A stretch of 64,000 bases of DNA from Felis catus. Lineage: Eukaryota. The translations under genes and the position numbers were made by a program. Where the stretch lies: NCBI RefSeq assembly GCF_018350175.1, contig NC_058379.1, positions 24,242,001 to 24,306,000 of the forward strand, read 5' to 3'. Of the stretch, positions 1-64,000 are shown piece by piece. Under the pieces are notes generated by a model. It saw only the letters and a program-made list of their open reading frames with translations. It did not search any database and had not been told where the DNA came from. The first letter of the stretch is position 1. Each line of letters opens with the position of its first letter.

Positions 1-1029
1 CATAGACTGTTTTGGAAGGTATTAATTAGCTCACCCAAGTTTTACTGATGGAAATATTCCTACCTTAAGAAAGAGCTCAGTTCTTCTGACTGCAGTGTTT
101 GCTCCCATGTAGCACAAGTCTTGCTGCTTTTCCCACTTAGACATTTGCTAGCTAGGTCATACTGGCAGGGGCAAGGGGTCCTGGCTCATTGAAAGGGTGA
201 AGGGAAAAGGAAGGAGGAGAAGGAGAAGCTGACCCTCAGCATCCCAGAGTCCCCACCCTGGCCCCTCTGTTAGGAATAGTTATTGTTTCTACCGAGTGCA
301 TAGCACGAAGAGCATAATCTTGGAAAAATAGATATCAGTGTCTTATACTTACTTTCTTCCTTTGGGAAAAAAATGATAAATAAGACAAAGCATGAACAAT
401 AGGGAGGTGGAGGAGAGGAAGTGGCAACTGGCAGAGGGTTCAGGGAATATGACTGGGACTGTGGGGAGAGAAAAAATGCTGGAGTTTCAAAGCGGGAGTA
501 ATTTTACACTGAAAATCCTATAATTATGTGCTTGGCTGTTTAATAAAAACATCCCGTAGTGAAATTACTATATGTTTACTCTGTATCTGAGATGCAGAAT
601 ATCTTAAATACATGTGTCATCATGGGATGGGTGCTACATCTTAAATTTTTTTAAAAAAGGAAATTATATCTTTTTTAATAGCTGCCCAGAAGTTTTCCCA
701 CTATGAACAATCAATTCAGAGTTACCTGATTAAATCTGTCATTTGTCAGTCTTGAAGGTTTCCTGTTTTCTGAACTCTTGAAAGAAAATTTCTAGGGCAA
801 CAAATGGCTATTACTATTAAGTTCTTGGATGTGAACCTACCGTGGGAACAAAAGTGGTAGCAAGGGTGGTTAGGTTGGATCTATATGTCTGCATGCAGGC
901 TACCTGGTCAGAGATGAACGTTTATACTGGGTTTCCAAGTGATGGAACCCTGTGACTCTGCATATGGAAACAGTCATTTCACCGCTTTAATAACAGTTAA
1001 AATGACCTTGAGTAAACAGAGTTAATGGG

Positions 1030-1172
1030 AGTAGTGCCTGAATCACCTGCGAGATATTCTTAAAAACACAGATTCTGATTTGGTGGATCTGGGACAAGAC
1101 CTCAGTTTCTGCCTTCTAACTAATTCTCAGGTGGTGCTAATGCTTCTGGGCCAAGGACAGCGTTGAATAGCA
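1030..1172 (+). mobile_element. MER5-type hAT-Charlie non-autonomous DNA transposon fragment
   Basis: gaatcacctg...aaaacacagatt...ttctaac...caggtg(g)tgct(a)atgct...ggac...ttgaatagcaag resembles MER5A/B. Confidence 0.7.
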
Positions 1173-1199
1173 AGAGTTCATAGTGTTGTTTCACTATGT

Positions 1200-1440
1200 T
1201 ATTCTCCGCCTTTTTTGTAGTTCTGCCTTTTGATCTGTGTGTCTCTCCACCTCTGTCTTTCTCTGCTTTTGTTTTTACACGTTTTCTGTCTTACCTTCTC
1301 CATGTATTTCTGCCTTGTCTTCCTCTGCTTCTCTCTGCTTTCCCCTCCTCTGCCTTCCCCCTTTATCTCCTCTCTCTGACAACCTGCCTCTCTCTGCTTA
1401 TCTCCTCCTTCAGCCTATTCCTTCTCTTTCTTGCTCTCTC
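1200..1440 (+). repeat. CT-rich low-complexity tract
   Basis: About 240 nt of degenerate ctct/cctt; explains spurious ORFs 1196..1498 and 1237..1548. Confidence 0.8.
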
Positions 1441-2264
1441 ATGCATGCTCACACCACACTCACAGAATTACATTGTAGAGCACAGTCATGTTCAATGAAG
1501 AATGTTGACCAGTATTTAATGATGTTGATGGCGTATTTCCCATTTTGAGCCTAAGCCAAAGCCTTCTGTCTCCCTGTTCTCAGAGATAAGAAGCAATGCC
1601 AGGGATGGGTTGTGGGGGTGCTGAATTTTTATTCACCGTAGGGATGCTAGACATTAAGACATCCTAGAGGTGATCATGGTTCCCTCAAAAGTATTAGAAA
1701 AGCACATAAATCCCCCAGGCTGGTTTGGTCATTACAGAAGGCTACGGTGGTCATTCAGAATCCAGTAATCCTAGCTGATAGCTGACTTCCTCCCGTAGTC
1801 TAAATACTACCTTTCAAGAAGTCATACTTTTTGCAGCCATACATCCATTGGCTCCTAAGATTTAGTCCAGAACAGCTATTTAGCTACTAATTTTAAACCA
1901 GCTTAGTCTAGAACTAGCTAGCTAGCTAGTAATTTTAGACCAATTAAACTTAATCTTGAGCATTGAGTTCCTCATCTGTAAAATATGAGTTCAACTAGAT
2001 GGTCTCCAAGGCTCCTTTTAGCCAGGACATTCTGTGATTTTTAAAGTCGTTAGGTAAAGGACATTTCAAATATTGGCGGTTAGTTTGTTCAGATTCTTGT
2101 TTGGATCATTTCTTCATGAAAATGTAAATTTCTTTTCCTGTAAAAATAGGGCTTGTTATGTTCTGGGTTTAATTAAGATTAATCAATACATTTCATTCAT
2201 CTCTTTATTATCTCTACTAGTGTAGGTAAGGGGTAATGTAAGCAAAAAATCATTTTTGTCTACT

Positions 2265-2311
2265 TCATTTTTTATTTATAGAGAGAGTGTGTGCAAGTGG
2301 GGTAGAGGGAT

Positions 2312-2353
<42 letters not shown>

Positions 2354-2477
2354 TGAGTCTTAAGCAGTCTCCATGCTCAGTGCAGAGTCCAGTGTGGGGC
2401 TCAATCCCAGGAACCTGGGATCATGACCTGACCTGAAATCGGGAGTCAGACATTCAACAGACAGCCACCCAGGCCCC
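2265..2477 (-). mobile_element. CAN-SINE with (GA)n tail
   Basis: Reverse complement of SINE body ending ...gccacccaggcccc, with (GA)n at ~2314-2345. Confidence 0.9.
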
Positions 2478-2830
2478 TCCATTTTTACTTACTTTAGAAT
2501 ACACTGTCTAATTACAACAGAATTTTCTTCCCAAACAGTTTGCTTGGGCTGGTATTGGACATAGTTCATATTTGTGAAACTACCTGGAGCTATCACTATT
2601 GGGACATAACATCTAATACTTGATAATTTGAAGCCTAAAAGGCCCAGCTGAGTGCTTTTTACTTTTTAGTGCTGTGGACACTATACTTATTATCACTGAA
2701 CAGAAGGATAATTAATAACTATTTTAGAAGATACTGTTGTTTTTGGAAACATATGTTGCATTTTAGTTTTGGTGAAAAAGAAATGCGGATGCAAGGTAGA
2801 ATGAGTAGGGCCTTGAAAAGCTGAGCTCTT

Positions 2831-3016
2831 GGGGCGCCTGGGTGGCTCAGTCCGTTAAGCGTCTGACTCTGGGTTTCGGCTCAGGTCAGGATCTCGCAGT
2901 TTGTGAGGTCGAGCCCTGCTGCGGGCTCCATGCTCACAGCGTGGAGCCGGCTTGGGATTCTCTTGCTGCCCCTCCCCCACTTTCTCAAAAACAAATAAAT
3001 AAATAACTTAAAAAAA
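2831..3016 (+). mobile_element. CAN-SINE
   Basis: ggggcgcctgggtggctcag start, A-rich tail, degenerate TSD AAAAGCTGAGCTCTT / AAAAACTGAGTTCTT. Confidence 0.95.
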
Positions 3017-3401
3017 CTGAGTTCTTTATGAATTTGAGTCTTTTTTTCTATAAATGGTTTGTTAGATGCAGTGGTCTGCATCTGGTTTGAATGTTCCTTG
3101 GATTCAGTGTTTCAAAGTTTTATGTACTATATATTTTCTACCAAATTACTGAATTATCAAGAAACTATAGGTGATTATTTATCTTCTGCCATAAGACTTG
3201 ATTTTTTTTATCATTTATAATTATAAATTCAGTGGTATTGCAGATTGGTATGTGCCATCATTGGTATCACAGGTTTGGATAGATGGGGAATATGAGATTG
3301 GACAAAATGTAGAATATTCTTTATATAAAATGTCCATTTATCCCTCAAAACAGGTGTATCTTGCTTTAAAGAAGTGCAGTATATAGAGAGCCAGAGTTTA
3401 C

Positions 3402-3612
3402 ATATGTTAACTAACTTGAATGTAAATTAAAAAAAAAGACTCTTAACTATAGAGAACAAACTGAGGGTTGATGGAGGGAGGTGGGTGGAAGATGAGCTAG
3501 ATGGGAGATGGGTACTATTTATTGTGATGAGCAATGGATGTTGTATGTATGTGATGAATCACTGAAACCAATACTGCAGTGTATGTTAACTAACAAATTT
3601 AAAATTTAAAAA
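3402..3612 (+). mobile_element. Carnivore L1 3' end, preceded by a second very short L1 tail
   Basis: gactcttaactatagagaacaaactgagggttg...tatgttaactaac; the terminal motif tatgttaactaac also occurs at ~3403 followed by an A-run. Confidence 0.8.
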
Positions 3613-3644
3613 TCTTAATAATCCCCCCTCCCCCCCAAAATAAA

Positions 3645-4050
3645 GAGTTTAACTGAAGAGAATTTAATGAAGGCACCATTTACAGAGGTTTGTGGACGGT
3701 TAAAATAACTGAAAAAGGATAGTAAGATATCAGGCACTGGTTTTCTGATGAAGCCTGAGCGCTGGCATTGAAGAAATCTATGTGCTAGAAGTTGTAATTG
3801 TGGAGGAATGAAGTCACTGAAACAGTATGTTGAAGCAGAGAGAGAGCTGAGGAGTTGTGGGAGAGGGATCAGGAATACTTTGGTACCTCTCTCCTCTTGC
3901 ATTATGATCTCCCATTGGCTGGGCCCAACCTGAGGCTGGGGGTAAGAGAGCCATGGTTGTCCATAGAGGTTGGCCTCCTGGTGCATAGAGGGAGCCAACA
4001 AGGCAGGGTATGGATAAGGGAGTAGGGGACAGCAAACAATTATTAGCACA
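3645..4050. mobile_element. Old ERVL/MaLR-class solo LTR (LTR33-like; subfamily uncertain)
   Basis: cctctctcctc...ctcccattggctgggcccaacc...gtccatagaggttggcctcctgg...agcaca resembles old ERVL LTRs. Confidence 0.55.
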
Positions 4051-4625
4051 GAAAAGGTACATTTTGATTTACACATAGAATTCAGCCTTAATGTAAAATG
4101 AAGCACATCTGTGGTTTCATCTCATGCTTACTGTTACATTCCTGTTAATCTTATTTATATGTATTTTTAACATCTATCATTTAAGCTTTTTACAAATAAT
4201 TTTTACTGTGCCTTGTGAATACTTTAAGAAGAAGGAGTTCTATATAAATGCCAAAAGCCAAAATCCACTTGTTCTGTAGATTTTATTTACTTTTGTAAAT
4301 CTTTATTATACTCAAGAAAAAGAGACATGCTAGTTGGTCAAATTGACATTTTCTTTTCAAGCTGATGAAAGATACTTTAAATTAAGCATGAACGTTTGAA
4401 GAACCTGCCAGTTCATTTTTAAAACATGACCAGTTCTCTGATGTACATGGATTATATTAAGAAAGGATTCTTTCTATTTTAGCACCTGATCTTTTCATTT
4501 GAGTGATGTGTTATTAATCTAATTATAGTACTTGTTACAACTGATCACACAGAATGTAACCTTTTTCAAATATGCCTGTAGCCAACGTACCTTCACGATA
4601 CAACTTGGATTGCCCTCCAGGCCCT

Positions 4626-4642
4626 CCCCCCCCCCCCCCCCC
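4626..4642 (+). repeat. Poly-C tract (C17)
   Basis: Read directly. Confidence 0.95.
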
Positions 4643-5106
4643 ACTCACTTACTACCTTTCTAGAGGTTTATAAGCCTCGGTTTATTTGTAAGCCATTAGA
4701 GTCACATGTAGTACTGTGAGACCCTACCCTTTGAATGAGAAAGTTCTTTCTTAAAAACAACAAACAAAACAACAGTGAAATCCTAACAACTTTTAGTAAT
4801 TTACAAACAAATAAGTGCTTCAGTCTGCCCTTAAATGTAACCCTTTTGTGTTCAAGATAGGAGAGTTCTCTAGCCTTGCTAGTCCCCCTTGCACTGCCTA
4901 CTTAGAGGGAGCTACACACGATAAGTAATAACTCCTGGCCCTGATAATGGGGCCAGTATCTTCCTGACACCCTGGTTCATTTGTAGTCCCTGATCATCAT
5001 ACTCTTCAGAGTATACTACTACTCTAGTATTAACTTTTCAAATCTAGACTTTTAAGAAAAGAGCTGGGTGGTTTTCTTTTGCTGTCGTTTTGGTTTTGGG
5101 GTTCGT

Positions 5107-5108
<2 letters not shown>

Positions 5109-5156
<48 letters not shown>
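5109..5156 (+). repeat. (GT)24 microsatellite
   Basis: Read directly. Confidence 0.97.
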
Positions 5157-5158
<2 letters not shown>

Positions 5159-5468
5159 CGTGAAAGTGGTTTAGGATAGACAAAGAAGCAGTGGATACTC
5201 CTAAGTGGTGACTCCTTGAAAAGCCAGACACTCTCGTAAGTCTTTGTTTCAGATCTAACGTACACTGTCTTACCGTTGTAGTTTGAGAGAGTAACTTCAA
5301 GTGTATGCACCCTTGGTGAGACATGATCTCATTCTGGCCTGTTGGAACTACTTCCCTTCTAATATGGTTTAATTTGTTACCCTTTTTAGAGCATTTATTT
5401 TTTTAGGGCACATATGTAGGAAAGCTGAAGTATTAAAGAGTATTATTTTGTTGGTATGTTTTTATAAA

Positions 5469-5524
5469 CTTAAAAAAATTTATATATTTATTTTGAGAGA
5501 GAGTAAGAACATGAGTGGGAGACG

Positions 5525-5571
<47 letters not shown>

Positions 5572-5690
5572 CCAAGCCGACTCTGCTCGGTCAGCACACA
5601 GCCCAATGTGGGGTTTGATCCCATGAACCGTGAACCAAGATCAAGATCAAGAGATGGACGCTTAACCAATTGAGCCACCCAGATGCCCCT
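5469..5690 (-). mobile_element. CAN-SINE with (GA)n
   Basis: SINE body in reverse; TSD TTTTTATAAA at 5459-5468 and 5692-5701. Confidence 0.9.
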
Positions 5691-6304
5691 ATTTTTATAA
5701 ATTCTTGAAATGGGTGTTGTTAAAAATTTTAAAGTCTTCTCACTCTCTTAAATGTTTTTGCACATTCTTTAAGCACTTTTCACTGTTCTGTCAGTTTAAA
5801 CACGCATCTTACTAGACAGAGCATTTACATGTTGTAGTGTTCACATTCAAATGGGATTTCACAGTAGTATTACAGCATCCTGTTACCATGATGGGATGGA
5901 AGCAGTCTTGGTAGTTTTTCGTCATTATAGTAAAATTAAAAATAAGACTATTATGTATCACTAAGCTTTGGAGTCATGGAATAAATAGGTTCCAAATAAA
6001 TTGTTTGGGTAGTTTAAAAAAGAAAAAAAAAAACAAGGAAAAGCAGCTACTTTATAGATAGCAGATTGCTTCTGGAGGTACCTGAAAAGTTTAAGCTCTT
6101 CCAACTTGCATATTCCATCCTTGTTTACTTTATTCACTTTATCATATGTAACCTTGTCACAAATATGGAAAACTGTCTGAAATGCAAAACTCAGAGAGTG
6201 CCTTTTTGCATTGTCTCCCATAAGTCAGTGCTCTTGCAAAGAAGAATGAAAGCAAGGTAGAAGTGAGATGATTGTTCATACTTGAATACGACCCTTTAAT
6301 GCTT

Positions 6305-7585
6305 TTTAAAAAATAACTTTATTGGGATATAAGTGACATACAATAAATGGGACATACTTAAAGTGTAGTGTTGGATGAGTGTTGACGTCTGTGCATGCCC
6401 ATGAAACCATCCTCACGGCATTCACCATCCTCAAAAGTTTCTGTGGCTGTGCCCTTGTAGTTCCTATGGGCAATGCCCTCCCCACGTGGCAACCAGTATC
6501 CTTTTTATAAATTCATTTGCATTTTCTAGATTTTTATAGAAATGGAATCATAGAGTATATATTCTTGTGTCTACTTTCTGTCACCCGGAATAATTATCTT
6601 GAGATGGCAATTCTGTTGTTGCATAGGTCAATAGTTCATTCCTTTTTACTGAGGAGTAGTTCCCATGTATGGATATACCACAATGTATTTATCCATTCAC
6701 CTGTTAATGGACACTTGGGTGGTTTCCAGTTTTGTTTTGTTTTGTTTTGTTTTTTTAATAAATCAGGCTTCTATAAGAATATGTGTACAAGTCTTTGGAT
6801 ATATATTTCATCTCCTCTTACGTACCTAGGAGTGGAATGGCTGAATCATATAGCAGGCGTATGTTCAACTGTTTAAGAAACTGCCAAGCTGTTTTCAAAG
6901 CTGGTTGCATCATTGTACATTCCCACTGTGAGTTTATGAGAGTTCTAGTTTCTCCTCATCCTCACCAACACTTGGCATGTGTGGTCAGTGTTTTAATTTT
7001 GGTCACTTTAATAGGTGCATAGGAGTAGTATCTCATTATGGCTTTAATTTTCATTTCGGGAGTGCCTAATGATGTTGAACATTTTTTTTCTTGTGGTTAT
7101 TTGCCATCCATACATCTTTGGTCGGCTAATTTTTAAAAATTGGGTTTTTGGTCTTCTGCTCATTGAATTTTGAGAGTTCTTTTTACCCTGAATATAAGAC
7201 CTTTATTGGATATATGCTTTGGAAGTTTTCTTTCCGTCACTGGTTTATCTTTTTATTCTCCTGATTGTCTTTTGAGGAGCAGCAGCTTTTAATTTTGTTG
7301 AAGTCCATTTTTTCAATCTGTCATTTTATGAATTGTGTTTTTGGTGGGTGTCATATCCAAGAAATCTGTGCTTACTCCAGAGTCACAAAGATTTTCTCCT
7401 GTTTTCTTCTAGGCATAACTATAGTTTTATGTTTTATGTTTTGGTCTAAGGTTGATTTTAATTGATTTTTGGTCTGAATTATGGATCCACACTTGAGAGG
7501 GTATATGGATATTCAGTTGTTTCAGCATCCTTTGTTGAAAAGTCTATCCTTTCTTCACTGCCTTGCCTTTGTCCTTTGTCTAAAA
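6305..7585 (-). mobile_element. Old mammalian L1 (L1MB/L1ME-like), 3' end plus ORF2 C-terminal region
   Basis: aactttattgggatataagtgacatacaataaa...gaaatggaatcatagag...gatgttgaacatttttttc...ttgttgaaaagtctatccttt, typical antisense L1M text. Confidence 0.85.
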
Positions 7586-7614
7586 ACAATGAATTTTAGA
7601 AAATAAACAGGACC

Positions 7615-8040
7615 TTTAATAATCTGGCCCCATTTCAACTCTCCTTGTTCATCTCCTACCGTGACTAGATTCTTCCCATCTCTCCCTGTTTTACGGTGTG
7701 GAATTGCTTTCAGTTCCCCTGACTGTGTCATTGGCTTTCATGCCTCTGTGCTTTCCCACAACTTCTTCCCTCTGCCTAAGATACCCTTTTCCCAGTGAAT
7801 CACCAACTCCTTTGTGAAGTCCATCCAAATGCTTCCGCGAAACCTCCCATTGTCTAAGTTAACTGCTCCCTTTGTGCCACGAAAGCACTGTAGACCTCTA
7901 CAGAGTACTTGCTAGTTTCTATCCTGATGGCCTGCATTACCTGTCTTTCTTAACAGACTAAGACGGTACCAACATCATGACTAATTCATCTTTGTATCTC
8001 AATGGCTAGAACTTGCTAAGTAAGAAAATGTTAGAAGAAT
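7615..8040 (+). mobile_element. L2 3' fragment
   Basis: taatctggcccc...ccctctgcctaagataccc...catctttgtatctc...; degenerate. Confidence 0.6.
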
Positions 8041-9254
8041 CGGTGCTTGAGAGAAGGGAGAGGAAAGTAGAAGTGAGTATTTTAAAAGAAAAACTCATTG
8101 AGAAGAAAATACATTGTGTTTACATTTGGTTCACCTTTGTGATCAGAACGTCAAATGTGCTATAGGAAATCTTTGATAGGACTACATATATGTCCGTGGG
8201 TTTCTTTATCAACTTCAACAGCCTTCTTGGTATTGTGTCTTTACATAGTTAAATGCAGTTAGTAAATTATCAAGGAAAATAACAAAAGACAGTAACCAAG
8301 AAATGTATGTGGAGAATGGTATTTTCAACATATATACCTGTAAAGGAAGAGGAAAGAAATTGTTGAGTTAACAGCTGCTGAATTGTGACACATGCTTATT
8401 TATGGGGGGGGGGCAGATTTACATAGTGTTTAGCGTTTAACCATGTGCAAATCGGTGTTTACTGAATATACAGTTGATACGTGCCATATTTTGTGGTACT
8501 GCTTTTAAGCTCCTTGTGGTGAATGACATTTAATGCCATTGCCTTTTTGCACATAGTTTTAAAAAATTCTTTATCCCAATGAAAGAGATTTAATTAGAAA
8601 TGTCCGTGGGATCTAATTTTGGTACTCGTTTTACACTGTGTTACTCAGTAATGTTTGGCAAGATTTCTAAAGACTAATAAATTCAAATTAAAGGAAGTGA
8701 TTAGAAGCAATACACAGACAAATATGCATGTGTACATGTGTTAATGTCAACACACCGATTTCATTTTTTTTCTTGTTTATGGCAATGGTCTTCACCAAAC
8801 AGAACAAGATTTGTGTTCTTCTAGCATTTGCAGAAACAGTCTCCAAACAGAGGCCCTGAGCCCATTAGCACTAATGAAAAGAGTCACCCAAGGGAATAAG
8901 ATATCGGATGTCTGGTGTTTGCATGTGGTAATTCCATGTATGTTTTCTGCTACAAATAGTGTCCCAAAGCTTGCTTCTGTGTTTTCAGGTTCCTGTGCCT
9001 TTTTTTCTGGTAGCTAAGCTGTTAGGAATGATACTTATTTTTCATTATTGTCAATCATTTCATGACCTTATTTCCTAATTTTGAGTGTCACCTAAATAAA
9101 TGTATCACATTAGAGTTGTTTGTGTATGCTGATGGTATCGAAAGAAAATTAGTGTTTGTCAGTTTCAGATTTGGTATTGATGTCCTGGCAAGGATACCCT
9201 TGTACCCAACTCTGAGAATGTTGGACTTTGTTTTAAAACAAAAAATTAGGTGTG

Positions 9255-9575
9255 GCTCAGAGGATGTTTAGGGCAGCGACACTCCTCTGCATGATGTTAT
9301 AATGGTGGATACATATTGTAATACATTGTCTAAACCCACAGAAGGTATAACACTAAGAGTGAACTTTAATGTAAACTATGGGTTTTGGGTGATAATGATG
9401 TGTTATGTTAATGTAGGTTTATCAACGGGAACAAATGTACCATTCTGGTGGGGGATATTGATAATGGAGGAAGCTATGTATGTGGGGGGGAGGGCGGTGC
9501 ATATAGGAAATTTCTGTAAATTTCTCTCAATTTTGCTATGAAGCTGAAACTGCCCCCCAAAAATAAAGTCTTGAA
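9255..9575 (+). mobile_element. L1MC-type 3' UTR fragment
   Basis: ataatggtggataca...aaacccacagaa...aagagtgaactttaatgtaaactatgg...aacaaatgtaccattctggtgggggatattgataatgg...aaataaagtc. Confidence 0.85.
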
Positions 9576-10763
9576 ATAAAACACACAAGAAAATAACATT
9601 TTTAAAAGCACCTGCCTTCCCAATGTATACTTTGCCAGTGTTTCAGAAAATAATACTTTTATATAAAAACATGATCCTAATTAGTATTTGTAGCTAGCTT
9701 TATTGCAAGCTATCAAGGAAGAGGTTCCCATGATCACAATGTTCTGCCTAGGATCCCAGAGGAGTTTGCAGACTCAGTTAAGCAGGTAGGATTCTGGCAC
9801 ATACACTGTCTCCCTTCTCTGTTTGCATTTAGGCAGGCCCTAAAAAATCTATTTTATATCGTGGATTTCTAGCTAAAATTTTGTTTCAAGAAAGACATTG
9901 GCTGCTTCAAGATGCTGCTGCTGCTGGCGTGGGATGGGGGGTGAGGAGGGAAGATGGAAGAAGGGAGGGAGAGGAAGAAAGGAGAGAAGGAGGAGAAGTA
10001 AATGTGTTGGATTAGGGATTAGATGTTTTAGAACAGACTTGACTTGACTAGTTCCATGTCTTCTTGGGCAAATGACTTCTGGGCTTTGATTTTCTCTTCT
10101 GTAAATGGAGGCAGAGAGGTTTAGGTAGTGATCTCACGGTATACACTATCTCTGTAATATCCTATGCCCTGCTCAGAATAGGGGCAACCTGAGCGTATGT
10201 AGATCAGAACTCTGCTCTGGCTCTGCCAGTCTCACTCTCCCAGGCCAAACGATCTCATGATGAGCCATCAAAGCCTGACATTGGTAAGAGCCCACTCCAG
10301 TGTCTCAGAATTTCCCCCTGTACGCTAGCCTATTGTGATCCATAGACATGGCTTCTCTGGTTACCAGTGAGTGTCTGCTCAACAGTTGCCTGGTGGCATG
10401 TGGGCTTACCATGAGCCATGTTCTGTTTCTTGGGATCTGCCCATATACTATCTGTTAGTTGATAGGCAGGTGAGTGCCATCAGATCCAGAAAGGATTCCA
10501 CCCCTCTACATGCCCTCCTCCACCAACGTCTTGGGCGCAAAGAAAAACCCTGAAGCATATTCAGAAGCATTATCCTGTAACTCCAGTAAAATGTGTCTCA
10601 TATGAGAAAAAAATAGATTATTGGATTCTGGCTGGCAGCTCTTTTCCTTCAATCACTAAACCAAATTTGCTTGATCAGTTCAAAATCTGATTTGAGAGGC
10701 TATCACAGACAAAGGTTATTGCCTAAGTGGGTGAGGTCCATGACTACAGGCAAACAAACCATT

Positions 10764-10777
10764 CCCCCCCCCCCCCC
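10764..10777 (+). repeat. Poly-C tract (C14)
   Basis: Read directly. Confidence 0.95.
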
Positions 10778-11211
10778 AATATGATCCTGTTAGGACACCT
10801 GAGATAAGCACTGGAGATAATGGAAGACATTTCCTTTAAAAGTCTTTTAGACCCCTTTCCTTTACTTAGTGTTTAATTTTAGTCATTCTAATATGTATTC
10901 TAAAATCCAGACCATAGGCTCAAATCTGGTAGTAGTTAAGACTATGCCAAAGTGCTTCTATGCCTGGACTGGGTATTCTTACTAATACAACAATCTGATT
11001 ATTAGCATTATCATTGTTACTGTTTTAGGAATGGATCTCTGTGTATAGTTTCAGTCATTTTCTAGAAGGTTAGAGGAACCGGGATACTTCTCAGGTAAGA
11101 TCCCATCTCATTTTACTTAGAGAGCTGAAGACAGGAGATATGAAGACCGCATAGAAAAGGGGGCAGCAGAACAGGAAACAGGGACAGGGCCAAGAATAAG
11201 AACCCACTGGA

Positions 11212-11483
11212 GGGGCAACTGAGCAGCTTAGTCAGTTGAGCATCTGACTTTGGCTTAGGGCATAATCTCACAGTCTGTGGGTTCGAGCCCTGCACCAGGC
11301 TCAGTGCTGACAGCTCAGAGATCCCTGGAGCCTGCTTCAGATTCTGTTCCCTCGCTCTCTGCCCCTCCCCCACTTGTGCGAGAGCGCGTGCGCACGTGCT
11401 CTCACTTGCTCTCTCTCAAAAATAAATGAACATGGAAAAAAAAAATAAACATGAAAAAATTTTTGAGGAAGAAAAAAAAAGAG
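11212..11483 (+). mobile_element. CAN-SINE
   Basis: SINE body; TSD GAACCCACTGG at 11200-11210 and 11484-11494. Confidence 0.92.
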
Positions 11484-11541
11484 GAACCCACTGGGAACTG
11501 AATAGAAGCCACAGTGGGGAGGGTCAGGAATCATGGTGGTC

Positions 11542-11567
11542 CTCACTCACTCACTCACTCACTCACT
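11542..11567 (+). repeat. (CTCA)6 tetranucleotide repeat
   Basis: Read directly. Confidence 0.9.
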
Positions 11568-12894
11568 GCCTGCGGCTTCTCCATGATAGGCCAGTGGGAA
11601 CATGGGTATGTCAGGCCGGAGGCAGACAATTACTTCAAAATAATAAGTTCCTTGGCATAAAATGTTTCATCTATTGAGTAGTAGGATAAATTTTGTGATA
11701 TATGAGGATATTATTGGCTTAGGACAAGGCTTTCTGTCCTAATTGGAGGTGCTTTGTGGGCTCACTATTAGCATACCAGCTGATTCCTCTTGTGTCGCAC
11801 TGCAAATTGCTGATTAACTGCTTTTATGTATGCAGAGCTGACAAGTTGCCTCATTTAGAAACAAACAGTAGTGCTCCAAGGAACTAGTCAGAAGTTCAAA
11901 CTGACATTTAGAAATTGTAAACCTACAGACTTCATGACAAGTAATGCTGTCAGTTTAAATTATAGCTTTTCTACCTAGAGATAGGATAAAAAGAGCTAGT
12001 AATATAGCCTGTGACCAATGTATTAGAGAGAGATTCTGCTCTAGTGAGCTGAGAGATTGTGCTATTTGGATCTAACGTTCAGTTGTACTTCTTTTTCCTT
12101 GGATATTTTCTGGGTGATCAGCCAGTGTGAAGGGTCACCAGTGCGAATGGTTGTAACAAATGCATATTAGTTCAACCAAAAATGCTCTCTTTGTGCTTTC
12201 AGGGGAAGTTTTTGAGTAACTGAATTAGGAAACGAATGAGTTGAGAGTTGAGTTCTCAAAATAAAGTACTTTATGTTAACATGAAGAAGATTAGCAACAA
12301 CTTCACCGTCTAGATAGACTGAGCTCTCTAAAGTAGCTGGAATCATGGTAAGGAAGAGTCAGGTTGAAGAAGATAACTCCCTCCTTGCTTTTCATATCTC
12401 CCAGCTAAGTACTTCCTGTCATCCCTCATATTACTACCTATCTGGCATTTAGTTGAACTTTCTCCCAACCAAATCAAGGAATCAGCTCTCCTGTAGTGGA
12501 AGTATATTGTAGAACGGTTTCATCCGCTGGCTCTCTAGTCCTTTGTGGCTGGCTGCTGGTGATTGATGTGTGTTTAGGGGGTCCAAGGTTGGTGAGGCAA
12601 GGTGCGCATACTGGATGGAGTACATTGGGGAAAAAACTACCTTTGCAGCTGATACTGTTTCTTTTTTATAGACTACGTGTTTATGTAAAGCCACTGTATT
12701 CTAGAATGTTAAAAAAAAAAATCAGTTGGGTTTTCAAATCTGACTGGAATTGGCAGAAATTTGACAGAAATAATTTCCAACTAATGATGAAACCAGTGGC
12801 TCATGTAGAGAAATGGTCACTGTTCTCATCCCCTCCCATCTGCCCTTTGGTTAGGAAGCACATTACGCTGGAAAGAACTTGGAGTCCGAAGGTG

Positions 12895-13080
12895 TGGGTT
12901 TAATACCTGCTTTTCCATGCCTCAGGCAATGCATTTCACCTTCCGAGTCAGTGTTTTATCTGTAAAGTGAGGCTATCTATGCATCTCTATTTATAGGTTT
13001 ATTGTGAGCCTAGAATGAAATTGGAACTATTTTGTGGACTATGATGTTTTATGCAGATGTTAGGTGGGATTATGATTATC
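12895..13080 (+). mobile_element. MIR fragment
   Basis: gggtttaatacctgc...tcagtgttttatctgtaaagtgagg...ttattgtgag MIR core. Confidence 0.6.
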
Positions 13081-13217
13081 ACGTAGCATAGCGAGGGCCG
13101 GCTTCGTGGGAATGCAGCCAGTGCGGTTACCTAAGATCTCATGCTCAGAAGTGGGTCCTGTGCTTGGAATTTAATGTGCTGTGATCGTTGTGTGAAATTC
13201 TGAATAATTGTATTTTG

Positions 13218-13418
13218 GGGGTGCCTGGGTGGCTCAGTCGGTCGAGCGTCTGATCAATTGGGTTTTCAAATCTCACAATTTGTGAGTTCGAGCCCCACAT
13301 TGGGCTCTGGGCTGACAGCTCAAAGCCTGGATCCTGCTTCAGATTCTGTGTCTGCCTCCTCTGCCCCTCCCCCACTCATGCTCTGTCTCTCTCTCTCTCT
13401 CAAAAATAAATAAACATA
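13218..13418 (+). mobile_element. CAN-SINE (older host of a nested pair)
   Basis: Outer TSD ATTGTATTTTG at 13207-13217 and 13671-13681. Confidence 0.92.
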
Positions 13419-13627
13419 GGGGCGCCTGGGTGGCTCAGTCGGTTAAGCGTCCGACTTCAGCTCAGGTCACGATCTCGAGGTCCCCGAGTTCAAGCCCCGC
13501 GTCGGGCTCTGGCCTGATGGCTCAGAGCCTGGAGCCTGCTTCCGATTCTGTGTCTCCCTCTCTCTCTGCCCCTCCCCCGTTCATGCTGTGTCTCTCCCTG
13601 TCTCAAAAATAAATAAACGTTAAACAA

Positions 13628-13650
<23 letters not shown>
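13419..13650 (+). mobile_element. Young SINEC_Fc-type SINE inserted in the tail of the previous SINE
   Basis: CpG-rich near-consensus body; AAATAAACATA duplicated on both sides; (TAAA)n tail. Confidence 0.95.
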
Positions 13651-13658
<8 letters not shown>

Positions 13659-14199
13659 ACATAAAAAGACATTGTATTTTGAAGTGGAAGTCAGATGGGA
13701 TGATAGAGCATGCGCTGTGGGCGTGGAGCCTGTAGGATCCAGTGTTTGGCTACTTCTCAGCTCCCTGGGATGAATTCTTGGCTGCCCACTCTTGCTCCTG
13801 TCCAGAGACTGCTGCCACCCACCATTCCTGGCAGGAACTCGGGTATGGGCATAGGAGTGGATCCAGCGTGTACCCTGTGCACCGAGTCATTGGTGGTTCC
13901 CATCGACCTGTGAGAATCTGCATCGACCCATGAACATCCTCGTGCCCCGATGTGCAGTAGGAAATTTAAAAAATACCATAACTTGTTTAGAGAAAGACGA
14001 TAGAAAAAAAGGGAAAAGCTCTTTCTCCTTCTTTTAAACAGGCCCCCGATTTTTATTTTGCGCTGGCCTCCACAAATTATGCAGTTGCCCCACAAAATAT
14101 ATAACCAAGGCCCAAGTATAGTCGTTTTCAAACTCTGCCCTACAGGGCCCTAGGGATTTCTCTGAGCCCCTTCAAGGCCCCAATGAGGATAGGTAATAG

Positions 14200-14460
14200 A
14201 GACTTTGACAAGAGCAGTTTGGTAAGGGTGGAGTAGGAAGTAGCCAGTTAGGAGTGTATGTAGGAGTGAGTGCAAGGTGAGCGTGTAGACAGCAATTGAA
14301 ACAAACTTGTTCAAAAGACTGGCCTGGAAGAGTAGGGAAGAGAGGTAGCCCGAGGAGGAGATAAAATGGAGGGAAGGGTTCTTCGTTTTTTGTTTGTTGG
14401 TTTGTTTGTTTTAAGAGAAATGAACATGTTTGCATGTTAATAAGATGATCGAGAGGTAAA
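14200..14460 (-). mobile_element. L2 internal fragment
   Basis: Purine-rich gacaagagcagttt...gagtgagtgcaaggtgag...aaacttgttcaaaagactggc, typical antisense L2. Confidence 0.65.
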
Positions 14461-14939
14461 AGTTAAATATAATCATTTCCAAATATTTACTGAAAATGTA
14501 TTGCATGGTTTTTGCTGTACATTCTTGAACTGAGATTCGAAAGCTTTCATTTTCCAAAGCACCAGAAGACGCTTTAGAATCTAGTCTTTATATGCAAATA
14601 TGGGAGGACAGTGTGAACCCCCTTAACATGGCTCAGGGCCATCCGTATTTGGCTGTCTTTTCAGCTGTCATGGGCTAGTGCTGGAGCAGAAGGCCACACA
14701 ATCCGTTCTTCTTGACTCAATAGTACAGCAGGATGATCTTCTGCCCTTGCACACTGTGTTTGGGTGTGAGATCTGTTGGGCTTTTTAATACTCAGCCATG
14801 CGACATGCTGGGGGCAGCTGTCATATTGGCTGCTTCAGGTATCTGGGATAGTTTTTGGCAGTGACTACTATTCTTTGATTCCCTAGGCAATTGGAATTAA
14901 TTGGCTCCTACTTGAATAGAATATTTATCAGATTTTGAA

Positions 14940-15095
14940 AGTAGTGAATAGGAGTATTGTGGGTTACTATATTTTTGTTTCTTTATCTGTAAAGTGTAAA
15001 TAATTCTACCTCCCCAATTGACAGGACTAAATGAGATAAAATACTTAAAATGCTTGGTACAGTGTTTGGCACATGATCTGATGCTTGACAAATCT
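14940..15095 (+). mobile_element. MIR 3' fragment
   Basis: tttctttatctgtaaagtg...aggactaaatgagataa...cagtgtttggcacat. Confidence 0.7.
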
Positions 15096-15546
15096 TACTT
15101 TCCTTTCTCATTCCTCTTTTTTTTTTAAATTAAATGTTGTGTGCATATGCCTTTCTTGATGCAATAGAGATGATAACAAAAATTCCAGCGTGTGCAAAAT
15201 CAATTTAAAATTTTAAATTATGTTGGATGAAATTTCTAATGAGAAAAAGCTTTCCGTGATAATTCAGTTTCCAAACAGGAAAAGATGCTTTTATAAATAA
15301 AAATATCTCCAATTTATTTTTTGAAAATATTTTCCCTTATAGCATGTATATAAATAAAGGCAAGTAGATTATAACGTCTGTGAATCTCCCTTACTTGTAA
15401 AGTTGGGATGATACTAATATGTAACATGGTGTTGTTAAGAAGTTTATTTGAGCACGGTGGCTGGCGTATTGTGCTCAACAGATAATAGCAGTAATTATTA
15501 TTTTGAGATTATGTCAAGATTCTGTTATTTATTTATGTATATTTTA

Positions 15547-15774
15547 TTTTATTTAAAAAAAATTTTTTTTTCAACGTTTATTTATTTTTGGGACAGAGAG
15601 AGACAGAGCATGAACGGGGGAGGGGCAGAGAGAGAGGGAGACACAGAATCGGAAGCAGGCTCCAGGCTCTGAGCCATCAGCCCAGAGCCTGACGCGGGGC
15701 TCGAACTCACGGACCGCGAGATCGTGACCTGGCTGAAGTCGGACGCTTAACCGACTGCGCCACCCAGGCGCCCC
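15547..15774 (-). mobile_element. Very young SINEC_Fc
   Basis: Near-consensus with CpGs intact; perfect 17-bp TSD TATTTATGTATATTTTA at 15530-15546 and 15775-15791. Confidence 0.97.
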
Positions 15775-15791
15775 TATTTATGTATATTTTA

Positions 15792-15936
15792 GAGAGAGAG
15801 AGAGAATGAGCAGGAGAGAGGGGCAGAGGGAGAGAGAGAATCTTAAGCAGGCTCCATGCTCAGCATGGAGCCCAATAGAGGGCTCGATCCCATGACTCTG
15901 GGATCATGACCTGAGCTGAAATCAAGAGTTGGATGC
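15792..15936 (-). mobile_element. Older 5'-truncated CAN-SINE abutting an L1
   Basis: SINE text stops at ...aagagttggatgc and L1 text begins directly. Confidence 0.85.
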
Positions 15937-17075
15937 CACACCATTTTACATTTCCACCTGTAATTCACCAGATCCCACTTTCTTTACATCCTCACCAACA
16001 CTTTTTTTCCTCCATTTTTTGGTGCTAGCCACACTAATGATTGGGAAGTGGTATCTTATTGTGGTTTTGATTTTCCTAATAACTAATGACATTGAGTATC
16101 TTCTCATGTGCTTGTCGGCCATTTTTGTATCTTTGTTGGAGAAATAACTATTCAAGTTTTTGGCCCACTTTTATATTGGGTTGATAGCTTTTTGTTATTG
16201 ATGATTGTAAGAGTTCTTTACAGGGGCACCTGGGTGGCTCAGTTGGTTAAGCACTGACTTCAGCTCAGGTCATGATCTCATGGTTCAAGCCCTGTTGTTG
16301 GGCTCTGTGCTAACAGCTTGGAGCCTGGAGCCAGTTTCGGATTCTGTGTTTCCCTCTCTCTCTCTCTGCTCCTCCCCGACTCGTGCTATGTCTCTCTCTC
16401 TCTCTCTCTTTCCAAAATGCAGTGAACCTTAAAAAAAAATTAAAAAGAGTTTTTTACATATTCTGGGATATTAATCCCTTATCAAATATTTGATTTGTAA
16501 ATATTTTCTCCCATTTTGTAGGGTGTCTTTTCACTTTTGATAGCATCCTTTGTTATATGAGAGTTTTGATAATGTTCAATTTGTCTATTTTTTTTCTTTT
16601 GTTGCCTGTCCTTTTGGTGTTAATAACCACAAGCACATTACCAAACACAATGTCATGAACTCTTTTAAGAGTTGTATACTNNNNNNNNNNNNNNNNNNNN
16701 NNNNNNNNNNNNNNNNNNNNNNNNNNNNNNNNNNNNNNNNNNNNNNNNNNNNNNNNNNNNNNNNNNNNNNNNNNNNNNNNNNNNNNNNNNNNNNNNNNNN
16801 NNNNNNNNNNNNNNNNNNNNNNNNNNNNNNNNTGGCACCTGTATTGAAAATCAACTGAATGTATATATGAATGTTTATTTTGGGGCTCTGTATTCTATTC
16901 CATTAGCCTATGTCTGTGTTTATGCCAGTATAACACTGTTTTGATTAGTGTAGCTTTGTAATAAGTTTTGAAATCGAAATACAAGTCCTCCAAATTTGTT
17001 GTTCTTTTTCAGGATTATTTTGGCTATTTGGGAAACCTTGAGAGTACATACAAATTTTAGGATAGGTTTCTGTTC
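15937..17075 (-). mobile_element. L1 ORF2 fragment (old), interrupted by a SINE and an N-gap
   Basis: ccattttacatttccac...catcctcaccaacact...tggtatcttattgtggttttgattt...tgtattgaaaatcaactga...ttttaggatagg. Confidence 0.88.
16223..16443 (+). mobile_element. CAN-SINE inside L1
   Basis: Degenerate TSD AAGAGTTCTTTACA / AAGAGTTTTTTTACA. Confidence 0.92.
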
Positions 17076-17105
17076 TGTCTGCCTTTAATACACTCATTCA
17101 TTTAA

Positions 17106-17304
17106 GGAATTTATTTCATTTTATTTTTTTCGAGAGAGAGCACATGTTGGAGTGGGGGAGGAGCAAAGGACAGGTTGAGAGAGAATCTTACGCAGGTTCC
17201 ACACCCAGCTTGGCGCCCAATGTGGGACTTAATCTCAGGACGGTGAGATTCGTGACCAAAATCGAGAGTCAGTCACTTAACTGACTGAGCCACCCAAGCA
17301 CCCC
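17106..17304 (-). mobile_element. CAN-SINE
   Basis: Reverse SINE; TCATTCATTTAA at 17094-17105 and 17310-17321. Confidence 0.88.
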
Positions 17305-17451
17305 TACCTTCATTCATTTAAATTTTAAAAGTAGCAGATTGAAAAAATTTGTGAGTGCTGCAAAAATTTGAGTCCTTTAGAAGTTTCCTATAGTTGCCAA
17401 CATGTAAGGCAATACAAAATATACTAAACTGATCGATAATTCTTTTTAAAA

Positions 17452-17670
17452 GATTTTTTAAAATGTTTATTTATTTTTGAGAGACAGAGAGACAGAATGC
17501 TAAGAGGGGAAGGGCAGAGGGAGAGGGAGAGGGAGACACAGAATCGAAAGCAGGATCCAGGCTCTGAGCTGTCAGTACAGAGCCCAACGCAGGGCTCATA
17601 CTCACAAACCATGAGATCATGCCCTTAACTGAAGTTAGACGCTCAACCAACTGAGCCACCCAGGCAACCC
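17452..17670 (-). mobile_element. CAN-SINE (SINEC_Fc-related)
   Basis: aatgtttatttatttttgagagacagag...gagccacccaggcaaccc. Confidence 0.92.
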
Positions 17671-17799
17671 ACTGGTGTATAATTCTTAAAATAAAAATCA
17701 TGCTCCAAGTATGCAGTGAGACTGTTGTGTAATAAATTTGATCTTTGTAACTTTTAGAGATGCCTTATTATTTTAAAGCTGTATCACTATAGAGGCATT

Positions 17800-18030
17800 G
17801 TTATATAGTGAGTAAGAGTATGGTTTTTGGGATCAGACATATCTTTGTCTGAATTCAGGCTCTGGCATTCGCTACTTGTAGGACTGGGCAAGTGATTTCT
17901 GTTTGAGCCTCAGTTATCTCAACTGTAAAATGAAAATAAAAATAGGGTTGTTATGAAAATTAAATGTAATAACATATAAAGATTTCTAGTGCAAAGTCAG
18001 ACACACTTTAATACTCAATAAGATAGCTAA
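17800..18030 (+). mobile_element. MIR
   Basis: atagtgagtaagagtatgg...gggcaagtgatt...gagcctcagttatctcaactgtaaaatg...aattaaatgtaataac. Confidence 0.75.
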
Positions 18031-18214
18031 AAATATTTAGGCTTATGTGGTTTCTTTTTAATGGGATTATCCTTTGGGTTTATGTTCGATAATGGAAGAG
18101 TGGGCAGCTGATGATCTGTTCTGCCGGCTTCACCTCTAACAAGCTTGTATGATTGAAGATGATTCTGGGCTGGAGTTTTGTCATTTGTAAAAATAAGGTC
18201 TCTCCCAGTTATAA

Positions 18215-19050
18215 CTCCTCAGTGATGTCTTTATCTTATTTTTCTCTGTATTCTCTTCTGGAACCCTTGTTAGATGTGTTCTGAACTATCGTATTCTGTC
18301 TTCCTTGCTTCACCTTCTTTTTCCTTCCTGTATTTATCTCCTCATCTGTCCTGCATTTTGGGTGATTTCCTTGGGTTAATCTTCCTGGTCGCTAATTATC
18401 TGCTTTGTATTGTTCAGGCTACCTATTGAGGTCCTTTCCACCAAATAAGGTCCCTTCCTCCTTTTATTTCTAGAGTTTCTATTTGATTCTTTTTTCAAAC
18501 ATGCCTCGTCATTTTTCATACTGCCCATTTTTACCCTGTTACTTCTCTTACGTTGTTTGTCTTCTTCAACATTTTAAACATAGTTGTCTTAAAGTTTCTT
18601 TTAGTCTGTTGGATGATGCCTAACTCTTGTGGTGCAAATTCTGCCATCTACATCACCACTCTGGGTGGTAGGTGAGGTTTCCCCAGTCTTCATGGGCAGA
18701 CCTTGGTGATTCTTGGTTTTACTCAGGTAGTTCATGTCCACTGAGCAGCATGCATGAAAAGTGCCACCCGGGCACCTCTCCCCAAGGTGGCATCATTGTG
18801 CTCTTCTAGTGGCTAAAGCCTATGACTAATTCCAGTACTCACTCTTCCTGGAAGCTATTGGCTTTAGCTCCTGCTCACCACTCTGTCTTTATATCCTTTG
18901 TTTCTAGCACTTGGGGAGTTCCCTTCCTTAGATACAAGCTTGGACATGTAGCCTAAAATTATTTTCATAGAATCTACTCATTTTGTGTTTTCACATTGCC
19001 TGCTGTCTTTCCAGAGGAGTCCAGTATGCCATTTTTGCCATATTGGAAGC
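18215..19050 (-). mobile_element. Very old L1M/HAL1-like fragment
   Basis: Pyrimidine-rich ttctcttctggaacccttgttagatgtgtt...ttctagagtttctatttgattcttttt...; family uncertain. Confidence 0.5.
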
Positions 19051-20447
19051 CTCTGCAGATATCTGGACATGTACATGTACATTTCTCCAATAAGTCTTTA
19101 GAATCTTTGATTAAACATTTCCTCTTTTTTCAGCTCTAGTGTAATACTTTGTATAGAGTTGGTACTCAGTAACTAGCTGTTGAATGACTGAATGAATGTA
19201 TGAGATCTAAGGCATTGGTTTCCAGTTTTGAAGTGTAGTAGACCATTGGTGAGACTTTAAAGTTTATTGTTGCTTATTGGTTTTTTGTGTTTTGTTTTTG
19301 TTTTTGTTTTTAACTGCCTTTCTCTCTTTTTAGATGAACTACATACCCTATTTTAATTAAAGTGAACTGAATTAGAGGGTGGGTTGTAGAAAGAAGAATA
19401 CCCAGAAACCAAACACAGTAGAGAGTTCAAAACTGCATCAGGAATTAGTGATCCAAAGAGGGAGGTACATATCAATAAGCCACTAAAAGATATTCTTAGA
19501 CAGAATCAGTGAAAAGCCCCCAGGGACTCTTCTGAAAGGAAAGAGCAGTGTTATCAGCTCCCCCTGTACCAACCATTTGTGTTTTTTCATGAAATTCACC
19601 TCCTTATCTTTATAAGCAGACTTTGATAAAAGATTGCCGACTAAGTAGTGTGTTTTTTCTTGATTTCCAAAGCTGCTTTAATTTTCTCATAAATACCAAG
19701 ATAATCTCACTTAAACTAAGTGCCTCTTTGCATCTCAGNNNNNNNNNNNNNNNNNNNNNNNNNNNNNNNNNNNNNNNNNNNNNNNNNNNNNNNNNNNNNN
19801 NNNNNNNNNNNNNNNNNNNNNNNNNNNNNNNNNNNNNNNNNNNNNNNNNNNNNNNNNNNNNNNNNNNNNNNNNNNNNNACAAAACTATATTATGTCTCTG
19901 ACATTCTAGGGTTTCATTATTTTGTCTTCAATTATTCACAAAGGCTTTTCACCTCTCAGAGCATATATGGAATTCTTCAGATCAAGTGAGCCCAAGGCTG
20001 AAACGATGGAAGACTGTATTAAGACATGATGTTCTCCTTTTTATTTAGGTGGTATTTTTCCTTTTAGGTGGACTAAACAACCCTTTTTCTACACATATAA
20101 AATTGAGATCTGTTTGTTATGAGAGTGAGTTCTTTTGTTTGCAGAGCACAGGTTGTTAGGATGCACTCTGTGTGCTGTGTTACCAGTCCTTTCTTAACAG
20201 CTTTGAAGAAATGTTTCTTGAAGATTATAACGGTGATTCTCAAACTTTATTTACTATAAAAATTATCTGTTCCTCTATGTTCATAGAGTGGTGCTTTAAA
20301 ATCTAAAGTTGGGTAAGGGTGGGGGGTCTCCTAAAAAGCTCTTGAATCATTTTTTGTTTCTCCACTATCGGTACATTAACTCCAGCCGTCTTTGTTTCTG
20401 ATGGCATTGTTGTGATGGCTTCCCACGAACTCAGGGATTCTTAAGTG

Positions 20448-20490
20448 TATGTGTGTGTATGTGTGTGTGTTGGGGTGGGGGTGGGGTGGG
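20448..20490 (+). repeat. Imperfect (GT)n followed by a G4-forming (GGGGT)n tract
   Basis: gtgtatgtgtgtgtatgtgtgtgtgt then GGGG-T-GGGGG-T-GGGG-T-GGG (20472-20490). Confidence 0.85.
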
Positions 20491-21439
20491 ATGGACCCCT
20501 TTAGCAGTCTGGTGGAGCCTCCTGTTACAAAAAAGACAGATTATAAAAATACAGCTTCATCCATGGAGTCCTGTACAGCTCAAAGTGTGAAATATATTCT
20601 AGTTTAACCTAATCCAGACCTCAAAAAATATTTCATCGAAGCTAAAACTTTCCATTCTTGTGATTAACCCCAAAGCAAATTTTTGGAGCCTAAGCAAAAC
20701 ACATTAAACCATGAAAAAAAACAACTTTTTTTTTTTTTTTGATGAACAGATAACTAATACTATTAGTACTTCAAAAAGCCTAGAAACTAAGAATAAAGAT
20801 CCAGGTTTTCTTACAGTATAAATTCATGTACACAGTCCCTTCAGTTCTTAAGTTGCTAGTAAATCTGCTAGGTGCACAGAATGCATAATAGAAAAATAAG
20901 TTGAAATACCTATGAGACAACTGTGCTTTATCTGGAATGTGCTTAATGTTTAAACTTGCCACTTAAGTACCACTCTTACAGCCTTCTTTAGTTGCTGTTT
21001 TATATACTGTGTGTGTAGGAAGGGACAAAGAAAGGTGAGAGATAATGGATCTGTTTCTCTCCAGTGCTTATGTTGCTCTCTGCTAATGAGTTAGACATGA
21101 AAAAAAAGTACATTTACTTACTCTTTCAACCTTCTGGGTGCATACTGGACAGGTATGCTTGTTTTGTACCTGAAGATAACATTACTGTCTCCTGTTCACT
21201 GTAACATATGCTGGGTTAGTTTTTAAAGTGTCAGGGATTCTGGGGGATTAAGGGAAGTACACTGGGATCATGTCATTCATCCACTTTCTTTTTTAAAACA
21301 ACTTATTAGTGGAAAGATAATTCAAATCTCTTCCGGGTTACAGTACAAAATGATTTGTTTTCCTATTTTGCCCCCAATACATAATGGCATGAATCATCAT
21401 AACTGCATATATTTGTATCTGACTGTTTACAGAACATTT

Positions 21440-21610
21440 TTACTTATTTGATCTCATTTTGTCCTCATAGTAACTTGTGACACAGGTATGTCAGGGGTTA
21501 TTGATCTCTGTTTCACAGAAGAGGAAACTGAGGCCCAGAGAGGTTGTGACTTGCCTGAGGTCACAGAGTAACTGGTAGCATTGCGATGGGAACTCAGGCC
21601 CCTTGGCTCC
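21440..21610 (-). mobile_element. MIR
   Basis: tttcacagaagaggaaactgaggcccagagaggttgtgacttgcctgaggtcacagag...gaactcagg. Confidence 0.85.
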
Positions 21611-21953
21611 TTTCCAGTGCTCTTTTCTGTAACTCCAGGCAGAGAGCGTTTGCTCTTCACTTTCTCTGCAGTATCTTTTTGTACTGCTCAGGCAGATGGA
21701 TGGGCGTTTGTTCAGTCTTGGTAATGGACATGGATTATGTCCCCATCTGCTTGGNNNNNNNNNNNNNNNNNNNNNNNNNNNNNNNNNNNNNNNNNNNNNN
21801 NNNNNNNNNNNNNNNNNNNNNNNNNNNNNNNNNNNNNNNNNNNNNNNNNNNNNNNNNNNNNNNNNNNNNNNNNNNNNNNNNNNNNNNNNNNNNNACTTTA
21901 ATTTAGCAGACTGGAAAAATATGACCTCTGGCTACATGGCCTTTTCATTTCAC

Positions 21954-21955
<2 letters not shown>

Positions 21956-21999
<44 letters not shown>
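21956..21999 (+). repeat. (GT)22 microsatellite
   Basis: Read directly. Confidence 0.97.
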
Positions 22000-22001
<2 letters not shown>

Positions 22002-23612
22002 CTGATGAACTTGGGGAGGTTTCATTACTTTCTGCTCTGCTTTTCCAAGGGCTCTAATTGTCTCTACTGCAACCCCCAAGCCTCTTCCTCCTGTCTGCTG
22101 ACAGCAGTCAGGATTTCCATGTGACATAGAGCAGCAGATTATTGATTTTGTTTTTTGTGTCAGGGCACTGTGTGTGTCACTTGAGGTGGTCTTGTGGGCA
22201 TTTAGTTCATCAGTGATTATGCACAGGGCCCACTTTAGCTTGAGCTGGGAAGGAAATGTCAAACAGGAAAGGGCCGGGATGATTCTTTTAAGAGGGAACA
22301 TCAGGGAATTTATACCAGAGAGAAACACTGAGCTGTCACTTCTCCTTCAGCATTTCACTTTGATTTCCATTTGGCATGTTTAAAGAGCCTGACATTTCGT
22401 TTCTCCATGTTCACTTGAGCAGGGAGTATGGGATCAGAAGCCATCGATTGGTTGGCAGTAGTCTATAACTCTTAAATAGCATTCGATCATGAATGAAAGC
22501 TCCACATGTTTGAAAGTCAGCCCCCAAATAATTGGGTATATCTTCAGCCTGTGGACATCTGCCCTGTTTTGATTCAAACATGGGGAAGTTGGTCTAGTTC
22601 CACTGAGCTTCAGTGAAACCTCACCTCCTCTAAGGTGAGAGCAAATCCAAGGACTTTAGGAAATCTGTGTGTTTTATCTTGGGCTCAGATAACCTCAGGT
22701 GGTATGTTGGGCTAGGCTTATACCTAGTATCTTCTTGGAGCCTCAGCGAGCCTGAGCCCCTCAGCTATATTCCACCTTTCAAGGATAGGAGGCACATGAG
22801 AGGACTTGAGGGCCACCATGCATGTGGACAGAGGCTGAGGGTGCAGCTACTGCTTTCATATTTTCTTTTGACAAACTGAGACCTCTCTGAGTTTTGCAGT
22901 TCTTGGTGGCTAGGAGAGTAATGGTTGTTTTCTTCTATAACTTTTATGGGGGATTTTTCTCCTACCACAGCCCTCCAGCACTAGGTGGCCTGTCTGAAGC
23001 CAAGGCACAGGTTCTAGACTAACTTGGAACACTGGAAAGGCGTGTGCCTGGCTCCTTCCTGTTTGCTTCATATTTGAGTGGCAGGCCTGTCTTTCATTTT
23101 GATTGGTTGATACCAATCTAATAGTTCTGAAGGGAGATGTCAAAACCCCGTTGCGTTAAGACCCTTTCTCAAAACGTGTGAGTTGGCATGGGTACTGTTC
23201 TTCCTGCCATCCTTCTTGGTAGGCTCACCTGCCCTGAATCTGTTAGGAGTAAATGTGTTGTTGATCTGGGGCAGTTAGGTGCTTTATGCATGCACATTAG
23301 TGCTGAGTAATATATTGATCATTGTATCTCAAGCTACCTGTGGTGAAACTCTATTAACGAAACCCTGGGGATGAAATATGAAATTGAATGGAATGTGCTG
23401 TAAATGGAGAACAGTGGTAAGTAAAAGGAACTGGAGGAGCATGTACAGAAGAGAAAAGGGCAGGGACTTTGAAGAACTTTTCCTTTACAATCTTCAGTTT
23501 GTTTCCACCCTGAGTACTTCACTGAATATTTTTGGGTTTGGCTTTTTTTTTTTTTTTTTTTTTTTTTTGCTTGCTTGTTTCTTGATTTTCACGGTTTTTT
23601 TTGTTTTGTTTC

Positions 23613-23615
23613 TAT

Positions 23616-23662
<47 letters not shown>

Positions 23663-23664
23663 TT
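23613..23664 (+). repeat. (TATT)13 tetranucleotide microsatellite
   Basis: Read directly; a T-run lies nearby at ~23543-23568. Confidence 0.95.
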
Positions 23665-23789
23665 TGTTGTTGTTGTTTCCTTTTAAGTTGGTTGCTTTCT
23701 TTGTTGCTGTGCTATGCAGTGTGCTTGTCCAACTCTCAGCCCCTACCCCATCTCCTTGGAACAGTGGATCAGACATTGTGCGTTTGTTT

Positions 23790-23987
23790 GTTTTTAATGT
23801 TTTATTTATTTTTTCAGAGCAAGAGCATGAGTGGGGGGGGGGGCACAGAGAGAGGTGGGCAGAGGATCCAAAGTGGACTCTGAGCTGACCGCAGCGAGCC
23901 CAATGTGGGGCTTGAACTCAGGAACCATGAGATCATGACCTGAGCTGAAGTCAGATGCTTAACCCACTGGAGCCACCCAGGTGCCCC
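23790..23987 (-). mobile_element. CAN-SINE
   Basis: Reverse SINE ending ...gagccacccaggtgcccc. Confidence 0.92.
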
Positions 23988-24519
23988 TGGATTGGGTGTC
24001 TTTATTTCACTGTATTCTCTCCCTACTCCCCTTCCTCTACAATACCTGCGTTGTCTATATGTAAGAAATCTTGCACGTTTCAGAGACTGGCCATCTGTGG
24101 AGTATGTACCAAGCCCCGCTGTTAGGCCATTTTCATGGCTACTCGAGGAGGTTATATCAGCAAGTCCCACTCCTTGTCACTTGCAGGGGCTTTTGTCAGC
24201 CACCTGCCCTGACGGGTAGTAGCTTTTGGATATTTCCCTGATATTCTGTGGCCCATTGCCAACCAGTTTAAATACCATTCTCAGACTCTGGTGAGAATTT
24301 GGAGCTGGTGTTGCCCCTCCGGGCTTTTAGATCTTTCTCCAGGGAGCATGAAGTAGAGCCAGTGTTGCGAATAAGAACTGTTGTCCAACACACAGCTTCA
24401 GCCCCAGCTATTCAAGTTGCTGTCCCTAATCCAGCATGACACATTAGAATGAAAGCAGTGTAAAACTTTTGTGCCCCATTTTGACAAGGTTGGCCATATC
24501 TGGTATAAACAGTGATAAA

Positions 24520-24710
24520 CTGTGAACCGACATGTGAAGAGTTAGACAGACCTGGGTTCCTGTCCCAGATCTGCCACCTATTACCTCATGGCCTTGGGCA
24601 ATTTATTTACCTTTCTGAACCTTAACTTCTGCTCAGGAAGTTGGGCTAATCATACCTATCTCACAGATTGTTACAGAGGTTAACTGATAACATATATATA
24701 AAAAACATCC
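24520..24710 (+). mobile_element. MIR
   Basis: gttagacagacctgggttcctgtcccagatctgccacctattac...ccttgggcaatttatttacc. Confidence 0.8.
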
Positions 24711-25699
24711 AGGGTAGTTCGTGCCTGACATTTAATGTTTGTTTTCCTTTCTTCCACACAAACCATCCCTGCCACCAACTCCTACCCTGAAGATTTAATA
24801 AGAACGTACAGGTTTGTAAGACAGAATGAATGATTCAGTGTAGTTACATATGAAATAATTTCTTGCTTGTGAATGCTGACTTTTTTTCTGAGAAAAGGTT
24901 TTAACATTGAATGAATTCTCAATTATTTTAAATACTTTAATATAATTTTGTTTGAAGTGAAATGATGGACTATGTAACTATTTAAGATCCCTTCAAGCCC
25001 TGTAGTTTTATGGCTCTTTGTAGTTTTTGAAAAACCAATATAATATGCCTTTCTGGGTTTTAGGTTCTGATTTCTATGCAGTAAAAGTCTTTGGAAAAAA
25101 AAAAAAGAAGAGTGAGCTTCATAAGAAATTTTTCTTGTTTATGTANNNNNNNNNNNNNNNNNNNNNNNNNNNNNNNNNNNNNNNNNNNNNNNNNNNNNNN
25201 NNNNNNNNNNNNNNNNNNNNNNNNNNNNNNNNNNNNNNNNNNNNNNNNNNNNNNNNNNNNNNNNNNNNNNNNNNNNNNNNNNNNNNNNNNNNNTCAGCTG
25301 ACTCTGTGTCCTGAGCTAAGGGGAGTGGGGCTTGAGGGAAACAGGAGAGCAGGAGGGCTGGCTGGCGAAGGAGATGGTTCTGGACTCGAGGAGTCAATAG
25401 TCCCGTGTACTGTATAAGGAATTTTAGGGGGTGATTATTAGCATTTTGGCAGCAGTTATTATTTTTTTTTCTTTCCTGTGAGCTTTTATTTTGGGGGTCT
25501 AGCTTTGGAAGTTCTGTTAACTAGCCCTTTATTGGCTGTAGTATGACATACTCCTTTGTGGTTCCAAATATTTGTGGCTGTTGTGGGTTTTTCTTTTTAA
25601 TTTCAGTTCCTGTAATATTAAGACCAGCTGGTTAAAGCTATTTATTTTGATACAGAAAGGTATTATGACTAAACCGTGCTAAATAAAACTTCAGTCGGG

Positions 25700-25900
25700 G
25701 AGGCGGCATACTACAATGGGAAAGAACAGAGGCTTTGAAAGTTAGATCTGAGTTTGAATCCCAGCTCATTTGGTAATAGAGTGTGTGTGACATAGGGCAA
25801 TGTGCCCAGCTTCGCAGAGGCTCCTATCCCTCACTTGAAAAAATAAATGACTAATTCTTATGTTTCAGGGTGGTTGAGAGCATTAATTTATATAACATGT
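25700..25900 (+). mobile_element. MIR
   Basis: aaagaacagaggctttgaaagttagatctgagtttgaatcccagctc...gtgtgacatagggcaa. Confidence 0.8.
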
Positions 25901-28900
25901 CCTATATGTAAGGGTCTACCCGTGTTAGTACTTTTCTTTCTTATCCTTCCTCTTCCACTCCTTATTCGTAAAAGAATTCAGCCTCTGGTTTTCATAGAGC
26001 TAGAGCCTTACCAGTTCCTCTGGAGATGAAAGAAGAGAAAATCCCCCTTCCTCCTCCTAATTAAGGTTGGGGAGACTCATTTTCTCATCCCTTTGGGAAA
26101 CTTCCTTATCCCAATGGTGAGCTATATCTTATTTCATGCAGATTATAGAATTAGGATGATTATAAAATAACTTTGAGATTGGCGCATAAATGGAGCGCCT
26201 GTGTGGTTGTTAATTATAATAATTCTCATTGCTAATAATTCCAGTCAGAAGAATGGATTTATTATTCTCAGTTATGTTTCTTTTAAACATTCCCTGTTTT
26301 TCAGCATGTTAGAGGCTCAGCCCTACAGTTTCCTTCATGCTTTCAGACTCTTGGGTTTGGCAGGTAGGATCGTGGTTCAGTACTAGCGGCAAGGTATTTG
26401 TCATGTGTTGAGTCTTACCCATGTTTCAAAAATATCTTGAGATCAGATTCTTTGTATCAGGAAGGAAAGCTGAAGAAATTTTGAGTTAGGTTATTTTAGA
26501 GAGAACACGGTTGAATTGGCTGTTATTTTCTTGGGAATATTGCTTCAGGGGATATGTGTTTCATTCTCTCTGGTTAGTGGTTCTTCTTCAAAATGCAGCT
26601 TAAATGCACTTGTTTTGAACATGGGCTGATTTCTGAGTTATAAGACAGTGCACTAGATTGTTAGACCAGTGATCACAGGATGGCTGTGAGTATGGCTAGC
26701 ACATTCTTTCATGGGCATAGACCAGACACCAAATGACTAGTAGAATGACTGAGGCTGTTTAAAATAACAAGTGTTATTTGTTTCTGTTGAATTCTATAAT
26801 ATTACTGAAAAGCAACAGTGATATATGTATATAGTGATATGTAATGATTATGTTTATGTCTGTCTATATCTATANNNNNNNNNNNNNNNNNNNNNNNNNN
26901 NNNNNNNNNNNNNNNNNNNNNNNNNNNNNNNNNNNNNNNNNNNNNNNNNNNNNNNNNNNNNNNNNNNNNNNNNNNNNNNNNNNNNNNNNNNNNNNNNNNN
27001 NNNNNNNNNNNNNNNNNNNNNNCTATATATTTATATCTATCTTTGGTTGTGTTCACATATAAACAACAGCATATGCTTAATGTTGAAGTAAAGAATCCTT
27101 CCCTTCATCCTTTCTATAAGCTCCCAAGGAAATTAAAAATACCAGAACACTGGATTAATCCAAGTTTTTACTGTTCATGTAATTTTTTAAATAGGTAGAA
27201 ACTAGTTTTATACCAGCATTTGAAAGCTGTTGAGCAGCTGTACTGGTGCGCAGAATGCAGAACTCAGTGAAAATGTCGCTGCAAACAGAATGGGCTTCAG
27301 TAGATGTTTATAGACGTTTGCACATGTTCCAAATGAAATTATATTCATCTCCAGTGCCACATTCTACAAATCTCACAAAAAGGACTTACCTGTGCTCCAT
27401 AAAAGTAATCCTTTGGAATTCTTGAATTAAATTGAGGACATTGTTACTCCTTTGTATAGGAAACTTCTAAAAACACACATGAGTTTCCCATCTGGGTTTT
27501 TCTATCTAATCTCTACTGCATTTTATTCTAAATTTAAACAACTTCTTGGATTCTGTATTTTGGAGATAGTTGACTATTAGATAAGTTTATAGGTTTTGTA
27601 TACATCATTTATAAGGCGTTGTATTTTTTCACTCTGTGTACATGTGTCCATATATTCCCTTCTGCCACCAACCAGAAGTTGTCAGAGTGAAAAAAATTCT
27701 TTTCATTTAACTTTTTTTGTAAGAATAGCCTGGTTCTCTACTAGCAGAGGCTGATGTGAATTAAAAGGTGTTTGGAATTTCCTCTTGTGGGTCTAATAAA
27801 AATTTTAGTGTAGGTCTGAATGTGTATGTTAATTTCTCACATTTGTTTGAAAAATACTTTATAGTTTAAGCTATTCTAGTTTCTCTTATCTGTTAGTCTC
27901 CATTCTATAATTATAATATGATCAACAATTTGCTTTACAAATTAGACATGCTGCATGGATACATTTATTTGACAAAATTATGGTGTGATTTCAGCTCTGA
28001 AATATAAATTTGATTGGATCTGTATGAAAGATGAGTTTCTAACACATGATTTTACATATATGCAGGTGTGTATATTTTTAATTTTATACACACTTTTGTG
28101 TGTATCATACATACATACATACATACGTACATAAAATCATGGGTCTTGTAAATTAACTTCATCTTGCTTTGTCTACTTTTGTCTGTGAAGATTATATAAC
28201 GAAATGACTATTTTAAACCAATTTAAGCCCAAAGAAAAGGTTAGAGTAATTCCAAGTTTTATAAGATAATATATGTCTTAGGTCTGAATAGAAAAATATT
28301 GGCAGTATAAAAGCTAAAATCAAAGTGATCTCTGTGTGGTAGGATTAAACAATGGGCTTACTTTTGTTGTGCTTTTATATTTTTCTTAAATTTTCTAGAA
28401 TGAACACATATTCTTTAATGAGAATACTACAAATACTTTAAAGTAAATGTAGCTTAAATCCCTTTGAAAGAAAAACCTTAAACTTATTCTACCTTTTTGT
28501 TGAGAAATACATGATTTTACTTGATTAATAATATGAAAAATGTTTTAGTGTAAAGAACTTGAGTCCAAATTGCAAACTGTACTGTAAAATAGGTAATATT
28601 ACCTTTTCACGTCACCATCACATTAACATGTTAATTATGCTCTGAGAACACTTTTTTTTTTTTAACCTAGACCATATGTAGCAATTAGGAAATTTAACAC
28701 AAAACAACAGTTTTTAAAAGTATGTCCTGAGTGCAAATACATACCAAAATTTGCTAACATGAACATGTTTTTATGATATAGGCTGAGCTAGTTCAAAATT
28801 GAAAAAAAACCCCATAAGAATCAGGAAGTCTGACAGATTTCAAAAGAAACATGAAATGTACCCATGTTTTTATGACTTTGCAATTAATTGAGCAGCTTTT

Positions 28901-29799
28901 TCCCTTGCTCTACTGTTTTAATATATTGGTCTCCAAATGCCCACAATTCTTGTTTTCATTTATCTTCAATTCATCTTAATTAGCCAGTTAAACTAAGACA
29001 GTACTCTTTTGACCTTGAAGATGGATGCATCTTCGGATCGTCAGCGCCTTAGTTCTCATTGTGATCCTTGTAGGCTTTTGGAGATGCTGGATGTTGTACT
29101 CTTTGGAGACCTTAAAGTATTTTCTCTTTCTGGTCATCTAGTTTAATTCAATATTTCAGGGTATGCTTAGTACTGGAAAAAGGCCTCTGAGCCATGAAAA
29201 ATGTGGTTATTTTCAAGGGATTCATTAACCTGTAAAATGTTATTTTCTTTACTCTGGTCATTTTAGAGAGGACCTTGGATGCAGACCCTATTTATTAGAG
29301 ACTCCTGAGTGCATAAATCAATTTTGACGTTTTCTTTGGTCTGATGATAATGTGACTTGTTAATAATTACTGTAGTAACTTCCAATTAATGAGAATTGTG
29401 ACTTCAGATTAGGCTCCTTCTAATTAGTACTTTGTCATTTTACTTCATCAGAAAATGGTGTTTGCTGGTCTGGAATTAAGGAAAGAGTTCCATTTGGCAA
29501 TAGGTGGTTCATTAACACATGGAAAAGAAATAGACTGGCTCACACCCTTCTTTGCCAATTGCAAATGTTTTGTTAAAAGGAAAAGCTTGCTTTGCTTTGT
29601 GGGGGATGGGTGTGGCAGATTTCTTACACAAAACTCTTACATTAGGTTTTCTCTTTAGGAAGAAGGTGTTTGAAAAGGAGACATTGAAATGAAACCAAGT
29701 GTGGCAATCACAAGGCTCTAAATGGTTGTGAATGTGGAAGTATTAAGGAGATATTTGGAATGCCTCAGTAGTTAGCCACTCTATAAATAAAGATCTCAT

Positions 29800-29960
29800 T
29801 TCATAGAAGAGGTAGGGTTTTAGAATGTTACAGTTTTAAGGAACCTTAAGAGATTACTTAACCCAACCCCTCACTTTAGAAATGGTGGAATGGAGGCCCA
29901 GAGAGGGAAGGTAATTGACATTAACATAGCAGGTCAGTAACAAGGGTTGGACCAACCCAA
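29800..29960 (-). mobile_element. MIR-type fragment
   Basis: ttttagaatgttacag...aaggaaccttaagagatta...cccaacccctcactttaga...gaggcccagagaggg. Confidence 0.75.
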
Positions 29961-32659
29961 GGTTTCTTTACTCCCTGTACAGTGTTCCAGTTTGCTACCA
30001 TATATTGTTACTGTTTTAATTGCTGTGCTATCAGGAAGATTAATCTAGTCTAAATGTTTTACGGGAAATGCGATTATGATTGAACTAGAGACTAGAAAAT
30101 ACAGCAATTTATTTTCTTTAGGTTTGTAAAAAATTTGGTACCAGAGAACGTTAATTTCTTTCACCACAGTTAACAAAGTAAGTGATGAGTAAGTATAAGA
30201 ATTTTGAATTTTGGCATGTAAATGCTTTTTAAATTAAATGTCATTTGGAATAAAGGAGACCAAATATGTAACTTAAGAGATTTTCCTAGAGGTAGGTGTA
30301 GCTACTGCTGAAGGCTGGATGGAAGCAGCGAACACTCAGGTCTGAATTGAACGTTGGCAGAACGATGAACATAACCTCGTTCATTTTCACCTAGAAGTCA
30401 CCCCTTGGCATCATAGGGCAAAGGGACATTCTGACCTCATCGCTTCAAGGGCTCTTTCTGCCGTTGCAACGTGAGACAAAAGCTAAAAGGATCAGGTTTT
30501 GAGCGGATACTGATGTCTCCAGACTGTTTTGATTTCCAGTATACTGATATCCGTATACTAAGTTCTATCTATTTATGTTGAAATCTAGAGGCCTTCACTC
30601 TCAGGGGAGGATGAGTGAGACAGCAGGAAGAGATCAACTTTCGAAGCCTCCCTTTTTGTTTTGATTACAAGGTGTTTTTACAGTTGTTACTTTTGTCCAG
30701 TCTTAAAGCAAACTATTCACATTGTTTGAAATAACCATAAGAAATTTTGAATGATTTTCAAATAGACTAAATTGAGCTCTTGTAATTTAAAATCGTTTTA
30801 TTTTTGTTTGCGTTGGCTCTGCTTGTTGCGCTGAAATATTTCTTCAGGAAGGACCTCTTCTGATCTGTGGTCTCCCTGGCAAGTGAAATCAGTGTAAGCG
30901 CTTGAATTTCAGATGCATGTTTTTTACATTTAAATTGCTGTCCTCTGCTATAGGAAGAGCTCACGAAAACCATCTATAGTTCATAAGGCTGGACTCTTGC
31001 AGTGAAATTAGAGGCCATTAGAACTATTGGTCTTATTTCCAACTGAATTAGTTAACTGCCTGTTAAGGTTCAGAGCTTATTGACCAATAGGCATTTATTA
31101 CCCTGGCCATAATGACACAATGATTTCCATTAAATTCCAGAGTTTATGGAAATAAAAAAGAGATCTTGTGAAGAAAGTGGTTAGTGGTTGCATTTGATTA
31201 TTAGGATTAATTAGGCATTTAAATGTAGATATAAAGTATGTTTTAAAAACAAGTATTTCTCTTTCGTTGCTCTGAGCCAATTGTGCTGAAGGGGATGAAG
31301 ATTTTGTTGTTGTTCTTAAAGTACTGCTGGTTCTCTTGTGTCACGAAGTGTATACACTGAAATTGCTGAGCCATGTCTTTAGAGAGTACTTATCAATATT
31401 ACAGGATATTTGGTCGTTTAACATTTGCCATTAATAATATTCAGGATGATTTTGAAAATAATCAACATGGTTGATATAAGGATATTAAATGCGTTCATCT
31501 GGGAGCTTAAGAAAATGATTTGTCTTTTTTTCGAAGACTTTTAGTATGAGAGTTTCAGAACCTGTGTTTCCATCACATCTATATTTTTATTTAATTATGG
31601 TCACAATTTTATAATTAATAAGGATTCTTTACATTGGATATCAACTAAATTAGGGGCTTTGCATATCGTTTTTGAACTTGTAGTGGTTAAAAATGTATCT
31701 TAGGAGCTACTTAAAAGAACTTATTAAAAAATTAATGTATCCTGCAAGAAGGTAGAGAGAATGACAGATTATGAAGTAGAACCTAGTTTTTAAGCTTTGG
31801 GGAATCTATCCATTGCATTAAAAATTGATGTAGGATCTGAATATTCATCTGTAAGATCATTTGAAATGATAAGCTGCAGAATTAGAGCTGCTTCTCTGTA
31901 GNNNNNNNNNNNNNNNNNNNNNNNNNNNNNNNNNNNNNNNNNNNNNNNNNNNNNNNNNNNNNNNNNNNNNNNNNNNNNNNNNNNNNNNNNNNNNNNNNNN
32001 NNNNNNNNNNNNNNNNNNNNNNNNNNNNNNNNNNNNNNNNNNNNNNNNNNNNNNNNNNNNNNNNNNNNNNNNNNNNNNNNNNNNNNNNTTTCAAACTCAG
32101 AGATCCAAGAGCGTTATGGGTAAAGCTTGCTAGGTTAAATTCATATCTGTCCTGGCTGGGGAGCATGCTGAGCCATATAAAAGATGTAAATATGGATTTA
32201 GTCTTTCTGGATTTCAGCGTCTGAGCAAAGGAAGGAGAGAGCTGAGATTGTGAAAGACATGGAGTTCAAGGCATGAATGCGGAAGCAGCTAGGATTGCAA
32301 ATTTAGGAAAAGCAGAATGAGAGAAGGTGTGCTAGTGGAATGGAATTATTAGGTTAATAAATATTTATTGATGGATACATTATATCTCTGTGGTAGGTTG
32401 TATCTATGCAGATATGAATAAAAAATACCCCTGCTTTGAAAGAACTCACTTTCCATTAATTCATTCGTTCATTTGTTCGTTCATTCAGTAATCATCGGGT
32501 ACTGACTCTGTGTCAAATAACCACCTTGGAAACGCAAAGATGAAAAGGCATCGTCTCTGTACTTCAAGAGCACTCAGTCTGTGGAACATATTCCTGACAT
32601 TCCTATTTGGAGCACAGAAAAAGTGTTTCCTTGTAAATGTTTTAGCGGGAAGCTGCACG

Positions 32660-33090
32660 CTATAGGAATGGAGACCTGGCTTCAGAGTTAGACAGTTCTG
32701 GGTTTGAATCTGTGTTCTGTCGCTTAACAAGCTATTACCTTGGACAAGTGACTTACCCTTTATTAGCCTCAGGACTCTTATCTTTATGTTTTTAAATAAT
32801 TTTTAAAAATTTTTATTTATTTGAGAGAGAGCATTGAGTAGGGGATGGACAGAGAGGGGAAGAGTCAGAGAGAGAGAGACAGAATCCCAAGCAGGCTCTG
32901 TACTGTCAGCGTGGAGCCTGACGTGGGGCTCAAACTCATGAACTGTGAGATCATGACCTGAGCCAAAGTCAGACGCTTAACCAACTGAGCCACCCAGGAC
33001 CCTTATCTTTAAAGAAAGACATAGTCTGCCTTACAGGATTATTAAGACTAAATAACATTACTTATGTGAAGGAGCTTGCCACATGCTAAC
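32660..33090 (+). mobile_element. MIR split by a SINE
   Basis: tctgggtttgaatct...ccttggacaagtgacttacc...[SINE]...caggattattaagactaaataac. Confidence 0.75.
32787..33001 (-). mobile_element. CAN-SINE
   Basis: TSD CTTATCTTTA at 32777-32786 and 33002-33011. Confidence 0.93.
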
Positions 33091-36000
33091 ACATATCAAT
33101 TTCATTTCTGATCCTTACCTTAATATTGCTAGTCCTGTGGTCCAGTGACATTTTGTTTGAAGTAGATCATTGTGAACTGGCTGGGTAACGTAACCATACT
33201 TTAGAGGATAATTTCTTTTTATGGTGAAAATGCTTAAAACATGCTGAGTAACTGACTCAAAAGTTAAGTTTTAGAAGACAGTCCCTTTGTAAGTTGGGGA
33301 AGACCCCTATTCAGTTTTTCCATGCACTTGTTTATATGTTGCTTTGAAATAATTCCTTAATTATTTGATGTGCAGTTTTTATGTATCTCCCCAGGTTGAT
33401 TATTTGCTTTCTGAAAGCTGAGATTAATGATCTCTTCTTATATACCCCTGTAGCACTGAATTCATTTATACACAGTAGGTGGAGAACACATTTTTGATAA
33501 AAGGTGATAGAATTACAGAAAAAACCATGAACGATTAAATTAATAAAAAATGTGAAATCATTTTGATTCTGCAGTTTGAAACTTGTCAATGAATGATACT
33601 AGAAAATGTTTCAGTCTAAAAGTTTCAGAGAGAGCTTAAATGATAGAGGGAGCTTCCAGTTTAGCAACTTGTAACATTCGGGAGAGATGCAGAATCCATC
33701 GTTGTTCCAACAAAAGCTACGCGTCCAATGGCATACCAGAGTGATGTGGTGCAAGTGACCATACCAGGTCAAACAAGAGCATTAATCTGGAACTGTTTAG
33801 CCAATCCAGGCACCAGTTGACTGTGAATGTTACTGTTGGTGCACGATTACCAAGACCTAGGTTTATTAATAGAGTTATGTAGTTGTTTTGGTGGTTGTGC
33901 CTGTTTTCAGATGATTTTGTAAAATATAGATAATCCCATTGAATAGGTACTTGATATTATGTTGATCATATTTGATATGTATATTGCATTTAAGTGATAA
34001 CCTGAATGAAATTTCTGAACATTTCTCAATCAAAATAATGTTTTAAGTTTCTAGTTATGTAGGAAGTGCTATACTTTTCTGATGGCTCTTTTTGAAAGGG
34101 AATTCATTTGCCCCATCTCTGATGTTTCTTTTTTGGAATTGCTGCCATAATTTCAATAGGAATGCATCACGGAAAGGACTATTATGCTGATGAATGAGAG
34201 CTTCCTGTGCCTGTTGGCAGGCACTAAGTAGGCTCTAAGCAAACTGAAATTCATTGAATCTTAGCAGGGCTATTAAGAAAATAAGTGCAAATTGTCAGGA
34301 GAAGAGAGGTTTGTTCCTTAACATCATCACTTGACTCTTGGGTAAGAAATGTTAGGCAAGAAAGAGACTGTTTCAATTTGTCATCCTCCCGAGACTTCAA
34401 GATGTTATCTGTAGTNNNNNNNNNNNNNNNNNNNNNNNNNNNNNNNNNNNNNNNNNNNNNNNNNNNNNNNNNNNNNNNNNNNNNNNNNNNNNNNNNNNNN
34501 NNNNNNNNNNNNNNNNNNNNNNNNNNNNNNNNNNNNNNNNNNNNNNNNNNNNNNNNNNNNNNNGCATAAACCCTTTCAGGATTAAAGTCTCTGTAAATAG
34601 TATGTGCAGAAAAGAACTGCCTGTTCACAGGGGTAATGTGCTCAGAGGACGGCACCGTGAACTTGAACCTTTTTTACCTTAGTTTTTCCAACCATAAAAT
34701 AAAAGCCATTTTCCTTTCTAAGGGGAAAGCTAGATTAGCTCATGGAGTTTTTTGTTGTTTTGTTTTAATAAACAGTTGACAATTGGTTAGGTTTAGGGTA
34801 TAAGCCCTGACCCACGTTTTATGGACTTTGGTTCCAATGTCAAGTTAAGTTTTCAGAACCTTTCAAGTTCTACTAGGACCTTTCTTTTTGTATGTATCTA
34901 TCACCTGTTGGCCAGTCTGAGAACTAGGTGGTAGTTTATATCCTAGAGTTTTGTTCTCAAAGCCTTTGGTATGATATTTAGGGTCAGATCCATAACACCT
35001 CTCAAAAGCTCCCTCCTATCATCTGATCTCCTTGACACTTCCCAGCTCTCTGGCTGTCCACCTCCCTTCCCATCCTCGAGCCCAAACTGGGACTTTCCCT
35101 GCTTTGCCAGGCATATCCCATCATTACTTCTATATGAGGCATCAAATAGTAAGAGGGCAGAGAGAGACAGAGGAAAAAAAAAAAAAAACACATTGGGACT
35201 CATCCTGTACTCTTGGGACCATAGCTCTTGTGACCAGAGGAAAGGGTCCCCTTCATCAAAATTTGGGCTGCCTGTCCAGCAACTATTGCTATCCCTCCCT
35301 CGTTACTTGCCTGGAGTGTTAGACTGGGAAAGAATGGAAAGAGGATTTAAAACACAGGATTTTCTCCACTCTCACCCTCAGGAGTCCTCTTTTTTGCTTC
35401 TTTGACCAGATGGAAGAGACTTTTTTTGGAGTGTTTTCTGTTTGAATCCAATGAGTACTTCCTTATTTTGAGCCGCTTTTGAATCCAAGCCAGGTAATAC
35501 CAGATGGGAAGGATAAACAAAATGGAAAACCCATTGCTGATTTGGTACTACTTTGAATTCTGGACTCTTTCCTTAATTCATCAGCTACCATTTACCGTTC
35601 AGAGTCCTCAGCTGTTCCATAAAGTCTTTCTAGGTTGTAGTTGTATTCAGTGGGAAAGACTGGATGCTTACTCCATGTTGCCTATGGAGTAATGGAACCC
35701 CCTTCTCTTTTGAAAAGATATAAAGTGTACAGTTACATTTTTGTGCTAGTAAGTATCAAAAGGCAGACATTTTCCTTTTTTTTGTTTTTCATTGTGCTAT
35801 GTGCTGCCTGAACACACATGCACCAATGTGGAAAGACTATATAACGTAGGAAGGGGAAAGATAGAGGCAGCGAAGTTTCTCATTTAGAAAAACACGAGTG
35901 AAATCCTTGTGCAAGCCTTTTGAGGGCATGTATTCTTACTTTCAGCTCTGCTCTCACCCCTTGCTCATGTCACCTTCTTTATGTCCCTTTCCCGAATACC

Positions 36001-36274
36001 TACTCTTTTCTGGAGACTCCTCCTCTGAGCTAGCAGCCGAACCCCTTGACAAAGGTTAGGTTGCCTGTAGTGTTTGCAGTGCTTCTCAAATTTTGCTTTG
36101 CCAAACATCTCAAGTCAGAAGAGAGGGGTTCTTCCAGGGATTAGGACTGTCGGCAGAGTAGAGATGGGCATTTCTTTATGTTTTCCTTTTTAAGAAATTA
36201 TGTGAGTTCTTCATTTTCTTCTAGAATTTCTCATATAAAAATAATTCCCCATTGATTGTTTAAAAAAAAAAAAA

Positions 36275-36420
36275 GTACCACTATGGGGCAGGATGCTGAT
36301 AGTGGGGGAAGTCCTGAGTGTGTCAGAACAATGCTTATATGGGAATTCTTTGTAATTTTCATTCAATTTTGCAGTGAATCTACAACTGCTCTAAAAATAA
36401 AGGTCATTAATTTAAAAAAT
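36275..36420 (+). mobile_element. L1MC-type 3' UTR fragment
   Basis: aagtaccactatggggcaggatgctgatagtggggga...tatatgggaattctttgta...caattttgcagtgaatctacaactgctctaaaaataaag. Confidence 0.8.
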
Positions 36421-38239
36421 TCTCTCCCAGCAACTTCAAATAAATGTGACGTTTCAGGAGATGTGTTATGGCATTGTACAGCTTTGCCTTTCTCCATGGT
36501 AGAATGCTATGGACTCCCATTTAAGTTATCATTTTATGAGAAAAAGAAGGGTTGATAGAAAAATTATGGAGTGAGTTACTGATGGCGGAGTTTCATGTGC
36601 TCACAGAAACCTTAGGTAGAACTCCTATATCCCAATACACAGCACTTATGGCAGTCAGTTCTGTTAGGCTGCTTTCTGGAAGGAACGCATTCCCATTAAC
36701 CTGGCATGGTTTAGGTATAGCTACATTATGGTAGGTGACATGCCAACTGTTTTTTTTTTTTTTTCAATAAGTAGGTGAGAATTCAGTCTTTTTTAATTCC
36801 CACATCGTTAGCTTCACTGTTTTTCCACATCCACCATTCTCTCTGTCCACCACTATTTTGTTTCCGTTTTGCTTCTGGTCTTCGCACATTCCCCAGGAGC
36901 AGGCTGTGTGTGTGAAGGCACACAAACTCTGTGTTCCAGGATTAATTGAGAATTGGTAGGGTAGGGGCATAGAACTCATGTGAAAGCCAGGTGATTTCTT
37001 GGAGAATGTTCAGGAAATTCTCTGGTTTTCCTCTTGGCATGATTTTACACCCCTCCTATGCCACACCCATAGAGTGAAGGCACAAGATATGGAAAGTTCA
37101 GAACCATTGCTCTAAGGGACCTCAGACTTCTTTCACTGTTTATTTTTAAAGCTTAGAAGAGAAACTCCAGATGATGGTACACACGTTTTATAATCTGACA
37201 TAAACATTAACATTGGGAGTCCCTCCAACACTAGAAAATGACATCTACTTAGTTATTTAACTCCTGGTTGTCATTTCATCTTTTCTTTAACTTCTTATCA
37301 GATTTCTAATTTATTTTTAAAATAGGATTTCCTTGTAATTTTTTTACCTTAACACTTTTGATACAATTAGTTAAAAATTAATTTGGGGAAATAGCTGATA
37401 CAATATGAAACAATCAGGACTGAGAGACGATTTCCTTTAGAAATTGATATTAAATGAACCCAGAGCCGATGTTGGGGAGAAAAACAATTCACAGCTGCAG
37501 ATTTGGTTAGAACATTATGTTTAGGCCATTTGGGCCTCTGACTCTGGGTTGCAAACTCAATAATGGTGTTTGCTAAAATAGCTTCCAATCTCTTGCATGT
37601 GCTTTCAGCATATAATCAGGCAGACTAGTAAAAAAATAGAAGTGTAGTTTTCTGGAGAGATAGGAATGATTACTCCCAGCTGAGCAGGTAAAACATATTG
37701 CTACATGAAGAATGTGTTCTTTGCTGATTCTCAGGGTTTTCTTTATTTTTATTTTTACTTTTAATATAAAGTGTCAGCAGACAGAAGCAAGAGAAAATTC
37801 ACTTGAAAATGTCAGAAAATAAAAGAAGCCTAGCAAATTGTATTGCAGGTAGAAATCCATTTCAGCCAGCAAACAAACAAGCATTGGCTGAGAAGCTTGC
37901 TGATGGCTCCTTTTGTTTCTTGATGATTTAAAGCCTCATGCTTGTAATCTAATTAACATCGAACTGAGTTGNNNNNNNNNNNNNNNNNNNNNNNNNNNNN
38001 NNNNNNNNNNNNNNNNNNNNNNNNNNNNNNNNNNNNNNNNNNNNNNNNNNNNNNNNNNNNNNNNNNNNNNNNNNNNNNNNNNNNNNNNNNNNNNNNNNNN
38101 NNNNNNNNNNNNNNNNNNNNNNNNNNNNNNNNNNNNNNNNNNNNNNNNNNNNNNNNNNNNNNNNNNNTTTTGTGAGCATAAGAGTTCTCAGACAAAAACC
38201 TTGATTTAGAGGTTAATTGCACACCATTAATTTATCAAA

Positions 38240-38450
38240 GAGGTAGTGTGGAATACTGGAAAGAGAAATAGTTTGGCAGTGGGTCTGTCTCGCTTTGTAA
38301 CTGTGTGATTTGGGGCAAGTTTCATAACCACCTCTTTTGGGCAAAAGGTATTGTAGGAACTTCTTGCAAGATAGCATGAGGGTTAGTGATAAACTATGGA
38401 AAGCACCTAGCCCTGTGCGGGGTACAGGATTAGCAGTTCAACAAATAACC
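38240..38450 (+). mobile_element. MIR
   Basis: tgtaactgtgtgatttggggcaagtttcataacc...tatggaaagcacctagccc. Confidence 0.7.
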
Positions 38451-38808
38451 AGAAAAACTGGGGGGAAATAAAACACCTACTTATATGCCGTAGAACTTAA
38501 TGATGATTTACAGTGGCGGGACTGCTTATATATAGCAAGGCGGGGCTCTCATTAATTCTAAAATAGGTGTCAGGCTTGGGCCTTACAACACCTTGTAATT
38601 CTCATCAGTGTTATCAGTATAAAGTCTCTGGAAGACTGTTTCATGTTTCTATAGATAGATTTTTTTGGTCATCTATTTTCTGCCACCTCCTTCTTCTTTT
38701 TCACCTGGGTCGATGGACCTTATTTAAACTGCATATGATGTTTTTCCAAATAATGAATTTACTAGAAAATTGAAGCTTACACAATCAACTGCCAAAGTGT
38801 AAACGTTT

Positions 38809-39002
38809 TATTTTTTTGTGTGAGAGAGAATGAAAGTGAGCGAGAGGGAGTGGGAATGTGCGAGGGGCAGAGGAGAGGGAGAGAGACAATCTTAAGCAGG
38901 CTCCCCATGCGGGGCTCCATCTCATGGCTTTGAGGTCATGAGATCGAGATCTGAGCCAAAATCAAGAGTTGGATGCTTAACCAACTGAGCCACCCAGGCA
39001 CC
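38809..39002 (-). mobile_element. CAN-SINE
   Basis: Degenerate TSD CCAAAGTGTAAACGTTT (38792-38808) / CCAAAGTGTGAACATTT (39003-39019). Confidence 0.92.
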
Positions 39003-39222
39003 CCAAAGTGTGAACATTTTTAAAAACACTTACGATTTTAAAATTTCCTTCAAACGCATTTCCTACTTTACAGGCTTCTTAAACAGAAGATGCCAAGCAT
39101 AACTATTTTCCTAGTGACTCAAGGTGATCATTATGATCACTTATTTTTGTTTTATGCCTAATTTTTATCAGTCCCTCACCCACTTCACCGAAGGTGATTT
39201 CTGATCAAAAGCTGGTGAATCA

Positions 39223-39434
39223 GGGGCGCCTGGGTGGCTCAGTCGGTTAAGCGTCCGACTTGGGCTCAGGTCATGATGTCATGGTTTGTGGGTCCTAGCC
39301 CCGTGTCAGGCTCTGTGCTGACAGAGCCTGGAGCCTCCCTTCAGATTCTGTGTCTCCCTTTCTTTCTGCCCCTCCCCTGCTCATGCTCCCTCTCTGTCTC
39401 TCAAAAATAAGTAATAAAAAAAAAGTTAAAAAAA
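39223..39434 (+). mobile_element. CAN-SINE
   Basis: Degenerate TSD AAAGCTGGTGAATCA / AAAGGTGGTGAAGCA. Confidence 0.93.
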
Positions 39435-39569
39435 AAAGGTGGTGAAGCAGATGAGCCACTTGATTAAACAGCAAATACCAAATAAGAGGAAGGTTAGTGA
39501 GAAATTCAGTTCAAGTTTTTAAAAAGTAGCTACTTGTGTTTTATATTTCATGTGGTATCAGTCAGCAGT

Positions 39570-39740
39570 CATTGTTACAACACTTTGAGGTCATCATTAT
39601 TATCTTCTCTATAAGTGGAAATGAAACATGAAGTTTGGTGAAGTTACATTAAGTGCCCTGGCCAAAGGCACACAGCTAAAAAGTAATTAGGATAGGATTC
39701 CAGAGAGCCTAATGAGTCCTTTCTCTTCCACCACAGGTGC
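39570..39740 (-). mobile_element. MIR
   Basis: ttacaacactttgaggtcatcattattatcttctctataagtggaaatgaaac...ccaaaggcacacagcta. Confidence 0.7.
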
Positions 39741-39817
39741 CTTGGGAGTAAGGCACATAGCTCTCATTCAGAGCTTTAGTTCAGTAGTTATTAGTCTTGT
39801 TTAATATCTCCCCTTTC

Positions 39818-39993
39818 TTTTTTTTTTTTTTTATTTTAGATAGAGCACGAGTGGGGAAAGGGACAGAGGGGGAGAGAGAGAGAATCTTAAGCAGGCAGAG
39901 CCCAATGTGAGGCTTGATTCCATGACCCAGAGATGGTGATCTGAGCTGAAATCAAGAGTCGGACGCTCAACCAATAGGCGACCCAGGTGCCCC
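39818..39993 (-). mobile_element. CAN-SINE
   Basis: Perfect 16-bp TSD TAATATCTCCCCTTTC at 39802-39817 and 39994-40009. Confidence 0.95.
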
Positions 39994-40064
39994 TAATATC
40001 TCCCCTTTCAACTTTCAGTGTAGATTTGTCTTTGGAGGTCTGTTGCTAGAGGAGGACCTAATTT

Positions 40065-40270
40065 TAGAACTGCGTTGTCCAATGCAGTAGCCACTAGCCA
40101 CTTGTAGCTATTTAAATTTAAAGTAATTGAAATGAAATAAAATTTAAACTTTAATTTCTTAGTCACTTTAGGCACATTTCAAGTGCTCAGTGGCCAAGTG
40201 TGGCTGGCTAGTGGCTACCATTATTAGATAGTACAGAGAACAGTTATATTACTGCAAGAAGTTCTAGTAT
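40065..40270 (+). mobile_element. MER3 (hAT-Charlie) DNA transposon
   Basis: tgtccaatgcagtagccactagccac...ctatttaaatttaaa...cacatttcaagtgctca...ggctagtggctaccattatt. Confidence 0.9.
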
Positions 40271-41360
40271 TCTCTCCCTTTGTCTAAGGGAAACTTACAC
40301 AACAATATACATAACAAAATTAATGTGCACGTATGTATCCATATGGGTATCTATGATGTAAGATGGTGAAAACTAAGTAAGGATATGGGTCCTGTGCCTT
40401 CATTTTTATATATCACAGTTTTATGTGATATCATGTGTAATTTATATTATATAATTTTATGGTCGGTGATGTGTGCATATTTACATTTTGCTCATATGCA
40501 TATCTTTTAAGTAATAGTCTTTTATTTTCCCATACAAAGCATTCCTGGAGAAGTATATGAAAGTCAAATATATAAAATATTAAGTAGGACAATACTAAAC
40601 TAGAGATTGACAGGTTCAGTGAGTGGAAAGTGTTCATTCCTAGATAACTAAAAAATGAAATATCAAATCAGGCCTTTCCTTTCAAGAATCATTTTTACAT
40701 CGTCTCTGGTTTTATTCTTCGCCATCGCAACAAAACCGTGCTTAGTTGTACCGTGTACATCCAGGGATGTGAAAGTTTTTCTGCTTTTGGCACCCTGTAA
40801 TCATTTTCATTTTTCAACCAGTCGTGTTAAATTATAGATTAATACAGCTGCCTTTTAAAAAGCTAGAATTGGCATTTCTATTTTCCTTATTACTACTCAT
40901 TTTTAAATAAAATAGTAAAGGAAAACTCAGTAAAATAATTACACAATTTATAAACATCGTTGAAAAAGGTGGTGATGATGTGGTAGCAGGTGGTATGATT
41001 GGCTAGAAAAGTATATCACCATGTTATAGACTTATTTAATCTTGAGAAAATGTAAAAATGTTCAAATTCAAACCGTGAAAGACAGATTAGGAATATTAGA
41101 GTATAACGTGAGAAAGTACAGATTAAACTGAAGCAGAATATTTGTGAATGATTGAACTAAGTAATAGATTGTACATGTAAGCAAACACACTTAATTTTGT
41201 GTAGCATTATATATTACATGTATTTGTTCTATATTTTATGTCCTGAATATACACATGAACCTACATGCATAGTAATTTACCTTATCACTCATTTGAGCTG
41301 TGGGAGAGTAGGATGTTATGTTATTACTGAGTTCAGTGATGTTTTAGAATTGGAAACCAG

Positions 41361-41595
41361 GGGTGCCTGGGTGGCTCAGTCGGTTAAGCGTCTGACTTCG
41401 GCTCAGGTTGTGATCTCACAGCTCATGAGTTTGAGCCCCACGTCAGGTTCTGTGCTGACAGCTTAGAGCCTGGAGCCTGCTTTGGCTTCTCTGTCTCCCT
41501 CTCTCTCTGCCCCTCCCCTGCTCACACTCTGTCTCTGTCTCTCTCTCTCTCTTTCAAAAATAAATAAACATTAAAAAAAAGAAAATGAAAAAAAA
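41361..41595 (+). mobile_element. CAN-SINE
   Basis: Perfect 16-bp TSD TAGAATTGGAAACCAG at 41345-41360 and 41596-41611. Confidence 0.95.
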
Positions 41596-41719
41596 TAGAA
41601 TTGGAAACCAGAAATGGAATGCTGGAAGTAAAGGCTTACGGTCAAACTCCAGGGGTGCTTGAGGGGTGAATAACTTATTGTTTCCCATGTTTAGTTTTTG
41701 AGTATTTGTACTTTAACCC

Positions 41720-42066
41720 TGTTTTAGTCCATCTGGACTGCTATAACAAAATACCATAGACTGGGTGGCTTAAACAACAAACATTTATTGCTTGCTTGAA
41801 AGTCCAAGATCAAGGTGACGGCAGGTGTCCAGTAAGGGCCTACTTCCTGGTTAATAGCTGGCCGTTTCCTTGCTGTGTTCTTACATGGCAGAAGGGGTAC
41901 CGAGCTCTGGGATCTCTTTTATAAGGATGCTTGCTAATCACGTTCATGGGGGGCTCCATTCACATGACCTAATCACTTCCCTAAAACTCCATCTCCAAAT
42001 ATCATCACCATGGGGATTAGGTTTCAACATAGCAATATGGAGGGACACAAACATTCAGTCCATTGC
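41720..42066 (-). mobile_element. MLT1A-type MaLR solo LTR
   Basis: tgttttagtccatctggactgctataacaaaataccatagactgggtggcttaaacaac...ggacacaaacattcagtccattgca; flanks AACCC/AACTC resemble a 5-bp TSD. Confidence 0.9.
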
Positions 42067-42625
42067 AAACTCTCTGAGATGAGAGGAATGGCCACATAAT
42101 AAAAAAGCAAGTATCAACAGTTTTAAAAACAGGGCATAAAGACTTTGGTCATTAGTTACATTTTTTTCATTATTGCTAAAATATTACAAGCCCTTACTAT
42201 TAGTAAGTGGTTACTGAAGGTAGCAGTCAAGATATTTAGAGCTTTTCATATTCTTCCTCTCTAGACTGTGCATCGCTTGAAGGTAGGAGCCCTGACTGCT
42301 TCTTTGTATTTGTGGTACACATCGCAGTGCCTAATGCTATATATTTTTAGGGAATTTAATGGAAGGAAGGAAGCATGGAAACTTATTCTGGTGACCCAAC
42401 TGTATTTTTATTATTTGTGAGATCATTTAGTGGCATGTGTGGACTGATCATTGAGGGTTCTTTGTGATGAACAACAAGAAATGAATGAGTGCCAACACTT
42501 GAAACTCTAGGCATCCCACTTTTAGTCCCGTGTGTTCACCAACTCCCTCCAAATTTCGCTTCTTAGCTAAAACTTCAGGTTAAAACCATTGTTCTCAGGT
42601 ATAGGTGCTCTCGGTAGTGAATCCA

Positions 42626-42677
42626 CATTGCCCTTCCTTTTCCATCTGCTGCATTGCCCTTCCTTTTCCACCTGCTG
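42626..42677 (+). repeat. Tandem duplication, 2 x 26 bp
   Basis: CATTGCCCTTCCTTTTCCA(T/C)CTGCTG twice with one mismatch. Confidence 0.9.
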
Positions 42678-43130
42678 GCCAGAATGTGGTGTATGTGAGG
42701 GGGTTGTTGAGACATCAAGTGTTCGACCTGGCTTCCTGGGCCCCACCTTCCCTCGCTGCTGCCCATATACTGTCTCTACTCAATCTCAAATGATAAAAAT
42801 TTGCCCCTTTCCCAGATGAAGCAGCTTCCTGTGAAATCTGTGATGGTAAGAGAAAAAGTAGTAGCAGGGACCAGTAGGGAAGAAGCAGATGGGCTACAGC
42901 AGATCACATGAGTTTTCTTGAAGCTGTGGGAAATCCTGTGGATCTCAGCACATCTTGACCTTTGCTTTGAAAAAGACTGGCATAGGATCCTGTGGGTGGC
43001 CGCTACATCTCCCAAGACCTGATAATACTGATTTGTTTTAGTCAGGTGGTTCAAATTTTGTCTGGAAGCAGTGGGTTCCCAGTTGCAGACAGTCTTTTAG
43101 GGAACAAGGAGAGAAGTGAATGAAGCATTG

Positions 43131-43458
43131 ATAGGAATTGAATGATATTGAACAATAAAATATTTAAAATATTTATTGGACTCCCCTTATATTCTGTTGG
43201 TCTGTAATTATGTGTTTTTTGTCGTTCTTTTCTCATTAACTAATAATTAGAATAGCTAATTTTATTGTGTACTTACTCTGTGTCAGGCACACCGCGAAAT
43301 TCTTTTTATTCAATCACAGTAACCCACAGTCTATCTTATCATCATCAAGTGAACTCCATAGTAGCATTTCTCTCACAAAAGTATAGAGAACTAATTTTTA
43401 TTCAGCAGCTATTTGTACATCCAATGAATATATGAACATATGTACATGCAATGAATAT
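43131..43458 (+). repeat. Long inverted repeat, left arm
   Basis: Reverse complement of 44246-44584, aligned by eye: about 20 substitutions and 4 small indels in ~330 nt. Confidence 0.97.
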
Positions 43459-44245
43459 CGTATAGAAAAAAGTTGGGGGAGTCCAAATCTATGAGTTTGG
43501 ACTAATTGTGCTATGTCTTGACAGGGATACAACTTTTAAGCTTTTCACTGAGGAAATCTTATAAAGTTGAGTTGGGGATTCTGGAGGGGCATAAGAGAGA
43601 CCTTTAAGTCTTCTCTCTTACATCTCTTTTCGAAACCTTCTAAAGAAAAGAAGCCAGGTTGTGGGCAGTATGGCCAAGTCGTACTTTTTCTCATCTTGTT
43701 TTTGAGTGCCCTAAGAAAACAAAACATGCATACTCTTCTTTTTTGTAACTACTGTGTAAAACTTGAGACCTTAACTTACATTTAACACTGGACTTTGCTT
43801 ACCTACACAGAATAGATAAATGATTTCGTTGTCTGACAGGGAAATCGGTTGTTCTTTCGGTGAAGTAATGAATGATAATGTTTTGTTTTAAATATACAAG
43901 AAGTTATCAGAATTCATCGAGACTACTATAGGATTTTTGTGTGTTTTTCTCCCCCAACTTCACTGAAATAACAGCACTATAAGTTTAAGGTGTACAAAGC
44001 ATGATTTGATTTACATGTATTGTAACTGTAATTGAAATGATTACCATAATAGATTTTTGTTTCTTAAAATATATACCTGAAATCAATAACCACAGAGATT
44101 TTTATCTCTTTCCATAAATAATTATAATTTACAGGTATTTGGCATATATACATGTATATATATTATATAAATAAGTATACTTATTTTAGTTTACATTTTC
44201 TACAAATGCTGCACTAAAGCTAAACTATAGCTGTTTTTATTTGGA

Positions 44246-44584
44246 ATATTCATTGCATGTACATATATTCATATATTCATTGCATGTACAAATAGCTGCT
44301 GAATAAAAATTAGTTCTCTATACTTTTGTGACAGAAATGCCACTATGGAGTTCACTTGCTGATGGTAAGACATAGACTGTGGGTTACTGTGATTGAATAA
44401 AAAGAATTTCACACAGTGTACCTAACACAGAGAAAGTACACAATAAAATTAACTATTCTGATTATGAGTTAATGAGAAAAGAACCACAAAAAGAATACAT
44501 AATTACAGACCAACAGAATGTAAGGGGAGTCCAATAAATATTTTAAATATTTTATTATTCAATATAATATTATTCAATTCCTAT
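44246..44584 (-). repeat. Long inverted repeat, right arm
   Basis: Reverse complement of 43131-43458; spacer 43459-44245 (787 nt). Confidence 0.97.
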
Positions 44585-45206
44585 GTTATATATTGCCTCT
44601 TGGATTCTAGAAATCACCTAAAATGTGACGTGCAAAGTGTAGTGAAAAATATCTATAAACACATTAAAGATTAAAACAGTGGCTGAGTCCATTGAAAGGA
44701 AATGATCTTATGAATTAGTAATGAAAGTGCATTTACAGGTTATTGTCGTACTAGGGTCTGAGTTTTAACAGCTGCTGGTAGTTTAAACTAATAGGACTCT
44801 GAATAGCCCATAATTGAGGATTCATTCTGTTTATGGATTGTTTCTTAATAGAAACACTTAATAGTATTACCTGTCTTAAATTACTTCAAAGAGTAGTTAT
44901 AAAAATGAAATAAGATAAGGTAAGTACCTATGTTTTATAAACATGATAAGTGCGAGAGATCTCAGTGTGTATGTAATATACAAAATTATAAAATTATTAA
45001 GTTTACTGAGTGATAGTTTTAGGAGTTGTTTGAAGCTTCATTTAGATCCCATGAATATAATCAGTGACAATTTCAAAGTGTATTGGACTGAAAGAGTTAA
45101 ATTTGTGTTACAAACATATCATATTAGAAGAGTATTTAAGTTAAATACGAGGCCAGGTATTTTAGAAACAGATGCCATATAGGCCATGAATATATTAATG
45201 TCATTT

Positions 45207-45561
45207 AGAACATGTTTTTAAGTTTATTTATTTTGAGAGAGAAAAAGAGAAAACGCAAGTTGGGGAGGGGCAGAAAAAGAGGGAGAGAAAAAGAATCCCG
45301 AGCAGGCTCCACACTGTCAGCACAGAGCCCGATACGAGGCTTGAACTCACGAACTGTGAGATTGTGACCTGAGCCGAAGTTGGATGCTTAACTGACTGAG
45401 CCACCGAGGTGCCCTAATTTTTTTTTTAATGTTTTTATTAATTTTTGAGTGAGAGCATGAGTAGGGGAGGGGCCAAGAGAGAGGAGGACAGAGGATCTGA
45501 GCAGGCTCTGTGACCTGAGCTGAAATCAGACACTCAACTGACTGAGTCCCCTAGGTGAGCC
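45207..45561 (-). mobile_element. Two tandem CAN-SINEs (one internally deleted) inside one TSD pair
   Basis: TSD ATTAATGTCATTT at 45194-45206 and 45562-45574. Confidence 0.88.
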
Positions 45562-46240
45562 ATTAATGTCATTTTTATGTATCATTTAATCAGGTACAAG
45601 GTCCTTACCTGGTTATATACTAGTAACATTTTGCTTCTTTACTTCTTTTGACTCTGTGTGCTTGAAAACAAACTGCATGTTCTTAAGACTATTCTAAAAT
45701 TTAAATATTTTATTAATTTTCTGGCCCTTTTTGCAATTAGCTGGAAGGAAGGCTGTTTTCTTCTAATCAGAATTGATCATACTAGTTTTTCAAACTAATC
45801 CAATTAAAGAACACAAAGGCCAGTAATCTTATTTTGTTTCTAAGCATACATAGATAACAGCTTTTAAATATTATGTCTGAAACACCACATTAAATGTAGC
45901 TATATTATAGCACTCATTATTAAAATTATCTTAATAACCATCACACATTGATTTTTCCCTTTAATTATAGAAAAGAGGAAAATTTGAAATAATCAGAATT
46001 TGAGTGTCTCTCATTTATCTTGCACTGTACCAGATACTTTGGTGAGATATAAAAAAATTTCCAAACACCTTGACTTTGAGGAGCTTAAAGGCGGGCTAAA
46101 ATGTATTTTAAAAATTATCAAGAAAACATTAAAAGGGATTTGTAAATAAATGCCAAAGAATGTGATAAAATTAATAAATGTTCTAGAAGTGACAAGAGTG
46201 AAAGTTTAAAAAATTTTTTAAGTTTTTAAAATTTATTTCA

Positions 46241-46471
46241 GGGGCGCCTGGGTGGCGCAGTTGGTTAAGCGTCCGATTTCAGCCAGGTCACGATCTCGCG
46301 GTCCGGGAGCTTGAGCCCCGCGTCAGGCTCTGGGCTGATGGCTCAGAGCCTGGAGCCTGTTTCCGATTCTGTGTCTCCCTCTCTCTCTGCCCCTCCCCCG
46401 TTCATGCTCTGTCTCTCTCTGTCCCCAAAAAATAAATAAACATTGAAAAAAAAATAAAAAAATAAATAAAT
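46241..46471 (+). mobile_element. Very young SINEC_Fc
   Basis: ggggcgcctgggtggcgcag...cagccaggtcacgatctcgcggtcc; perfect TSD AAAATTTATTTCA at 46228-46240 and 46472-46484. Confidence 0.97.
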
Positions 46472-46545
46472 AAAATTTATTTCAGTGATCTCTACACCCC
46501 ACTTGGGGCTTGAACTTATGATCCCAAGATCAAGAGTCGCATGCT

Positions 46546-46751
46546 GTGGGTGCCTGAGTGGCTCAGTCGGTTAAGTGTCCGACTTTGGCTCAGGTCATGA
46601 TCTCACGGTTTGTGGGTTTGAGCCTTCAGATTCTGTTTCCCTCTCTGTCTGCCCCTCTCCCACTCAGGCTTGCTCAAGTGCATGCACGCACTCTATTTCT
46701 CTCTCTCTCTCAAAAAGAAATAAACGTTAAAAAAAACTTTGTTTAAAAAAA
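46546..46751 (+). mobile_element. CAN-SINE, internally deleted
   Basis: TSD AAGAGT(C/T)GCATGCT at 46532-46545 and 46752-46765. Confidence 0.93.
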
Positions 46752-46998
46752 AAGAGTTGCATGCTCTTCCACCTGAGCCAGCCAGAAGCCCCAAAGAGTG
46801 AAAGTTTTAATATCATTTCCTTGAAAGAAGTATGCTAACATTTTATTATGCTGGAAGAAATCAGAATTGATTTCAAACTATTTACTAGGTTTTTGAACCA
46901 AGATGATGTCAGTTTTAGGTCTGCTGACCAGTTTTTCTAATAATCACCATCAGCCTTCTTCGAGCATAGTATATAAGTAAAACGCGCATTATCTTTTC

Positions 46999-47178
46999 NN
47001 NNNNNNNNNNNNNNNNNNNNNNNNNNNNNNNNNNNNNNNNNNNNNNNNNNNNNNNNNNNNNNNNNNNNNNNNNNNNNNNNNNNNNNNNNNNNNNNNNNNN
47101 NNNNNNNNNNNNNNNNNNNNNNNNNNNNNNNNNNNNNNNNNNNNNNNNNNNNNNNNNNNNNNNNNNNNNNNNNNNNNN
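46999..47178 (+). other. TTC28: N-gap predicted to hide TTC28 exon 3 (148 nt, AYFRQGVALQYLGRH...AMKSPMR)
   Basis: No exon-3 sequence found in sequenced DNA. The 180-nt gap is large enough, is preceded by a pyrimidine run (cattatcttttc) and lies ~10 kb upstream of exon 4. Inference only. Confidence 0.5.
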
Positions 47179-49383
47179 GGTCTGACACTAATTTAAAGTA
47201 GGACATTCCTAGCCTTTGAAGACTTTGGACATTGAGAATTGGTAGGTTATTGCTTTGGCCAAGATTGGATATTTTACACAAAGGAAGATCAAGAATCACT
47301 GTCCATGGCTGGTGTTAATGAGGCAGAACAGGATGGTGGTAAGAACACTGGTGCAGAAGCTTACGGACCTGGATTATATTTTCACATTTTTCATAAACTA
47401 ACTTTATGACTAGGGTGAGTGAATTAACTTTTCTGGATTTCAGGGTTATCCAAAGAATACTTTTTAAAAAAATAGTTCTGAGATTCCGTACCTCTAAATC
47501 ACAACACCTCTAGTAGTAAATTGATTTGCTCAGTTGGACCAATATGCCATCTAGAAATAAATGAGAGAAGACATTAGATATTCTAACATTGCGTAAAAGG
47601 AAATAATGGATCTAACTGTAGGCTATGTCTGTTTTTCAGAGGAACATGAAAAAACTATGTTGAATTAAAAGGAAAGAGAAAAGACAGACACTAGTTTACA
47701 TGGTTTTCTCCTGTTGTTACTTCTGTTTTATACCAATTGGTATTCTGGAAAAACAGTGGATTGGAACCAGTATCAAAGGTTGGAGGAGTTCTAAGGCCCC
47801 AAACCGATTGACTTCACTTTGAGAAACATGGATTTTTGCTGAATGAGCTCTTGGACAGATTAGGCTGAAAGGGTACACCAATAGTCATCTTTGCAGTGAT
47901 GGATACACTGAGGCAGATTGGTGGCAAATAGTAGACAGCGAATAATATTCCATATTAGATTATGTCAGGCAGAACTTTGTCTCTGAAATGGTACGTTTCT
48001 GAATGAACCTAAAATTTTTGATGGCAGTGTCATTAGACATCTAGTTTTGAAAATGTTTGTGGCATTATATAGTTTTAATATACTGGCTCATACACTATTT
48101 GGCTCAAAATAAAAGCTAAGTAAAAGTTTGATGAACTAAATGGTACTCCATCTCTGGGCAATTCATAGCTATAAAAAATGTTTTCCTGAAAGTTGAATAT
48201 TTCATGTTTTAGAAAAAAAGTGATAAGGAAATCTCTCCTCATGTGATTTTATAACCCCATACAAAGCTGAGTCTTAGCTTGTAGGAACCTAATGGCTTCT
48301 CCCACTGGGGGACCTGCTGTTAATAAACTCTGACTTAGAACAGATGCGCTTTGGAGCTCCAGGGCTTGGGGCGGGTGGGGGAAGTGGACAACAACAACAA
48401 AAATCAATCTGTCTCTCCTTGCCATTTTCTGGCATTTTCTCATTCTCTCCCTACATCCTTCTGCAAGTAATTTACATGGAATATATATACATTTACATGG
48501 GATATATATGTATATATATATAGTTCTTGAAGATATCACTTCTTTATTCTGAGGTGTTTCTGGGGCTGCCTTAGAATATTGGAGTGAATGTGTTGAGATC
48601 AGCAGAATCATACTTACCATTTTGCCTTTGAAGCAATTTGTTTAGATAAATGTAAGAAAACCTTCCTGCACTTCCAGAAAGAGTTCAGTGCTGCTGTCCT
48701 GTCCCCCTTAGGGTTTTCTGTGCTGCATTTTCTCCTATCTTATACCGAATGACCTAAGGCTGACCCTGGAGAAAGCCGCATCTTACAGGTGCCTGGAGCA
48801 CTTCAGTATTTTCTTCTCTTTCCTTAAGGCGATTTGATTTATCTCATTTATTTTTAGCATTGCCTTTACCCCCGTACCTATTCCAGGTGGGCTTCTCTTA
48901 TCAACATTTTATAGAGGCTGTTCCTTGGCACGGTGTTGTTCTGTGCATCATTTCACATCTTAATGACCTCTCTTTTTGTCATATGGTTGCAATTCACAAA
49001 ATCTGTCATCATTTGCTGCCCATTTTTTACCCACTGTTTATTTTAGCCTCCTGCAGCTTTCTGAGTTCCTGCCATTGTTGTGTATCTGTGCAGTTTGGGT
49101 CACTTTACATATAGGTCTGATCTGTTACATCGTTTTTCTGGTTTTGGTTTTCTTCTTTTACAATTCTTAAATGCAAAAGAGAAAGCTCCCTAGTCCAGGT
49201 GCTTCTATAAGGAAACAAAGCTCTAGTGGTGTGCATAGCATCCCTGTGGTTTGNNNNNNNNNNNNNNNNNNNNNNNNNNNNNNNNNNNNNNNNNNNNNNN
49301 NNNNNNNNNNNNNNNNNNNNNNNNNNNNNNNNNNNNNNNNNNNNNNNNNNNNNNNNNNNNNNNNNNNNNNNNNNNNNNNNNNN

Positions 49384-49472
49384 CAGGGGCTCCAACCCAG
49401 GAACTGTGAGATCATGACCTGAGCTGAAACCAAGAGTCGGACACTCAATCGACTGAACCACCCAGGTGCCCT
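49384..49472 (-). mobile_element. CAN-SINE head; tail lies in the N-gap
   Basis: gaactgtgagatcatgacctgagctgaaaccaagagtcggacac...ccacccaggtgccc. Confidence 0.9.
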
Positions 49473-50704
49473 AAGATTTCATTATTTTTAAAGGTAGGGC
49501 CAATCTATGTTAATATGCCCTGTTCCCACATAAATATGTTCTATTTATCCATATTGAAACTTACTTGATTTTTTTATAGTGTTGCTGATACTGCTAACTG
49601 AATTCGTAAGTCTGTTTTACTTTATTTTTATGATTTCACTCATGTTCACCAACCAAGAGATCAGTTAAACTACTTCTCCTGTGGATATATTTACGTCCTT
49701 ATATATAATGTATTTCCTTAAATCATTAATGAAAATGTAAAAATAAGCATAAATATAAAATGATACTCTTTTTCATGACCTTCTCAAGTTATCCTTTCAC
49801 TATTTTCTGTTTCTCCTTTTGAGATAGTCTGTCAGCAATCTCAGCACATTGTATCTTATAAATGCTTATGCAAATTTGGATGGGATAGGATAGTGCTATT
49901 GCCACCCAAATTCAATAATATAATTACAAAGTGAGATTGAGTTTACCTTTATTTGTTCCTCTAAAGACGCCAGGGCTGCTTCTTGCTGAGGGTTCTCTTG
50001 TGTATATTTTCTCTCCTCCCGTTAATTTGGTAATCTAAAGACTATTACATTTATGGGCTATCACCTGTCGTGGTGTTTCTACCAGCTCCAGAGGATCCAG
50101 GGAAGCTAATTTAAGGAGTGCTGGTGGAAAATGGCTGTTGAATGTATAAGCTTTTCTCTGAGGGTCAAGTTGGGGCTCACCTTTTATTTGCCTAATTGCC
50201 ACCCCCCCTCGGTGAGCTCTTTCTCTGATTTTCTTTTAGGTGGCAGTCACTTCACAGGAGGCCTGTTTTCTGAAATGTTATGTTAAAAAAAAAAAAGACT
50301 GGAACCGAATCCCAGTGCTGCCATTTGCTATTTCATTGACTGAGCAAGGTTGCTTCCTTTCTCTACACCTCAGTCCTTACCCGTAAGAGGGAAATGACAA
50401 TATACACCTCCTGATGTTGTTTTGAGAATCCAGCACCAGAAAGCGTAAGCTGGTCCTTGCAGGCCACCTTCCCCTCTTCAGTGCGATGTGCTCCTCGCTG
50501 AGGAGTGCACATAGCAGCAGTAGTAAGCCTGCTCTTGGATTTTTGACAGGCACGGCGTTGTGTGGAATGAACACTGTGCTACTGTATGTGGTCCTCTTGC
50601 TGAGCACTCACTGGAAAATTTGGTCTCGGGCCTCAGTGTCAGGAAGAGTGTATTTCTCCCGAGTAGGTATATTTTTATTTAAAAGATCTGGGAATTTATG
50701 TAAG

Positions 50705-50886
50705 AGATCTGGGTGGCTTAGTGGGTTCAGCTCAGGTCATTCATGATCTCGCGGTCTGTGAGTTCAGCTCGGAGCCCGGAGCCTGCTTTGGATTCTGTGT
50801 CTCCCTCTCTCTCTGCCACTCCCTCACTCACACGGGCGTTCTCTCTCTCTCCAAAAAATAAGTAAACATTAAAAAAATTTTTTTTC
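50705..50886 (+). mobile_element. CAN-SINE with degraded 5' end
   Basis: ctgggtggcttag...cagctcaggtca...gcctgctttggattctgtgtctccctctctctctgcc...aaacattaaaaaaa. Confidence 0.9.
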
Positions 50887-50903
50887 AAGGTCTAGGAATT
50901 TTA

Positions 50904-51313
50904 TTTTATTTTTATTTTTTTATCCCAAAATTATTCCTTTTGTGAATTTTTTTTTATTTTTTAAATTTACATCCAAGTTAGTTAGCATGTAGTGCAACAA
51001 TGATTTCAGGAGTGGATTCCTTGGTGCCCCTTACCCATTTAGCCCATCTCCCCGCCCACAACCCCTCCAGGAACCCTGTTTGTTCTCCTTATTTAAGAGT
51101 CTCTTATGTTTTGTCCCCCTCCCTGTTTTTATGTTCTTTTTACTTCCCTTCCCTTGTGTTCTGTCTTAAAGTCCTCATGAGTGAAGTCATATGATATTTG
51201 TCTTTCTCTAATTTCGCTTAGTATAATACCCTCTAGTTCCATCCACGTAGTTGCAAATGGCAAGATTTCATTCTTTTTGATTGCTGAGTAATACTCCATT
51301 GTACATATATATA
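50904..51313 (-). mobile_element. 5'-truncated felid L1 3' UTR with double A-tail
   Basis: aaatttacatccaagttagttagcat...gatttcattctttttgattgctgagtaatactccattgt; perfect 17-bp TSD AAGGTCTAGGAATTTTA at 50887-50903 and 51314-51330. Confidence 0.95.
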
Positions 51314-51661
51314 AAGGTCTAGGAATTTTAAAAGTGATCCCTGCTCCTTTTGCTTTGTCCTCTACGAAGCATAGAGCCCAGTGTCCTGGCCACCTTAAGG
51401 AACTGGGCCAGCCCTTAGAGTTGGCCTGTCTGTATGCTGAGTTTTATTGCCTTTTCCTGACTTTCTACCCATTCTGACTTCTGTGTTCTCTACCTTTATT
51501 TCTGTGGAAGGCCTCTGAATCCTTTTAGAAACCTTATACAGACAAACTTGGGAAAATGTGGCAAAGCACTTAGACAAAGTACTGAACATGTCAGTTGTTT
51601 TTCTTTTCTTTCCTTTTGTTTTCTTGAGGAGGGTTAAGTTTGACTTTTTGTATAAACCAAA

Positions 51662-51947
51662 AGTTTTCTAATTGTGGTACAATATATGTAACATAAAATT
51701 GTCCAATTTTAACCATTTTTAATGATACAATTCAGGGGCCTTATGTCCTTTATAGGGTTATGCCATCATCAGCACCATCCAGAACTTTTTCATCTTCCCA
51801 CGTTGATACTCTGTCCCCATTAAATAGTAACTCCCTACTCCCCCTCTTCCCGGCTTGGGGCAACTACCATGCTGTTTTCAGTCCTGCATTTAAGTACTCT
51901 GGATACCTCCTGTAAGTGGAATCATACAATAGCTGTCCTTTTGTGAC
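51662..51947 (-). mobile_element. L1MB-type 3' end
   Basis: attgtggtacaatatatgtaacataaaatt...ccagaactttttcatcttccc...gatacctcctgtaagtggaatcatacaata. Confidence 0.85.
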
Positions 51948-52786
51948 AAGCCCAGCAGTCTTCAGTTTCCTTTTTAAGGAATTACCCTAAGGAAAGATGA
52001 AAATTAAAATTAAATGCATGTTATGAGCCTTACCTCTAAATTTTGTTTTTTGGGAATACTTTACCCTCATCATACTTTGCTTACTTTCTTACCTTTCGAT
52101 AGTTGCTGTTCTCTCTTTGAGTCACCGTTTTGGAAATTCATTTCAGGATTCTTTCTGTCAGTCTTCCGGATTTGCAGCTCAGTACTATATTTTAGTGGTG
52201 TATCCAAGAATAATTGGTAGTAGTATCACGAGGTTTTCAGGAAAATTGAAGCCTTTTTAATCATGTATGTATGGAAATGTTATGAGGGTAACTTGGAAGA
52301 CTCCAGAAGGTCTTCATAGTGCTGTAGACAAATTCAAGTCTGTAAAAATGTTAATTACCTTGAAGGTAATCCATAGGAGAGAGTGAGTACAGTATCATTC
52401 CTTTGGAATAAGGCATTGTGTCTGTTAAATGCATTTATTCCTCAAATTCTAAAAATTTTTTTATTCTGTGTCTGAAATTTATCCCTTGTTCTCCATTTCT
52501 TTTGTTGTTGAAAATTCAGGACTTTGCTTCTAACTGGTTTTCTTGGCTTTTATCTCTTCTAAACCAGTCCATGCTTTGTTTTTCTCCCAGAATGAACTTT
52601 CTAAAATGTAAGTCTGATAGGTCGTTCTTTTATTCATAATTCTGTTTTCTCCATTGCTTACAGGATAGAGGCCACAGCCTCCTTAGTAGCAGAGATCTTT
52701 CCTCTCTTTCATTCTCATCTCCAGGACATCCTCAACTAAAACAACCTGCAGTTCCTGAAAAACAGTTTCTTATATCTTCAATTTCT

Positions 52787-53007
52787 TTTTTTTAAATTCT
52801 TTTAAATGTTTGTTTATTTTTGAGAAAGAGAGAGAGAGAGAGAGAGCAGGGGAGGGGCAGAGAGAGAGGGAGACACAGAATCTGAAGCAGGCTCCAGGCT
52901 CTGAGCTGTCAGCACAGAGCCCGATATGGGGCTCGAACTCACAAACCGTGAGATCATGACCTGAGCCGAAGTTGGACACTTAACTGACTGAGCCGCCCAG
53001 GCCCCCC
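52787..53007 (-). mobile_element. CAN-SINE
   Basis: Perfect 18-bp TSD CTTATATCTTCAATTTCT at 52769-52786 and 53008-53025. Confidence 0.96.
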
Positions 53008-54719
53008 CTTATATCTTCAATTTCTAGTAAGAGGTCCCTTCCTGTGGAAAGAATTCCCAGACCTACGTGGGTAGGGTTAGCACTTTTCTCCTTTGGGAAA
53101 GGAGAATGCCAAGAATTCTGACTCAAGAGTTGTATCATTATTTTATGTTACTAAGAAAATGTTGATGTTTAAATGATGACACAATTCTTGTCATTTAACT
53201 TTTTATTTTATATAAACTGAAAGAGCTCTGTTGGAACCCTTTAGACACAGAAGTGACATACCACTGTGAGGCACTATCATGTTCAGAGACATTAAATCCC
53301 AAATCCAGAGATGTTGATATGTGAATAAATGTGTATCTCAGAACTGATGAAATATAGTATATCTCTTAGCCAAATATGATTGTTATTAATGGTCTCTACT
53401 ACATTCCTAAAAGCTCTTCACATGTCAGGAAATGTGACTGTGTTCATCTTAAATTCTTAAAGGCTGTGCATTTAGAAAGCACATAACTGGTGTTCAATGA
53501 ATGTTGTAGAGGACCTCTACATTCTTGTGGAGTTGGCTTAATATTGGCTATTTCATATATCATGCATAGTTTCTAGAAGGAAAAACATCCTAACAGCTGC
53601 CAAATCTCTGTTTCACCTAGCCTGATAAAATCACAAAATTAGTCCCTTTACTAAGAGTCTGCATTTACTCTAGAATAGGAATTAGAATAATAGAATAGTA
53701 GAGTTGGAAAGAATCTCAGAGACAACTAATCTAGCCTGTACTTTTTATACATCAGGAAAACTTGTCCTACCACTTTTATTTATCAAAAGCATGCACGCCT
53801 GCTAATTAGAACTTCTGACTAGTGAGTGTGGGCCAAGGGGACATAATTACCTCCAAAAGCAGAGAAATTTGACATTAAAAATGTTAAATTTACATAAAGT
53901 GAAATGGACTTTTGTGTATATATCTGTGCACATGCATAGATGTACACACATGTATATATTTATGCATACAGGTACATAATATGTATAGACATATACATAT
54001 CTATCACATGTATAGATTTATGTAACCGTCACCAGAATCGCAATCTATACATTTGACACAGTAAGACCGAGGCTGTGTGGCTTTGAAATCCAGGTCTCTT
54101 TATTCTTCACTAAGTGTTTCCTCCATTATTTCACATTTGCTTCCTTCCTCGTAATAGTCTCTGGTCCATTCAAGCTGGCCTCTTCATCATTCTCTATCAT
54201 TCCATGTACCTATCTTCTTCTGGGACCTTTCTTTAGGATAAAACTTCTACGTAAAATACCCTCTACTCTCAGAAAAAAAACAAAGACTTGTTTAAGTCCT
54301 ACCTACTCTTTCTTCACTTAATCAAGTTATACTTCCATGAAGCTTTCTGATTACCTTTAAGTCACTCCCTTTTCTAAACTCTTGTAACATACACTGTATA
54401 TGAGCTTGCATTTATCTTTTAATGTATTTACATTCTCCTTCCTATATACTGCAAATGAAGATTTTATCTTTTACCTCTTGTACCTCCAACTTCATTTTTA
54501 TTTACTGAACATTTGTAGAATTGAAGATTTCTTTTTTTTTTTGGCGGGGGTAATCTTCCAGGTATTTCCCTCAGTCCTCCAACTGTGGCAATGTTCTGTC
54601 TTCTTTATACCGTTCTGTAGTTTTAGCGGCTCAATTAGAAGGCTCCTCTTTTGACCTTGGCCATGGCTGCCATGTTTAAAGGAAAAATCACCAGCTGAAG
54701 CATGGTATCTTTGCTGGCC

Positions 54720-55185
54720 ATTAGTCATTTTGGGCTCTCTGTGTCTGAACCCTCTTGCTGTGTTTTGGCAATTCCCTATGTTATACTTCTGCCTACTGCC
54801 TTCCTTCCAAAGTAAAAGCTGAGAATATCAGATCCTAATTTTCCCATCCTCCTGTGAAGCTAGGATCCACCTGTGAATCAGGAGCTAAAGGTTCAAAGAA
54901 GAAAGGGTAGCACAGAATTTGTTCTGGTCGTGTTGGTTGGCAGTCGTGACATCTGTTTTCTAAGGGTGGCATGGAGTAGTGATGGAGGCAGCTGTGGAAC
55001 CTGTGGTCTCCTGTGTTGAGTTGCAACATTCATGTTGTTTTCACTGTGGAGCTTTTGTGGCATGATTTTGACTGTGGGTCTGGAGGCCTGATTTTTCACG
55101 TTTGGCAATAGCTCCTCTGTGCATTTCTTTTCTACTTATAACCAGCCAAGACTGGTTTCTTTTGTCAACAACTAAGAATTTTGCC
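54720..55185 (+). mobile_element. Old ERVL-class solo LTR (LTR33/LTR40-like; subfamily uncertain)
   Basis: ttgggctctctgtgtctgaaccc...aagctgagaatatcagatcct...tttccca...gaagctagg...ccagccaagactggtttc...caactaagaa. Confidence 0.6.
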
Positions 55186-56120
55186 TGGTGTGGTGTCATA
55201 GGGCCTGGACGTAGAGGCCTACAATGGGTTCTTGTCTTGGCTCTGTCCCAAACTGTCTGACCTTGGATGAATCACTTAAATATTTAGATTCATCATTTTT
55301 AAAATGGGTATTTTCAAGGTCTTTTCATCTCTAAGTTCTATTATTTTTGCTTCTGCTAATTGACTGGTGGGACGCTAATGTGATCATCATTGGCTGCCAA
55401 ACCCATCAGCGGGTACCACCAAATTCTGTTCACATTTATTTCAGTATGGTACTGGTCTTTTCTATTCCAGTAATTCCTGGGTTCTTGTGCCTGTATTTAA
55501 CCCTATTGGTTAGCTAGTGTTTACTGGTACTGTGCACGCTTGCATCTTGACAGGTGTAAAAATGTTCTTTGTTCTCTGCTTAGTGATCTGATTGAAGGGG
55601 AAAAATGCTTTAGGCACCAGTAGGTTTCGAGGTTTCTGTGGTAATGTTGATTCAGACGAGAGCTCCTTAGTGTAGAGCTGAAATTCAAAGTCATAAATTG
55701 TAAAAATTACATTTTAATGCAGTACTGTTGGCTGAGAGATTCAAGATTTAAAGAGACCAGCCTTTTAATAGTTTTTTACATGTGCACACTGGAACAACTA
55801 ATGTGAAATAGTTTTTCAGGAAAGCTAACAAATGCGTTCTAAGTGCCACATCAGTGTAGGGTTATAGCCATTGGCTCTGCAATTGTCTTTTGAAAAAATG
55901 GGAGAAGAGGGAGAAGGCACTTAGAGGTCATCCACATTCAAACCTAGCTTCAGAAGGAAAGAATCTTTTCGTGGCTTTCTGACCCCTAGTCTCTGTCCTT
56001 TCCAGACACCATGTGAAAATAAAATGCGATTAACATTAATTTTGTCTTCTGTCTTATCTTAGCAAATGCAGATGATTTTATGGTTTCATTTGTCACCACG
56101 GCAAAAACTAATAATACTTT

Positions 56121-56338
56121 AAAATTTGTTTTCTTTTATGTTTTATTTATTTTTGAGAGAGAGGCAGAATACAAGCAGGGGAGGGGCAGAGAGAAAGAGG
56201 GAGACATAGGATCCGAAGCAGGCTCCAGGCTCTGAGCTGTTAGCATAGAGACCAACATGGGTCTCGAAGTCATGAACTGTGAAGATCATGACCTGAACTG
56301 AAGTCAGATGCTCAGCCGACTGGGCCACCCAGGAGCCC
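56121..56338 (-). mobile_element. CAN-SINE
   Basis: Reverse SINE; TAATACTTT at 56112-56120 and 56339-56347. Confidence 0.92.
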
Positions 56339-56832
56339 TAATACTTTTTTATTTGGTCATACTGGTCTTTGAAGCAGCAGTGGACACTGGGCTGCAGTGA
56401 GGATGATGGAGATTTCGTTGGGAGAGCGTCTTTTATTGCATCATCTAGGGAAAAGGTGGATGGAGTTTTATTAATCAGACATTCGGATTCAGATTGCACA
56501 AACATTTATTGAATGCCAGATGGGTTAGGGACTATCACCTATGTGGCAATGGTGTGGCAATGGTAAGTTTTCAATTTAGTGCCCACATTGTGCCAATTGC
56601 TATGGAATTACTATAAACCTTTAAACACTCCTACAGCGGTCTTCAGATTTAGCCGGGGAAATGTCTTAAAAATTAACACACATGGAACAAGTCTAAAATA
56701 CTTAGGGGTCAAACTGTGCAATATTAACTCTAAAAATGCGGCAGAAGTTTAGATACAGAGTAATGTGGGCTGGAGGGCCTGAGAATACCACATGGTAGAG
56801 TCAGAAGTTGAGGGGTGTGCTTGTAAGATTTT

Positions 56833-56999
56833 TTTTAAAGTTTATTTATTTATTTAAAGAGAGAGCATGTATGACTAGGGGAGGGGCAGAGAGAGAGAGG
56901 GAGACAGAGAATCCTGATGGGGGGCTCAGACTCATGAACCGTGAGATCATGACCTGAGCTGAAGCAGACCCTTAACTGACTGAGTCACCCAGGTGCCCC
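56833..56999 (-). mobile_element. CAN-SINE, internally deleted
   Basis: Perfect 16-bp TSD GTGCTTGTAAGATTTT at 56817-56832 and 57000-57015. Confidence 0.94.
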
Positions 57000-57335
57000 G
57001 TGCTTGTAAGATTTTGAGAGGACAGCAGGACAGAGGAGGGAGAACTGTTCAGGGAAAGTGGCACATCATATTCAAAGAAAGAGTGGAAGAGAAGGTGAGT
57101 GTGGTATATGCATGCGCAGTGGAGAGAAGGAAATTACCGGACTAAGATTGGGGTTACCGAGTCCTATGTATAAGCAGACCCTGAGGGTAGTGCTAGAGTA
57201 AAGGTTGAAGAGTTTGTTCTCGAAATAGCCCATAAAAAGGTATGACAAACAAATAAACAAATGTTTTAAAGCATATTACAAAAGATTGTTTTGTATATCA
57301 TCCTACATTCTCCTTTCCATTTTTTTTTTTCCCAG

Positions 57336-57608
57336 ACTCCCTCGAGCCCACTTATCAGCAGCTTCAGAAAATGAAACTGGACAAGAGCCCCTTTGTGGTC
57401 GTATCTGTGGTTGGGCAGGAACTCCTGACAGCTGGCCATCATGGCGCCTCTGTGGTTGTCTTAGAAGCTGCTCTCAAGATTGGCACCTGCAGCCTCAAAC
57501 TGAGAGGTTCGGTTTTCTCCGCCCTGAGCAGTGCTTACTGGTCTCTTGGAAACACAGAGAAGAGTACTGGATACATGCAGCAGGACTTGGATGTAGCCAA
57601 GACCTTAG
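57336..57608 (+). CDS. TTC28: TTC28 internal coding exon (exon 4 by human numbering), N-terminal TPR region, 273 nt, phase 1-1
   Basis: Acceptor ttctcctttcca(T)11cccag|ACTCC and donor ACCTTAG|gtaggg. Open frame (D)SLEPTYQQLQKMKLDKSPFVVVSVVGQELLTAGHHGASVVVLEAALKIGTCSLKLRGSVFSALSSAYWSLGNTEKSTGYMQQDLDVAKTL(G) recognised as TTC28. Confidence 0.97.
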
Positions 57609-57940
57609 GTAGGGTATGCTTCTGTCTTTTATTTCAGTACAGAAAGGAAATAAAGAAAACTGATTAGCCTGACATGGATAGGGATAGCACATGCAATGAA
57701 AAGTGAGTGCGTCTCTAGAACATTCTGTGTTTTAGAGTGCTTGGGTCTCCAGGGCTTTTCTTCTAACAAGATACCAAGGCTCCCCAAAGGCCAAGATATA
57801 TGGATTAACATATTCATTGCCCTCTTCAGAGATTTGGGCTCACAGATTTAATATTCCAAATGATAGTATTGATGGGTGAATCTTTCATCTTAATTTTAAT
57901 TTTTGCCTCCCTTAGGAGGCGTCACCATTTTGTCAGAGGC

Positions 57941-58160
57941 AGTAGTACAGTGCACTGGTTAAGAGTGGGGCCTGTGGAGCCAGACTGCTGAGTTTAGCAC
58001 CCTGGCTCTGCCGCTTACTAGCCATATGACCTTCTGCAAGTTGCCTCAGCTGTCTGTGCTACCATTTCCTCATTTGTAAAATGCATGTGGCTTATGATTA
58101 CGGTTGTTGTCACAGCAATTATTCAGTGACTTGCAGGATTGCAGTAAGAGCAGAGACACG
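57941..58160 (+). mobile_element. MIR in TTC28 intron 4
   Basis: ggttaagagtggggcctgtggagcccagactgc...ctctgccgcttactagcc...tttcctcatttgtaaaatg. Confidence 0.85.
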
Positions 58161-58676
58161 GTAAGTCTGCCATCAGCATACTTGCAAAGAAGCAACACAT
58201 CATAGTAGGTTTGTAGTTAAATCACTGAATCAACAAGCTGATGGTTGTTCAGAACCAGAGGTCATTAGCAGAGCATTGAGCTGACTCCTAACAGCTGGTT
58301 TGTGTCAAGTTCTTTATCCTCTCATTTCTAGGACCCCTACATCCCCGACTGTAGTTGTATGTTATAACTACAGTTACTGTCCAGAGATTCAAGTTCTAGG
58401 ACCATAACTTACTACATAGAGTCTTGGAGAAGAAGAAAGTACTTTTCTAAAAGAAGGGAAGTGAAATCTTAGCTAGTAAATCTGTGGTTCTTAAATTAAT
58501 ATGGGCATTACAAATTATAANNNNNNNNNNNNNNNNNNNNNNNNNNNNNNNNNNNNNNNNNNNNNNNNNNNNNNNNNNNNNNNNNNNNNNNNNNNNNNNN
58601 NNNNNNNNNNNNNNNNNNNNNNNNNNNNNNNNNNNNNNNNNNNNNNNNNNNNNNNNNNNNNNNNNNNNNNNNNNNN

Positions 58677-58701
58677 CGCCATGAAACTCAAGGATCGAGA
58701 G
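58677..58701 (+). CDS. TTC28: TTC28 next exon (exon 5), visible 3' end only; 5' part hidden in N-gap 58521-58676 (predicted start 58571)
   Basis: C GCC ATG AAA CTC AAG GAT CGA GAG|gtagga encodes AMKLKDRE followed by a phase-0 donor. The recalled TTC28 peptide GDQTGEC...HQLVLAMKLKDRE implies a 131-nt exon, which fits the gap. Confidence 0.9.
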
Positions 58702-59224
58702 GTAGGAAGTTTACCTGCAGACCTTATACATTTTTTTGGAAACATGGAGTCTTTTTTTGCCATTCAAAATGTTTTAGGCACCCTAAAATGTTGCTTTTAG
58801 AAGTTGATGATCATTGACTCTATCTTTCATCAACAATCAGGTATTGAATGTCTACCACATATAGACCTTGAGGGTACAGAGATGGATAAGACTTGGCCCC
58901 TGACCTCAGGATCTAACAGCCTGCATCGTTAGATGCATTGCTCTTATTCTATTCAAATATGAAAGGAAGAGACCTATGTAAAATTAACAAAAAATGTATC
59001 TTCATGATATATCTGTTAAGTTAAAGAAACACACATTTGCTTTATTTGAGATGGGGTATTTTTAGTGCAAGCTCTTCATGTTGTGTCTTTGATGGATTTT
59101 TAACTCAGGTGGTAGAAGCATAGTAAGTCTGATTGAGAGACATGAATTATAATGATAAAGAATACTGTCTATCTTTATTAGAGAAACGGAATGTAATCTT
59201 CTCAGAGAGTTGGTATCCAGTAGA

Positions 59225-59480
59225 TGCAGCATGATGAGAAAGTGCCTGCCAAGCGGAGAGAGGGTGGGGTTTGGAGCGAAATAGACTCAGATTGGAATCC
59301 CTGTTCTGGTACTTCCTGGCTCAGAGATCTTGGGGAAAGTATTACTTAATTCCTCTTTGCCTGTTTTCTTATTTAGAAAATAATGATTGTATTTATCCCA
59401 TACACAACTGTGATAGGATTATAAATAATATATATATGTAAAGTGCCTAGCATGGTACTTGGAATTGCATAAATGGTAGC
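59225..59480 (+). mobile_element. MIR
   Basis: ggaatccctgttctggtacttcctggc...tcttggggaaagtattacttaatt...atgtaaagtgcctagcatggtact. Confidence 0.75.
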
Positions 59481-59637
59481 TTCTATACTATAATATTATT
59501 AACAAGAGGAGGGTAATAGGAGAGGTAATAACAAATTTATGAATCAATCTATGTGTTGGGAAATATATTTAGTTATTATATTTAGTTATCTTAGAATTTC
59601 ACTGTGGGACATTATAGAGATTAATTATATTATTTAA

Positions 59638-59648
59638 ATGACTCAGCA
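59638..59648 (+). promoter_or_regulatory. Perfect ARE/MARE motif (NFE2L2/NFE2/BACH1-MAF)
   Basis: ATGACTCAGCA in non-repeat DNA; motif match only. Confidence 0.35.
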
Positions 59649-61771
59649 TCTTCAAGTCTCTAGAACACGGTCAGTCACTAGGAGCGAACTGGGGAAGAAA
59701 AAAAACCTTTGTTTCAGTGGTGTGCTGGAATCTCCCCTTGAGAATGGGAGAGACTTCCATAAAGTCTCTCTCATCCATGGATGTCAGAAAAAAGCCTTTG
59801 AAAACTGCCAAAATATATCATTCAAGGGAGATGGACTTCAGGTGATTTTATTCTCAAGATAATACTAAAGACTTTTCTCTTTGTTTATTTACTCTTAGTT
59901 TACAAACAGTTCTTAAAAGCCAGATAATCTGACTTCTTCATGTTGAGGGAATGAAAAGAGACTTCTAGATGCAGATATACTGATGGCATTAAGTGAGAGC
60001 CAGGTTTAAGAACTAAACCAGCATAGTTGTCTAACAGGGCCATTTAGTGAAGGCTCGCATGGCTATACATATGTCAAAAGCTGCATTTGTACTCTATTGT
60101 CCTGACCTTTGGGATGCATATATATTAGCCCAATTACTGAATTGGGTCCAAAGACTTGTAATTAGGGCATAGGATTATCATAGGTATTAAAAAGGAGAAG
60201 TGAAAATTTTCTGGCTTCCCTCTTCTTAATAGTGTAATTTTCTATAGCCTGTATTATCTGGGTTTTATAAACCTTTGCTGTATAATAATAAGAAATCATT
60301 AAATTATAAGCATGGAAGGGACTTTGAGATAATACTGGAACCAGTTGCCTCCCCAAATCTTCCCATCTTCAAATTTCTGCCTGCCACAGCCACTCCATCT
60401 CCCCCTCTTTTGGCCTCTACTTCACCACCACACTAGTTCACAAACCTGCCTTTTGGGAAACCCTTCTTATGTATAAGTAAGACTGATTTTATCCCCTCTG
60501 GGACTAGACAGAGAATGTTCAGCCATAATTAATGGCCTGTGGCCTCTCCTTTTCCAAGCTGAAAATCCCATTAATTGTATTTTTTTTCCCATTAATTTTC
60601 TCTTCAAAGTTTCTCATTATCAAAACTGGAATAATTTTTACACCCCCCTCCTGACTATTTCATTTTCACTGTTGCCCATTCTGGTTGCCAGTTAGTGTCG
60701 GCCACAGGGGAAACCTTGTTTTGGGATGTTCTATCTAGCCCATGCCCCTGCTCTGTATTGCCAAAGCATATTTATCTGATTTCTAGACTGACCTGTAGAA
60801 TTCCTCTTTTCTCTCACAGTGTCTCTTCTGTTGTGTTTGCCCCTGGAATCCTAGGGTACCATTCATTTTCTTGAAAATTTAATGCTTTTTTCTTACCTTT
60901 TCCCTTAATTTTTAAGGTTGCAGTTGAGTGCTGCTGCTTCTCTGCCTTAATTAAACAGGGAATCTTCATTCCCACATCCCTGAAACCAGCCAATGGTTTT
61001 GAAGACTGGAGTTAATATTGGTCTAGAACTTAAAGGAACATACAAAGAAATTATTGCAGTAATGCGTATTTCATTCAGTTTCAAAGTTTTAGTTGGCTAG
61101 TCTTCTGTGATGTAATTCAGTGAAGTGTGATGCCTGCTCGCAAAGCACCTAACATGTGTAGAGCACTGTGCTGAGGGTTCTGGGTCTAGACAATGGGTGT
61201 GGGGGTCTCTCCTCTTGAAGGGCTGATGTTTTCTTTGAGACAGAACTTGAATATAACAAAAGTATTATTAATACAGCGCTTGAGCAATAAATAATGAGCA
61301 TTCTCTTTAATCGCTGCCAAGATTCTCAAATTCCAGAGGAGACAGAGACTCCAAGGTATAGACCTGGGCGAGCTTTGTGAAACAGGTGGAACTCAAGCTG
61401 GCCCCTGAGTGAGATGTAGAAATTGGCGTGCGGGGTTCTAAAACCTGGTCACCATATCAGTCATGAGGGATAAGCTAGTTCATACCGTTAACAAAGGTCT
61501 GATACTATTTTGTACCATCCTGTTTGTTTTAGTCACAGACTCCTAGTTTTTTAAAAAAGTAATAGTTATTAATTTCACCCAGTTATATAAAAAATTAATG
61601 AAAATAACCAGCCATAAGCCTACCATCCTTTCAATATTTTGGGTATAATCTTTTAGCAAATATGCACATGTAATTGTTTATTCAGAGAAAAATTGAAATC
61701 CTACTATGATACTTTTATAACTTGTTTTTTTGTTAATTTTTTCCACTTAATTTTTTATCTTTCTGCATTTT

Positions 61772-61814
61772 GTTTATTTATTTTTAATTTAAAAAAATGT
61801 TCATCTCATTTATT

Positions 61815-61855
<41 letters not shown>

Positions 61856-62010
61856 AGGGGAGGGGCAGTGAGAGAGGGAGACAGAGGATCCAAAGCAGGC
61901 TCTGAGCTGCCACTGCAGAGCCTGATGCAGGACTTGAACTTACAAACTGTGAGATCATGACCTGAGCCAAAGTCGGACGCTTAACCAACTGAACCACCTA
62001 GACGCCCCCA
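61772..62010 (-). mobile_element. CAN-SINE with (GA)n
   Basis: TSD TTTCTGCATTTT at 61760-61771 and 62011-62022. Confidence 0.94.
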
Positions 62011-62019
62011 TTTCTGCAT

Positions 62020-63130
62020 TTTATGAAATTTCTACTGAAGTCGTATGGTTTTATCACAAATTATTTCATCTCTACCCCTGCTGTTATATATTTAGCTTCA
62101 AAATTTTTGGTATTATAAAATCTGGAAAAACATCTTTGTAGATAAATCTTTGAACATATTTCTCATCATTTCCTTTGGCTAAATTATTAAAAGTAGGCTT
62201 GCTTGGAAAAATCATATTAAGGCTTCTGATACTTAATGTTAAATAGCTCTCAGAAAGGCTATATCTGTTTTCTGTCCTACCAGCAATGTATCAGAGGTTC
62301 TATTTCCCTGCACTGGCCAACACTTGGAATTACTAACTAATAAATAACATAAACTAAAATGTCAGCTTGATAAGTAAAACCAAAAAGTGGTATATTGATT
62401 GCTGTTTTACTTTGCATTTCTTTAATTGCTATTGGGGCTGACTTTTTTTTTTAATGTTTATTTATTATTATTGAGAGACAGAGAGACACAGAGTGTGAGC
62501 CACGGGAGGGGTAGAGAGAGGGGGAGAACAGAATCTGAAGTAGGCTCCAGGCTCTGAGCTGTTAGCACAGAGCCCGATGCGGGGCTTGAACTCAAAAACG
62601 GAGAGATCATGACCTGAGCTGAAGTTAGTCGCCTCACCAACTGAGCCACTCAGGTGCCCCTGGGGCTGACTATTTTTAAAAATTTCTTTTATAAAAAGCT
62701 TGAATACTCATCCTTTTTTTTCTGTTGTGATATTTGATTATTTTATTTTTTTATGTTTTTTTTTGATGTTGGTTATTTAATATTGATCTGATACTAGGCC
62801 TTGCAGTATCAGCCCAGTGAGCTGTTGGACAATTTGTGTTCTAATGCACAGTTTTAATTATTGTTGCTTTATTGCACATTTTATATCTGCTATAAGCTTC
62901 ATAACATTATTCTTTAAAAAAAAATCTAGAATATTCTTATCTTCCCTCAGTACCCCCAAATGAACTTTAAAATCACTTTGTTGAATTTTGGAGACTCTTC
63001 CATTGGTATTTTTGTTGGAATTATATTAAATTTACATATTAATCATGGATAAATTGATGTCCTTTCAATAGTTGGTCTTCTGTTGAGGAGCCTGGTCTGC
63101 TCTTGCGTTTCACCTTTTATGCCCTTCAGC
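62020..63130 (-). mobile_element. Very old L1M (L1ME-like) fragments
   Basis: ttctgtcctaccagcaatgtatcagaggttctatttccctgcactggccaacact...ttttgttggaattatattaaatttac; degenerate. Confidence 0.6.
62444..62660 (-). mobile_element. CAN-SINE
   Basis: TSD TGGGGCTGACT at 62433-62443 and 62661-62671. Confidence 0.94.
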
Positions 63131-63159
63131 GATCGATACGTTTAGGGAGAGTTTTTCCA

Positions 63160-63468
63160 TATTTATTTATTTTTATTTGAATGTAGTTGACACACAATGT
63201 TACATTAGTTTCAGGTGTACAACATAATGGTTTTACAAGTTTATATATTGCTCACCACAATGTAGCTACCATCTGTCACCACACAACACTATTACAATAT
63301 CACTGACTGTATTCCCTATGGCTGTGAAGTTTATTCCTGCAACTTCTCATTCCGTAACCGGAAGCCTGTATCTCCCACTCCTTTGACTCATTTTCCCCAT
63401 CCATCCCCTCCCTTCTGGCATCCATCAGTTTGTTCTTTGTATTTTTAGTTCTGATTCTGCTTTTTGTT
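63160..63468 (-). mobile_element. Carnivore L1 3' UTR
   Basis: ttgaatgtagttgacacacaatgttacattagtttcaggtgtacaacat...ccggaagcctgtatctcccactc...ccatcagtttgttct. Confidence 0.9.
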
Positions 63469-63621
63469 NNNNNNNNNNNNNNNNNNNNNNNNNNNNNNNN
63501 NNNNNNNNNNNNNNNNNNNNNNNNNNNNNNNNNNNNNNNNNNNNNNNNNNNNNNNNNNNNNNNNNNNNNNNNNNNNNNNNNNNNNNNNNNNNNNNNNNNN
63601 NNNNNNNNTTTTAGGGCTACA

Positions 63622-63878
63622 TAAAAACAAACCTGGAATATCACAATTCCAGATTATAAGATATACTACAAAGCTGTAGTAATCAAAATAATATGGTACT
63701 GGCACAAAACAGACACATAGATCAGTGGAACAGAATATAGAACCCAGAAATAACCCCACATTTATATGGTCAATTAAAGTATGACAAAGGAGGCAAGAAT
63801 ATGAAATGGGGAAAAGACAGTCTCTTCAGTAAATGATGTTGGGAAAACTGTACATGTGGAATGAAATTAGACCACTTC
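63622..63878 (+). mobile_element. L1 ORF2 fragment in opposite orientation
   Basis: Encodes [20 protein letters not shown] and then, after a frameshift, RHIDQWNRI-like peptide, typical of L1 ORF2. Confidence 0.92.
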
Positions 63879-63879
63879 T

Positions 63880-64000
63880 GGGACACTTGTGGGGCTCAGT
63901 CACCTAAATGTCTGACTCTGGCTCAGGTCATGATCTCTCGGTTTGTGAGTTCGAGCCCCGCATTGGGCTCTGTGCTGACAGTGCAGAGCCTGCACGGGAT
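63880..64000 (+). mobile_element. CAN-SINE 5' part (runs off the window)
   Basis: ggggctcagtcacctaaatgtctgactctggctcaggtcatgatctc...gagttcgagccccgcattgggctctgtgctgacag. Confidence 0.9.

Follow-up and report, generated by a model that had tools for sequence, protein, structure and literature searches.

A pair of long DNA arms in reverse orientation lies at positions 43131 to 44584 of the window, by which is meant the whole stretch of 64,000 nucleotides of Felis catus DNA that was analysed. The pair probably arose in this lineage as a local inverted duplication of resident intronic DNA, produced by template switching about 13–19 million years (My) ago with the spacer left unturned and followed by neutral decay of both arms. 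This reading draws on the alignment of the two arms, on the strand skew of the spacer between them, on the abrupt loss of homology at the arm ends and on the pattern of the differences that have accumulated since the copy was made.

Architecture of the inverted duplication

Arm 1 (43131–43471, + strand) is followed by the spacer (43472–44233, 762 nt, no strand assigned) and then by arm 2 (44234–44584, − strand), which is the reverse complement of arm 1. The homology is solid as far as 43458 and weaker over the last 13 nt of arm 1. The spacer length of 762 nt applies when these weaker 13 inner bases are counted as part of the arms, and the length becomes 787 nt with the arm ends chosen in an earlier, sequence-only reading of this DNA, in agreement with the value given there. 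A repeat search of the window has found four collinear inverted pairs between 43135–43470 and 44234–44575, with 91–100% complementarity. When arm 1 is compared by gapped blastn with arm 2 in reverse complement, 316 of 351 positions are identical (E = 1e-113), and global alignment of 43131–43471 with the reverse complement of 44234–44584 gives 316 identical columns out of 340 (92.9%). The core of the pair, 43131–43458 against 44246–44584, is 94.2% identical. The inverted duplication that the sequence-only reading had placed at these core coordinates is therefore real, and its estimate of about 93% identity fits the full arms, the core alone being somewhat more alike. The longest perfect runs between the arms are 48, 39–43 and 36 nt; the runs of 39 and 36 nt that had been read by eye stand, and the longest, read as 47 nt, is 48 nt.

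The arms differ by 15 transitions, 9 transversions and 5 indel events in the global alignment, so that the earlier statement that most differences are transitions holds weakly. K2P is 0.0745 between the full arms and 0.061 in the core. Compared with arm 1, arm 2 has four small extra insertions (5, 2, 2 and 2 nt). CpG sites account for four of the arm–arm differences, all of them lost in arm 2: the 3–4 CpG of arm 1 are absent from arm 2, which is without any CpG.

The repeat search also detects an internal tandem duplication with a 27-nt period and two copies at the inner end of arm 1 (43407–43459, + strand), and the repeat search and the alignment together place a matching duplication at the inner end of arm 2 (44246–44294, − strand). 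Since the same two-copy repeat is present in both arms, it must be older than the inverted copy, as had been proposed. Two further features are found in the spacer. A small local stem-loop with a predicted stem of 8–9 bp is located at 43479–43503, just inside the junction of arm 1 and the spacer, and an AT-rich quasi-palindrome with 70% self-complementarity is located at 44116–44186, about 50 nt from arm 2, and contains an (AT)n run at 44144–44173.

Host gene and surrounding sequence

The name of the host gene, TTC28, comes from the earlier reading of the sequence alone, and exon-sized blocks of the window are given as N. There are 12 N blocks of 130–196 nt, for example 46999–47178, 49254–49383 and 58521–58676, and not all of them are exons. 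SINE-like sequence comes directly after the block at 49254–49383, and beyond the block at 58521–58676 there are 25 bases of coding appearance and a GT donor. The N block that begins at 46999, 2415 nt past arm 2, is directly preceded by an acceptor-like pyrimidine tract, which together with the TPR-like stretch described next lends partial support to the gene name. A stop-free stretch of 136 codons at 57257–57664 on the + strand shows a weak match to TPR_7 (E = 0.019, below the Pfam cut-off) and probably represents a coding exon of the host gene that escaped masking. Across the window, the + strand shows a T>A skew of 0.080 and a G>C skew of 0.054. An excess of T over A and of G over C typically marks the non-template strand in a long-transcribed mammalian gene. 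The window-wide skew and the weakly TPR-like stretch at 57257–57664 both fit transcription of the + strand.

Several other repeats and reading frames occur in the surroundings. An outer inverted pair of 112 nt with 79% complementarity (41361–41472 and 45303–45414) brackets the whole unit; its right member translates like a carnivore SINE, and the pair is probably an ordinary inverted SINE pair. A near-perfect tandem duplication of 26 nt in two copies (42626–42677, 96%) is found 450 nt to the left of arm 1. The segments 13270–13651, 15543–15834 and 17462–17687 are mutually inverted with 76–89% complementarity and are most likely SINE copies in opposite orientation. In the right flank, an ATG open reading frame (ORF) of 79 codons at 44943–45179 on the + strand has an exact match in a public protein collection (ENA, from a contig of 581 nt). 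The representative of its cluster is a Logan product of 50 aa, and the ORF is surely host DNA that was wrongly called as a gene. Of ten ORFs looked up, one, in the right flank, is present in the protein collection, on contigs of 581 and 954 nt.

Origin of the second arm

Template switching would account for the arrangement in a single event. The source would have been about 330–340 bp of intronic DNA, made up of unique sequence and of what we take to be an old MIR fragment. Most likely, a replication or repair polymerase switched to the opposite strand, copied about 340 nt and switched back, in the manner of FoSTeS/MMBIR-like template switching. The reverse-orientation copy would thereby have landed about 760 bp from its template while the spacer stayed unturned, and both copies would then have decayed neutrally. 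Inverted copies and hairpins are documented to arise from such switching (PMC5453318, PMC8794818). The stem-loop at 43479–43503 and the quasi-palindrome at 44116–44186 might, speculatively, have stalled a fork or provided the switch site. The junctions show no clear microhomology; a TCCAAAT shared near the inner ends is not significant.

The orientation of the spacer bears directly on the mechanism. The (G+T−A−C) skew of the spacer is +0.063, and 762-nt segments elsewhere in the window have a mean skew of 0.069 with a standard deviation of 0.053. The mirrored value of −0.063, which the spacer would show if read in the other direction, is reached by 0 of 63 non-overlapping segments and by 0.05% of overlapping ones. 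The resulting likelihood ratio for the native orientation ranges from 22 (normal fit) to 57 (kernel density). A skew of this kind could not have been rebuilt by the roughly 3% change that each lineage has undergone since the event. Because the spacer thus keeps the strand skew of the intron, template switching is preferred over an inversion that flipped the spacer, and the template-switch origin suggested by the sequence-only reading remains plausible.

The main alternative is a micro-inversion by staggered breaks, in which cuts offset by about 340 nt at one end are followed by filling of the overhangs and by rejoining of arm plus spacer backwards. This scheme predicts exactly the layout of arm, spacer and inverted arm. 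In staggered-break inversion as modelled by Ranz et al., both pieces have their overhang filled in, and the duplications linked to inversions in Drosophila have a median length of 321 bp and often affect one breakpoint only (PMC1885836). However, the spacer skew matches that of the surrounding intron, with the likelihood ratio favouring the native orientation, and the scheme is viable only if the spacer was later flipped back by recombination between the arms. A micro-inversion is therefore considered unlikely.

The clues as to which arm was the template and which the copy conflict. The skew and the retention of CpG in arm 1 point weakly to arm 1 being the original (likelihood ratio of about 2), whereas a sharp step-down in GC at 43100, with none at 44584, weakly favours arm 2. 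We infer the mechanism and the date, and likewise the ancestral state with one arm and a spacer in its present orientation.

Predicted hairpin and its consequences

The predicted fold of RNA from 43125–44590 consists of one long stem with an MFE of −635.6 kcal/mol. When the arms are folded alone, the + strand RNA is predicted to reach −454 kcal/mol and to form 323 pairs, its longest unbroken helix measuring 64 bp, and the − strand RNA is predicted to reach −473 kcal/mol. The claim of the sequence-only reading that a transcript of this region contains a long hairpin is in agreement with these predictions, according to which a transcript through the intron would form an imperfect duplex of about 320 bp. 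Long, near-perfect duplex RNA is edited promiscuously by ADARs in the nucleus, and by analogy the duplex is probably edited there by ADAR and then discarded with the intron. Consistently, A-to-I editing has been linked to nearby copies in reverse orientation (PMC5625713). The best reading of the hairpin is that it is a by-product of the duplication without a selected function.

In published yeast work (PMC10164571), both spacing and divergence reduce the instability of inverted repeats under normal conditions. With a spacer of 762 nt and a divergence of 7%, the fragility of the locus is expected to be low, and the fragile site considered in the sequence-only reading finds no support. There is a small chance of a more consequential outcome, namely that the duplex is a heavily edited double-stranded RNA specific to the cat family with a real effect, either by competing with inverted SINEs near downstream exons and so altering splicing or back-splicing or by giving rise to small RNAs, or else that the spacer is still flipping, with both orientations segregating in cats.

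Mobile-element interpretation

A non-autonomous DNA transposon would also bring two inverted arms to one place. On this interpretation the 1454-bp unit is a single insertion, the relic of a Tc1/mariner-like element with terminal inverted repeats (TIRs) of about 340 bp and a TA target duplication. The unit ends read TA|GGAATTG...CAATTCC|TA, so that a TA target duplication is possible, and the unit is AT-rich, its GC content of 0.30 falling in the lowest 2% of 1454-nt segments of the window. However, the AT-rich tract continues as far as about 45200, 600 nt past the right end of the unit, and its extension well beyond arm 2 shows that AT-richness is not specific to the unit. No other copy of the arms or of the spacer was found in the 64-kb window, even by relaxed blastn; a metagenome scan with a single 32-mer common to both arms gave 0 matches, which says little on copy number.

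The ends and the content of the unit also speak against a transposon. No homology extends beyond the arm ends (p = 0.61 on the outer side and 0.35 on the inner side), the similarity stopping abruptly at all four ends. No flanking direct repeat longer than 3 nt is found within 6 nt of either end, which rules out intact target duplications of the 8-bp hAT, 9–10-bp Mutator, TTAA piggyBac and L1 types. The longest of the spacer ORFs encodes 72 aa, and a Pfam search of these ORFs returned no credible family, the only match being DUF2788 (E = 0.016, below the cut-off), which is taken as noise; accordingly, no transposase remnant was detected in the spacer by ORF and Pfam analysis. A mid-arm segment at about 43243–43350 resembles what we take to be the 3′ part of a MIR SINE, presumably an old fragment, and the spacer at about 43985–44055 resembles what is presumably an old L1 3′ end; both resemblances serve as leads only. 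If they hold, the arms consist of ordinary resident DNA that includes an ancient, decayed repeat, which argues against a transposon, as does a spacer skew that is the intron's own. Moreover, we know of no DNA transposon activity of this age in carnivores. A transposon relic is therefore improbable. As the sequence-only reading had held, the arms are apparently non-transposon DNA, a view that draws on the indirect tests (a single copy in the window, abrupt ends and the lack of a transposase in the spacer) and on the presumed MIR resemblance.

Age and decay of the arms

The rate of substitution in cats is assumed to be about 2.0–2.3e-9 per site per year. At this assumed rate, K2P values of 0.061–0.075 correspond to a rough date of 13–19 My, the standard error of K being about 0.013. 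The duplication thus probably dates to the radiation of living cats or to a time somewhat earlier.

The differences between the arms look neutral, and no sign of maintenance was found in them. In a simulation of mismatch spacing, the longest identical run of 48 nt compares with a simulated mean of 49.7 (p = 0.49). The random spacing of the mismatches means that there is no conversion-tract signal, and with the arms 6–7.5% apart the gene conversion between arms that the sequence-only reading had considered finds no support. The transition/transversion ratio is 1.7 (15/9), which is ordinary. On the + strand transcript, 6 of the transitions give G·U pairs and 9 give A·C mismatches. Since the G·U changes do not outnumber the A·C changes, pairing does not appear to be spared. 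A search of Rfam gave 0 matches at E ≤ 1, so that no described RNA family points to an hpRNA, miRNA or endo-siRNA locus. A structural RNA element kept by selection thus finds no support.

These observations also bear on the hypothesis of an RNA hairpin kept intact by selection or conversion and acting as an ADAR sponge, as a source of small RNAs or as a modulator of the splicing of a downstream exon. In its favour, the predicted stem is very stable, some expressed inverted duplicates of mammals have been argued to be functional (PMC5398296), and RNA-labelled sequencing runs from two studies hold 22–41% of 178 words sampled from the stretch, a share to which carry-over of DNA may contribute. 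However, pairing-preserving transitions are not more frequent than disruptive ones, 9 transversions and 5 indels have accumulated, the mismatches are randomly spaced, Rfam offers no match at E ≤ 1, and intronic hairpins are removed together with the intron. It is therefore very unlikely that the hairpin is a selected RNA.

Both arms in independent sequencing runs

The same 178 sampled words were searched for in public sequencing runs, 14 of which carry one organism label and 3 a second. Sixteen runs from at least six studies, under two organism labels, contain a share of 0.92–0.96 of the words, and one further run contains 0.70. The arms account for 40% of the stretch sampled, so that the share would be limited to about 0.8 in a genome that had only one of them. 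In addition, arms that are 93% alike and differ at 24 sites and by 5 indels would not result from a foldback artefact, which would give near-identical arms. An assembly artefact, for example from a chimeric foldback read, has no supporting point and is excluded for practical purposes by the words of both arms in these 16 runs and by the differences between the arms. The possibility raised in the sequence-only reading that only a single arm exists was looked at in the run data and is effectively refuted, with these 16 runs at 0.92 or above.

Comparison with known systems

Template-switch mutations described so far (PMC5453318, PMC8794818, PMC10710096) share with the present pair the copying of nearby sequence as its reverse complement, which creates a stem at once, and the local placement of the copy, here apparently without target duplication or mobile element. 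The published events mostly involve tens of bases and short loops, whereas here about 340 nt were copied to a place 762 nt off, and in scale the present copy is nearer to FoSTeS/MMBIR rearrangements than to the described template-switch events. Duplications at inversion breakpoints (PMC1885836) likewise consist of non-repetitive DNA inverted around a middle segment, and the size of the present arms is near their median of 321 bp. Here, however, the middle segment has its native skew, and the piece that would have been inverted is shorter than 1 kb, far below the size of chromosomal inversions.

Intronic pairs of inverted SINEs, which are ADAR substrates (PMC5625713, PMC5080714), resemble the present pair in providing a duplex of about 300 bp within one transcript, on which promiscuous A-to-I editing typically acts. 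They arise from two insertions of a dispersed family, in contrast to what is apparently a duplication at a single locus here, with one copy in the window. The present arms are 93% alike, compared with 74–89% for most inverted SINE pairs in the window. A catalogue of inverted duplicates in vertebrates, defined by arms of 10–10,000 nt and spacers of 0–1000 nt, counts millions per mammalian genome (PMC5398296). The present pair fits this definition and lies at its long, non-repetitive end; the catalogue analysed intergenic duplicates, whereas the present pair is intronic. The duplication is an ordinary neutral rearrangement of a known kind, and nothing suggests a new kind of element or an influence on the gene.

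Its value is modest and lies in being a clean, datable case in which a single mutational event gave rise to a long RNA stem from non-repeat DNA of a mammalian intron. If the duplex is edited, it would offer a convenient way to follow ADAR activity in cats at a single locus. A felid-wide count of such duplications could show how often they originate and how long they persist.
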